From positions 26,970,001 to 27,034,000 of the forward strand of contig NW_027266265.1 in the NCBI RefSeq assembly GCF_022045235.1: a stretch of DNA of 64,000 nucleotides. Reading direction: 5' to 3'. Both the position numbers and the translations under genes were made by a program. The stretch comes from Haliotis cracherodii (taxonomy: Eukaryota). The notes under the pieces were generated by a model. The model was not told the DNA's origin and ran no database searches. It was given only the letters and a program-made list of their open reading frames with translations. This document shows, in pieces, positions 1-64,000 of this stretch. Positions within the stretch are counted from its first letter, which is position 1, and each line of letters opens with the position of its first letter.

Positions 1-643
1 ATTGTCAGCAATAGAATTCTGACGGCAATTCCTATCATACAAGGCTCATCATATCACATGGACCATCAACATCTGGTATTCTTACAAACAATGCATTATG
101 GTTTAAGGGTTTACCTAGGTGTTCCCAGGAGCCAATATTTGGCACCAGGTGCACCGCAAAATTTGTAATTTAGAAGTATAATCACCCAAATCAGGTAATT
201 ACAAACATGTCTAAATGTTCTAGCTTCGCAAAAGTGACTTTCATTTCACTGATATAAGGATCGATAATCAGAAAAAGGGTTTAATACTTAGTTTTCCATA
301 ACAGCATTGTATGTCATGTCAACCTCTGAAGTTTGGGAAATAATGACTTCATAAATATTCCTAATTTTCGACAAAACAATGTTTTTTTTCCAATTTGCCT
401 GCAAAGGGCACTTACTGATTAGTTTAAAATACTAGATAAATCCATATGCTATCATCATTTGTGCTATCAGATATTGTGCTTACACTAGAATGAGGTTACA
501 TTGTCACTGCCACATAATTACAATGGTAAAAGCACCTTCACAAAGTTCACCAAATTGCAGTATGATTCTAAAAACATTAGAATGTGTACAAAGAGTTACT
601 CTAATAACATGACACTAACAAGGAAAGCAACCTATCAACTCAC

Positions 644-3600
644 ATCTTCAAGTTCGCCATCATCCTTTTCATCATCAGACGACGACAGTTCCCCATCCTG
701 CTGAAAGATTATATCACACAATGCAAACCATGGTAAACTCTTGCACTTGCTGTGTATTTAATTCACACCATGTTCAAACAAGGATATTAACTGTTCACAT
801 CAAGATCCTCGGTTCAAATGATTAATATTGCCTGTATCCTGGAGCAAACCCTAGCTTCAAGCATGTAATAAACTTCCTTATCTTACCTTGCATTAAGGCC
901 CTCATTTCAGATTAGTTACTGATGGACAATTCTGTCCCACAATAAGTGGATGCTACAGTATTCTAGTGGGTTTGTTTGACTTGCTTGAGTCTAGAGTAGA
1001 TTATACAACCCATCCCATGTTGGTTACCCTAAACATCCTCCTGTAATGAAATTTTGACTTAAAAATAAATGTGGACCTGTATTACCCACGTAAGATGGAG
1101 TTGGTTATTATCTCATGTTTACCAACACTGTAAATCATGAAGTAAGTGAGTCACCAAATTAATCTGAATGTCAACCCTTAGCCTAAAATGTGTCATGAAC
1201 TTATCATGCTTAATGTGAGTAACCCCTGCCTTTAAACTAAAAAAAATAATCAGAACACAATAACACCAAGACACAGACTTAGAATTCCATAACATAGTAT
1301 AGGGTGATATCGATTGAATAATATCATTGCCACCTTCACAAACTTAACTCCAACTGCTCAACATGAAATCAAAAGTAGGAGGTTCATATGAGATTGTACA
1401 GATTCTAAGTGTTGTTATACAAGTTAGCACAATCCCTTGAATGTAAATGAGAGTGTTATGAATTCACAACAAATGCTTTTCTTTTACCAGATATGTTTAG
1501 TATGAAGGCAAGCTGTGTTTTGCTTGTAATTATAAGTGATAAGATTATCTGACAGGTTACCCAGAACAAAGACTCTGTCATACACGGTTGGCAATTGTCA
1601 TAACAGCTTGATCAACTTTTGTAATCAAACTGACCACACTTGATTCAGAGTAGCACTGTCTAAATCTAGTACTCAATTGCAATGTTTATTATGAGCTTAG
1701 TTATGTACCGTCAAGTCCCGTAAATCCAACATGGCTGGTTGCTTATGATTATGTCGGATTAATGAGTATGTCGGATAAACGAAATTTGGTAGTATCAACT
1801 TCGTGATCGAAAATCGGAAAACTACACGAAAGATAACGATACAAACATGTAATAAAAAATGAAGAATGAAATATTCATATTGTTATGTTACATTGTTAGC
1901 AAAAAATGTTTTCTAATCATGCAACCTCTAAAGCTTAACACAAAACAACTATTATGGACTGTATGACTGTTTCGAAATACTTTAAAAAGCATGGTCTGGA
2001 ATGGAAGTCGGCAGTTTGAAACTTGTATCGCAAAACTCAAGAAAGCTGATTTCTTACTGGCTAATGACGTCTTCCTGTTAGTCATTGCATTGGTCGGTCA
2101 TAGTTCGCGAAAGGTTGTTCTGACGTGACCTGTAATGGGGTGTCTTCGGCGGTAGTGAGAACTTGTATATGATTTTAATGAGATTGAGGTAATCTAAGCA
2201 TGTAATAAATCCTGTTTTGTTTTATCAAAGCATTCATTGTTTATTGGAAAGCAACTTTCTCTGCAGCCGTTGTAATAATTGACTTGTATCGATTCAAAAC
2301 ACGGGCTGTGTGCTCGCGGGCAGATGACCACAGAGTACGCTGATCCCTGTGTCAGATTAACGAGACTGATTAATGAGTGATTTTGGTAATTCGTTGCAAA
2401 TTAGGGGTGTAGGAGTCAGAATGCGAGACTGTCGGATTACGAGTCTAAATAGCACTGACTTAATTGGTTCCAATCATTAGTGTTGAATAAAGCTGATTGT
2501 CGGATTAACGAGACTTGACTGTATGTCATCGCTTCTGGCCATTTGCAGTGAACTTCAAATTACAATATACGCCAATACGTCCAAATAAAAATGTGTTACA
2601 TTATTTTAAGGCAAGAAAGGGAAACTCGCTTTTTTTCACATTAACTTCAAGATTTGAAATATTTTTCGTCAATATCGCAGCCAGGGCAGACACACCAAAC
2701 TAGGCTTCACACATTGTGTCCATGTTGGGAATCAAACCCTGGTCTTCAACATAACAAAGCAAAGCTTTGACCACCAGGCTATCCCATGATCCCTCAAAGG
2801 GCTTATGTTCCCATGGTGGCAGAAATAGACAGTTAATCAGTTGGTCATGGTTACCATGGTTACAGGAGTGGATAATTTATCAGTATCACATTCAATGTAA
2901 CCTGCAAGTCCAACATTATTTAATGAGGGTTATCGCAAAGTGCATAAATCAAACTCATCACACTACACGAAGACAAAATGCCATATAAAAGGCTTAACAA
3001 AATCTTTTCTGCATTTGGTGTCTAATCATGCTGATGTTGAAATGACTATTTGATGTTTCAAAAGTAAAAAGAAAACCTTTTCATCTCCATCCTTTTGCCT
3101 GTCCTCATCTTCTCCTGCTTCCTTGGAGTCATTGGCATGCCCATGCATATCATCACCTTCCTCTTCATCGTAATCTAGTTCAACATGCTCTTCATTGAAG
3201 CTGGTATTTGACTGCACCTTACCTGCTTTATCACTGTCTCTGTGGACAGGAGAAATATCATGACCATTAGGGATGGCACTGGAATTGCGATTTTCACCTA
3301 TGTCCTCAAATTTTCTAAGAGCATCTACACTTTCCACAGAAATGTTCCTCAAAATATCTTTTTCCGGGTCCCTTGAACTATGAACATCTGACTCTGGATC
3401 AATGTTACTTTGTGACACTTCAGAGCTACCAGATGTATCATTAGAAGGTGCACTGCTATGCTCTATTGATGCCCTGGGTGAACTAGTAACAACACTACTA
3501 TGTACAATGGGCACACTGACATCGCTTTCTGAGAATATTTGTGGTTTGTCAATACTCTGAGATACTTTGGAATCTGCATCAACCTGAGGTAAAGAATGCT

Positions 3601-4552
3601 TGTCATCATGCGGGGAAGATTCTGATTCTCTGACACTATCATCAGAATCTCTTGCCATTGCTTCCCTACAGCTGACAGCACTGTCACATACACCATCCTC
3701 GCTCTGTTCAGTGTTTCCTTCCATCAGGTCAAGAGAATACAGGTCCTCTTCTTCCTTTGAATCACACTGTTCCTTATTTTGATATTCAGCCACAGCTTCA
3801 GAAACCTTGTCAGTAGATGGACTCAGAGGTGATGAAATGTGTCCTGAGCTGTCAGCATGTTGTCCATCTTCTATCTGGGCAAAAGAAGTTGCTATTGCAT
3901 CTTCTTGGTCAACTGTGGAGTCTGCACCCAGGTCTTCTTGTTGAGGATAAACTTCAGAGTCATTTTCTGTCATAGATGATGGTTCTGGGGATGCTGGGGT
4001 GTCATCTCCCCATGTATTCTGTACACTATCACCTTCTTCTTGAACAGAACTTGCTTCACCTTGCTCAGAACCTTGGGTGTCTTCTTTATCTTCCATTGCA
4101 TCACTTGCTTCATGCAAATGAGAACTGGTCTCAGTTTGCAGTTCTTGAGGACTACCTGGACTCTCTTCGCCATGATCGGGACTAGGAGATATGGGTCTTT
4201 CCCCCTGCTGCATATCAACAGGTGATCTGATGTTTAAAGGTTGTTGCTGTTCAACAACAACTGGAAACTCATGTTCCATTGGAGATGCATATTGAGCTGG
4301 TGGTGACTCTGGGCTTTCCTCACTGTCACTCTCTTCAACACTTGCTTCATTTTCATTTAATTCAGCACTCTGAGCATCAGTTATCATAGATTCCTGACTT
4401 TTAGGATACTCCTCATCATAACCATAGTCACTCTGGGGTCCAGAGCTGGGTGACTTATCAGGAATAAGAGCATCAATGTCAATTGCTTCACCATCTTTGT
4501 CTTGTTCGGTCACATTTTCAGGTGATTGTTCCATTAACTCCACAGCTTCCAT
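644..4552 (-). CDS. ZC3H18: 5' part of a gene encoding a highly acidic, disordered N-terminus; probable zinc finger CCCH domain-containing protein 18 (continues beyond window start)
   Basis: Large coding exon 4552-3077 (ATG at 4552, acceptor at 4572-4574, donor AAG|GTTTTC; 492 codons, D/E/S-rich). Small exon 700-644 reads QDGELSSSDDEKDDGELED with donor GAT|GTGAGT. Non-coding exon 1 ends at 4902 (GTGAG donor). EEHVELDYDEEE followed by DGE..D repeats resembles the ZC3H18 N-terminus (EHELDYDEE...DDGEIDDGEIDD). The zinc finger is not in the window, so the symbol is tentative. Confidence 0.6.
1708..2521. mobile_element. Non-autonomous Tc1/mariner-superfamily (pogo/Tigger-like) element
   Basis: Imperfect ~24-bp TIRs (CCGTCAAGTCCCGTAAATCCAACA ... 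TGTCGGATTAACGAGACTTGACTG) flanked by TA on both sides. No ORF. A second partial copy lies at 25474-25838. Confidence 0.8.
2671..2785 (-). mobile_element. Degenerate tRNA-derived SINE
   Basis: GGCTTCACACATTGTGTCCATGTTGGGAATCAAACCC...ACCAGGCTATCCC is reverse-complement similar to the 6548-6718 SINE. Confidence 0.7.
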
Positions 4553-4901
4553 TTGGCTGGTAAGAAGTTCCCTGCATTGGAAACACATGACAACATAAAT
4601 ACTAAGAATTACAATTTAGCAGGGACAGGCAATAGGTGATGTGAAACATACAAATATAGAGCAATTATGACCCGTCAAAAGTTTTAATTTGGCAGCATTG
4701 ACAGTAAAATGACGCATAATTCATACACTCAAGTATCGTCATTCCATATCCTTCGACCAATAATGAAAATACTGACACAGTAAACAGTATGTCCAGACCT
4801 GATCACATTCACAAACCGTCTTGTCACACGTTTTCTGTGTCGATTCAAAGGAGACGCTTTCTCAGTCAAATTACGGAAAATAAATGAAACCAAATCCTCA
4901 C

Positions 4902-5105
4902 CCGCTGGCGATTTCCTTAAACCTTGTCAATTCGACTCAGAAATGGCTATAATAAAATATGAATTAGTATGAAATAGTATCCAAAAAGATAAAAATCCTG
5001 TAAGGCTAGAACACCACAGCCTCTGGTGTAGAGGCCGCCATTGTTCTACATTGATTGGACGAAACCAGTCATATGACCAACCGGAAGCAATAATTTGGGT
5101 CAAAC
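4902..5105. promoter_or_regulatory. Short bidirectional promoter region between ZC3H18-like exon 1 and CTNNBL1
   Basis: Minus-strand exon 1 donor at 4902 and CTNNBL1 ATG at 5106. Contains a YY1-type GCCGCCATTGTT (~5034-5045), ATTGG (CCAAT box, 5054-5058) and ETS-type CCGGAAG (5081-5087). Locally CpG-richer than the flanking gene bodies. Confidence 0.65.
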
Positions 5106-8100
5106 ATGGACGTAGGAGAGCTGTTATCGTACCAGGTAGTCTATACTTATTACTGTAACATTTCATAGAAGACCGCAATAAATGGAATAAGAGTGTTTGT
5201 AAAGCCGCTTCTATTGTTAAAAAATGCAACTGCGTGTAACGTGGTTTCAGACTGAACGTTACGCCGGAAGATGCATTATGCACGAGTACCTGTTTTGTGT
5301 ACCCTAAATTCGTCACTCATCACGACGTTATTTAGCCATCAATGGAATTGTTAGCTCGCTATTCAAAGATCTTTGTACATTAATTGCTTATGTTGTAGTG
5401 GGGTCGTTAGTTATCATAATTGACGATATGGTTTTTACGCTCGGAGAAAGAGCATGATCAAGTACATGAAGTGCATCGTCATTGCTGTGCAAGTGCACGA
5501 TCTAAATATCAAAATATGATGAGACAATGTGAAGCAATCCATGCACATGGTAATCATGGTAAATAGTCCCAGTGTGGGCCAGTCAAACACGTGGTTGATA
5601 GTGTGAACAACAATCCAAGTCATCTCATTACAATGACACACAATCAGTCAAGCAAACATTGTAAGTTCCAAGTGCTATTGTTTTAGTCATTCTGGCAAGC
5701 ATAGTTCCAAGTGCTATTGTTTTAGTCATTCTGGCAAGCATGAGCAGCATGAGCAATGTCAGGCCCTCCTATGTATTGGAATGAAAAGAAGCATTATCAG
5801 AATTAATGTAAGCAATATTGTGTGTATAGCTACAAAGTGTGAAAGAATAGTCTCAAATGCCATATCAATGCAGTAACTATCATTGTTACAGAGGTTCTCA
5901 TAGGAATCACCCACAGCTTCTACTGGAACCATTTGCATCGGCAACCGAATACATTCAGTCATATCTGTATAATTCCGCATTTCGCCAAACTACAACTAAA
6001 CTTACTGTGTGCGAAACATGACTGACAGTAGCAGAGATAAGAAACTGGGAAGTGTTTTAATCAACGCTCATTTCCAGAGAATGTAATTCTAATTAAGAAG
6101 TTAATGCGCACTGAACATAAATTATGATTCCGCTTCGATACAGATTATTCGTCTTAAGCAAAAATGTATTTTGTATGCATTATCAATGTATTTTGATGGG
6201 AGTCAAATGCAAATGCTTATTATTCAATAATAGAGCTAGATAAATTACTTCACCCATTATTTCATTCACTGTTTTAGCGTTTAGCTCTTTATGGTAGATC
6301 TAGTATTTGCTCAATAATTGTTGATATAACCGGGCTAATAAAAAAAATCTGTAAGGAATTTGTATGTGGCTTATTTGCACTTAAACAATAATATTAATTA
6401 TCCCCCGAGACGAGGAGGGATATAGGAACGGGTTTGGTCTGTCTGTCCATCCACTTCTCAATGGGGACACATTTTCTGAAAAAGTATTTAAAGTCAGAGA
6501 AATGAAATTTTACACCCTGATATATCTGGTCATGATCTTAAGTGAGTAGGGGCGGTCGGGTAGCCTAGTGGTTAAAGCATTCGCTCGTCACGCCGAATAC
6601 CCGGGTTCGAATCCCGACATGGGTGCAATGTTTGAAGCCCATTTCTGGTGTCCACCGCCGTGATATTGCTGGAATATTGCTAAAAGCGGCGTAAAACCAA
6701 ACTCACTCACTCACTCACTCTTAAGTGAGTTTGAAAATTGGTGTCTTAAATTAGGTTAAAATCAAAATAAGTTTTTACATAGTTATTGCCCATGATCCAT
6801 GCTTTTTAAGTGGATAGTGTCTGCATGTTAGACAAGCTTATCCAAGAAAGACTTATCAAGACTAAAGACGAGAATTGGTGCCATTAATTATTTTGTCCAG
6901 AGAATGGTCCTTTTGTGTGTACATGTATTAATTTCACATTTAATCATTTTTTCAGATGACGTAAGGTTTCCTACTGCCTATCTCTTCTTAAGGCTTTATA
7001 GGATTCTTTTTTATAGTTTATATTTACTACTATATGAACAAACAAAATTCTAATGTGTCCCATGGTGAGGGATAGTTATAAAGCTGTTTTCGTGTTTATA
7101 TGTATTTTATTAATATATACCATTACTAGATCCTGATGTGTGTGTTTTGGCTACCACACAGTTGTCAAGATTGCTGAGGTCTGGTGGGTTGATAGGCAAG
7201 ATGTCAGGCATCTTCAGCTGGTTAGAAAACATGTCTCACACTTTTGATAACAAATTCTGATGCATATGAATACTAGTTGCTAAATGTCATGTATTTTATA
7301 TTTTATGGTCAAGACTTCAAGTCAGACTAACCAAAAGATATTACTTCCCTTGTCACTTATTTGTTTATCACCGCCACACTGTTTTTCCCGGAAAGGTGTT
7401 GTCAATTAACTACGATTGACTTTTGCCCGATACAGCCAAAGTTATTCCGCTGCTTTTCACCAATTTTTCCATAGCAGGTGTGCACATATTCTGCTAACGA
7501 CCGCTGTCATTATAGTCAAATCTGATAGTGTTTCTTTTCTTTCGCATAAGTGCTTTCGGTTCCAATACGGGCACTATGCTACCAATACACTTTCTTTTTA
7601 ACCTGTTCAATGCTTCTTATTCAAATAGATAGGAGGGCCTGGAGGTACTGGGGAACTGCTGTGCCTTACACTGGGCTGGGATAGAAATTAGTGCTAGCCC
7701 AATAGCTAAAGTCAGTTGATCCAACATTAAGGGTGTGACAAAGGCTAGTAGGATTATGTTTTTTTTAGTGGGTGCCCAAATATGTTATCACTATTCAGTT
7801 TAACATTGCAGGTTTATTTCTACCGCTGTCATTTGAGATTACCGGGCCATCAACAGTGTGTCTGGTCAAGTCATATACCGGCCACTATCTTGTGTAGCTG
7901 GAACAATGCTGATTGCAGTGTTAAACAACATACGCCATCTTCCTGATCACATTGATGTGAATTGTTTCTTACTTTGATCTGTTCATGCAAATGATTCATT
8001 CTTGTTAGCGCACTAATATAGAAGTGATTACTATCAATGTATCATGTATCTATTCATTGATGTGAGCAGTGAGACTTGATCATTACACAAATTAATCCCT

Positions 8101-11100
8101 GGGTACAGTGAATTATGTCCTATTGGGCACCTGATAACCTTACAGGAACACATGGATAAAGTGCACGTTTTTACATTTCTGGCTCTGATGTTATCAGTCT
8201 GATTGTCTGTAAGAATATAACTTCTAAAGGTTAGTTCTGATCAGAGTCTTCTTATGCTAAATCAAGAAATTGTTGACAAATGTGGATTACCAAAAGTGAA
8301 TACATTCATCAATGAATCATTGACCTGAAACAGATAAATTCTAGAGAGTGTGCTTATTTGAAAACTTGTCATCAAAATGTTCAATGATTTACAGCCTGAC
8401 AAGCCAATTGCAAACCTAAAGAAGAGAAGAGATGATGATCGTCCTGAATATGATATCCCTAGAAAGAAGAGGATGGGAGACGATGATGACCCTGAAAGAA
8501 TCTTGGAGATGGCTGAAGATGACCTTGCAGTAAGTATTGAGGGTCCCATCCACCACCTCACATGTGTTCCTGGGGAAACAGCCTATTCAGCATTAATTGC
8601 ATTACTAAAATGATGGAAATTTAATCATCCTTTATTTAAAAAAATCTCATATCCATCAGTTGATAAATATGTTATGTGTACATTAACAGTGTCATTTTTC
8701 AGCACCAAGACACAGACAAGGGTTGACTTTTCAGTGTTTGTAAATTGAAATGTTATTTTCAGACTGATGTGTTAGATGAGACAAATCTAAAGAAGATGTT
8801 GCTGCAGTTTGAAAAGAAAGTATACCGAAATCAAGAAATGAGGATAAAATTTCCAGATCTGCCTGAAAAGTGAGTGTTTTAACATCTACTGTCAACTTCC
8901 TGAAAGTGGATGAATTTTTGGTGTTGACTGACTGACTGACTTACTCTCTGTGTCAGACTAGCCACACTTGTATAACACTGAACACTTTCAGTGTTGACCG
9001 ACTTACTCTCTGTATCAGGCTGGCTACCCTTGTGTAACACTGAACCCTTTTGGTGTTGACTGACTTACTCTGTATCAGGCTGGCTACCCTTGTGTAACAC
9101 TGAACCCTTTTGGTGTTGACTGACTTACTCTCTGTGTCAGGCTGGCTACCCTTGTGTAACACTGAACCCTTTTGGTGTTGACTGACTTACTCTGTGTCAG
9201 GCTGGCTACCCTTGTGTAACACTGAACCCTTTTGGTGTTGACTGACTTACTCTGTGTCAGGCTGGCTACCCTTGTGTAACACTGAACCCTTTCGGTGTTG
9301 ACTGATTTACTCTCTGTGTCAGGCTGGCTACCCTTGTGTAACACTGAACCCTTTCGGTGTTGACTGATTTACTCTCTGTGTCAGGCTGGCTACCCTTGTG
9401 TAACACTGAACCCTTTTGGTGTTGACTGACTTACTCTGTGTCAGGCTGGCTACCCTTGTGTAACACTGGACCCTTTCGGTGTTGACTGATTTACTCTCTG
9501 TGTCAGGCTGGCTACCCTTGTGTAACACTGGACCCTTTCGGTGTTGACTGATTTACTCTCTGTGTCAGGCTGGCTACCCTTGTGTAACACTGGACCCTTT
9601 CGGTGTTGACTGACTTATTCTGTGTCAGGCTGGCTACCCTTGTGTAACACTGAACCCTTTTGGTGTTGACTGACTTACTCTCTGTGTCAGGCTGGCTACC
9701 CTTGTGTAACACTGGACCCTTTCGGTGTTGACTGATTTACTCTCTGTGTCAGGCCGGCTACCCTTGTGTAACACTGGACCCTTTCGGTGTTGACTGACTT
9801 ACTCCCAGTGTCAGGCTGGCTACCCTTGTGTAACACTGAACCCTTTTGGTGTTGACTGACTTACTCTGTGTGTCAGGCTGGCTACCCTTGTGTAACACTG
9901 AACCCTTTCAGTGTTGACTGACTGACAGCAGCCAGTGTTGAATGGCTCCAGCCAGACTAGTCTGCCCGGTATATTGGATACCATATGTTCTGAAGTGACT
10001 TCCTCCACACTTGTGAAACATGTGCCACCCTATCAAACCTGTGATTTGTATTGATATTGAGCAAAGTGACAAACAGAATGGACAGGAACACACACAATCA
10101 ACTAGTTCAATATGTTGGACTCCCCAGTCCCATGTATTTGCCAATTAGACATGAAGTAGAGTGCTGGGACCCATTCTGTTGTAATACCTAGACTTGTTTA
10201 CACTGTATTAAGACATATGACATTGAAAGATGAATAAATAGCCTTTGTGTTCTACCTGTGACAGGTTTATGGAGTCTGAGATTGAGCTGAACGATGTCAT
10301 TCAGGAGATGCATGTGATAGCCACAGTGCCCGAGTTGTACCATGCATTGGTGGAGTTGAACACAGTGCAGTCACTGCTGCAGCTGCTCACACATGAAAAC
10401 ACAGGTATGTCTGCACATGTAAACACAGGTATGTCTACACATGTAAACACAGGTATGTCTGCACATGAAAACACAGGTATGTCAGCACATGAAAACACAG
10501 GTATGTCAGCACATGAAAACACAGGTATGTCAGCACATGTAAACACAGGTATGTCTGCACATGAAAAAACAGGTATGTCAGCACATGTAATCACAGGTAT
10601 GTCAGCACATGAAAACACAGGTATGTCTGCACATTTAAACACAGGTATGTCTGCACATGTAAACACAGGTATGTCTGCACATGTAAACAGGCCCTTTACT
10701 GCTTGTCTACCCACACCCTTTACTGTTTGTCTACCCACACCGTTTACTGGTTGTCTACCCACACCGTTTACTGCTTGTCTACCCACACCATTTACTGGTT
10801 GTCTACCCACACACTTTACATTTTGTCTACCCACACCCTTTACTGCTTCTCTACCCACACCCTTTACATTTTGTCTACCCACACCCTTTACTGCTTGTCT
10901 ACCCACACCCTTTACTGTTTGTCTACCCACAACCGTTAATGCTCGTCTACCCACACCCTTTACAGTTTGTCTACCCACACCCTTTACTGGTTGTCTACCC
11001 ACACCCTTTACTGCTTGTCTACCCACACCCTTTACTGTTTGTCTACCCACAACTGTTAATGCTCGTCTACCCACACCCTTTACAGTTTGTCTACCCACAC

Positions 11101-14100
11101 CCTTTACTGGTTGTCTACCCACACCCTTTACTGCTTGTCTACCCACACCCTTTACTGTTTGTCTACCCACACCCTTTACATTTTGTCTACCCACACCCTT
11201 TACTGTTTGTCTACCCACACCCTTTACTGTTTGTCTACCCACACCCTTTACTGGTTGTCTACCCACACCCTTTACTGTGTGTCTACCCACACCCTTTACA
11301 TTTTGTCTACCCACACCCTTTACATTTTGTCTACCCATACCCTTTACTGCTTGTCTACCCACACCCTTTACTGTTTGTCTACCCACACCCTTTACATTTT
11401 GTCTACCCACACCCTTTACAGTCTGTCTACCCACACCCTTTCCTGCTTGTCTACCCACACCCTTTACTGCTTGTCTACCCACACCCTTTACTGCTTGTCT
11501 ACCCACACCATTTACTGTTTGTCTACCCACACCCTTTACAGTTGGTCTACCCACACCCTTTCCTGCTTGTCTACCCACACCCTTTACTGGTTGTCTACCC
11601 ACACCCTTTACATTTTGTCTACCCACACCCTTTACAGTTTGTCTACCCACACCCTTTACTGCTTGTCTACCCGAACCATTTACTGTTTGTCTACCCACAC
11701 CCATTACTGTTTGTCTACCCACACCATTTACTGTTTGTCTACCCACACCCTTTACTGTTTGTCTACCCACACCCTTTACTGGTTGTCTACCCACACCCTT
11801 TACTGTTTGTCTACCCACAACCGTTAATGCTCGTCTACCCACACCCTTTACAGTTTGTCTACCCACACCCTTTACTGGTTGTCTACCCACACCCTTTACT
11901 GCTTGTCTACCCACACCCTTTACTGTTTGTCTACCCACACCCTTTACATTTTGTCTACCCACACCCTTTACTGTTTGTCTACCCACACCCTTTCCTGCTT
12001 GTCTACCCACACCCTTTACTGGTTGTCTACCCACACCCTTTACTGCTTGTCTACCCACACCCTTTACAGTTTGTCTACCCACACCCTTTCCTGCTTGTCT
12101 ACCCACACCCTTTACTGTTTGTCTACCCACACCCTTTACATTTTGTCTACCCACACCCTTTACAGTTTGTCTACCCACACCCTTTACTGCTTGTCTACCC
12201 ACACCATTTACTGTTTGTCTACCCACACCCTTTACTGTTTGTCTACCCACACCCTTTACTGTTTGTCTACCCACACCCTTTACTGGTTGTCTACCCACAC
12301 CCTTTACTGCTTGTCTACCCACACCCTTTACAGTTTGTCTACCCACACCCTTTACTGGTTGTCTACCCACACCCTTTCCTGCTTGTCTACCCACACCATT
12401 TACTGCTTGTCTACCCACACCCGTTACTGCTTGTCTACCCACACCCTTTACTGCTTGTCTACCCACACCCGTTACTGCTTGTCTACCCACACCCTAAACT
12501 GGTTGACTCTCATGGTTGTCTGGTACGATATTAGAAAAAAATCTATAAATTTGTTTTAACAAGAAGACTTTCAGTGGCTTGTACCCCTATGTAACCCCAT
12601 TTTGATAATAATTGTCAACGTTTATTAATTCATGTGCAAAATTTGGTTGTTTTCTTGTTATCAGTGACATGGCAGAGTCATGTGACAAACTAATAATTTT
12701 GTCCACCCAGCAAGATTCCCTTATTTTTTGGCAATAACCATGATGACATACTAGTATATCATAGGAAAAACAAGAATGTTTAACTCAATTGTCAATACCA
12801 AATTTATAATCCACGGGATTAGAAATAACCGAGTTCATAAAAATCATAAGTGCACTAGTTCAAATATCACTTCTCACACACCAGTGCATTGTGTAAGTCA
12901 TCTGGACAGAATGTTGTCACACTAGAAATGATGTCATAGCTGAAGATTGTTGATGTCAATCGACAAGTTGTTTTCTAGGACAGCTGTGGGGATCAAGGTA
13001 TTTTTTGTAAATGAGAGCTCAAAAAGATTAAGAAATAATGGGAAATAGAGAAGTTATTACACCCACATGAATCTTGCTGATTTTACGAAACTTGTGTAAG
13101 AAATCATGTATTACCCTCATCGGAGCTCCAGATGACTTTTTGAGCAATTGAGTTTTTACTCTAGGGTTTCTATTTTAATTGGGTTATTACATTTTCATTG
13201 GGTAACCAATATTTTTTCACTCATCTATTGATTACTCTATTGGGTTTTTCCCACAATTGGTGAACATTTTCAGATTTATAAAACATGAAATAATGTTTTA
13301 GATGTATATAACTGGTTTTAATATATAGGCTTGACTCAGAAAGGAAATTAGCTTGTAATTGTGTTTTGGAAATTAGCTCCTTTGTACACATGCTGAAAAA
13401 GCTTCATTGGACATTAACGCTTGCTGTTTTAATACATTTGAATTTTTCATCTAATGCAAGCATTTCTGTATGCTAGTTAATAGAAAGTAATTGGGTTTTG
13501 AATACGCTGCTTATCTGTAGCTATGCCAGTGAATTCTGACACTCGTTTAGTAAAACCAGTATGACACTCATGTTCGTATAATAATCTCTATAAAGAAACT
13601 TGCCTTATATTTTGGTCTGTCAAATAAGTTAAGAAATGGTCTATGTTCATAAATATGTTTTTTTCACCTGCCAATGTTAATCTGTAAGCAGAAAATAAAT
13701 GTGTGCAGTTAAACTTTGAGTGATGTTTTGTTGCCAGATATTGCAATAGCTGTGGTTGACCTGATCCAGGAACTGACAGACGTTGACACCCTCAACGAGA
13801 GCGAGGAAGGCGCAGGAGCTGTAGTGGATGTCTTGGTGAGTCAAGTGATGCTCACATTATGAAGATCATCAGCGGTAGAAATGAACTATCACAGATGCCA
13901 AGCTCTACCACCCTGAAATCTTAATTTCTTGTGATAAGATTTTGTAACAAAGAGTAATCCGATCAATGAACTTGTATTTGTTGTGCCCGAGGTAGAGAAT
14001 CTTCCTTTTGCTTGTATTCATAATGTGTCATTTTTTCCCCAAATTTTATTCCCCCTTTAACACCCAGACACCAGGCCGTGTTTTCTCCTTGAAACCCAGA

Positions 14101-17100
14101 TACCAGCTGATCAGTTATGCCTTCTCTATTTGTACCTCCATAGCTAAGACAGCACATGTATTGAAAGGCAGCATCTAGAATGTATTGTGCCTCTCTGTAC
14201 GAAATGTGTAGGTTTACCATTTCCACCAACCTTCATTACAGCTCTGTGTGCATAAATTTTTCCTATTTTGGTATGTATTTTGATCAATGAAGATGTGCAC
14301 TTTCCATTATTGTTAACACATATTAACACAAAATATACTGAACCGCAAAAGAAATGTCACCCAAGTAACATTGCATGAAAAGTTGTCATTTAAATATCTG
14401 GGTAATTTTTGTCAGAGTTTCTAAAATTTAACATTACCTTGTCCGGAAAAATGGGGAACATTATTCGGATGCTTGTGTTGTTGAGAGAGACTCGTGGAGT
14501 GGTCCGAGCATCATGGTGTTGGGTGGAATTGGTCTTGGTCCAGAACATCGGTCCAGGGAGAGGCAATGGTGTCACAGCAGCTCGGTACATTGATCAAGTC
14601 TTGAGACCACACGCCATACCCCATTTGGCACATTGCCGCAACCACGGGTTTCAGCATGATAACGCCCGTCCCCACACTGGGAGAGCAACAAGAGACTTCT
14701 CAAGTGAATGGCATCAGAACCATGCAGTGGCCTGCCCTCAGTCCCGATGTAAATCCCATTGAGCACCTGTGGGACGAGATTCAAAGATGGCAAAATGATG
14801 TCCGACCAAGACCGACAACTGCAGCCGAACTGCGTCAGGCGTTGCTCAGAGTGTGGGCCTATGGCCTTCATCAATCGCCTCATCCATTTCATGTATCGAC
14901 GTTGCACAGCAGTCATTAATGCACATGGTGGACACACAAGATACTTGTGATGCCATTTTCTCAGAGACTAGTGTTGTGTTCCACCAAGAACATTTGATAC
15001 TTTAATTAAAACCTTGATGATCAGTTTTGCCAAGTTTCATCTTTTTAACAAGAAACGAGAAGACTCAAGACATTTTGTTGGTACAATAAGGATTTTTAAT
15101 GTATTTCAATTGCCTTACTCATGAATGTTTGCCTGATTCCTAAAGAAGTGAATGTTTGCTTATGTGTTCCCAGTTGGAAGGGCAGGTGGTGGCAGTTCTT
15201 GTTCAGAATCTTGATCGGCTCGATGAGAATGTGAAGGAAGAGAGTGATGGCGTACATAATACCCTAGGTGAGGAGGACACACACGACAATATCTGATCAT
15301 CATGATGTAGGCTCAGGGCTGCTGAGGGGCCACAGCTCATGTTGTTCAGCACCACACCCATGCTGGTTGTTCAGCACCACACCTATGTTGTTCAGCACCA
15401 CACCCATGTTGTTCAGCACCACACCCATGTTGTTCAGCACCACACCCATGTTGTTCAGCACCACACCCATGCTGGTTGTTCAGCACCACACCCATGCTGG
15501 TTGTTCAGCACTACACTCATGCTGGTTGTTCAGCACCACACCCATGTTGTTCAGCACCACACCCATGCTGGTTGTTCAGCACCACACCCATGCTGGTTGT
15601 TCAGCACCACACTCATGCTGGTTGTTCAGCATCACACCCATGTTGTTCAGCACCACATCCATGCTGGTTGTTCAGCACCACACGCATGTTGTTCAGCACC
15701 ACACCCCTGCTAGTTGTTCAGCACCACGCCCATGCTGGTTGTTCAGAACCACACTCATGCTGGTTGTTCAGCACCACACCCAAGCTGGTTGTTCAGCACC
15801 ACACTCATGCTGGTTGTTCAGCACCACAATCATGCTGGTTGTTCAGCACCACACCTATGTTGTTCAGCACCACACCCATGTTGTTCAGCACCACACCCAC
15901 GTTGTTCAGCACCACACCCATGTTGTTCAGCACCACACCCATGTTGTTCAGCACCACACTCATGCTGGTTGTTCAGCACCACACCCACGTTGTTCAGCAC
16001 CACACCCATGTTGTTCAGCACCACACCCATGTTGTTCAGCACCACACTCATGCTGGTTGTTCAGCACCACACCCACAGTAACTGACATTTTGTTCACTCT
16101 CAGCATTATGATCATGTTGGGACTGGGTATGATTTATTTGCCCTAGTACTTTACTTAAAGCTACTATTTGTAATTTGCCTGATGTCATTAGAGATATCTT
16201 GTTTAATGTCTATTCCAGCTATAGTAGAGAATATCACAGAATTTCGAACTGAAGTGACGACAGAAGCAGCCCAGCAAGGCCTCCTACAGTGGCTGCTGAA
16301 GAGAGTCAGGGTAGGGTGCTCCTTCCCCAACATGTAAAGACTTTGTATATTATACACCAGCCACAGTCAGTCTGTCATGTATACACCAGCCACAGTCAGT
16401 CTGTCATGTATACACCAGCCACAGTCAGTCTGTCATGTATGTTATACACCAGCCACAGTCTATATGTCATGTATATTATACACCAGCCACAGTCAGTCTG
16501 TCATGTATACACCAGCCACAGTCAGTCTGTCATGTATATTATACACCAGCCACAGTCAGTCTGTCATGTATACACCAGCCACAGTCAGTCTGTCATGTAT
16601 ATTATACACCAGCCACAGTCAGTCTGTCATGTATACACCAGCCACAGTCAGTCTGTCATGTATATTATGTACCAGCCACAGTCAGTCTGTCATGTATATT
16701 ATGTACCAGCCACAGTCAGTCTGTCATGTATACACCAGACACAGTCAGTCTGTCATGTATACACCAGCCACAGTCAGTCTGTCATGTATACACCAGCCAC
16801 AGTCAGTCTGTCATGTATATTATGTACCAGCCACAGTCAGTCTGTCATGTATACACCAGCCACAGTCAGTCTGTCATGTATACACCAGCCACAGTCAGTC
16901 TGTCATGTATATTATACACCAGCCACAGTCAGTCTGTCATGTATACACCAGCCACAGTCAGTCTGTCATGTATATTATACACCAGCCACAGTCAGTCTGT
17001 CATGTATACACCAGCCACAGTCAGTCTGTCATGTATATTATGTACCAGCCACAGTCAGTCTGTCATGTATATTATACACCAGCCACAGTCAGTCTGTCAT

Positions 17101-20100
17101 GTATATTATGTACCAGCCACATTCAGTCTGTCATGTATATTATACACCAGCCACAGTCAGTCTGTCATGTATATTATACACCAGCCACAGTCAGTCTGTC
17201 ATGTATATTATGTACCAGCCACAGTCAGTCTGTCATGTATATTATGTACCAGCCACAGTCAGTCTGTCATGTATATTATACACCAGCCACAGTCAGTCTG
17301 TCATGTATATTATGTACCAGCCACAGTCAGTCTGTCATGTATATTATACACCAGCCACAGTCAGTCTGTCATGTATATTATACACCAGCCACAGTCAGTC
17401 TGTCATGTATATTATACACCAGCCACAGTCAGTCTGTCATGTATATTATGTACCAGCCACATTCAGTCTGTCATGTATATTATACACCAGCCACAGTCAG
17501 TCTGTCATGTATATTATACACCAGCCACAGTCAGTCTGTCATGTATATTATACACCAGCCACAGTCAGTCTGTCATGTATATTATGTACCAGCCACAGTC
17601 AGTCTGTCATGTATATTATGTACCAGCCACATTCAGTCTGTCATGTATATTATACACCAACCACAGTCAGTCTGTCATGTATATTATACACCAGCCACAG
17701 TCAGTCTGTCATGTATATTATACACCAGCCACAGTCAGTCTGTCATGTATATTATACACCAGCCACATTCAGTCTGTCATGTATATTATACACCAACCAC
17801 AGTCAGTCTGTCATGTATATTATGTACCAGCCACAGTCAGCCTTAATCATTCTGTTAAAAATCTAATCCAATGTGGTACAAGTGTAGTTACTAGTGGGGT
17901 TCAATATACATGTTCTTGGGTTTTGTTTTTTTGATATTTTGAAATTTGACCTCAATTTGACCTTAATTTGACCTTTGCACATTGGATCACTACCTAAAAT
18001 TCTTCCAAAAGCTGCTGAAACTGCACATGCTTGTTCCCACCAATGTTGAAACACCAATTTGTTCTTGAGATTTGAATCTGATTTTCAATATGACCACCAT
18101 AATGCTATTTATGGCCATTGGGCAATCACTTCTTCAAAATGTAATGAGATTGCATGTGTTGGTAGTATTGTGGCTCAATATATATGTTCAATGAAACATT
18201 CATTCTTGCAGATTCGGAAACATTTCTACACAGGTAGTTATTTGTTTCATATTGGTTAATACGTTTGACAGCAACTGTTTTTGAGTGTCTGTTTAAAATG
18301 TTGACTACATATCCAGGTGAGCTACACCTGCCTGTGGCACTATAAGTTTTTAATTTTGTTACTTTCTTCTTTCAGGCTAAAATGCCATTTGATGGAAACA
18401 AATTGTACTCAAGTGAAATACTGGCAATACTCCTTCAAAATTCTGATGGTAAGAAAGAAGATTATGTTAGTAATGACATTATTAGCTTTTCTGAACTGAG
18501 GGTTTAAATGAGCTAATATCCAGGCACACTGTCCGTTGCCTGTTATTGAAACTATTGGACTTAAAACAACTCTTGAAATAACAATAAGTCCAGTGATATT
18601 GAAGATGATGCTAAAAATAAGCAATCAGTTTAAATTTCTGCAAAATTTTGGGCAATCTCATTTGTAAAATAAGAAAATTACTGCTCTTGCTGCATTAGAA
18701 TTTTATCGTGTATGTACCAAAAGTGTCAAATGAAATGTTTATGAAAGCAGTTGTTGCTGTACATTTGGGTTGTGTGTTTGCAGAGAACCGACAGTTACTG
18801 GGGGAGACTGATGGCATCGATGTCCTGCTTCAGCAGCTGGCTGTGAGTTGGGGGAAATATACATACTGGTAGTAGTAGTACTGGTAGTAGTAGTAGTTGT
18901 AGTTGTAGTTGTAGTAGTAGTAGTAGTAGTAGTTGTAGTAGTAGTAGTAGTAGTTGTAGTTGTAGTTGTAGTTGTAGTACTGGTAGTAGTAGTAGTTGTA
19001 GTTGTAGTTGTAGTAGTAGTAGTAGTAGTAGTTGTAGTAGTAGTAGTAGTAGTTGTAGTTGTAGTTGTAGTTGTAGTTGTAGTTGTAGTTGTAGTTGTAG
19101 AAGATGTGTAGGCCTACATTGGGAGAAGTGTGACCAACTCTGACCTGGTGTATGTACTTGTAGGCCTACATTGGGAGAAGTGTGACCAATTCTGACCTGG
19201 TGTATGTACGTGTAGGCCTACAACGGGAGAAGTGTGACCAACTCTGACCTGGTGTTTGTACTTGTAGGCCTACAAGAAGCACGATCCCAACACTAAAGAC
19301 GAGATTGAGTATATGGAGAACATGTTCAACTGCCTGTGCTCATCCCTCATGCTGCCAGCCAACAGAGTCAAGTTCCTCAAGGGCGAAGGTCTCCAGCTGA
19401 TGAATCTCATGTTAAGGTTTGTGCTAGATCACTTCTTCTTATCAGTGTCTTACAATAGAGGCCAGTTACATCTGTTGGTATGTATGACTACTTTTCTTGA
19501 TAAATCTAACAACATGTTCTCAGCCAACAGTTGCAAATAGTGGGCATGCCAGCATGATTCTACTGTTTATAATGTATTGTTTCATATTTGACAGATAAGA
19601 CTTTGCTGTAGGTGATTTTACTTTGTATTCTGTATATATTAATTGACAAAAGAACTTCAACAAATTGATTGCATTACATATTTGTCTTTCTCCAGCGACA
19701 CTGGAAAATAGCATACAAGACTGGCCAGTGGTTGATAGTAAGGCAGAGCTCCACTCCTTCTGGTTACAATGACAATCACCTAGGCCTAACTGTTTGGCCT
19801 GTTCCAACTCAATATGGTGTGCGTTGTGTTTCTGTGGCACACTTAGACTAATTTCAAATAGATTTTCAAGACTGAAAAGCACCATATAACTGTTGCAGAG
19901 AAAAGAAGTTATCCAGAAACAGTGCTATCAAGGTGTTGAATCATGCCATGACAGGGAACGAGGGCTTGGACAACTGCCAGAAGTTTGTGGACATTTTGGG
20001 GCTGCGGACAGTCTTTCCCCTCTTCATGAAGACGCCGAAACTGGCTAAGGCTGGTCCTACACCCGATGAGCTTGAGGGTGAGACCCAAGATTACTGACTG

Positions 20101-22994
20101 CAAAATACCCGTTGAGAACATTCATCTCAATATCATTACTGTTCTGATTTCTTTAAACAAATCTTTCATGGTGACAAGTTGTGGGTACTCTAGTATCTAA
20201 CCAAGGGTTGGTGACAGGTGTCCAGGCCTGACCACTTTTGTACACCTGTGACACCTCTTGTTGCCCAGTTACAGATTGGTGAATAGCACCTGGACATTAA
20301 CACATTCCCACATTGACCGAGTTTTGTTAACAAAAAGGAAGCAACACTTCTGAATATGCTTAAGTTGGTTCCGACATTTGGAGCTGAAGAAACACAGCCT
20401 GGATATCCTCCTGGGATCTGTACAGACATATCAATCTGGTGGTGCCTTCTTCTAAATAAGTATTTCTTAATTGTCTATTTTCAACATTAATAGAAGGACT
20501 TGGGCATTATTGACAGTTGGGTATCCAGGTTCCATAGCAGGACTAAGAAATTATGTCATCTAATAATGATTATCATATTTCATATATCAGTCATGTAAAA
20601 CTTGTCCATCTCTTCCAGAACACATCAGCTCTGTGATTGGTTCATTATTACGGAACTGTTCTGGGCCACAGAGGCAGAGACTACTCAACAAATTCACCGA
20701 AAACGATCATGAAAAGGTAATTTATGTTTCTCAGTTCCTGTGAGAGTTTGACATTCTGTAACATGAATTGACCACACAACAGACAGATTCTACTTAATAC
20801 TATGAGTTGTATCATAGGTGTTTAGGCCACAAAACACCGAGTCATACTGCAACAACGAATTTATCTTGCTAACATGTTTCAATCTGCCATTGTGAAAGAA
20901 CTAAAACAATTTGAAAATTGAACAGCAGTTCGATTGAGTTTGTGCTGTGTCACATGACTTTCATTGATTCATAAACACTGTGCAGCCTGTTTTCTTTGTG
21001 GCTGGGTATAAGGGATTTATTTATCTATTTCCCACCCAAGCAGAATACAATACAAGTTGTAGCAGGATCATCCGTGGTGCATGGGGTTTTATGTGTTTCG
21101 TGTTAGGGAGCCGGAGGCGAGTGGTATAAATCCAACAAGGGATGCATAAAATCCCATGTACCCCGAGTGATCCTGCTTCAACAAATTTATCTTACCACCA
21201 TGTATTATTGACACTGTAAAGGAATTATAACCAATTCAAACTGGCAGAAAACAACTGTTCGATTGAGCTGAGATTAGCTTGTGCTATGTTACGTGACTTT
21301 CAGCAGCCTGCTCTTTGCTTCGAGGCAGGGAATAAGGGATTTATTCTACCTCTCAGAAATCCATGTGCAGCCTGTCTTGCTCGTGGCAGGGTATACAGGA
21401 TACATTCTCCTGCTGAGAAATCTATTTCCCTCCAAGGCGGGATACATAGTATTTGATCAAGATCATGTGAACCAATCAGATCTCAACACTCTGACATGGA
21501 GTAAGATAATGTTTGTTGTTCTGCAGGTTGAGCGACTGCTTGAACTCCACTTTAAGTACCTTGATAAAGTACGGACTTGTGATGAACAGATTGAAAAAGA
21601 AAAAAGGGTAGGTTCCTAATGCTGCTGTTTGTTTTCCTTTTTGTGTGCGTATGAATATGACTGCAAAAATCTAACTGTTGTACAGGCTTCTCGTTTGCCA
21701 TGGAATTCAGTTGATTTAGTGGTAGACCTTTTCAGTATAACATATCATTGTGTATAATATGTTGTGTTTGATATTTCACATGAAGCCAAATCTTTAAGTT
21801 CACTGGAAAAACAATATACATAAATGTGGATTATTTTTCATCATTATCGCTAACAAATTTTAGAAACATCTCTCCAAACCATCAGTGTCCTAGAAAATTA
21901 ACAGATCTGAATCTGTGAAATCTCTGCAAAGAAGAGATATGTGTATTGAAGCCTTGCCTTCCAGAGAATGCGGCACACAGGTGATGATATAGATGACACT
22001 GCTGAGGAAGTGTTTTATCTGAAGAGACTGGACGTGGGACTGTTCACCTTACAACTCATTGACTACATCATGCTGGAGATCTGTGCCACAGGGGCACCCT
22101 CAGTGAGTGGCTCGGTGATTACATAAACTATGTTTGTTCACAATCTCAGTAGATCTCAATATATGTGTTCAAAATTATCAGTCACCAAGCATTTTTACTT
22201 CTGTTTTTTGTGGCAGTATTTAGCAACCATGGAAGGCATTGTTTAGGCAAGGAACGATCATTCTTCTGTTATATCCAGAGAATCTTGACATAGAATTAAT
22301 ATTCAAACCTGGCAGAGGCAAGACGTATTGATCATAAAAGAATTCATTGTCTAAAATTACCAACACAATGATGATAAACATTCATAAATCGTTTCATGGT
22401 CTAATTTACTGTTGTTCATCCTTGGTCTGCTACATAATGCTAGTTTAGCAAATACCCAAAATGACAAAAACAATTTATACTTTTTTTCAGATTCGACAAA
22501 GAGTTATGCAAATTCTGAACATGAGAGGAGGTTCTATAAAGGTGATCAGGAACATCATGAGAGGTGAGTGCATGTCATGACTTCACCATCAGTGCTAAGG
22601 GTGATGACATCCTGTAGCTTGGTGTAAACAGCCAGCTGGATTACAACAGTACCATATACATACATATATATATAAATATATTACCGGCAAAATAAAGTAC
22701 ATTTTGCTCTCAAGATACAATTCATTGACTCTACATTCCTATTGTCTGGATTCTTGTAGATGCATTCATCTGAAGCAACTACCTTAAAACAGATGTCTAT
22801 GTAAAATTCCCTGTACTGCTCTTGATAAAAGGAAATGTGTTGTTTAGTCAGCATTACAGATAGTCCTTCCACATTTGAGCTAACCTGTGATGTCTTCTGT
22901 TGCAGAATATGCTGGTAATATTGGTGATGCTAAAGATGAGGAGCTGAGAGAAGCAGAACAGAACAGGATTATTCAGCTGGTTGACAAATTCTAA
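5106..22994 (+). CDS. CTNNBL1: Beta-catenin-like protein 1 (Prp19/NTC spliceosome component), 16 coding exons, 544 aa
   Basis: Exons 5106-5135, 8395-8529, 8763-8869, 10265-10404, 13738-13835, 15174-15267, 16219-16310, 18376-18448, 18784-18842, 19268-19416, 19899-20077, 20619-20716, 21527-21607, 21965-22102, 22491-22563, 22906-22994. All introns are GT-AG and phases are consistent (1635 nt). Hallmark peptides: MDVGELLSYQP, NQEMRIKFPDLPEKFMESE, FLKGEGLQLMNLMLREKK, KFTENDHEKVERLLELHFKY, GLFTLQLIDYI. Confidence 0.97.
5664..5741 (+). repeat. 39-bp direct tandem duplication
   Basis: AGTTCCAAGTGCTATTGTTTTAGTCATTCTGGCAAGCAT x2. Confidence 0.85.
6397..6745 (+). mobile_element. Degenerate Helentron-associated (HINE/DINE-1-like) element end, interrupted by a SINE
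   Basis: ATTATCCCCC..GGGATATAGGAACGGG followed by GTCT/GTCC microsatellite-like sequence. Same terminal structure as the 60870-61412 element, in the opposite orientation. Confidence 0.5.
6548..6718 (+). mobile_element. Full-length tRNA-derived SINE with (ACTC)n tail and 12-bp TSD
   Basis: A box TAGCCTAGTGG, B box GGTTCGAATCC, 3' module GATATTGCTGGAATATTGCTAAAAGCGGCGTAAAAC and (ACTC)n tail. TSD TCTTAAGTGAGT at 6536-6547 and 6719-6730. Confidence 0.92.
8917..9925 (+). repeat. Minisatellite, 60/62-bp unit, ~16 copies (CTNNBL1 intron 3)
   Basis: Unit TTGGTGTTGACTGACTTACTC(TC)TGTGTCAGGCTGGCTACCCTTGTGTAACACTGAACCCTT. Confidence 0.95.
10390..10690 (+). repeat. 24-bp tandem repeat of the exon 4/intron 4 junction (12 splice-donor copies)
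   Basis: Unit CACATG(A/T)AAACACAG|GTATGTC(T/A)G, with GT at 10405+24n through 10669. Confidence 0.97.
10692..12495 (+). repeat. Minisatellite, 24-bp unit, ~75 copies (CTNNBL1 intron 4)
   Basis: Unit CCCTTTACTG(C/T/G)TTGTCTACCCACA. A variant block (ACCGTTAATGCTCG) recurs at ~10930, ~11050 and ~11820. Confidence 0.97.
14336..14960 (+). mobile_element. Internally deleted, frameshifted Tc1-like transposon (DD34E remnant)
   Basis: TA|TACTGAACCGCAAAAGAAATG left end. Fragments in several frames: AARYIDQVLRPH...FQHDNARPH, WPALSPDVNPIEHLWDE, RRCTAVINAHGGHTRY. No right TIR found. Confidence 0.9.
15337..16075 (+). repeat. Minisatellite with 21/25-bp unit variants (CTNNBL1 intron 6)
   Basis: CATG(CTGG)TTGTTCAGCACCACACC repeated ~32 times. 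Confidence 0.95.
16346..17840 (+). repeat. Minisatellite with 29/34-bp unit variants (CTNNBL1 intron 7)
   Basis: (TATAT)TAT(A/G)(C/T)ACCAGCCACAGTCAGTCTGTCATG, ~45 copies. Short units cluster at the 5' side, long units at the 3' side. Confidence 0.97.
18865..19100 (+). repeat. Compound (GTA)n/(GTAGTT)n microsatellite (CTNNBL1 intron 9)
   Basis: GTA/GTT triplets with a ~99-bp higher-order duplication. Source of the poly-Val ORF. Confidence 0.95.
19106..19274 (+). repeat. 52-bp tandem repeat of the intron 9/exon 10 junction (4 splice-acceptor copies)
   Basis: TGTAG|GCCTACA with the junction before 19112, 19164, 19216 and 19268. Only the last continues into coding sequence. Confidence 0.95.
20850..21447. 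mobile_element. Unclassified non-autonomous repeat: central long hairpin flanked by degenerate direct repeats
   Basis: Inverted repeat AGCAGGATCATCCGTGGTGCATGGGGTTTTATG (~21061-21093) / CATAAAATCCCATGTACCCCGAGTGATCCTGCT (~21145-21177). The segment ~20855-21048 resembles ~21180-21447. Confidence 0.5.
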
Positions 22995-24268
22995 GCCAGA
23001 TGAAAGTTAAAGGTCATATCTTGTTACCCAAGATGGATAGTGAGATCTCATCCAGCAGATGCACATCAACAACATCCATGTGTTCATAGACTTTCAAGAC
23101 CAACCATGAACTATCAGTCATGGGATGTGATATATAGAAGTGTTTTCAGTGCACCTGTACTGACAGACTTTGTTCATGTGTAAACCCAGTTTGTAGTGGG
23201 TGAAAAGAACACACATATCTTGAAATCAAGGTAAAAGGCTTGTGGATTATGACCACCAAGGCAATCACAGAACAGACATCATGGTCTTACCATATACGTG
23301 ATACAGTAGTGGTCCTGATGCTTCTCGGTTTTGTTCCAAAAACTGATGAAAAGACTCCTCTGAAATGTCATCTTAAACAACCTATACATTTCAATTTAGT
23401 CAATCAGGTCACTTTTAAATAGTCTGCTCTGACTGAATGGACCAAACTCTTCTATTGCAGTGGAGACACAACTCCTACGATAGTGAACAGTTGTAATGAT
23501 TCATAAGCCGTTGAGGGGACTGAATGTGTCAGACAGTTGTATTCATTTCCACATTGTCATCTTCATTATCACTGAAATAAACCATGTCTTACTTGTATAT
23601 TTTCAGGCCACTTTATGTCCATCTGAGGAACAGTTTAACAGTTTTCTGTGCTCAAATATATAACAGACTTCAAATTCAGAGCCTGACTTCTGAGACAAGA
23701 TAACCGAGCTGAGCTCCATTTCACAAATCAGTAAGGGGCCCTACGACTGTAGCTGCTATAACATAGATTAACGACAGTCATAGCGCTACCATCGCTTTGT
23801 GGAATAGGCCCCCAGGTGAATCCAACCGTCTTATTTCCTTGGGCAGAAAGTAATGTTTGAATGCTCCATTGGCGTGTTAATAAGTCAGGACATATTCAGA
23901 AGATGATATCATTATTATTAACTCAAATGTGGCTCATCATAAAGAAATGTCAAGACCAGTATTGTATACGAAGATTGGTGTTTTTCTTCACTTGCATTCC
24001 ATAAAGACAGCACATTATTGAAAAATCCACACATGGCAACAGTCATAAAAACACATATAAACTTGACAATTATGTTTAATAAAACAGACTATTTCACAGA
24101 GCAATTGTCTGTAACACAGACCTAGATGAAAGGTTGTATTTTCTGATGTTTGGAACTGATGGGAAAACTGTGTTCCTTTCATCCATAGAAATAACTGTAC
24201 AACTGCTGAATGTCCAGACGATCACACTGCCAGTTTACATGGTTCGTACACACTAAATAGAACTAACA

Positions 24269-27200
24269 TCAACCAACGATGAGTGTTCCCTCATCAGGGA
24301 AGGAATATACAGGGACCTCCAGGTTCAGTGGAGCCGGTCCTTTTCTGATTCTACCCGAGGCGTCGTAATGGGAGCCGTGGCAAGGGCAGTAATACCCGCC
24401 AAAGTCACCAGCATTGGCTATTGGAACGCAGCCTGAAACAGGGAGAATGTAAACATGATTACATGGTACAAGCAAGACAGAGAGACAGAAGTGATTTGTG
24501 AAAGTACCACTCAGAGTTCACTTAGTTTTTGAAATGTTGAATACAAGTTATAAGTTAAAGATAACCATGACTAGACCAAAACCATGTCTCACATGCATTA
24601 TTTTGACCAAGACAAGAAATGGGCACAAGACCGTTCAGCTTGGTTAGCAGTCCAACCACATCAGTTTTCAACTTGAACACTTTCACAGACAAGCATTTCA
24701 GTTTGATTTGCCGAGATTTTGGTTGTAATGATAAGTACCAAACCTTTAACCTGGGGTGACCATTTCATAATTAAATCAACATTTTTCGGGACAAACTGCT
24801 ATGGCCAAAAATAATGCAGTGTCCTTTAAGCTACTTGGGTACTAGTTTTTAATGCAAATTCCATTATCAGTAGGAGTGTTGAAGTGATGAAGAGACAGTA
24901 TGTACTGTTCAGTTTCAAAAGAAAAGGCCATAACCAGTATTACAACATCTTAATTTTGTGACAATGTATTCATTACATTTATTCTCAAGTTGGCAACCTT
25001 TAGAAAACGAGTTGGCTGAGAAGGATCAGTTGAAAAGAAAGAAGCAATAATGCGTGATGGGGAGGAGGGTAAGGGCATTACAATCTCACTGTTCGGAATC
25101 AGCAGTGCTTACAATTATAACATCAAATTAGATGAATCATGTGCTCACCTAAATGTGTACAAACACCAAGTAAAACAAGCCACTCCGGGTTGGTTGTCCT
25201 CTCGTTGTCATGTTCAGCATGTCGCAAAGTGCCGAGATCAACGCCCTGCTCCACTTCAATCTCCTCAGAGGTACGATGTCTGACAAACAGAGGCTTGCCT
25301 CTCCACTTGAAAGTGACATTCTTTCCCTCTGGAATTTCAGATAGCTTGATCTCGATCTTGGCCAAAGCCAATACATCAGCTGATGCGCTGAGAGTGCTGA
25401 CGATGTCTGTAACGATGTTCTTAGCAGCATATGCAGCAGTCACACTGCCACCTTGATAGAAGAGAACCACATACAGTCAAGTCTCGTTAATCCAACAATC
25501 GGCTTTATCCGACACTAATGATGTGAACCGATTAAATCAGTGCTATTTAGACCCGTTAATCTGACAGCAACGAATTACCCAAATCACTCATTAGTCTGAC
25601 AGTGATGAGCCTACTCCGTGGTAATCTGCCCGCGAGTACACAGCCTCGTGTTTTGATGCAAGATGAGTCAGCTAGTAGCTGCACATTTCAATGACTGCAG
25701 AAATAAACTTGCCGAACAATAAACAATTAATGTTTTAAATAAGCAAAACAGGATTAACTACATGCTAAGATTACCTCAATCTCATCAAAATGACCTTTCG
25801 CAAACTTTGACCTACCAATGAAATGACTACAGGAAGTCAAGAGTAGTACTCATGACTAAAGAGGCCAAGGTAAAACACTGAGTGGTACGTTCACAAATGG
25901 TCATGATGATAAGTTATTGGTCTCAATGATGTAAGGAGGATAACTCTCGTTCCAAGAAGTTTGAATTTTCTTTATTCGCTAGTGAATCAGATCGATGTCT
26001 TCATCAGTTGTAAGTTGTTATGGTTATGTAGGAAAGTTATTAGAATGACATGTGTCAGTTATATTTATGGATGCTCAAGAGTGAGTGAGTGAGTATGTTT
26101 TACGCCGCATTTTAGCAATATTCCAGCGATATCACGGCGGGGGACGGATGCTCAAGACTAACATTCACTTGAAGTAGTAAGTTCTATTGGCTATCATCAG
26201 TCAAGTGACCCCTCCTAACTAGACCAAAGTAACCCAGTTTAACAGCGAGAAGAAACTGTGAGATGCTGTGCCCCTTGCATAGGACAATCCCCCTTCCTAA
26301 CCCCCCATTTCTAGGTCACCTTAAAGCATACACATAGCTATTATCCACACCAAGACAAATATACTTATTTACCTCCAACAATCATGTAAGTAAAAGACCG
26401 TCGAGCAACAACTGAGTTCTGTGAGGACTGGTGACTATCCTTGACTCCATCACGACGATAAAAAGAGAAGTCAGGGACTGGGATGTCTGTGTGAGCAAAC
26501 CTCACTTGATTTGAAGCTGAAAATGACAAAGCAGTCATGAACAATCAGTTGTTAAGTACACTGATAAAACTTGAATCAGACTTGCATCTAGATATAGACT
26601 GATTCATAAACACATTATAAACATTATTAACGAAACTTGCACAAAAGAAGAAAGGATATTTAGTCTATAAACCGAGCTCCAAAGACTGCTTGGAATCATG
26701 GAGTAGTCACATAGGTATTGATAGTTTTCTTTGGATATTCAATATATCTTTAATCCCTTGGGTCGAATCTGTAGAGGTGCAATGATATCGAACACCACAT
26801 CATGATACATAACTCAATACTCCAGAATAACAACACAAGGCAGGAACTGAAATACTTGTTTCTTTCAGCTGAGTGAAATATGGCGACAAACTGTTTCTTC
26901 CTTGTTAACTAAATCCATCACAAAAAAGAAATAAGAAGCTCAAATGATCAAGTAAAATATACTATTTTGTATCGTCATGTAGCCCTATGTATTGTGGATA
27001 GTATTGAAGACCACAGATCATGGTGCATCGGAGTTCCAGTGTATAGTTTCTCCCTTGCCAGTATTTTGGGTATTTTTAAACCAATATGAAGACATGTGTT
27101 TACGCAATTCCACATCAAATGCAGCTCACAACAAAAATACAGTTTTAAGTTACAATAAGTGAGATGTAGCACTTTTGCATGATTCACTGCAGTAGCATTC

Positions 27201-28765
27201 ATATTTACATGGTGCCCACATTGCATCAGTAAATAATTATCTATAAAGACACACGGTTATGCAAGACACTGTTATATGGGTTGTTTTTTTTATAATTTTT
27301 AATGAATATTAGCACACAAACAAGCAACCAAAAATTCATTGAATTCAGTTTGTGTATTTTATGTGAAACACCTAAAGAATACCAAATACCTATCTGCCAT
27401 GATTGTTTTGATGTTTCTAATATAGCAGCACATGACAGCTTGACCATAAAATGGGTGATGAAGCTCAAAATAAGCAGAAAAATGGTTTCATATGATTAAA
27501 CCTTAAGACTGAATATCGCAGCAATTCATAAACATCAAAAATTGGACATGAACAAATATTACTCAAAATAGAAGTTCCATAATGGCATGCATCAACTTAA
27601 TCATTGACATCCATCAGAGAAATATTCCAACAAACACTGAGTAGTATTTTAGACACTTAATAATGTTAATTATAATAGTATTTGTTTCAGGTCATGGTGG
27701 GGGGCAAGCCCCCAAACCCTGTAGTTGTAGTTGACTAAAAATATTGGCAAAAACATAGAAATCGTTACTAAGGAAAAGCTTGTGCACATTCCTTATCAAT
27801 ATGGTGGAAGGTATCTGGCATTCTGTATTCTAGCCAAATATGCCGCATAATTCTAGCTCTGTGTCAATATTTTGGACCTTACTGAAAAAAGTTTCACTAA
27901 GGATCCATAACAGGATTAGGCCCAAGATTAAAATGATTAGGTCAGGGCTGGGACGAATCCAAATTTACTATCCAGGTACATGCCCCCCTATTACCCGACC
28001 CTACCTGAGTACCCTGTAGGTCTCAAAAGTTAGGTACATTGTGTCCCATTGGGAACTGAATTACGAGAGCCCTGGCAAAAACAGTTTAGATACATGACAA
28101 AACGATCTGATCATGCAAGCAGTAAAGTTGACTGAAGCCTAATCTTTACTCAAACACATCATATAGTCAGAAAGAAAGGCGAAATCAGTAGGCCTAACTT
28201 ATAGTGTAACCATGGAGTTTTATTGTTATTGTCATCAGTACCTGAGTTACCCGTCCGTGCCCTAGATTATGTATATAGATACTTCAATCAAGGTGTCAAT
28301 ACCGTATATTAATTTATTGTACTGATTAATTGTAAAGCTATAGGCCCTAAGATAGTTTTACTTAGATCTGCCTTACGAGGGTATGTCTGCAACTGGTCAA
28401 CATGGGGACATGGTTAAGATTCAAACGTTACACAATAGAAGTCATGCATATATCATGAGTATCTATGAATAGTTTCCCTTTCATTTGATTGTACACTTAT
28501 CTTTTAGTTATCGACCCCGAGTTCCGTTGGTCTATATCGATAGCAATATCGCGTTCTGATCATACTCACAAGCAAGTCCTGATGTGGCCCGCAACGCATT
28601 TTTCGGAAGCAGGTCTGACATTGAGAAATGTGTGAGCGCTGTTTTAGGCTGCCGAACAACATATTTTTCGCCTTTTTGAACAACACCTGGAACAGATGCT
28701 CTTACCGCATTAGGAACTACCTGCGAAACTGCAGAGAGAACCGCAGATTTAGGGATAGATATCAT
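24269..28765 (-). CDS. UQCRFS1: Cytochrome b-c1 complex Rieske iron-sulfur subunit, mitochondrial, 4 exons, 268 aa
   Basis: Exons 28765-28570, 26516-26373, 25451-25149, 24432-24269 (807 nt, consistent phases). Basic presequence, then [25 protein letters not shown], the Rieske motifs CTHLGC and CPCHGSHYD, and GPAPLNL. Confidence 0.98.
25474..25838. mobile_element. Truncated inverted copy of the 1708-2521 pogo-like element, in UQCRFS1 intron 2
   Basis: TA|CAGTCAAGTCTCGTTAATCCAACA... matches the reverse complement of ~2060-2521, e.g. AGATTACCTCAATCTCAT and CCCGCGAG.ACACAGCC. Confidence 0.8.
26081..26145 (-). mobile_element. 5'-truncated SINE (tail module only) with 12-bp TSD
   Basis: (GAGT)n plus TTTTACGCCGCATTTTAGCAATATTCCAGCGATATCACGGCGG. 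TSD GGATGCTCAAGA at 26069-26080 and 26146-26157. Confidence 0.9.
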
Positions 28766-30301
28766 TTTGGTGGTGACTTTCACCCCGTCCCCAGAAATTT
28801 ACGAAACTTGTGGTAAAGGACGTTTTACGTCACAAGTAAATCAAGCTGTTTGCCTCACAACTCTTGCAGCGTTTACTCGACCTCTGTTGACATAGCTAAA
28901 TATTTCCTCTGTTTTCATATTTCGCGTTGTAAGTGTTTCCTCGACAACCATTTGTAATCACAAAACGGGTGTTTTACACGTGATAAAAAAATGAAAGACT
29001 ATCAATGAGGGAAATATACAAGAAGAATCTAACATTAGGCCTCTAATTCCGTACAACGAAAAGATGACTTTGAACCCACATATAATAACACAAGACCGTA
29101 CCAGTGAGAATTATTTCTGTAAATATAAAGCTAACCGTTTCCAAAAATAGCCAGGTCACTTTCTGAAACAATGGGATATTGCATAAAGGTTTGAATGAAT
29201 TACGTAGGTTTAAGAAAGAATCTCTACCAAACAAGTACATGGATATTTATCTATTTAATACTTTTTCTTGAAAACAAGTAACATCATGCATGGTTTAATT
29301 TATGTGTGTATATACAAGTACACTAACTAGTTCATATAACGTTTACTCCCATGGGCAGTCCGGGTTTGGAATGGTCCCCAGTAGCCTTTCTAAATGGTAA
29401 ATCCATGGGTGTATAGTAATTCTATCCTGAAAATAGGCGAGACTAGGTAAGTGGACAGTCTAATGAAGTCAGTTTCTTATAGGAACAACATGTTGTTATT
29501 ATCATTATTTATTTAATCTAGAAATTATGATTGCATAATTATTGCCTTATAGACTTGTGCAAGCCTGGGTCCCCATCAACTGGGCGGGTTGCGGTAAATT
29601 CGTAGACACAACACGTAAACACAATTTACAGTGAATTCGTAGAATAACCGGGAGAGAACCGGTGTAATGAGAACAGTTATCTAACGTACATTAATCTGAC
29701 AATGAAGTGTGTATGTGAAATATATGCATGGCGCGCAGTATATTATTTATTTCCCTCTCTGTCTTTTTTAGTTATCTCTAAAATTGCCAGTAGCAATAGG
29801 TTTACCATGCCAACCTGAAGAGATTGATGTGCAAAAGATATGAAATACCAACCGACTGACTTTGAATTTATTCAACGATAACATGGTAGCTCTATCACAC
29901 TTGTTTCTGCAAAGATTTCTATATAAACACGAAAGTTTCGTTCATGGACCAAATCATATTTTAACATCAAATTCGTGTCACCAGAAGGAAATATCTGCAT
30001 GCAAGATTGTTCAATTCTACCAGAAACACGGTTACTATCTGAAAGAAAAACATGAAATGAAACGTGTTTGGAATTAGTCTGTAGGCGAATACAATACTTA
30101 TTGCCGTGCGTTGTTCTGTATGTCGCACACAAGTCAAAGGTATATGATAATAACTAATTTTAACATTCTTTTTTTTAATACACATAAACATTATCTCTCC
30201 GATTTCCGAAACATCCATGTCGAGCTCTAATTATTCCCTAGCAGCTACAGAAAAAAGTGTTTGCTATTGCGACATTGTATTGAATTACCGATCCTGCGCA
30301 G

Positions 30302-30322
30302 TGCATCATGGGAGTCTGGTAC
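30302..30322 (-). promoter_or_regulatory. ZNF143/Staf (SBS)-like promoter element upstream of the chromodomain gene
   Basis: TGCATCATGGGAGTCTGGTACT; the reverse complement ...CTCCCATGATGCA matches the TCCCAnnATGC SBS consensus. It lies just before the ATG at 30331. Confidence 0.5.
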
Positions 30323-30330
30323 TTTCAAAA

Positions 30331-33300
30331 ATGGCGAGCTCAGATAGCGAAAGTGCTTACGAGGTAAACCTTTATTTTAATACTTCTCGGGCAACTGAGT
30401 TTTTTGTTTCGTTTGAAAATATCATTTTGTTGTTACTCCTACTTAATTTTGTTTGGCATACGGCAGATCAATTCTTATTACTTGGTGAGCATGTCAATGT
30501 TTACGACTAAGTAGAGTGTGGTTTCGATTTCCGCATTGTGCGTCTTCACAGAGTCAACAAAAGAACCGTCTCGTAAAAAACACTGTAAGTTACTGTTATC
30601 AGTTAACGAATTCATAGTATGTAGCATTGTAACTTTCTGATGGTATTAAATCTGCTAAGTAAAGGATCACGCCTAGAGCCGATACCAATATTTCTTACTT
30701 GTCGAAGAAGCCACTAGGCTACCATGTTCCCCAAGTGTTTATACAGGCCAAGCGCACAGGGCTTGTCGCGATCATGCGGTATCCATTACTTTAACTACCA
30801 GCCACCTGCGCTTCAAGTGTGATGGTGATCAAACATGCATGTCAAAGGTTAGGCTCTACATAAAGGTCAGGTTAACGCTTAAGAGTATTGTTTACTTAAT
30901 GTTTTAGAGAAGTGGGAAAGATGATGTTTGAAATCGCAATATTAGATAGAATGTAAAGTGCAATGAAATAGAGATTTTGTGTTTGTATGTTCACACACAC
31001 CTTAGGGATACACCAGTATGCATTTTACCGGAACCTACCCACCATGTTTACTTTATGTCATTAATATAGCCAAAAACATAGCAGCATTACAATTTGAAAA
31101 AAAGATGATAAAGCTCAAAATACGCAGAAAAGAACTACTTGCATGGATGGAATATGAATAGCTATGAATAAACCTCAGAATTAAATACCAAACTCAAAGC
31201 AATTCATGAGTATTGAAAAAAAGTAGACATCCAAAATATTTTAAAAAGTTAAGTAATGGTGTGAGACATCAATCAAGGGGTGTTTCTTGAAATGTGGATG
31301 TCACTGCTGATGAGGTTTCCGCACATCATTATGCTTAGATCTAACTTCTATTTTCAATCAATATTGCTATGTTCAGGGATGTCAAATCTCCGCGGAAACG
31401 CGGAAAATCGTTTTTTAAAACAGTAGTCCTCGGAAAAAATCATCTTCCGCGTAAAAATTTAATAAGATTTAAAAAAAAAACTCCCTGAAAAATATGATCG
31501 AAAACCGGACAGTTTGCGCGGATTGTCCTGTTTTCGATCAGAGCTTTCACCAACATAGATTTTCGGACATCATACGTTTTCTGTCACGAATACTTGCACT
31601 ATAACGTGGGGTGTGGCGTCACACAGAAATTGTAAATACTCAGTCAGCTGATGGCTTGTTTTTAAGACAAAGTGGTCTTTTAGCCTGTAAGTGAATGAGA
31701 TGTTTTACAGTTGTTCATGTGATAAGCGAGAAAACTATGAATGTTTCTTCAGCGTCCGAAACCCCATGTCATGGGGATATATGTTGTATTAATGTCTTAT
31801 GTTTGCAATGGAGTTTTGTTTTTTTTCATCAAAAGGTAAGTACAAGGTCAGTTTTTTTCAATATGCTTCAACATGGGGAAAGGGTCAGACATTGCACGCT
31901 TATGACAGTTGTCCTTGTGTCTGGGGGATGGGGGTTGAAGTTTATGTCAGTATTGCTCCGTGAAAGCTATGCCCGATTTTTTAAAAGTACTGATTAAACT
32001 TCGAAATTTTACTGCATCTGCCATCTTGTTTATTTGACTTATTGACTTTTGCCATAGACTTATTACATTTCTTGTTGCGAATGTTGTCCAAACTGCAAGA
32101 AATTGCTTAAAATGCAATCAAATGTTTTAAAAATTTCTGGGGGGGGCATGCCCCCAGACCACCCTAGACTTTTCCTCTTTTTTTCGGGAAAACCTGCTCA
32201 CATCCCTGATTTCAGGAGATTGTTGTATTGTGACATCCCTTCCTTTTAGGAACATCACTATATGAGGATGTCAGTTAGCATAATATAGTGTCTGATGGTT
32301 GGTAACGTAAGGGTTAGGTGTAAAGTATTGAACAGGGGAATGTTGGCATTTGAAACTGAAAAGTTTGGTCTAATACTGTTTTAAAAACAGGATACAATTT
32401 TAAGATCCATTCTCACAACATAAACACTTAGTACAAAACGTTAAACAATAACTAGAATTCATCTATTACTATGCAGGTGGACCAGATCTTGAATCAGAGG
32501 AAGAGGAAAGGTGTTTTGGAGTACTTGGTGAGATGGCGAGGGTTTGGGAAGGAAGAGGACAGCTGGGAACCTGGCAAGAACCTCTCAAACTGTGCCGCTG
32601 CCATGGCTGCATACATCAAGCTAACGGTAAGGGGATTTATGTCTCACGGAAGTAACTTCTGTGGAGCTAGTGTTAGAAATAGATCAAAATCAAGACTTTT
32701 GTTTCATTTGTATACTCATAGACTTCTCAGTTTTGTTAGATGAACATTTGGTCATAAAAGTCCCCTAAATTCATGCAGATTTTTGCAATTAATTATCAAA
32801 GTCAAGACTGTTTGTTAAACTTGTGTTAAAGAAATGAAAAAAAACAAGATTCAAAGACTGAAAATGAAACATGCTGAAATAATTATCAATACTATTGTAG
32901 CAATACTATAGAGTACATACAGTAATTCCCGCTTTAGTTTTGTCAATCTTAAATCCACTCATAGGCGCCAGCTAAAGCTCAGAAGAAGTCTTCGAAGTCA
33001 AGATCACGGTCACGGTCAAGGTCAAGGTCAAGGTCTCGATCCACCAGCCGAAGCAGAACAACAAAGTCAAAGAGCAGTCGACCACAAACCCCGACAGCCC
33101 TCAGTAGAACTCCTAGATCCAGGTCACGGTCATCATCGCGGGGGAGACAAGCCAAACAGCCAGAAACTCCACCACGACAGTCAAAAAGGACAGAAGTTGT
33201 CACAAAAACTTCTACAAACAGAACTCCAGGCAGAATTGAAAGGACGACAGAAGTTGTCAAAGTGAGTTCCTATAGGATGCAGTTGTTTGTTGGTAGATCA

Positions 33301-35751
33301 ATCAGGGTTTGGACAAACATGAAGAGTACTTGAACTTGAACTTGGATTTGTATTAAGAGGTTTCAGAAGGTGCTATAATTTAAATAGCAAAATCCCCTTG
33401 AAATATTTACAGAAACAGTTTTCAATCTAATGTCACGGCTTTGTTTACTTCCCTGTCAACATTACAACTGGGTAAATAAATCCCATGGCAGTGCTATTAT
33501 CAGAATTAGTCCAGTATCAGTAGCAGCTGTGTAGCCTCATTCTGACCAATATTGAAAGGAGGTCATGTGGTCCCATTAACCGATACGTTTGTTTTGAATG
33601 CACTTAGACAGGATCATTTAAGTTTTGTGTTGAACCGTGCATATTACCACATGGTGTAAGCATTAAAAATTGTTGCACATGTCGAGGTAGAGAAATACGG
33701 TGCAATATTTGTGATGTAGAAAGGAGAGAGACATAAATCTGATGGGGAATGGTATCAGGTTATTAGTTTTGGAATACCTGATGCTCTAAAACTGTCAAAG
33801 TGTTGATGTTAAAAGTACTTCATGTTAATTTTTAAATTGGTCGAATATCAATGCATATAAATTTTCCTTGAAAATGTTTTTGACCTTGAAAAATCCAGCT
33901 TGAATTTTGAACCCTGCCAATAAACACTGCAACTGACACTGTTCAGGCTATCTCAGTATCTGTCACACAGTGTAAACAAACAAGGTATTTTAGCATCATA
34001 CTCACAGAATGTGTCCATGAACATCTTACTGTGCATGTAAATAGTTATCAGATCATAAAACTGTTCTCTTTTTGGCTATTAAGATACAGTGTTTGGTGTT
34101 TTGATGAAAATTTGCAAATGATTTCAAACCCATGAAACTTCTTGGCATACAAGCAGTTAAAGCTTTGCATATATTCAAACTAGCTGCTTATTTAAAGGCA
34201 TAAATGGCATTGCAAATGATAGAATCATTCAGGGTACATGAAGGAAAGTGAGTGAGTATGGTTTTACGTCACTTTTAGCAATATTCCAGCAACATCACAT
34301 GGGGAGACACCAGAAATGGGCTTCACACATTGTACCCATGTGTGGAATCAAACCTGGGCCATTACCCTGAAAAGTTAGCTTGTGAACACCCTTAGTCAAC
34401 AGTGTTTCTTATATGACTGATAGAAATTCCTTCTTCCTGTTGAAGCAAATACGAGACGACTCGAGGCCGTCTGAGGTGAAGACAACACGTGTTGTACAGT
34501 CTCGGATAGAGGTGAAGACGATGGAGGACAAAGTTGACGGGAAGCCTGTGGCTGCCTCACCACAGCAAGGTATAGGCAATAGCCTGTACACTCTGTGGCA
34601 GACGGCTGACACGGCAGTCCTCATTCTGTTTGTCTGTGTCTCCATCATTGTTCTCAGCTATGTTGTGGAGAACTACTGCAGGTACGTGCACACATACATT
34701 ATGCTTTCATTAACCATGTAACACTGTTTTAGCGTATCTGAAAGTTGACTGGTCATATGGAGTAATATGATGTATCGTAGTCGAGAACAATGCCATATGA
34801 TGTCACCAAAACAATATATTCACTGAAACAGATTGGTGAAAAGTTGGTCATGAGTCTCTTTTTGGAGCAGGGCACTTAATACAGCGAATGCAGTATCTAG
34901 AAACATGAAAATCAAACATGTAATACTTTGATCTGAAATATTGTACTAGCCTGGACAGGTTTTGTTTCTATAGCACAACAGTATGTTAATGCATCGTGTA
35001 TAACCGTGTACAAGTCAGTGCAAGTCACACCAGTTGTTGATACCATGAGTCAGGGTACATGTAAAGCAATGGACGTTGTCACCAAGCCTTGCCACCATAT
35101 CCATTTTAGTTGCCTGCTGCAAGTAGTAGAATGCTGTTTGACTTGTCACAGATATGATTCCTCATAGAATTCTTTCAAATGGGCCGTGGAAGTGGTGGGG
35201 GTAGCCTGGTGCTTTACGCATTTGCTCATCACATGTAAGACCTGGGTTTGATTCCCCACATGGGTACATTGTGTGAAGCCCATTTCTAGTAACCCACAAG
35301 TTGTGGAGCCGCTCCAAATGGTCGTGTGCAGTTCTTTTGACACGTGTCATGAAATGGATACGGGTCGAGGTCACAAGAAAAATGTTTGTGGTTACACTTT
35401 TCTTCCAAAAGTATGAATGGCATTATCATTAACTTGGTATGTACTTTCTACGGGATGGAACCCTGCTAAGAAACGGATTTGGAAAAATATAGGTCCAGTG
35501 TCAAAGTCACCTTTCAGGTGTTAGAAGAACTTTGTATTTACTGTAGTAAATGGTTCAGGTTTGTTTCACATTGAAGCTCAAATTTATATTGCAGCCCATC
35601 TGAAATGTGGAAGTTTCTAGTTGGTCTATACACATCTGTAATTGGAGCTGTTGTTGCTGTGTGGCAGTGTGTGACGAGGTCATCGGTAAGGGTTTTGGAG
35701 ACAGCAGCAAACTTCACCCGCAACAGTTGGAAGAAGGTGACCACCAATTAG
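30331..35751 (+). CDS. Uncharacterised 290-aa protein: N-terminal chromodomain, RS-dipeptide region, two C-terminal hydrophobic (transmembrane) segments
   Basis: Exons 30331-30363, 32477-32626, 32965-33261, 34446-34681, 35595-35751 (873 nt, GT-AG, phases 0/0/0/2). Chromodomain: YEVDQIL...EYLVRWRGFGKEEDSWEP..NL. (RS)7 at aa 74-87. Hydrophobic segments AVLILFVCVSIIVLSYVV (aa ~217-234) and FLVGLYTSVIGAVVAVWQCV (aa ~246-265). Confidence 0.85.
31374..32208. mobile_element. Probable hAT-like non-autonomous element in intron 1 of the chromodomain gene
   Basis: Short TIRs CAGGGATGT ... ACATCCCTG and a subterminal GGGGGGCATGCCCCC hairpin. No clean TSD seen. Confidence 0.45.
34248..34358 (-). mobile_element. 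tRNA-derived SINE copy (same family as 6548-6718)
   Basis: GTGAGTGAGT...TTTTAGCAATATTCCAGC...GACACCAGAAATGGGCTTCACACATTGTACCCATG. Confidence 0.85.
35190..35290 (+). mobile_element. tRNA-derived SINE 5' half
   Basis: GGGTAGCCTGGTG...CTGGGTTTGATTCCCCACATGGGTACATTGTGTGAAGCCCATTTCT. Confidence 0.8.
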
Positions 35752-38119
35752 ACCAAGAGGGAGCTCTCTCAGGCCACAGCGGCCTCTAGTGCAGACATTC
35801 GTAGATGTGTGTACCTTATAGCAGGGACAGTGACTCGACTTCAGCAGGCAGAAGTTGTAGCATCTCCACATTCAACAACGCAACACATGAAATCAGGATT
35901 GGAATTGTCAAATTGTGCATTTTCACTTTTTATTGAAGTCATGAAATTTGTATTTACAGTGGTTGCTCTGACGTTTCAGTCTGGAATCTTATATCTCCTG
36001 ATTCTTTTTAAGTTTTAAACAGTTTTTTTTTTTAAAGAATAGCTCTTCAACGGGTCGCTTTAATTTCTACTTGTTGAATAAATATGATATTGAAATATTT
36101 TACCAGTTAAACTGTAAGCTCAAACTATATGTGAGATTCCATATTAAGCTATTCTATATTTCCATTCTTAACATTCCCATCATTTTAATTCTGCATGGAC
36201 CAAAGAAAGAGTTACCTCCCCTTACATGTCAAACCAAGCTTCAGACTGAAAGCTTCTGTCTAGTATTGTTTATCAAAACCAGATATTTTTTACCATTTGT
36301 AGCGCCAGTTTGGATGCAGCATTGGATAATGAATTTGTACAGTGAGGACACTTTGTATAGGAGGAATTAATGGATGTTCATCGTTGTTGGCATGTGTACT
36401 TAGAATGGGCTTCCTCAAGCTATTTTTATATTCTTACTTGATCTAGTCTTAGCACGTAAATTTCAGCCTTGCAGAATGTTATAATATTTATGTAGTTTCT
36501 AGATCATTGTGTTTAGATTTTGTGTAATTTTTGCTTTACAAGTATAATGTGTACAAAATCAGAAGTGCTATCAATTTATTTCTCTGAAATAGGCAGCATT
36601 TGACAATTATATGCTAAATCATGTAGATGGAATCAACACAAATCATGAAACACTTGACACGAAAAGAACACCAGTTTTGCAGCTAATCATACCATGATAA
36701 ATTGAAAACTTTTGACTAGAAACAGTATCTCCTTTGTAATGAGGGTAGTTGTTCTACACTTATATGGTTTGGAGATGAAATGTTACTGAATATGTATGCA
36801 AACAATATGCATCCAAGATATTTTCACATTATTCCACTTCATACTAGAAGTTCACCAACTGTCACGTATGTAGATCCATGGTAGAGGAAACACACAGAAC
36901 AGTCCTTCTCATCTGTGGAGGAGACATTACTACAGAAATGAAGGTGTACTACCTGATGATGGTGTTCTTGCTCAGAGGTTCATGTTTAATCAATGTCATC
37001 TTTCATTTCATTTAACCACTGTAAGTGGAGTTTGTCTACCAAATATGTGTTCTTTTACATACTTCGCTCTCATGAAATGAATTTAGCATTTTTAAGACTT
37101 TTAACTTTACATAGCCATGTTTTACATAACTGTATTAATTATCCTGCATGCTCTTACTACTCAATAATTACTTTTGGTCATAATGTTGTCACTAGTTTTA
37201 ATGTTTCATTTCATTTCTCATCTAAATCATCTTGATTTTCAATGAAAATTGTGCCAAACATTTCAAATTTCAACCTCTTTGGTTTTATTAGATTTTTAAT
37301 TCATGTGTTGTGTAAACTGTATTTAGAAGTATTCGGACAATGCATATGAAGGATATGCAAATACTATGATGTAGTGCTTCAGGTTATAGCTTGTATGTAC
37401 TATGTACTGCCTCCTGCAGACAGTGTAGATTGCAGAAGTCAAGTTAGTGGCTTTTGAGCTGAACATTTATTCTTGAATGTACTAGAGGATCATGAAGTGA
37501 ACACAGTGTGCAACAAGTCAGCAGCCAGACATGGCCTTCATAATGGGCAGCTAAGAAGTGTTCATGAACATGCATCTGTAACCTTGTAGCACTGTTTCAC
37601 CAAAACTCAGTATGCAGTGATGTGACGTAGATGTGCCTACATATACTAATAAAACAAAACAAATTTGTAAGTTCTTGACTCTTATTTCTATTCAAAGAAA
37701 ATGTCTCACATTGAGTTATAAAAAAGGAGTTCAATTACCCAGAACCTTGTGTTTAATTCAATACAATTGTACTTAGCTCAACATTTTCATGTTTGATCTC
37801 AGATGTGATGTGTTGTAGTTGAGAATGAGAAATGAGTCAATGTTTTAATTTATCCTGCATTACTCCTTAATGCATCTTCTGCTTACCTTATAACAGAAAT
37901 GAAGCTGTATGACATTCTAGGCTGAAGAAAAAAGTCTGAAGCCTGACCACATGACCGAACGGAAGTGACGCACTGACATGTATGACCCTGATTCAACCTT
38001 TACAGCATAATAGTTGTGTAACCAAAGTGAAAATTTGGTCATTGTGCCATAAAACTCACAGTAGGTGCAATACTGGAAAACCATATGTTAGACCCCGCCG
38101 AACACAATGTTTCATCTAA

Positions 38120-38990
38120 TTATCAAGACTTTTACTCAGGATCTCATGCAAAAAGGTGGGACACCCTGGTAGGAATCAATAAACTTCACAAATTAAAACC
38201 AACAGTCTGTCATACCTTCTTGGGTTGTCAGTCAAGACATGACAAGTTTGTTTTATGACAATGTCGTATTGGCCACAGTCTGTTTACCCAGGAATATCTG
38301 CTTAAGACAGATAATGACCAACCTCCTAAGTGTATCCCTTGTTGTTAAAGGTTCACCCTCAGGGATATATTGCTTAACTGTGTGAACTTTGCAATCACAA
38401 GGGATTCACATAATCAAAGCGTAAATCTGAAAGATCCCTTTTCCCATGTCAGCGGGCATCTCATTATCAGCTATTTGAAAGAAATTGGTCTGTACAATAA
38501 ATTTTAGATATGTATGTGAATAGTTAAATGCTTGTTTTTTAATTTGGTGTGATGCTATTATCAACTGACATTATTGAAGGCTCTGTCTAACATTATTGTT
38601 GTCCCTCTGTGTGAGACGTAATCCTATCATAATTGATGTAACTATCATCAACCAGTGTTTTTAAGCCAACTCATTGCGGAGTATTTTTTAATATGGTCTA
38701 GTATTATGCACAACCACCAGTAGCTAAAGTGATGACGTAATTCCTGCTGGAGTATCATGCAGGAAGCCGAGGTACTGTAAGTCCCAAAGATTCCCAGCAA
38801 GATGGCTTGGCTTTGCTTACTGGTGGCCTATAGCCAGTGTTTTAAAAATGTATACATGATATTGTTGTGCTCAAATATGTTTCATAAATTGTTTTTAAAT
38901 ATACCTTTGCATAAATGACTCAGTTGTAAACATTCTTCACTATATGGCTGAAATAATGTCGATGTGACATTAAATTTTAACTCACTCACT
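38120..38990 (+). mobile_element. 5'-truncated, decayed I-group (Nimbus/I-like) LINE: ORF2 C-terminus, 3' UTR and (ACTC)n tail
   Basis: Reading ~38157-38507: W..LVGINKLHKLKP...L*QCRIGHSLFTQEYLLK...PPKCIPCC*RFTLRDILLNCVNF...YLKEIGLYNKF*, typical of the RIGH + CCHC-type C-terminus of I-group LINEs, with two in-frame stops. 3' end TATATGGCTGAAATAATGTCGATGTGACATTAAATTTTAACTCACTCACT. Confidence 0.85.
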
Positions 38991-39524
38991 AGCTAATCAA
39001 ATTATCTGCATACATTAGGGAGAAATGGTAAAAGGTTTTTGGATAGGAATGCCATGAAAACCAAAAAAACTGGGAGAGGTTGGTAGGATGGTCCAGGCAA
39101 ATTTTCTCCAGGCCTTTTCCTTTTGACAGGTCAAATAGCAAAATATGTTCAAGGACGGCAGTAGTGTTTTGGCCAACATGACTGGTATGTCCGTTACCTC
39201 TTGGCTTGACAAAGCCAACATGCTGCTGCCATGGAGGCAAGGGCTAGGGACCTACAGCACTTCAATGAGGGGACCCTGTTAACAATGTTGCCAGAATATT
39301 TTGCACAATGTATCTATACCTCACAAAAGATGCTTGTACTTCATTCATAAAATAAAGTGTGAACTTCAGAACCTTGTGGTTGTACGTTTTCCTCTAAAAA
39401 TCAAGTTGATGTTAGTTGGTGACTGCAGTCCCACAAACACCTAGAGTCATCTCCCTTTAGCCATCACATTTCTTGAGTTAACATCTGCTACTCCACACAG
39501 CTTCAAGTTGGGAAACTTGACTCT

Positions 39525-39720
39525 TGATTGTTTGTTGTCCACTGCTATAATCAGCAATATTTCAGCTAAACATGTATCATGACAACCTGTAAACAATCAA
39601 GCCTGAGCATGACAAACCAGAGCAACAACGTCCCACACCATTAGGGTATGATGACACTCCGTGAACCATGTCATCAAGCCTCTCAACGTGAGCCTTTTCA
39701 TTCATCTCTGTAAACGACAA
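39525..39720 (-). mobile_element. Degenerate copy of the 57775-58020 SINE-like family
   Basis: TTGTTTGTTG...CAGCAATATTTCAGCTA...CTGTAAACAATCAAG is reverse-complement similar to the 57775-58020 3' region. Confidence 0.55.
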
Positions 39721-39739
39721 TCATGTGTTTCCAATTTTA

Positions 39740-41778
39740 TACTGACAGGAAAAAAGTAAACTGTGCTTCATAGAAAGTTCAATAAAAAAGATGTACTGTC
39801 ATCTTTTAATACATTCATGGAGACATCTCAACCTCAAGATGGTGATTAACAATGTGCAAGGTGCACAATTTGGATGTTTATGGGTTTGTTGGCAGCATGA
39901 TACTCACACATGGTTTCCAAATGTGAACAGCAGACAATGATAGTTTAGCTATTAGGTGCTCATGAAAATCCTGTTTAACCGTAAATAACGCTTACACAAT
40001 GCCTACATGCTGCAAACAGGAACAACCAGCTTTATCGCTGAATAAAATAGTTCCTCAAAGAGAGGTGACATGAGCGTATGTATGCACAACTTGCTCTTCA
40101 GAAACATTTGACAAAACACATGTATTCAAATGATATCACCATTAGATGAGAAGGGTCTGTTAAGAACTACCTCAGTAAGTCAGTCACGATAACATTGCCT
40201 CGTAATACATTTACATCAAGTACAAGACGTCAAAATGGCCGACACAATCAACGTGTCAGGAGAGATTTCGGAAGTTGTCAATAAACCTGTGGCGGTTACA
40301 TGTTTTAGTCATCATTGATCAACTGGCCGATCTTTGAAAGGTTACCATAAAGACGTGTCAAATAGATACTTAGGTAAATTCATATATTGCTGTAGACTCA
40401 CTGCAAGGGTCTATATGATGAGAAAGAATGCTTCTGTACGTATTCGTGCTAGGGAATTCCCAGGAATGTGGAAGTAGTCCATCAGTTTTTACGTAAGAAC
40501 ATGGTCTCATGAAAAATGTATGAACGTCTAATTGTGTCGTCCAATGGAAAAGCTGTATATCGTGTAAACTTCAAATTAAAAAATCATCTCACAGTCTCAA
40601 CTCTTTGGAGATGTTATCTGCAGCAGGGCAACACTCACATCAACAAAACAACCACTTTCAGTTGGTGCATCTGGGGAATCGATACTAAAATGCCACATTA
40701 ACAGCTTGGACATGTCCTGGGTCGAGACCAATTAGTGGCAGAACCATACGCAACTGTTTGAGGGAACAGAACATCCGGCCCTGACTCCCTATTTTGATTC
40801 AACGTCACTGTCAGCCATGTCCAGCTATGTGTAGACAGCATCTGAGGTTCTAATGACAAGACTGGGACATTATAAAGTCCATCTTTCAAGGGTCTACACA
40901 GGCGTCCAGGAGAAACATTTTAGCAATACTTGTATTATTCAACATGGTCAGTTTGGTGTGGGAATGGCATCACAACTCATGGGTGAACAACTCATTGGTA
41001 ATGCCCATTTGAATGGCATACACTATCGGGATGACATCATTCGAGATCAAGTTCTTCTCTTTGTGCAAATGAGTGTGTGAGTTTGGTTTAACGCCGCTTT
41101 TAACAGTATTCCAGTTATATCACGGCGTGTCAGCTAAATGTGGGTGGAAATCCTGAAGTGATGCAGGTCTCAGACGTTTACCACTTGGGTGAAACCCACA
41201 AGCACGGGTATGGTGCTGACAAATCTAGAAACAAAATCGGGGCAAACTGGGATTCAAATTCACAATCATAGGTGCTTGGCGTGCTCAAGGGACGCAACTC
41301 TCCACAGCTAATCGCGGGCCTACCGTGCCCCCTTGTGCAAATGCATGTACGGGGGACATAATGTCACGTGCCCACACGTTGTACGTGTTGTAACAAACTT
41401 TTGAGGAGGCATTAACAATACTGTACTGCCAGGGGCGGCCGTTTCTCCAGACCTCTCCCTCATTGAACATGTCTGGGATGAGATGGAATGACGCCTGTGA
41501 CTGGACCAGAACCAGCTGGTAATGCTAGCTAAGTCGGGCCAATCATAGGTTGGCATTTGGTGGTCACACTCGATATTGACATTGATAACGGAGTTGTTGC
41601 ACAACCCCTTTTAGTGTGTGTCGTACCTATTACCAGCCTAAGGTTTTGTCAATGAATTTGTTGTGATAAACCATAATTACACGAATGACCAAACATTGTG
41701 TTGCTATTTTCAATAACATGACATTTACACCATTTTATATGAAGAACAGCACAGCACAGCTACTTTTTTCCATTAGTA
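39740..41778 (+). mobile_element. Near full-length but decayed Tc1-like transposon with a nested SINE
   Basis: TIRs TA|TACTGACAGGAAAAAAGTAAACTGTGCT ... AGCACAGCTACTTTTTTCCATTAGTA|TA. Transposase remnants LNGIHYRDDIIRDQV, AVSPDLSLIEHVWDEM, GGHTRY*. Confidence 0.8.
41072..41332 (-). mobile_element. Second SINE family (different body, same tail module) inserted in the Tc1 element
   Basis: Tail GAGTGTGTGAGTTTGGTTTAACGCCGCTTTTAACAGTATTCCAGTTATATCACGGCG. 11-bp TSD TTGTGCAAATG at 41061-41071 and 41333-41343. Confidence 0.8.
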
Positions 41779-42097
41779 TATCATGGAAGATATTATATAT
41801 GCCCATCAACTGAATGCAAATCAGATACTTCCTTGGATGCACACATGCAAATAGGCATCCTGTGTGATCAGGCATCCAAATGACTCCTAAAAATCATCAC
41901 TGTTTATAAAATTGTTATATTTGTAACTTTTCAGGTACTTATGTGGTGGATGTGGCAATTTGTAGCTGCACTGGATCAAATTAAGGGCTGTATTGAGTTT
42001 TTGTTGTTGGTTTGATCTTCACATCAATACCTCAAAGCATCTCTGAAACAATTGAAATATGGAACAAATAGACAGTCATGTTCATGCATGCTTGAAT

Positions 42098-43993
42098 ACT
42101 TCACCACTAAAACCTGTTACACAAGCGTGTCTTCCTTTTGGGGTTGTGGGACAGAATAGTTCACCAGTAACACAAGCTTGTCTCCCTTCTGGGGTTGTGG
42201 GACAGAATGGTTCACCAGTAACACAAGCTTGTCTCCCTTCTGGGATTGTGGGACAGAATAGTTCACCAGTAACACAAGCTTGTCTCCCTTCTGGGGTTGT
42301 GGGACAGAATAGTTCACCAGTAACACAAGCTTGTCTCCCTTCTGGGTTTGTGGGACAGAATAGTTCACCAGTAACACAAGCTTGTCTCCCTTCTGGGGTT
42401 GTGGGGCAGAATAGTTCACCAGTAACACAAGCTTGTCTCCCTTCTGGGGTTGTGGGACAGAATAGTTCACCAGTAACACAAGCTTGTCTCCCTCCTGGGA
42501 TTGTGGGACAGAATAGTTCACCAGTAACACAAGCTTGTCTCCCTTCTGGGGTTGTGGGACAGAATAGTTCACCAGTAACACAAGCTTGTCTCCCTCCTGG
42601 GATTGTGGGACAGAATTGTTCACCAGTAACACAAGCTTGTCTCCCTTCTGGGGTTGTGGGACAGAATAGTTCACCAGTAACACAAGCTTGTCTCCCTTCT
42701 GGGGTTGTGGGACAGAATAGTTCACCAGTTACACAAGCCTGTCTCCCTTCTGGGGTTGTGGGACAGAATAGTTCACCAGTAACACGAGCTTGTCTCCCTT
42801 CTGGGATTGTGGGACAGAATAGTTCACCAGTAACACAAGCTTGTCTCCCTTCTGGGATTGTGGGACAGAATAGTTCACCAGTAACACAAGCTTGTCTCCC
42901 TTCTGGGGTTGTGGGACAGAATAGTTCACCAGTAACACAAGCTTGTCTCCCTTCTGGGGTTGTGGGACAGAATAGTTCACCAGTTACACAAGCTTGTCTC
43001 CCTTCTGGGGTTGTGGGACAGAATAGTTCACCAGTAACACAAGCTTGTCTCCCTTCTGGGGTTGTGGGGCAGAATAGTTCACCAGTAACACAAGCTTGTC
43101 TCCCTTCTGGGATTGTGGGACAGAATAGTTCACCAGTAACACAAGCTTGTCTCCCTTCTGGCATTGTGGGACAGAATAGTTCACCTGTAACACAAGCTTG
43201 TCTCCCTTCTGGGGTTGTGGGACAGAATAGTTCACCAGTAACACAAGCTTGTCTCCCTTCTGGGGTTGTGGGACAGAATAGTTCACCAGTAACACAAGCT
43301 TGTCTCCCTTCTGGGGTTGTGGGACAGAATAGTTCACCAGTAACACAAGCTTGTCTCCCTTCTGGGGTTGTGGGACAGAATAGTTCACCAGTAACACAAG
43401 CTTGTCTCCCTTCTGGGGTTGTGGGACAGAATAGTTCACCAGTAACACAAGCCTGTCTCCCTTCTGGGGTTGTGGGACAGAATAGTTCACCAGTAACACA
43501 AGCTTGTCTCCCTTCTGGGGTTGTGGGACAGAATAGTTCACCAGTAACACAAGCCTGTCTCCCTTCTGGGGTTGTGGGACAGAATAGTTCACCAGTAACA
43601 CAAGCATGTCTCCCTTCTGGGGTTGTGGGACAGAATAGTTCACCAGTAACACAAGCTTGTCTCCCTTCTGGCATTGTGGGGCAGAATAGTTCACCAGTAA
43701 CACAAGCTTGTCTCCCTTCAGGGGTTGTGGGACAGAATAGTTCACCAGTAACACAAGCTTGTCTCCCTTCTGGCATTGTGGGGCAGAATAGTTCACCAGT
43801 AACACAAGCTTGTCTCCCTTCTGGGGTTGTGGGACAGAATAGTTCACCAGTAACACAAGCTTGTCTTCCTTCTGGGGTTGTGGGACAGAATAGTTCACCA
43901 GTAACACAAGCTTGTCTCCCTTCTGGGGTTGTGGGACAGAATAGTTCACCCGTTACACAAGCTTGTCTCCCTTCTGGGGTTGTGGGACAGAAT
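42098..43993 (+). repeat. Minisatellite, 51-bp unit, ~37 near-identical copies
   Basis: Unit TCACCAGTAACACAAGCTTGTCTCCCTTCTGGGGTTGTGGGACAGAATAGT (HindIII site in most units). Confidence 0.97.
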
Positions 43994-45395
43994 GGGGATG
44001 GGTATTGAATGTTAAAAGTGTATCACAATGTTCTGCGATGCACAAGGCCATAATGAGATACGTATTGCGGTATATTGTACAATTCTAATTTTGAATTCAA
44101 GAAGCAATCTGAAACGAAGGTATGAATTGAAGTTTAGAAATAGAACAAAAATGATGCTGGGAAAACAATCATTACTCATTCAATAAATATGTAACTTTCT
44201 TGGGGCCCCGGGTGCACGCTCCAGGGAAGTGAAGGTATTTAGCAAGTGTATTACAAAAAACACATGGTAAATATCACTATTTGAAATCACCTGATATACC
44301 AACATAAAACAAATCATACTCTAATACATATTTAAGAATAAACCTCAATTCACTGATAAATCGGTAGTACCGCCCACACTTAGTTACCAATGATAATGTC
44401 TCATATTTAGGCTGGTTTGGGGATGCGAATCCTTAATCGGTGGATCCTGGCATGGCTAAGGAATGTAACTATGCACGACAACTCTGTGGTACGTTAGACC
44501 AGTGGGCTACCTGCAACCTCCACTGGACTGTAAAAGTAGTTACACCATCTATTAACAAAATCATACCTGGAAAGACTGCTTTATGTTAACTCTTCCTTAA
44601 TGTCAAATATGTAAACAAAATGTAAGTATGAGTTTTGAAACATGTTCATGTTTCATACTACATACCATATCCTTTGTCTGTTAACACAGAATTAATCAAA
44701 TCTTTGCAAGGATATATTTAATGAGGTTAAGTTGAGAATAATGTGTCACATGCAGTGACAATCTAGAGCGTGAGAGTTTAATACAAATGACTTAACACTT
44801 ATGTGTAAGTTAGATTATTCCTATAAATTAGTACATTAGTCGTATTACATCAATGAGTTTGAATTTAAGAGGCTATATTATCCAAAGTTATTTCAAGCCT
44901 TCAGAATCTTCAGGTTTAAAACTTCACATGGACTAAATCATGATGTTGAAATTGTTAAAAAAAGAAAAAGAAAAAAAGGTGTTAGTCCCATATATGTTTA
45001 TTACATATGCATGTACCATACAATTTCAAATACATGCACAGTGACAAGCTTCAATACATGGTTTGTTTCTAGTTGAAAGAAAGTCTCCTTGAACAAAAAG
45101 GGGAGAATGTGTAACATTCTTTCAACATATAGCCTGTATTCTTTTCTTCTTGTACGATGCACTGTTAATGAATCTGTTCCACACATAAATAATCTAAAGA
45201 CATTGGTCTAGATCATGTCTGGTTATAAAAGAGGTTTGATGAATTTGATTTTGAAAGTCAACATTCAGTTAGATCTTCATACAGAACGTCTCAAATTACT
45301 GCAGGCAAAGTTTCATGTTCAGGTTCGGGGTTAAGTGGTGAAAATGGCCATCTATATTGAACAATGTCCCAATAAGGTTACATTGTATTCTGTTC

Positions 45396-45758
45396 TCAGT
45401 TCGTAAGTGCAACAAGTGCTTCCACAATATTCCCTTTATGTTCTCTCAGAACTCTCTCCGCCTGAATTCGGCCAATTTCTATTTCATTCACAATAAGATC
45501 TACGTCATCTTTGTTTATTTTCACTTTTGAAAGTTCTCTTTCTCGTTCTTGTCTTTCAGAAGCTTCCTTGGCTTTGCTGACATTTACAACCCGCATGGCA
45601 TCGCTGATGCTCTGAGCGGAGATTTCTGTTTCTTCGACATAATCAGTGACTTTCTCTAAATCGGCTGCACCGGAGTCATGTTTGGCAACTTTCTTTGATT
45701 TGCCTTCTTTTTTATCTTCATTCTCTTCGATTTCAACGTTTTCTTCCTCCGTCGCCAT
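45396..45758 (-). CDS. HYPK: Huntingtin-interacting protein K (NatA-associated chaperone), single coding exon, 120 aa
   Basis: MATEEE...KHDSGAADLEKVTDYVEETEI...ERERELSKVKINKDDVDLIVNEIEI...LREHKGNIVEALVALTN, i.e. the HYPK motif plus C-terminal UBA-like domain. ATG in good context (AACATGG) at 45758. Confidence 0.95.
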   Translation of the reverse strand: MATEEENVEIEENEDKKEGKSKKVAKHDSGAADLEKVTDYVEETEISAQSISDAMRVVNVSKAKEASERQERERELSKVKINKDDVDLIVNEIEIGRIQAERVLREHKGNIVEALVALTN

Positions 45759-46065
45759 GTTGGAACATGTGCGTGGTTCCTCGCTTACCTCCCTTGGTTC
45801 CTCCCTGACAAGTTGCACTCGAACAATGCGTATGCGCTTCAATCTCATATGCATTATAAGCCTTGGAAGAAGAAACATAGTCCATAAATCAACTTAAATC
45901 ATGCATCTTGTCTATGAATACATATCAGCAATGATTTATGCATGGCCCTTACTGTCCATAATGCCCTATCGAAGAAAATGTGTTTTTTTTACATAAACAT
46001 GTAAGGAAAAGAGAAAGAGCGTGTCGGACAGTTTATATAATATAAGCCTCCCAAATCAACCAGCG

Positions 46066-46156
46066 GCCTCGGTAGCGCAGTAGGTAGCGCGTCAGTCTCA
46101 TAATCACATTGGCAAGAGCCATCTGAAGGTCGTGAGTTCGATCCTCACCCGGGGCA
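46066..46156 (+). tRNA. Elongator tRNA-Met (CAT) with an 18-nt intron (46103-46120)
   Basis: Exons GCCTCGGTAGCGCAGTAGGTAGCGCGTCAGTCTCATA and ATCTGAAGGTCGTGAGTTCGATCCTCACCCGGGGCA join into a canonical metazoan-type tRNA-Met. Anticodon CAT at 46099-46101, intact A and B boxes, TATA-like sequence at ~46032-46045. Confidence 0.95.
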
Positions 46157-46160
46157 GCAA

Positions 46161-46173
46161 TTCTTTTTTTTTT
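46161..46173 (+). terminator. RNA polymerase III terminator (oligo-T) of the tRNA-Met gene
   Basis: TTC followed by T10, a few nt downstream of the tRNA 3' end. Confidence 0.8.
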
Positions 46174-48196
46174 CATTTTCGACAAAAAGATACGCAAAGT
46201 ATATTTATACCTATGAATCATTCAACGTATGAAATATACAACAAACAGTATACTACTCGAAAGAAGTTATAGCATGACAGACAACTACAGTAAAATGAAA
46301 GATTCGGATGTTCTGTGCTCAGTATTCTTTTAATTAGTATATTTGTAAAGTAACGAAACATTTCAGTCCGATAAATCAGCATAAATTACTTTTTCACCAA
46401 AGGGTTAAATGCCGCAGACAAAGAAGGAGCAAGTAATCGTTCTTTTGGAACTGAAATATTCACATTTAGTTTACTTAAAATTGCAAGATCTGGCCATCAG
46501 TAAATTATCTAACAAATACCGAAAGCAAGGTATGGCGGTGAATGATTCATATGACAAGGTTACTTTGACGTGTGTGTTCATTACATCCGCGACTGTTGAG
46601 TAATACCGTTGCAGGCATATGTAGGTATCCGGAATGATAAAGCACGACGTCACCGAAGCTGCATTTTTGTTTTCACAAGAGCTCATCCCTGCTCAAGATT
46701 ACCAATCCCCGAATCACGTTCTTCATAGAAAACTCTCCAGTCTTGGGATCAGAATTAGACAATATTAAAGAAAAAAATAGTACCTCACTTTACGTTACTC
46801 AGCAACCCCGTTTATCCAATCGATTTTTTACTTGGTATACAACCCATCTCGTTTAACAAGGTTCATTGGAGTTGCGGGTTTTCGGAGTTGGTGTAATGGC
46901 GGCGATCGGGGCACTATACAGGCTATACAAATTACATTATACAATGATATAGATACATCACTAAGAAGATCCACTGAGATGACCCTTTTCATAGATCATG
47001 ATGATCTTTGGTTACGCATGACGAGTATTCTAGGTGGGACGAGAAAGTGTGACGCACGTAGGTGTTGACGTCAAGTTGCACAATAGCAATGCACGATCCG
47101 GTACTGAATGATCAGCGAGAAATTGTTTGTAAAAAAATAATTATTCTTTTAAATAGGAAGATCTAAAGTTACGTTATCTAAGTTTAAAGAGATGAATGTT
47201 GGAAATATCAGTTAACAATGAAAACCTAGACTTCGGTTCGAAAACAATGTCATTTATAAGCAGACAAGCTTCCAATATTGGCAGTCGGAGTCACGTAACT
47301 TTATATCTGTTCTGGATCCTGTCTGAAGGTGTCGCCTGCAGCAGATAATGCAGGATCCACCTAGAACGGTTTATCGATGTAGGCAACAGCTGTACAGGGT
47401 TTGCCAGCCTGCTGGTATAGCGTCAGTGTAAAGGTTTATAATATAAACCGTTATTATTGATATATTCCACGACTTATTCTCCTTAATGTTTTCCAACAAC
47501 ATCGTCGCATGCGTGTTCCATACACACGAACGCATTAATCTATACGAGAGCCCGAACGACAGAGCGTCTTGGAACCGATATCGGCCGAGGATGTGCACAG
47601 CTGGCACTTGTCAACACACGGCCGTCTGCCAGAACACAACATTGCAAGCAGTCAGATCGAAGCGTTTGCGCCTTCTTTCTGTTTTTATTGAACCACTTAG
47701 TCGATGAAGCTGGCATCTGATTCACTTATGTCTATTTTAGCTCCATATCATAAAATTCATGGATATTCCTTGCAATAGCCTTAGTCACACTTGTAATGAA
47801 TTCCACCATCTGTGTATACAACGTCAATATAATGGCTACCTGTTGAAGAGGAAATTAGGTGCCACTCTGTGTTAGCGTGGCTTCACACCAGAAATATATA
47901 CCAAGAATAATAACATCTTTATCATTTTTATACGATTATATTCAAGTACTTCATATTCTCCCTAATTGAACACGAGAGCAAATGGTAGCGGTTCACAAAA
48001 GAACTCCGTTTCCCTGCTAAAGTAAGAAGCAGGTAATTTGAATGGGTTTTACAATAGTACATCAGAACACTAGGCTATTTCCCAAAGACCCGTTCTTCAC
48101 CTTTAGTGAGTAATTTTTAAAGTGTGAAGCGTAGGTTTAAATATACATGTATAAACGTAAGTTTAAGTGGGAAAGAATGAGTTTAACTGTAGCGTA

Positions 48197-48324
48197 NNNN
48201 NNNNNNNNNNNNNNNNNNNNNNNNNNNNNNNNNNNNNNNNNNNNNNNNNNNNNNNNNNNNNNNNNNNNNNNNNNNNNNNNNNNNNNNNNNNNNNNNNNNN
48301 NNNNNNNNNNNNNNNNNNNNNNNN
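48197..48324. other. Assembly gap (128 N)
   Basis: Run of N abutting a tandem array. Confidence 1.
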
Positions 48325-49310
48325 AGGTTCATGTGTAGGGGCATGTTGGTTTGAGGACGGGAACAGGTTCATGTGTAGGGGCATGTAGGTTTGAGGACAG
48401 GAACAGGTTCATGTGTAGGGGCATGTAGGTTTGAGGACAGGTACAGGTTCATGTGTAGGGGCATGTAGGTTTGAGAAGTGGAGCAGATGTTCATGTGTAG
48501 GGGTATAAAGGTTTGAGAAGTGGAGCATAGATTTATGTGTAGGGGCATGTAGGTTTGAGAAGTGGAGCAGATGTTCATGTGTAGGGGCATGTAGGTTTGA
48601 GAAGTGGAGCATAGGTTTATGTGTAGGGGCATGTAGGTTTGAGAAGTGGAGCAGATGTTCATGTGTAGGGGCATGTAGGTTTGAGAAGTGGAGCATAGGT
48701 TTATGTGTAGGGGCATGTCGGTTTGAGAAGTGGAGCAAATGTTCATGTGTAGGGGTATGTAGGTTTGAGAAGTGGAGCATAGGTTTATGTGTAGGGGCAT
48801 GTCGGTTTGAGAAGTGGAGCATAGGTGTATGTGTAGGGGCATGTAGGTTTGAGAAGTGGAGCATAGGTTCATGTGTTGGGGCATGTAGGTTTGAGAAGTG
48901 GAGCATAGGTTTATGTGTAGGGGCATGTAGGTTTGAGGACAGGAACAGGTTCATGTGTAGGGGCATGTAGGTTTGAGGACAGGAACAGGTTCATGTGTAG
49001 GGGCATGTAGGTTTGAGGACAGGTACAGGTTTATGTGTAGGGGCATGTCGGTTTGAGAAGTGGAGCATAGGTGTATGTGTAGGGGCATGTAGGTTTGAGA
49101 AGTGGAGCATAGGTTCATGTGTTGGGGCATGTAGGTTTGAGAAGTGGAGCATAGGTTTATGTGTAGGGGCATGTAGGTTTGAGGACAGGAACAGGTTCAT
49201 GTGTAGGGGCATGTAGGTTTGAGGACAGGAACAGGTTCATGTGTAGGGGCATGTAGGTTTGAGGACAGGAACAGGTTTAGGTGTAGGGGCATGTAGGTTA
49301 GAGGACAGGA
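48325..49310 (+). repeat. Minisatellite with 40/42-bp unit variants
   Basis: AGGTT(C/T)ATGTGTAGGGGCATGTAGGTTTGAG followed by GACAGGAAC or AAGTGGAGCAT. True length unknown because it runs into the gap. Confidence 0.95.
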
Positions 49311-49585
49311 GAGGAGAGGAGCATAGGTAAATATATGGAAATATGTTTAAGGCACTGGGTGTAGGCGTGTGAAGGTTTATGTACGGGGCATGTGTTGTGT
49401 TGCAGTAGCATTGGCTTAAATGAAGGAACATAGGTTTAAGTGTGGCAATATAGACGCATTGATTTGTTTATCATACATTCACAAAATTCCAGTGTTACTA
49501 TCACTAAAACCCAAATACAGTTTACTCTAGCCCGATATACCAGCGAAGGGTTCGATAGAAGCCTGCATCTTCATATATATATACA

Positions 49586-49588
<3 letters not shown>

Positions 49589-49628
<40 letters not shown>
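49589..49628 (+). repeat. (CA)n microsatellite
   Basis: About 20 CA units. Confidence 0.95.
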
Positions 49629-49629
<1 letters not shown>

Positions 49630-50412
49630 TATAGAAAACAGTTTTATTTGAATCATGAAAATACAAGTTGGGGACAAGTGATACTTGTACAAATATTTCC
49701 CCCCAGCCCCTTCCCCCCAAATGTTTTGTTTCTGATTTTCACCTACCACATGCAGATTGATGTTGCTAAGTTAGCTGCGAGTGTAGAGGGCTTACCATCT
49801 GTTCAAGTGATGTAGATGTTATCGTCATGTTGTCATACCGCTGACTTATTGATTCACGTGTGATCAAAACCGTCTATGTATCTGTTAAGGGAGCATGATG
49901 ACCAAAACATAGCCCAGAATACAATACGTAGTCAATGATATGCTTCATGAAATGGGTAGAAGACCATTCACAAAGGAGGACGATTTCATTGACATTTTAC
50001 CGTTTTCTTATCTATCAAAGGTGATTTCAAAACGAAATGATTAGACTAGAACAATAAACAATAATATGTAATTTTATTTCATGTATGTAATCTCGGAGAA
50101 ACACAAATTTTGATACTGGGTTTGTCTCTTCTTCTTTCTTTCATAGATATACGTCATGTGTTCCAATCAGGGAGTCAGTATACGACTTACATGTACCTGG
50201 TCAAGTGCAATTTAAAGGCATGAACTATTTTTCTTATTTGCGTTGATTAGTGACTATCATAAAGTGTTATTGATAAAGATAATTTTGTTAACAGACCAGT
50301 TTTGAATACCCTAGTAAATCATACCAGAATCTATACAAAAAAAAACAACACGGAGCTTCTCAAAAACGATAACAAATGTGTCAGCTCTCTTTTTGTTGCT
50401 GTTGACACGTTG

Positions 50413-50548
50413 ATTTGAACGATGTAGTTCTTTAGACGTTGTTACATTTGAACGATGTAGTTCTTGAGACGTTGTTACATTTAATCGATGTAGTTCTTTA
50501 GACGTTGTTACATTTGAACGATGTAGTTCTTTAGACGTTGTTACATTT
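50413..50548 (+). repeat. 33-bp tandem repeat, ~4 copies
   Basis: ATTTGAACGATGTAGTTCTTTAGACGTTGTTAC. Confidence 0.9.
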
Positions 50549-50551
50549 CAC

Positions 50552-50647
50552 AAAATGGGCTTTACACATTGTACACATGTGGGGAATCGAACCCAGGTCT
50601 TCGGCGTCACGAGAGAACGCTTTAACCACTGGCTATCCCGCCGCCGC
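50552..50647 (-). mobile_element. tRNA-derived SINE 5' half
   Basis: AAATGGGCTTTACACATTGTAC...GGGGAATCGAACCCAGGTCTTCGGCG...GCTTTAACCACTGGCTATCCCGCCGCC. Confidence 0.85.
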
Positions 50648-51457
50648 TTTCAGCAAAATGAAAAGTGCATGCTATGATTTTGAATCTATGCTATTGTAAT
50701 CATGTAAACACAATATACATATTTTTCTCTCTCATCATATTCAGTTTATCAAGCACATCAGCGGCCTTTATACAGTTGTGAAGGTTTTGTCCTAAATATA
50801 TAACCTTGAAATATTGAATTTCGGTTCTCAGGCACTGGAGTGTTTTCATGATTTAAAATCGATCTCAAAAGATAGATTTATTTACAACAGCCGTTCGTCG
50901 TCTGTAGATACAACCATATTACCATTGCAGAAGAATGGTCAAGTATTTCACCATGACAGGCCTTATTTGTATCTATTGACTTTGGGGACGGTTTTAAATG
51001 GCCAGATATCAAAGTCCCATTCCGTGCAGCTGTGACACGCTCACTTGCGGCGCAGACACGGGAAACACGGTTCCTTAATTTGGTCTCTAGTGGCACAGCA
51101 TGCGTGCGCACATTCGGACAATTGTGGAGTGCAAGATGGTTCCACGGCAAATTAATGTTCTATTGAAACACCCACGCCCAGCACAGCATGCGATCTTTTA
51201 GGTGACAGTTTGAAGTCGCATGAAGAAACGAGCAGAGTTTATTGTTTTCCCGGTGATTGTTGATTACCGGAGTGGCCATAGGGGCTCTCTATGATGAAGA
51301 GTTGACATTTACTTGGGATTGTCTCCTGCATGCATGATGACGATAATGAACCGATCGAAATGAGGAATTAGTTTTGAGATCCACCACTACACCACACCCC
51401 AACGAGCCTCAAGGTTTAGCCATGGCTGATAATGACTGTATGTTGTAACAGTTTGGT

Positions 51458-51772
51458 CTAGACTAACTTTTAGTCCCCGAAATAAAGTTTTATATCAAAT
51501 ATATTTATTTTCACACACAAAATATAAAATATCCAATTTCAGAGCCTACAACTGTTTTTATATTATTCTCTAGGGTCCAGGTAGTCTGTCATACAAACCC
51601 TGATACAAATATATCAAATACAGCCCATGCAAGTCTATAATGTTTGGCAAGTCTAGATCAGGAAAATGAAGAGAGTATCTGGGCTCCTTTTTATTATATT
51701 TTATTAAGATAATTTAACAACTGTTTTTTTTCTGTAAGATATGTTTATTTCAGGGACTAGATGTTAGTCTAG
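51458..51772. mobile_element. MITE with ~29-bp TIRs and a 3-bp TSD (GGT)
   Basis: GGT|CTAGACTAACTTTTAGTCCCCGAAATAAA ... TTTATTTCAGGGACTAGATGTTAGTCTAG|GGT. Confidence 0.7.
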
Positions 51773-54599
51773 GGTCTAGGAACAGACTAGGTTGGATGGG
51801 ATACCTCACATCAGACCAAGTCAGTGTCACGCTCCACTGCTCGAGGTTTGTTTTGTGAAGAAAATCACCATACATGGCGCCAAGTGAATTTATTCTGTTT
51901 CAACTTAGATAATTTACTTTACAGGTTTTTTTACTTACAAATGCATTTTAAGTCGAACCATATATACCCATGCACATTATTATTGACGCATATATCTTGG
52001 GGGTGACAATAATTATAAACATTTGTCTGCGCAAATAATGACTGCTTTAACTTGTGTTACGAGTTCCATCTATGCAGATGTTCCATGGTTAGTAAACAAC
52101 AGATTCCACTTTGCAAGAACCATAACTTATTAGCGCCTTTCACTATTTCCCAGAATGTTCAGCATATCTCAATGTGAGACAGCATCTATTTTTTTTCAAC
52201 ATTAAACGCAATCGAAATGAGAAACGAACGGTTGTACTTCACATATTTTTTTAACACGAACATGACGAATACATAACCTTATGTCTGATCTTGCACATAA
52301 ATCTTGCTATATGTGCACAATCATAAAGTTGTTCTGATATGTTAAGCTGCATACAACTATCAGTACCTGTTGCATTCGGCCGAGTTCTTGTTTTTATGCA
52401 TGTATCGACATGTTTGTGGATATCCTGTGGTAGAAGGACGTGTCACATTTACCCAAACTCTTTGTTCATTTCAATACAACACGCTTAAAGAAAAACGAAA
52501 TTAATTTCATTAACGTCAATTTTATCTGACGTCTCACCACGAAATGTTCAAACGATGCACGGTTTATGGGAAATTTAGTGGTATTGTCGTCAGCAACGTT
52601 GGGTGGGTTGACGCCACACAGATACCGAAGACAACCAAACCTTGCTGATGCTTTTGTTGCCTAGTAAATAGTTAATTGTTGTAGGCTGAAATTGTGTCGT
52701 TAGCTAAACAGTTGTTGTTTACTTCAGTCATTATTAAGTCATGCTATTAGGTACACAGTTATGTTTGGTGAGCATATCGACACTGTTAAGTGTTGGTAGT
52801 TGAAACATATGGGTTGTTACTTTGACAGTTGTTGTTGGTTGTGTAATGTATTCCACACAATTTATTGGCCATATGGTCCCAAATTCGCTTTGCGTATCAG
52901 AACATATGTATGCTGCCTGACGTTCAAACAACATTACACGTTCAGAAGAAAGTTTCGGTAACTTTCAAAATATACGTAACGCAGACAAACTCGACCTCTT
53001 TCTAAGTTGTCCTCTACATATGCAATTCACTTTGTCTTCTGTGTACCGCAGTAATTGCAGCACGGCTTCAAAGGGTTAGGGAATGGGCCAATTTCCTCAT
53101 GCAAAGATCCTAGTTAATTCTTAGCGGTGTCGTGAGCTCATCTATATACGTGGTTGGAACTGAGACGCGCCTAATTATACACGGGGGGTGCACGATCACA
53201 CACCAGTATCGTCATGGTCACGAGATCTCATTTCATTGTCTTCTTTACGCGAGAGTTCCAACCACCCCGAACCATTACCATAGTAACGGGTTTTAAGAGC
53301 CCTTGTGGCAACAGGAAATCGGCCGTTGCCTGTTTGTACATAGTCTATGAGTGTATGTCGCGGCCGCCCGGGGCGATATCTGATTTATCACATTCCACGT
53401 GAACGGTGCCTGTCACCCAAATCTCCCTCCGCGAACATCACGCCCAGTGCTTACCTGCCGCAGTCAAATTACCTTCGCCAATACCTTTCCGTCGTCTGCT
53501 ACTTTGATAAGCCCCGCGGCCATGTCGGCAAAGTGCTGGCGCTTCAGATATGCAAAGGAATTCACGATAATTCAGATCGTAAACGAGTAAAAACGGTAGC
53601 TACTCTGTGATAGAAGAAATAAGACAGATATGATGGGTTAACATATTTGTCAATTTTCATGTTATATGCCAACAATGTCATCATTACTACATATTACTAC
53701 TTATATGTCATATACTGAGACCAGGTTATGTATATGACTATTTGACTGTTTATATGCTAATGTCAAATCACTTATTGTTAAAATAATTTGAAGAATAACT
53801 CAATCTCGGAATCACATCATAATTACAGAATGCCCAACCTGATAATTCAAAAGCACAGTATTTAAGCTGATTAAAAGGATGTAAGCTGTTTAAATGAAAT
53901 ATCACAGGTAATTACAATGAAATTTAACTTTACATGTTACAGGTGTGTACTGCAAGGTCTATTCTCCAACATTCGTTATTGCAGTGACCAAGTTAGCATG
54001 CAGGAGTCAGTAATCGAAGCCGACCAAGAAAGATGACAATTCCAAGGTAGTTGCAGTAGTTGAGAAAGTGTCGTCTACCTGACCCCAGGTTCACCTCTGA
54101 CTGGCACGGGGCGGAGGGTGAGGAGTTAGAGGCACATTGACCTAGCCGTGTTACCTGCAGCGTCTGACTGTCACACGGGATATTAGCCACACCGCCATGG
54201 GAGACCGGGCCAGTTCCATAGTGGTCACGGGTCAACGGGCAGATACATTCCGTGTGGCTTCGAACATGTCAACTGTACGATGTGCAATTGACGGACTGAT
54301 GCAGGTGTTCTCATGTAACGACGTAGGAAGAGAAATGGTTATATTTTCTTTGGTCTACTTCAAGGGGTACAGGACAATCCAAACAGTGACCCGAAACACA
54401 CTGTTTAGAGGAATACAGATTACTTTCAAAGTACATATAGAGCTGGCGATTAATGTTAACATGTTAAGTTATACATGCACTGTCGAGCACAATATAACAT
54501 GGATGCAAATCACAATAATATTTGTCGTTTTAAGTTAACATTGTTGCCAAAATATTCTGTATCATCCCACACAAATATTTCAGTATCTATATCCGGTTT

Positions 54600-55615
54600 G
54601 TGTACAGTCGTACCCACACGCCTGTACTCCTACCCCAATGTATGTACAACCCCACCCACACGTCTGTACCCCCTACCCCAGTGTTTGTACATCCCCACCC
54701 ACACGTCTGTACCCCTTACCCCAATGTATGTACAGCCCCGACCACACGTCTGTACCTCCCTACCCCAGTGTATGTACAGCCCCACCCCAACGTCTGTACC
54801 TCCCTACCCCAGTGTATGTACAGCCCCACCCACAAATCTGTACCCCCTACCCCAATGTATGTACAGCCCCACCCACACGTCTGTACCTCCCTACCCCAAT
54901 GTATGTACAGCCCCACCCACACGTCTGTACCCCCTATCCCAGTATATGTACAGCCCCACCCACACGTCTGTACCTCCCTACCCCAATGTATGTACAGCCC
55001 CACCCACACGTCTGTACCCCCTATCCCAGTGTTTGTACAGCCCCACCCACACGTCTGTACCTCCCTACCCCAATGTATGTACAGCCCCACCCACACGTCT
55101 GTAGCCCCTACCCCAGTGTATGTACAGCCCCACCCACACGTCTGTACCCCCTATCCCAGTGTATGTACAGCCCCACCCACACGTCTGTTCCCCCCTTCAC
55201 CAGTGTATGTACAGCCACACCCGCACGTGTGTACCCCTATCCCAGTGTATGTACAGCCCCACCCACACGTCTGTACCCCTTCACCAGTGTATGTACAGCC
55301 ACACCCGCACGTGTGTACCCCTATCCCAGTGTATGTACAGCCCCACCCACACGTCTGTACCTCCCTACCCCAGTGTATGTACAACCCCACCCACACGTCT
55401 GTACCCCTACCCCAGTGTATGTACAGCCACACCCACACGTCTGTTCCCCTACCCCAGTGTATGTACAGCCCCACCCACACGTCTGTACCCCCTACCCCAG
55501 TGTATGTACAGCTCCACCCGCACGTCTGTACCCCCTACCCCAGTGTATGTACAGCCCCACCCACACGTCTGTACCCCCTACCCCAGTTATGTAAAGCCCA
55601 ACCCACACCTGTCCC
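54600..55615 (+). repeat. C-rich minisatellite, 42-44-bp unit, ~23 copies
   Basis: TGTACAGCCCCACCCACACGTCTGTACC(T)CCCTACCCCAGTGTA. Confidence 0.95.
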
Positions 55616-57434
55616 TATACTCGCGGTTTGTGCGTGTACAATATCATGTCTCCACTCCAATCTACGTATATTCAGAACCCGGCTGGATTCTCAGTCCCTA
55701 CCCCCGGGGTATTCCACACACGTCACAGTCCATGTCCTTACCCCACACAATCCCATATATAACCAATACGTCTCATATATTTACAGAGGACTAATATTCG
55801 GCATAATTGTACGTGTACAGGAACGTGGTCATCAGGCTGTCCACAGCGTGGATCTGCTCCTACACCTGGAACACCAGCGTTCTAGGATACCCTGCAAACC
55901 TGCACTGGATCGGCCCTCCTGGAGTACGCTTCAAGTGCCGCTAATTGTCCGACAAGCCCATAATACCGATTACGCCATTTCAAGTATATGTATTCTAGTT
56001 GTTAGTTCCAGCAATGGCAAGGAAACGCCCGCGTAAGATCACGTCATGAGCGTTATCGTGAACTGGACTGTGGTGTTCTATAGCTGAGGAACATGTTGCA
56101 TAATTCCAAGAACACGGCAATCTGTTTCCGACACTTGCAAGTTTATGTATAGCTATATCATAGGAATGTTCGGGGAGTTCAAGAGAGAAATAAACTCAGA
56201 GCTAGCGAACCGTGTTGAGCTGAGTTTGTAATAGAATCCTACTCCATATAACTGTCTCAACGTTGGAGTTAATCATCAAAAATGATAATAAAAAAACTAT
56301 AGAGAAGAACACCATTCACCAGCCACATTTCTAGGCTACATGTTGTAAACTAGAAAACGATGATGGTTGTTTTACAATAGGCTGGCCTGGATTGACCAAA
56401 CTGAATGAGGAACAAGGTCGAGCGAGGCAGGCCCAGAATGGGGTCGCCGCACGCTACACTTAGTGCTTTAAGCCCTGACGGCCATTCTGCGTATAATCTT
56501 TACAAATAATCACACATGCTACTGGTGTCGACGTTAGGGGTTTGGTCCTGCTAACGGAAATTGGCTCTCTTGGGCTAACCCAGAAACCAGAGAAGTTTTG
56601 CCAGACGAAAAGGAATTAACCGTATTTGTGTAGGCTAATTTCCAGTCCATTCCACACCTCTACCTATGAAACGCTGTCAACTTTTACTAAGTTGCAGCAA
56701 TTTGTTTAGATGAAGGTGATAAGTGCCCGTATCGATCTGTGCCAGTACAGTTGTCAACACTGCTTGTTACACACCACTGTTGCCACGTCTTCCTTACTAT
56801 TACATAAATATCCCCCGGGTACAAGTGTAGTATATTGCACCTCATCCTGGCATGGGCTCCTTAACAATAAAGTGTCCATTGCTGCATGGAATGGACCATA
56901 ATTGATTTTCCCCACATGGGGTAACACGTTGACCTGACAACGTGGTCCTTGCATCCCCGAAAATAGCTCCAGAGAGCGCCATAAATATTGACCATTGTGT
57001 TCACGCCTGGCTGGTTTCTACCCTGAACATAAGTCTAGAAAGGGGCCTGGGGCTCGGCACCGCCACGCCTCAGTGGGCAAAGACAAAGACAGGTGACCGA
57101 GACGTATACCGTTAGGCCGGGGTATAAGTGAGGTCATCAACCATATCATCGTTTACCGAGTCCATATTTACACAATATTTGTGAAGCTATTCAGTATGAA
57201 CACAATAGAAGAGTGAAGACATGAGACATATGAAAGTTTGAAATCTTCGGGGAGGAAGGAATATTTGTAAATTCATAAATTTTCCTTAAGAATTTCTTCA
57301 AATTGAGCGCATTACATCCAGACTCAAAATGACAATCCAGGTGTGTGTAAAAGACAGCTTGGCTGGGGTCACATTAGGGATATATTACAGTAATAATGAT
57401 ACACACTTCAGGGATCGAGTATCCACGTTCACGG

Positions 57435-57545
57435 AGCGATGCTGGTATAGTCTAGTGGTTTACGCGTTTGCTCGTCACCTAGGTTCTATTCCCAATAAGG
57501 TAACGCAGTTGTGTGAAACCATCCTGTACCCCCTGCCATAAATAT
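57435..57545 (+). mobile_element. Highly degenerate tRNA-derived SINE
   Basis: TAGTCTAGTGGTTTACGCGTTTGCTCGTCAC...GTGTGAAACC resembles the 6548 SINE head and body. Confidence 0.55.
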
Positions 57546-57716
57546 TTCTTGACGATTACTAAGTTCCAAGTTGATTTTCAGTATTTGTTGAACTTGAGTG
57601 AAAGAACAATGTGCAGATATATAGTTCTTCGAACAAGAATTTCCAGCAGATGGGTTTGGTTAAAGGTGTCTCTCTGTTAAGTATTTCTGTTATAGGGACG
57701 TTTAATTTAGTTACAC

Positions 57717-57748
57717 CAGAGACCATATAATCTATTATATGGTCTCTG
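57717..57748. mobile_element. 32-bp palindrome between 7-bp direct repeats (TIR-only remnant or excision footprint)
   Basis: GTTACAC|CAGAGACCATATAAT-CT-ATTATATGGTCTCTG|GTTACAC. Confidence 0.75.
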
Positions 57749-57774
57749 GTTACACCACTAATATGCAGCTAATG

Positions 57775-58020
57775 CCCCGTGAAGATCCGGAGTAGAATAG
57801 GTCTTCAGCAACCCATGATTGCCGTTAAAGACGACTATAGGAATCAAGTGGTCAAGCTCGCTGAATTGGTTGATGTACGTCATCGTATCCTAATTGCGCG
57901 GATCGATGCTCATGGGATCAATCACTGGGTTGTTTGGTCCAGACTTGATTATTTACAGGCCGCCGCCATGTAGCTGGAATATTGCTGGGTTTGGCGTTAA
58001 GCAACAAACAAACAAACAAA
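57775..58020 (+). mobile_element. Third SINE-like family: related 3' module with an (AAAC)n tail
   Basis: ...CCGCCGCCATGTAGCTGGAATATTGCTGGGTTTGGCGTTAAGCAACAAACAAACAAACAAA. Confidence 0.75.
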
Positions 58021-59085
58021 TATAACAATTTGATGTGGGTGGAAGCCCTAAATGACCACTTTGGTTCAACCTCCGACCACGGGTATTGTCATATCTGTTT
58101 GGAAATATTATCGAACCATTATGCTAATCAGCCTTAATACACACATGTAATTACCGTACCCCATTAAACGACCCACTTGGCTCCTTAAAGTCTCACAGAA
58201 AATTCTAATTCTGCACGTGCTAATGTATTCCAAGATAAAAATATTCCAAGGTGACGTCACCAACATGTCAAACTTGATTATGCTGGTACCAGCATCCCCT
58301 TACATAACATCTTGCTCTCCAAGACAAGTGAATCCCTCGCACCAGTTCCATAAGTGTCGTTTATTATTGTTCATGTCGGCTCCAATTACATGTTAATTAA
58401 GGCCAATACTGATAACTCTCCTTAATGCCCCCCTGGGTGGCAATATCAAACATATCACGTGTCACGCTTCGTTATTTGAGAGGCAATAAAACTTGTGGGA
58501 TGACTTTGGACACTTGGGTTAATTTTATTTGTTAATTAGATGGCTTTTGATTTTTATACAGGTTGTTTTTTTTAGTATTGAATTAGATGAACAATGTTAA
58601 GGCGCACAGTTCATGGATTCAGTATGGTTAATGGATTCTTTATTGTTGATTTTATTTGTCGTGTGCGATATTCTAAAATATTTCTTGTTGTTTTTTGTGT
58701 TGATCAGTAGTTTTTGTATGCAGTTAAAAGAAATGAATGCATATCCTCTTTAGTCTTTACTTCTAGTGTTTCTCGTATTAAATATATCTTTTAAATGGTA
58801 AAAGTGTTTCCATGTTCACAAGTATAGCCTTGTCATGAACATACATATCTGTTTATCAGTGAGTGTTGTTTACACAGGACAGGGTACTTTAGAAGATGTC
58901 ATAACTTACGACCAGACCTGATTCTTTGTAACTATGTTTCAGATGGAAGTTTTGGTAATTCCAGTACAAGATATAACGTAGCTAACCGTTTGTTTTAAAA
59001 TGTAAATACGGAATATTACTGCAAATTCATGCAGACCGGAAGAACTTCATCGCAAAATACGTTCTCATCCAGAGCCTATATAATG

Positions 59086-59848
59086 TGTGACTCGGCTGGT
59101 TGTTTGTCTTAATGTTAGAGCCGAGTAATGTGGATGTGAAGGTTGCAATATGTGACCTGGCTGATTGTTTGTCTTAATGTTAGAGCCAAGTAATGTGGAT
59201 GTGAAGGTTGCAATGTGTGACTCGGCTGGTTGTTTGTCTTATTGTTAGAGCCAAGTAATGTGGATGTGAAGGTTGCAATATGTGACCCGGTTGGTTGTTT
59301 GTCTTAATGTTAGAGCCAAGTAATGTGGATGTGAAGGTTGCAATATGTGACTCGGCTGGTTGTTTGTCTTAATGTTAGAGCCAAGTAATGTGGATGTGAA
59401 GGTTGCAATATGTGACTCGGTTGGTTGTGTGTCTTATTGTTAGAGCCAAGTAATGTGGATGTGAAGGTTGCAATATGTGACTCGGCTGGTTGTGTGTCTT
59501 AATGTTAGAGCCAAGTAATGTGGATGTGAAGGTTGCAATATGTGACCCGGTTGGTTGAGTGTCTTATTGTTAGAGCCAAGTAATGTGGATGTGAAGGTTG
59601 CAATGTGTGACCCGGTTGGTTGAGTGTCTTATTGTTAGAGCCGAGTAATGTGGATGTGAAGGTTGCAATGTGTGACCCGGTTGGTTGAGTGTCTTATTGT
59701 TAGAGCCAAGTAATGTGGATGTGAAGGTTGCAATGTGTGACCCGGTTGGTTGAGTGTCTTATTGTTAGAGCCGAGTAATGTGGATGTGAAGGTTGCAATG
59801 TGTGACCTGGCTGATTGTGTGTCTTATTGTTAGCGCCAAGTAATGAGG
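59086..59848 (+). repeat. Minisatellite, 65-bp unit, ~12 copies
   Basis: TGTGACTCGGCTGGTTGTTTGTCTTAATGTTAGAGCCAAGTAATGTGGATGTGAAGGTTGCAATA. Confidence 0.95.
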
Positions 59849-60446
59849 ATCGGTTGTCATCGTAACCCGATGGCTTGACTCGTTAATCATTTTACCCCAG
59901 TTGGTTTTACTCGCTAAGATCAGAGTATTTACAGGGAGGTACGAGCTGGGCAATTGCTAACTGCGGCTATAAACAACATTCAAAGAATCCCATGCAAGGA
60001 AACACTTGTTCCGCTCTTATAGAAACAGAAATTATATAGCATGTGCATAAAGGTAACGCAAGACACAACGTGGCTACCCAATGGTGGGTAACATGTTGGT
60101 TTCAATTGTAACCTTATGAATTTAATCTTGAGGTCATAAAGAGAGTAATGGAGAAAGACTTGGAGACTAACGGAAACTTACTGTAGTATGTCGAATTCTG
60201 TTTGTCAAAGGTTATTTCATAAACGAGCAAGACATACAATTGAAGCTCCATGCAAAAAGCCACCAACACAAATTTCAAACGCAATGGTCTTACCATCGGT
60301 TGCTTCCAATACCAAAACCTGCAGATCATACAGCACAGAAAGCTCCTTACATATAAGGGAAAAGGCAACATTAAAGGACCAGTTCAAAAATTTGATGTAG
60401 GATGAAAACTTAAATTTGACATTGAGACGTAAAGTTAATTACTGAT

Positions 60447-60511
60447 TCCCCTGCCATGATATTGCTGGAATATTGCAAAACGCGGAGTAAAACAATACTC
60501 ACTTCTCACTC
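60447..60511 (+). mobile_element. 5'-truncated SINE tail
   Basis: CCATGATATTGCTGGAATATTGCAAAACGCGGAGTAAAACAATACTCAC. Confidence 0.75.
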
Positions 60512-60869
60512 AAAAGCAGACACTATTAAGATGTCATATGACAAAACTGTACGAAATCAGTTACCACAGGCAGACACACAACTGTGGGTAAGTTCTCTAT
60601 ACAGATTCACGAGAGAAATATAATCATTTGAATGGTACATAGATTATATCGTACTTCAAAGCACAATATACAAAATCTTAGAAAGCAGTGCGGGGGTCAT
60701 TCTTGGATGGTCGCGGTACAACAAAGTCAACAAGAGTTTGCCACTAACGTGGCTATATTCCCCACCCCTGTTGCAGAATTTATGACATAATTAAATCTAA
60801 ACAAACCCGAACCTTTTTTAACCGAGGTGGAACTTATCATGGAAATTGTAAAAAAAAGAGAAGAGTTTG

Positions 60870-61412
60870 GAACCTAAGTCCATCTTGTTGCCATGGAAAC
60901 GTAAAAAATAAAAATTTCTAAAATTTCTAAATAGCAAAAGGCACCAGTTCAGCATGTATCTCACAGACCTGCAAAGTTTGATGAAAAAATATTGAACGGT
61001 TTATGAGTTATGCTCCGGAAACGAACCCTACCCTCACAGAACCTAAGTCCATCTTGTTGCCATGGAAACGTAAAAAATAAAAATTTCTAAAATTTCTAAA
61101 TAGCAAAAGGCATCAGTTCAGCATGTACCTGACAGACCTGCAAAGTTTGATGAAAAAATATTGAATGGTTTATGAGTTATGCTCCGGAAACGAACCCTAC
61201 CCTCACAGAACCTAAGTCCATCTTGTTGCCATGGAAACGTAAAAAAAAAAATTCTAAAATTTCAAAATAGCAAAAGGCACCAGTTCAGCATGTACCTGAC
61301 AGACCTGCAAAGTTTGATTGGGGTATGGGTTATGCTCCGGAAACGAAACGTGACGGAGGGACGGAGCCCGTTTCTATATCCCCCGCCAACTTTGTTGGGT
61401 GGGGGATAATAA
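60870..61412 (-). mobile_element. Helentron-associated (HINE/DINE-1/pearl-like) element carrying ~3 x 169-bp core repeats
   Basis: GAACCTAAGTCCATC recurs at 60870, 61039 and 61208. It is followed by GACGGAGGGACGGA and a terminal TATATCCCCCGCCAAC..GTTGG..GGGGGATAATAA stem-loop. Confidence 0.7.
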
Positions 61413-64000
61413 CAGACAGAAACTGCTAATAATTTAACATGTGTGTCTGCATATAACGAAAACACAGTTTGTTTAATTCTTTATAAGACAATAAGAGCTT
61501 ATGGTGGCCCATGTATTTTTGGCGATTTTCCATGCATGTTGTTTGCAAATGACCAATACAGTATATAAATGAATGAATGTTATAAGTAGACAGTAAGTGA
61601 GTGATCCATGTAAGGCTCATCTATGTAAGGCTCATCATTACCCGGGCCTAGAATATATCCCTGCAATACAAGCCAAGCGATGCTCGCCTGTAATACATAC
61701 GGCAAACATGGGTACGGTAAACAACTGCACTGTGCACATGGTCTGCAGATAACAAATGCTTGCATAGAGTACCATGATGCATTCAAATGCAATGAATACC
61801 ACCACCACACGCGGCACACAGGAGTATCCATATACAGATAACAATCGTGTCATGGTAACCTTGTGCAAGAACGAAGACTTACATTTATGGATATTCAGAC
61901 TATAAATGTTGTAAAATATAATAGCATAGGTAAAATAATGCAACCTCTACCACCATGCATGTGCACGTCTCACATAGACATTGGTATACATGCAGGTACA
62001 CATGCAGTCGTTTCGTAATCTAGCATGAAGAGCGACGTGAAGAGCGTGTACTGCTGCCGGAGAGGACGTCTTGATATAATAAAACAACATTACACACTGC
62101 CCATAGTGTATTATGTGTCACATGCAGTAAGCTGTAAAGAAAGCTCGTGAAGTGTTCCCTGTTTGATTCTGCATCCAGACAGAGGAGCGACAGTATGATA
62201 TATACACGGGTTAAGAGCATTACTCAAGATTACGTCATAATGTAATCATTCTTGGGATGGCAAGCAGGCTCGTGTACGTACGTGGTGTGCGTTCAGTTGC
62301 GCATCACTGGGCATCCTCTGTTATCTCATTTCTGGAGCGATGGAATTTATATATTGCCTTTTCAAATATAACCGACTGTGGTATATACAGGCGTCACACT
62401 TAACTTGTGTATAGTACTCAAGATATACATTTACAAGCAATTATCAGGATGGCCATATATATATATTCATTATATTTAATTTTATAGTTTTTGCAAACTG
62501 TAAGACATTTCTGGTGGTGGAAGAACGAATATAAATATTACACATACATATATGTCTGCTGAAACAATAAGCTGAAAATATTTTTTTTTCAAAAAGGCCC
62601 AAAACTTAATTTGCTATTCTTGTGTTTGTTAACAAACGTGTGTGCATGTACCGTAGATGCGCTATGATACATCTTTATTCAGTGAAGACGTGACTTTTTG
62701 CATTATGTGCGCCTGAAGGGAGCGGCATACTGTCATGAGTGATTACGACACAGGTTATCTGTCCCCGTGGTATGGCCGCCATTATCATTCACATTCTTTG
62801 GTTGATAAACACTAACCCGGATGATGCCACTCAAAGTACCACAGTATTATCCAGACAGTTATAAATAGCACATCAATAAAACCACATTGCGACATCATTC
62901 AAATGACCCGTTGAAACTACGCCCTTCGTGCTAGTTCGGGGGAAAAAGTTTCCAGTTGTTAATACATTGGCGACGCCATTCGTTTACAAAGATGGTTCTA
63001 CTTCAAACTACGTGTCAAAGACTGGGGTAAATATTCAGTAGTGGCAATCAACTCAGTAATGTGGTCTTTCTACATGTTGGGGACCGTTTCTTGAAGCATC
63101 GGGGTCAGAGTCTAATTCCCAGGCCATTGACGGTACGTTTGCGCCAATGGGGACTCGCCGTTTGTCTCCTAGGATGTGATAGAGATGAATAGTCCCTGTT
63201 CAAACAGGCTGGCTACCTGAATGCCTGCTTTGGCCCCGATAACTTACAGCGTTACCGCTGTGGGAGGAATCTCGTTTACTTAGCATGCCCCCCGTGGGCG
63301 AGCCATCTTAATTTGGCCTGCTTATCTCGCTGGAACTGTATGGGGTTGACAAACACTACCTGTCTGGGTACAGCGCAAGAGGCGCAGGTAATTTGATAAC
63401 GCTGCTTACCTGCCTGCCTGCCAGCTCTCTCACCTAGGCTGGCCCGCCGCAGACGACATGAGCAGACGACAGATCTCCTTTTCCTCGATATTTATAACCT
63501 AATAAAGGAAATAGGGAAACTAGCACATACTATTTCTAACTAGACTACTCTATTATAAGTTTAAGTTAATGGTTGCTCACTTGAAACAATTTTTCCATTT
63601 TAAGAAATATAAGTGCCAATGCCAGAAGCCAAAGAAAAGTTTGTGTCAGCTCCCATTATAAAACTCGAGTACACAATGGCTCATAAAGATAATATTCCAT
63701 GTGACGACGGCAGCTTTTTATAGATAACATGTGTACACATAGTATAATAACTCGTAAATGAAAGTTTTATTGTGTGAAGCCCTGCTTTGGTATAATAATT
63801 CATGTACTTGAAATGGTACCCATACCATTTATAACCGCAGGAAACAGTATGTTTATTCCCAGCATCACTGTAGACCGAAAAGTGGATAATATTTCCACCT
63901 TTCACCATTGTGTATCTTATGTGAAGGTGCTCTTGGTCTATTTTTAGTAACACAGACCGATATTACCTGGGTGCTGGGTGCTAGCAGACGACCGTGGTAT

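Follow-up and report, generated by a model that had tools for sequence, protein, structure and literature searches.

LBR carries an N-terminal Royal-family (Tudor) domain, followed by an RS segment that is regulated by phosphorylation and, after about 200 residues, by its first membrane helix. In emerin and LAP2beta, which have no signal peptide, a nucleoplasmic N-terminal chromatin-contact module is joined by a disordered linker to one C-terminal helix, and chromatin is contacted by way of a LEM domain and BAF rather than by a domain that reads methyl-lysine. To date, CEC-4 and LBR are the accepted membrane-associated tethers of H3K9me. CEC-4 is a small perinuclear protein of C. elegans whose HP1-like chromodomain directly reads H3K9me. 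Lamin is not needed for its position at the nuclear envelope, but its non-chromodomain C-terminal part is; this part has been characterized as disordered and associated with the membrane, and descriptions other than the original CEC-4 paper mention no transmembrane helix. No direct reader at the envelope is as clearly established as CEC-4, which stands alone in this respect and is without an obvious mammalian homolog, and according to a 2025 paper it is not known whether LBR or lamin A/C directly recognize H3K9me2/3. It is still unsettled which physical link holds H3K9-methylated chromatin at the nuclear envelope, and a canonical chromodomain fused to a membrane helix, if such a protein does act there, would be the simplest possible tether.

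Here, we describe a gene with this layout from the abalone Haliotis cracherodii, located at 30331-35751 (+) of the window (the whole 64,000-nucleotide stretch of DNA that was analyzed). Its features are listed in Table 1. As proposed in the initial annotation, five exons are joined in frame with GT...AG at every intron and clean phases, and together they sum to 873 nt, or 290 codons plus TAG. The start codon lies in an AAAATGG context, with an upstream in-frame stop 180 nt away.

Table 1. Positions of the gene features in the window, counted from its first nucleotide
Feature	Position	Strand	Description
Exon 1	30331..30363	+	Start and 11 codons, the last being Y10-E11; identical to H. rufescens residues 1-11
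Exon 2	32477..32626	+	50 codons; chromodomain core with W31, F34, and W41-E42-P43 motif; Pfam PF00385
Exon 3	32965..33261	+	99 codons; disordered linker with (RS)7, SR dipeptides, TPPR, TPGR, conserved TPxRQSxR motif, and TEVV-type short repeats
Exon 4	34446..34681	+	78 codons and 2 nt; (T)EVK repeats, then conserved membrane helix
Conserved predicted transmembrane helix, aa 216-234	34611..34667	+	Invariant Asp before, near-invariant Glu after
Exon 5	35595..35751	+	1 nt, 51 codons, and TAG; C-terminal tail, one N-F-T sequon
Second, marginally hydrophobic helix, aa 247-265	35617-35673	+	Within exon 5
Candidate 3′ end	36077..36082	+	First polyadenylation-signal hexamer past the stop (pattern scan)

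In this analysis the exons were searched separately, and the near-identical H. rufescens protein served as a stand-in for folds, alignments, and searches of solved structures and the structure atlas. Laid end to end, the exon translations follow the H. rufescens RefSeq protein (286 aa; residues 1-11, 12-61, 62-156, 157-234, and 236-286), an agreement in order that is far beyond chance, and they likewise map in order onto the H. rubra RefSeq protein; the translation of exon 4 shows 96% and 87% identity to Haliotis relatives. The gene was found as a single copy in this H. cracherodii genome by searches with exon 4 and with the family profile, and the sequence evidence shows a real single-copy Haliotis gene. 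A second paralog was considered and rejected, as the profile search returned only generic chromodomain exons; the best extra match (contig C2, 28531343-28531861) is an intronless ORF that encodes a chromodomain and is rich in Lys but has no membrane helix. It is very improbable that the join between the chromodomain and membrane-helix exons is a gene-model artefact fusing two genes. The splice sites and phases are clean, the exons come in exactly the order of the RefSeq models, and the linker and helix exons are conserved alongside the chromodomain. In addition, the same architecture recurs in 27 proteins from independent annotations and on transcript-like Logan contigs, many of which (1.4-2.3 kb, mRNA-like in appearance) carry the oyster ortholog at full length.

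The N-terminal domain is, judged from sequence, a chromodomain whose aromatic cage is intact, as the initial annotation had stated, and it belongs to the HP1/CDY type. Exon 2 alone matches Pfam Chromo (PF00385) with 53.6 bits (cut-off 25.1, E 2.1e-14), the closest solved relatives by sequence are CBX5 and CDYL, and Y10, W31, and F34 align with the cage residues of HP1alpha/CBX5; since Y10 is encoded in exon 1, the cage requires the join between exons 1 and 2. In the AF2 model, which was built on the H. rufescens ortholog (identical across the chromodomain), strands at residues 12-21, 24-31, and 40-43 are followed by a helix at 44-61 with pLDDT of about 90, and Foldseek superimposes this fold on H3K9me3-bound CDY1, CBX1, MPP8, and HP1 with TM scores of 0.8-0.9 and an rmsd of about 1 Å. 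Across the family, W31 is invariant, whereas position 10 is Y or F in 19 and position 34 is F or Y in 20 of the 27 members; the heterobranch snails have F34 replaced by Ala or Asp. The structural neighbors found by Foldseek also include MPP8 with a DNMT3A peptide and CBX7 with a SETDB1 peptide.

A complex was predicted between the chromodomain (residues 1-66) and residues 1-40 of unmethylated H3 from the same genome. The pair scored 0.39 against 0.02 for the best control, within a range (up to 0.60) in which only 5 of the 78 solved complexes pass, together with all 4 passing mismatches. At least 71% of contacts agree between runs, and the partner pLDDT is at least 51. Of the 78 solved complexes, 51 reach the mark used in this test, as do 2 of 108 mismatched pairs, and the pass may reflect memory of solved chromodomain-H3 complexes. 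The prediction lends weak support to a pairing of the chromodomain with the H3 tail.

Between the chromodomain and the helix lie about 150 disordered, RS-rich residues with CDK-type S/T-P-x-K/R sites (AF2 pLDDT about 43). The linker features listed in the initial annotation are all present in the exon-3 translation, namely (RS)7 at aa 74-87, further SR dipeptides, and the CDK-type sites TPPR and TPGR. RS/SR dipeptides are conserved, with 6-19 in each family member, although they and the CDK sites may be mere linker composition. No Pfam family matched exons 3-5 at E values up to 1.

The initial annotation had proposed two hydrophobic helices, of which the first stands and the second does not hold up as a conserved span. 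By sequence, aa 216-234 form a clear predicted membrane helix (Kyte-Doolittle 19-mer mean 2.82, summed Hessa-type dG about -2.8, AF2 pLDDT 86-95), whereas aa 247-265 are only marginal (Kyte-Doolittle 1.86, dG about +2.7). The first helix is found in all 27 members with Kyte-Doolittle values of 2.1-3.1, the Asp before it is invariant, the Glu after it is kept in 25 of 27, and dG is below zero in 25 of the 26 members scored, the remaining one being Ostrea (+0.36). As a membrane span, the second helix is unconserved beyond Haliotis and a few bivalves, and most relatives are without any second span. Being both marginal and unconserved, it leaves a single C-terminal anchor as the design of the family. 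In Haliotis a 56-residue tail containing the marginal helix follows the anchor, while Lineus, an unplaced JGI protein, Tegillarca, and Nucella B have tails of 3-7 aa (3-6 in the first two), which is a tail-anchored layout if tails of up to roughly 30 residues are counted as such. The N-terminus is hydrophilic, and the earlier claim that a signal peptide is absent is therefore upheld. Flanking charges leave the orientation of the helix unfixed (family totals of 53 K/R on the N-side vs 43 on the C-side), and N-glycosylation sequons are uninformative as indicators of topology.

A search for proteins with a chromodomain, an RS segment, and a membrane helix, as the initial annotation had suggested, recovered 27 related proteins in two phyla, from gastropods, bivalves, the nemertean (ribbon worm) Lineus, and one unplaced sample. 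In each of the 27, an RS-rich linker connects the chromodomain to one C-terminal helix of strong hydrophobicity, and the gene tree agrees with the species tree. Two bacterial repeat proteins that were matched by exon 4 were taken as chance matches, and a search of the ESM Atlas with the H. rufescens protein gave no usable match. The H. rufescens RefSeq protein bears the automatic name "chromobox protein homolog 2-like", and names across the family are inconsistent (CBX2-like, cec-3-like, CDY-like, HP1), so that a distinct architecture is hidden behind them. Our literature search did not find a paper on this family or on a chromodomain combined with a transmembrane anchor, in agreement with the initial annotation, in which the protein was not recognized as part of a characterized family. 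These proteins appear to constitute an unnamed family, shared by molluscs and a nemertean, in which a chromodomain is combined with a C-terminal membrane anchor.

RefSeq names the orthologs after HP1/CBX/CDY proteins, whose chromodomains are 35-45% identical over about 50 residues and have the same cage. HP1/CBX, CDY, and CDYL are soluble, unlike the membrane-anchored family. The chromoshadow domain of HP1 and the enoyl-CoA-hydratase-like domain of CDY and CDYL are both absent (exons 3-5 match no Pfam family, and the protein has only 290 aa), as is the C-terminal Pc box of the Pc-class CBX proteins. The automatic names are misleading because the second domains of HP1, CDY, and Pc-class CBX are lacking. 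There is also no RRM match beside the RS segment, unlike in SR splicing factors.

The initial annotation had compared the protein to LBR, and this comparison stands in part. In both, an N-terminal Royal-family reader is followed by an RS segment and then by a membrane helix after about 200 residues. Unlike LBR, the Haliotis protein has a chromodomain instead of the Tudor domain (PF09465) and is without the eight-segment sterol reductase domain, as exons 4-5 gave no ERG4_ERG24 match. A match to the LBR-like RS exon of this genome was rejected as evidence of a common origin; its E value with BLASTP was 0.016, and the profile comparison with hhalign covered no more than an RS run of 8 residues. 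The search for a separate LBR that had been recommended did find an LBR-like gene in this genome, with an RS exon and ERG4_ERG24 exons, and the ERG4_ERG24 genes sit elsewhere, on contigs C45 and C34. A whole-genome Pfam search for PF09465 gave no match, a type of search that cannot prove absence, and a pattern scan found no Tudor exon in the 10 kb that precede the RS exon of the LBR-like gene. On the level of sequence, the resemblance to LBR is one of analogy only.

By analogy, emerin and LAP2beta in layout and CEC-4 in function would be closer counterparts than LBR. Like emerin and LAP2beta, the family has a small N-terminal module, a disordered linker, a C-terminal membrane helix, and no signal peptide; unlike them, it has a domain of the methyl-lysine-reader type, shows no sequence similarity to them, and has no LEM match in Pfam. 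With CEC-4, which was compared by description, it shares the small size and the HP1-type chromodomain, whereas the conserved hydrophobic helix and the RS linker set it apart from CEC-4 as described. The protein might be a membrane-spanning counterpart or a distant relative of the nematode protein.

The best reading of the family, and one that we consider modestly probable, is that of an inner-nuclear-membrane tether for methylated H3, for which we infer both the location and the binding. Because there is no signal peptide and the N-terminal part is large and charged, the helix would insert into the ER/nuclear-envelope membrane system and leave the chromodomain facing the cytosol or nucleoplasm. 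With an N-terminal part of only about 215 residues, the protein could pass the pores by diffusion and so reach the inner nuclear membrane, and binding of the chromodomain to methylated H3 tails (K9, perhaps K27) would retain it there, such that one polypeptide would link heterochromatin and membrane. In mitosis this link would be weakened by phosphorylation at the RS and TP sites, a mode of regulation known from LBR. More tentatively, and with somewhat less than even confidence, we suggest that molluscs and nemerteans have a protein that is integral to the inner nuclear membrane, directly recognizes methylated H3K9 (or K27) with its own chromodomain, pre-dates the gastropod-bivalve split, and is switched off in mitosis via its RS/CDK sites. 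If true, CEC-4 would be joined by a second and independent case of direct reading at the envelope.

It is rather unlikely, but worth weighing, that the protein is anchored in the ER or another cytoplasmic membrane and tethers no chromatin. The C-terminal anchor alone predicts insertion into ER-system membranes only, and the heterobranch members retain the anchor while having lost a cage residue, their retention without a complete cage hinting at a role beyond methyl-lysine reading. Variants of this explanation could be a latent chromatin or RNA regulator freed by proteolysis, or a reader of methylated non-histone proteins at the membrane, the latter in keeping with the ability of chromodomains to bind non-histone partners, as in the MPP8-DNMT3A and CBX7-SETDB1 peptide complexes among the structural neighbors. 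Against cytoplasmic anchoring, the cage is intact in Haliotis and most other members, the closest solved relatives are H3K9me3 readers, and the N-terminal part, being small, basic, and rich in RS, is similar to the part of LBR that directs it to the nuclear envelope. A still less probable alternative is that the protein, located in the nuclear envelope or ER, is chiefly an RS-domain protein that takes part in RNA processing or export and uses its chromodomain as an RNA-binding or protein-docking module. The conserved RS/SR dipeptides would suit such a role, as would a weak match of exon 2 to the Tudor-knot (19.6 bits, below the cut-off of 20.8). However, no RRM or other RNA-binding domain was detected with Pfam, and the chromodomain is the best-conserved part of the protein, with the canonical cage and WEP residues.

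The chromodomain gene on the forward strand of the window comprises five exons totalling 873 nt (290 codons plus a TAG stop), all four introns are GT...AG with compatible phases, and the start ATG (A at -3, G at +4) is preceded by an in-frame stop 180 nt upstream. Every sequence feature listed in the initial annotation was found in its place by exon-wise translation and Pfam. When 1.8 billion representative proteins were searched, exon 4 matched P0002, a 284-aa Haliotis rubra protein, with 87% identity over the exon and with the parts in the same order. Word-seeded searching gave its RefSeq name as "chromo domain-containing protein cec-3-like" and that of its closest relative, P0007 from H. 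rufescens, as "chromobox protein homolog 2-like". Exons 1-5 align consecutively to P0007 residues 1-11, 12-61, 62-156, 157-234 and 236-286 (identities of 11/11, 50/50, 94/95, 75/78 and 51/51), the single uncovered residue being encoded across the exon 4-5 junction. Dozens of Logan contigs that measure only 1.4-2.3 kb and look like assembled mRNA encode the complete Pacific oyster orthologue (239 aa). The 1.18-Gb abalone genome has one copy of exon 4. That the chromodomain and membrane-helix exons were mis-joined as a gene-model artefact is extremely improbable. The window protein was searched exon by exon, and the near-identical P0007 served as a stand-in wherever a full-length protein was needed.

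Features of the chromodomain gene and its surroundings in the window
Feature	Position	Strand	Basis
Exon 1: start codon, ends Y10-E11	30331-30363	+	exon-wise translation
Exon 2: chromodomain core	32477-32626	+	exon-wise translation, Pfam Chromo
Exon 3: RS-rich linker, (RS)7 at aa 74-87, TPPR and TPGR sites	32965-33261	+	exon-wise translation
(RS)7 run in exon 3	33002-33043		
Exon 4: 19-residue stretch at its end, Kyte-Doolittle mean 2.82	34446-34681	+	exon-wise translation
Exon 5: second hydrophobic stretch, Kyte-Doolittle mean 1.86	35595-35751	+	exon-wise translation
Inverted repeat, two arms	34309-34354 / 35245-35290		
Rieske iron-sulphur protein membrane region exon (UCR_TM)	25123-25470	-	E 1e-7
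HYPK UBA domain exon	45396-45878	-	E 7e-17
Open frame, 520 aa, without Pfam match	3026-4588	-	
Open frame, 649 aa, without Pfam match; opposite strand likewise open	42059-44008	+	
128-N run	48197-48324		

A family of 27 proteins was collected by searching first with the Patella homologue and next with an alignment of six members. Orthologues with the chromodomain, RS and helix layout, which the initial annotation had proposed to look for, were thus found in gastropods (Haliotis, Patella, Batillaria, Littorina, Babylonia, Nucella, Aplysia, Plakobranchus, Lymnaea, Physella, Biomphalaria and Bulinus), bivalves (scallops, oysters, Tegillarca, Dreissena, Ruditapes and Mercenaria) and the nemertean Lineus longissimus, together with one unplaced JGI protein. 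The names assigned to them automatically conflict (CBX1/2/5-like, cec-1/cec-3-like, CDY-like, testis-specific chromodomain protein Y-like, HP1 and hypothetical). All 27 have a precomputed Chromo match except P0004, a chromodomain-less Patella caerulea model, and each member carries 6-19 RS/SR dipeptides and one strongly hydrophobic 19-mer (KD 2.1-3.1) whose distance to the C-terminus ranges from 3 to 77 residues. In the family alignment W31, W41 and E42 are invariant, as is the Asp directly before the anchor helix, and a Glu directly follows the helix in 25/27. A maximum-likelihood tree separated gastropods from bivalves, recovered Patella + Haliotis, caenogastropods, heterobranchs, pteriomorphs and heterodonts, and showed one duplication within caenogastropods; the Lineus and JGI proteins sit on long branches, hence their placement is unsure. 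Because the tree recovers the gastropod/bivalve split and accepted subgroups, the family is, on this phylogeny, one gene vertically inherited since before that split.

The orthologues of H. rufescens and H. rubra have a shorter RS run, which looks like length variation of a coding hexanucleotide repeat among closely related species. A paralogue candidate about 1.5 Mb from the window (stretch L022:1088-2092, reverse strand, in the region of G000:C2:28531343-28531861 of this genome) was rejected as unrelated beyond the chromodomain; its Lys-rich 334-aa ORF is intronless and has no membrane helix.

Membrane insertion was scored in 26 members by summing position-independent Hessa-type values. The first helix has a negative energy in 25 of these (-2.8 in Haliotis; the value in Ostrea is +0.36), and the best downstream 19-mer reaches +2.7 in Haliotis, +1.5 to +1.9 in Dreissena and Mercenaria, +4.9 in Ruditapes, +5.8 in Patella and +8 to +16 in the remaining members whose tail suffices for scoring. 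In Lineus, the JGI protein, Tegillarca and one Nucella paralogue the protein ends 3-7 residues past the anchor helix. Since the first helix scores negative and the downstream 19-mers positive, the conserved design is, by these energies, a single C-terminal anchor. Two hydrophobic helices had originally been claimed; the first is membrane-grade and conserved, and the second does not hold up as a conserved span. AF2 with the family alignment predicts a pair of long helices (pLDDT 86-95) at Haliotis residues 201-233 and 236-285 and is silent on the membrane. The Haliotis tail may re-enter the membrane as a hairpin or lie in the lumen; sequons and flanking charges gave no decision on its topology.

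Exon 2 by itself reaches 53.6 bits against the Pfam Chromo profile (cut-off 25.1), and exons 3-5 matched no Pfam family. Among solved structures, the nearest in sequence are CBX5 (E 2e-13), CDYL, CDYL2, CBX1, CBX2, CDY1 and MPP8. The proposed aromatic cage is indeed intact, with Y10, W31 and F34 falling on the HP1alpha cage in the alignment; exon 1 encodes Y10 and exon 2 the other two residues, and the junction motif [YF]-E-V is kept across the family. In the AF2 model of P0007 (family alignment), pLDDT is ~90 for the chromodomain and ~43 for the linker, and the model superposes on the H3K9me3-bound chromodomains of CDY1, CBX1, MPP8, HP1 and Rhino with a target-normalised TM of 0.8-0.9 and an rmsd of ~1 A. 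Residues 1-66 were also modelled together with the first 40 residues of the histone H3 encoded in this genome (stretch L010:1483-1890), giving a score of 0.39 (best control 0.02), a pass that may reflect memory of solved chromodomain-H3 complexes; contact agreement between runs was at least 71% and partner pLDDT at least 51. In calibration, the mark was reached by 51/78 solved complexes and 2/108 mismatched pairs, and at 0.60 or under by only 5/78 solved complexes and all 4 passing mismatches. This modelling lends weak support to H3 binding, and the ligand may be K9 or K27, both being compatible with the data. Cage position 34 is Ala or Asp in 6/6 heterobranchs (Aplysia, Plakobranchus, Lymnaea, Physella, Biomphalaria and Bulinus; alignment A2), which retain W31, the RS linker and the anchor despite the replacement of F34; because of these residues, the ligand may have been lost or changed in this clade. 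The H3 genes of this genome include a tandem histone cluster (G000:C37:1-25534, period ~4.25 kb) with at least 6 identical H3 copies and H4 on the opposite strand.

The protein thus combines a conserved domain order with an intact cage and a membrane-grade helix, and it has no signal peptide. When a hydrophilic N-terminus is separated from a hydrophobic helix by more than 200 residues, the N-terminal part stays in the cytosol; the ER membrane is continuous with the nuclear envelope, and membrane proteins with small nucleoplasmic parts diffuse to the inner membrane, where they are retained if they bind chromatin or lamina. On such general cell biology, the anchor helix would insert into the ER with the N-terminal part cytosolic, and the protein would reach the inner nuclear membrane by diffusion; binding of methylated H3 by the chromodomain would then retain it there and, by the same contact, hold heterochromatin at the membrane. 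We slightly favor such an inner-membrane heterochromatin tether. A role in the ER or another membrane, with no tethering of chromatin, is a less probable alternative that still deserves consideration. The RS run and S/T-P-x-K/R sites, present in 21/26 scored members, are candidate targets of SRPK and CDK1 control, under which the lamin B receptor (LBR) stands; they could also be mere linker composition, and an RNA-linked role is rather improbable.

The tether reading had been modelled on LBR. A check for a separate LBR revealed an LBR-like gene on contig C45 of this genome, distinct from the chromodomain-anchor gene: an RS-rich exon (stretch L009:2331-2693, reverse strand; G000:C45 about 49036630-49036992) lies just upstream of the exons of a multi-exon ERG4_ERG24 gene and precedes an exon with the "EFGG" sequence that leads into the first membrane segment. 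Its Tudor exon was not found by a genome search that runs exon by exon and may miss so short a domain, nor within 10 kb upstream of the RS exon. The motifs VTPTRQSTR and TVVKK of this RS exon recall TPxRQSxR and TEVV of the chromodomain-anchor family; the likeness is not taken as homology to the family linker (BLASTP E 0.016; hhalign aligns only eight RS residues). Unlike LBR, the chromodomain-anchor protein lacks both Tudor and sterol reductase domains (Pfam) and only the RS run aligns, so the likeness, judged from these comparisons, is one of layout and not of descent. A second ERG4_ERG24 match (G000:C34:62978443-62979582, forward strand, stretch L002) is stop-free inside a 490-aa open frame, and this sterol reductase gene appears intronless.

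The family is related in kind to known nuclear-envelope chromatin tethers and chromodomain readers. Published work describes the chromodomain protein CEC-4 as membrane-associated or as residing in the inner nuclear membrane; its localisation needs its disordered C-terminal part, and it has no obvious mammalian homologue; the literature consulted on CEC-4 does not state a transmembrane helix. Full-text searches on chromodomains combined with transmembrane, tail-anchored or C-terminal transmembrane segments found no description of such a family, in agreement with the initial annotation, which had not recognised it as characterised. The member sequences are already known as RefSeq entries, and the chromodomain-RS-anchor architecture appears previously unrecognised.

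The neighbours of the gene are ordinary housekeeping genes, none of which hints at a mobile element or assembly join at the gene. The opposite strand of the 649-aa frame is likewise open, as expected of repetitive or low-complexity DNA. A 46-nt inverted repeat (93% complementary), within SINE-like elements of introns 3 and 4, flanks the membrane-helix exon 4 (236 nt, not a multiple of 3); inverted repeat pairs around an exon can favour exon skipping or back-splicing.
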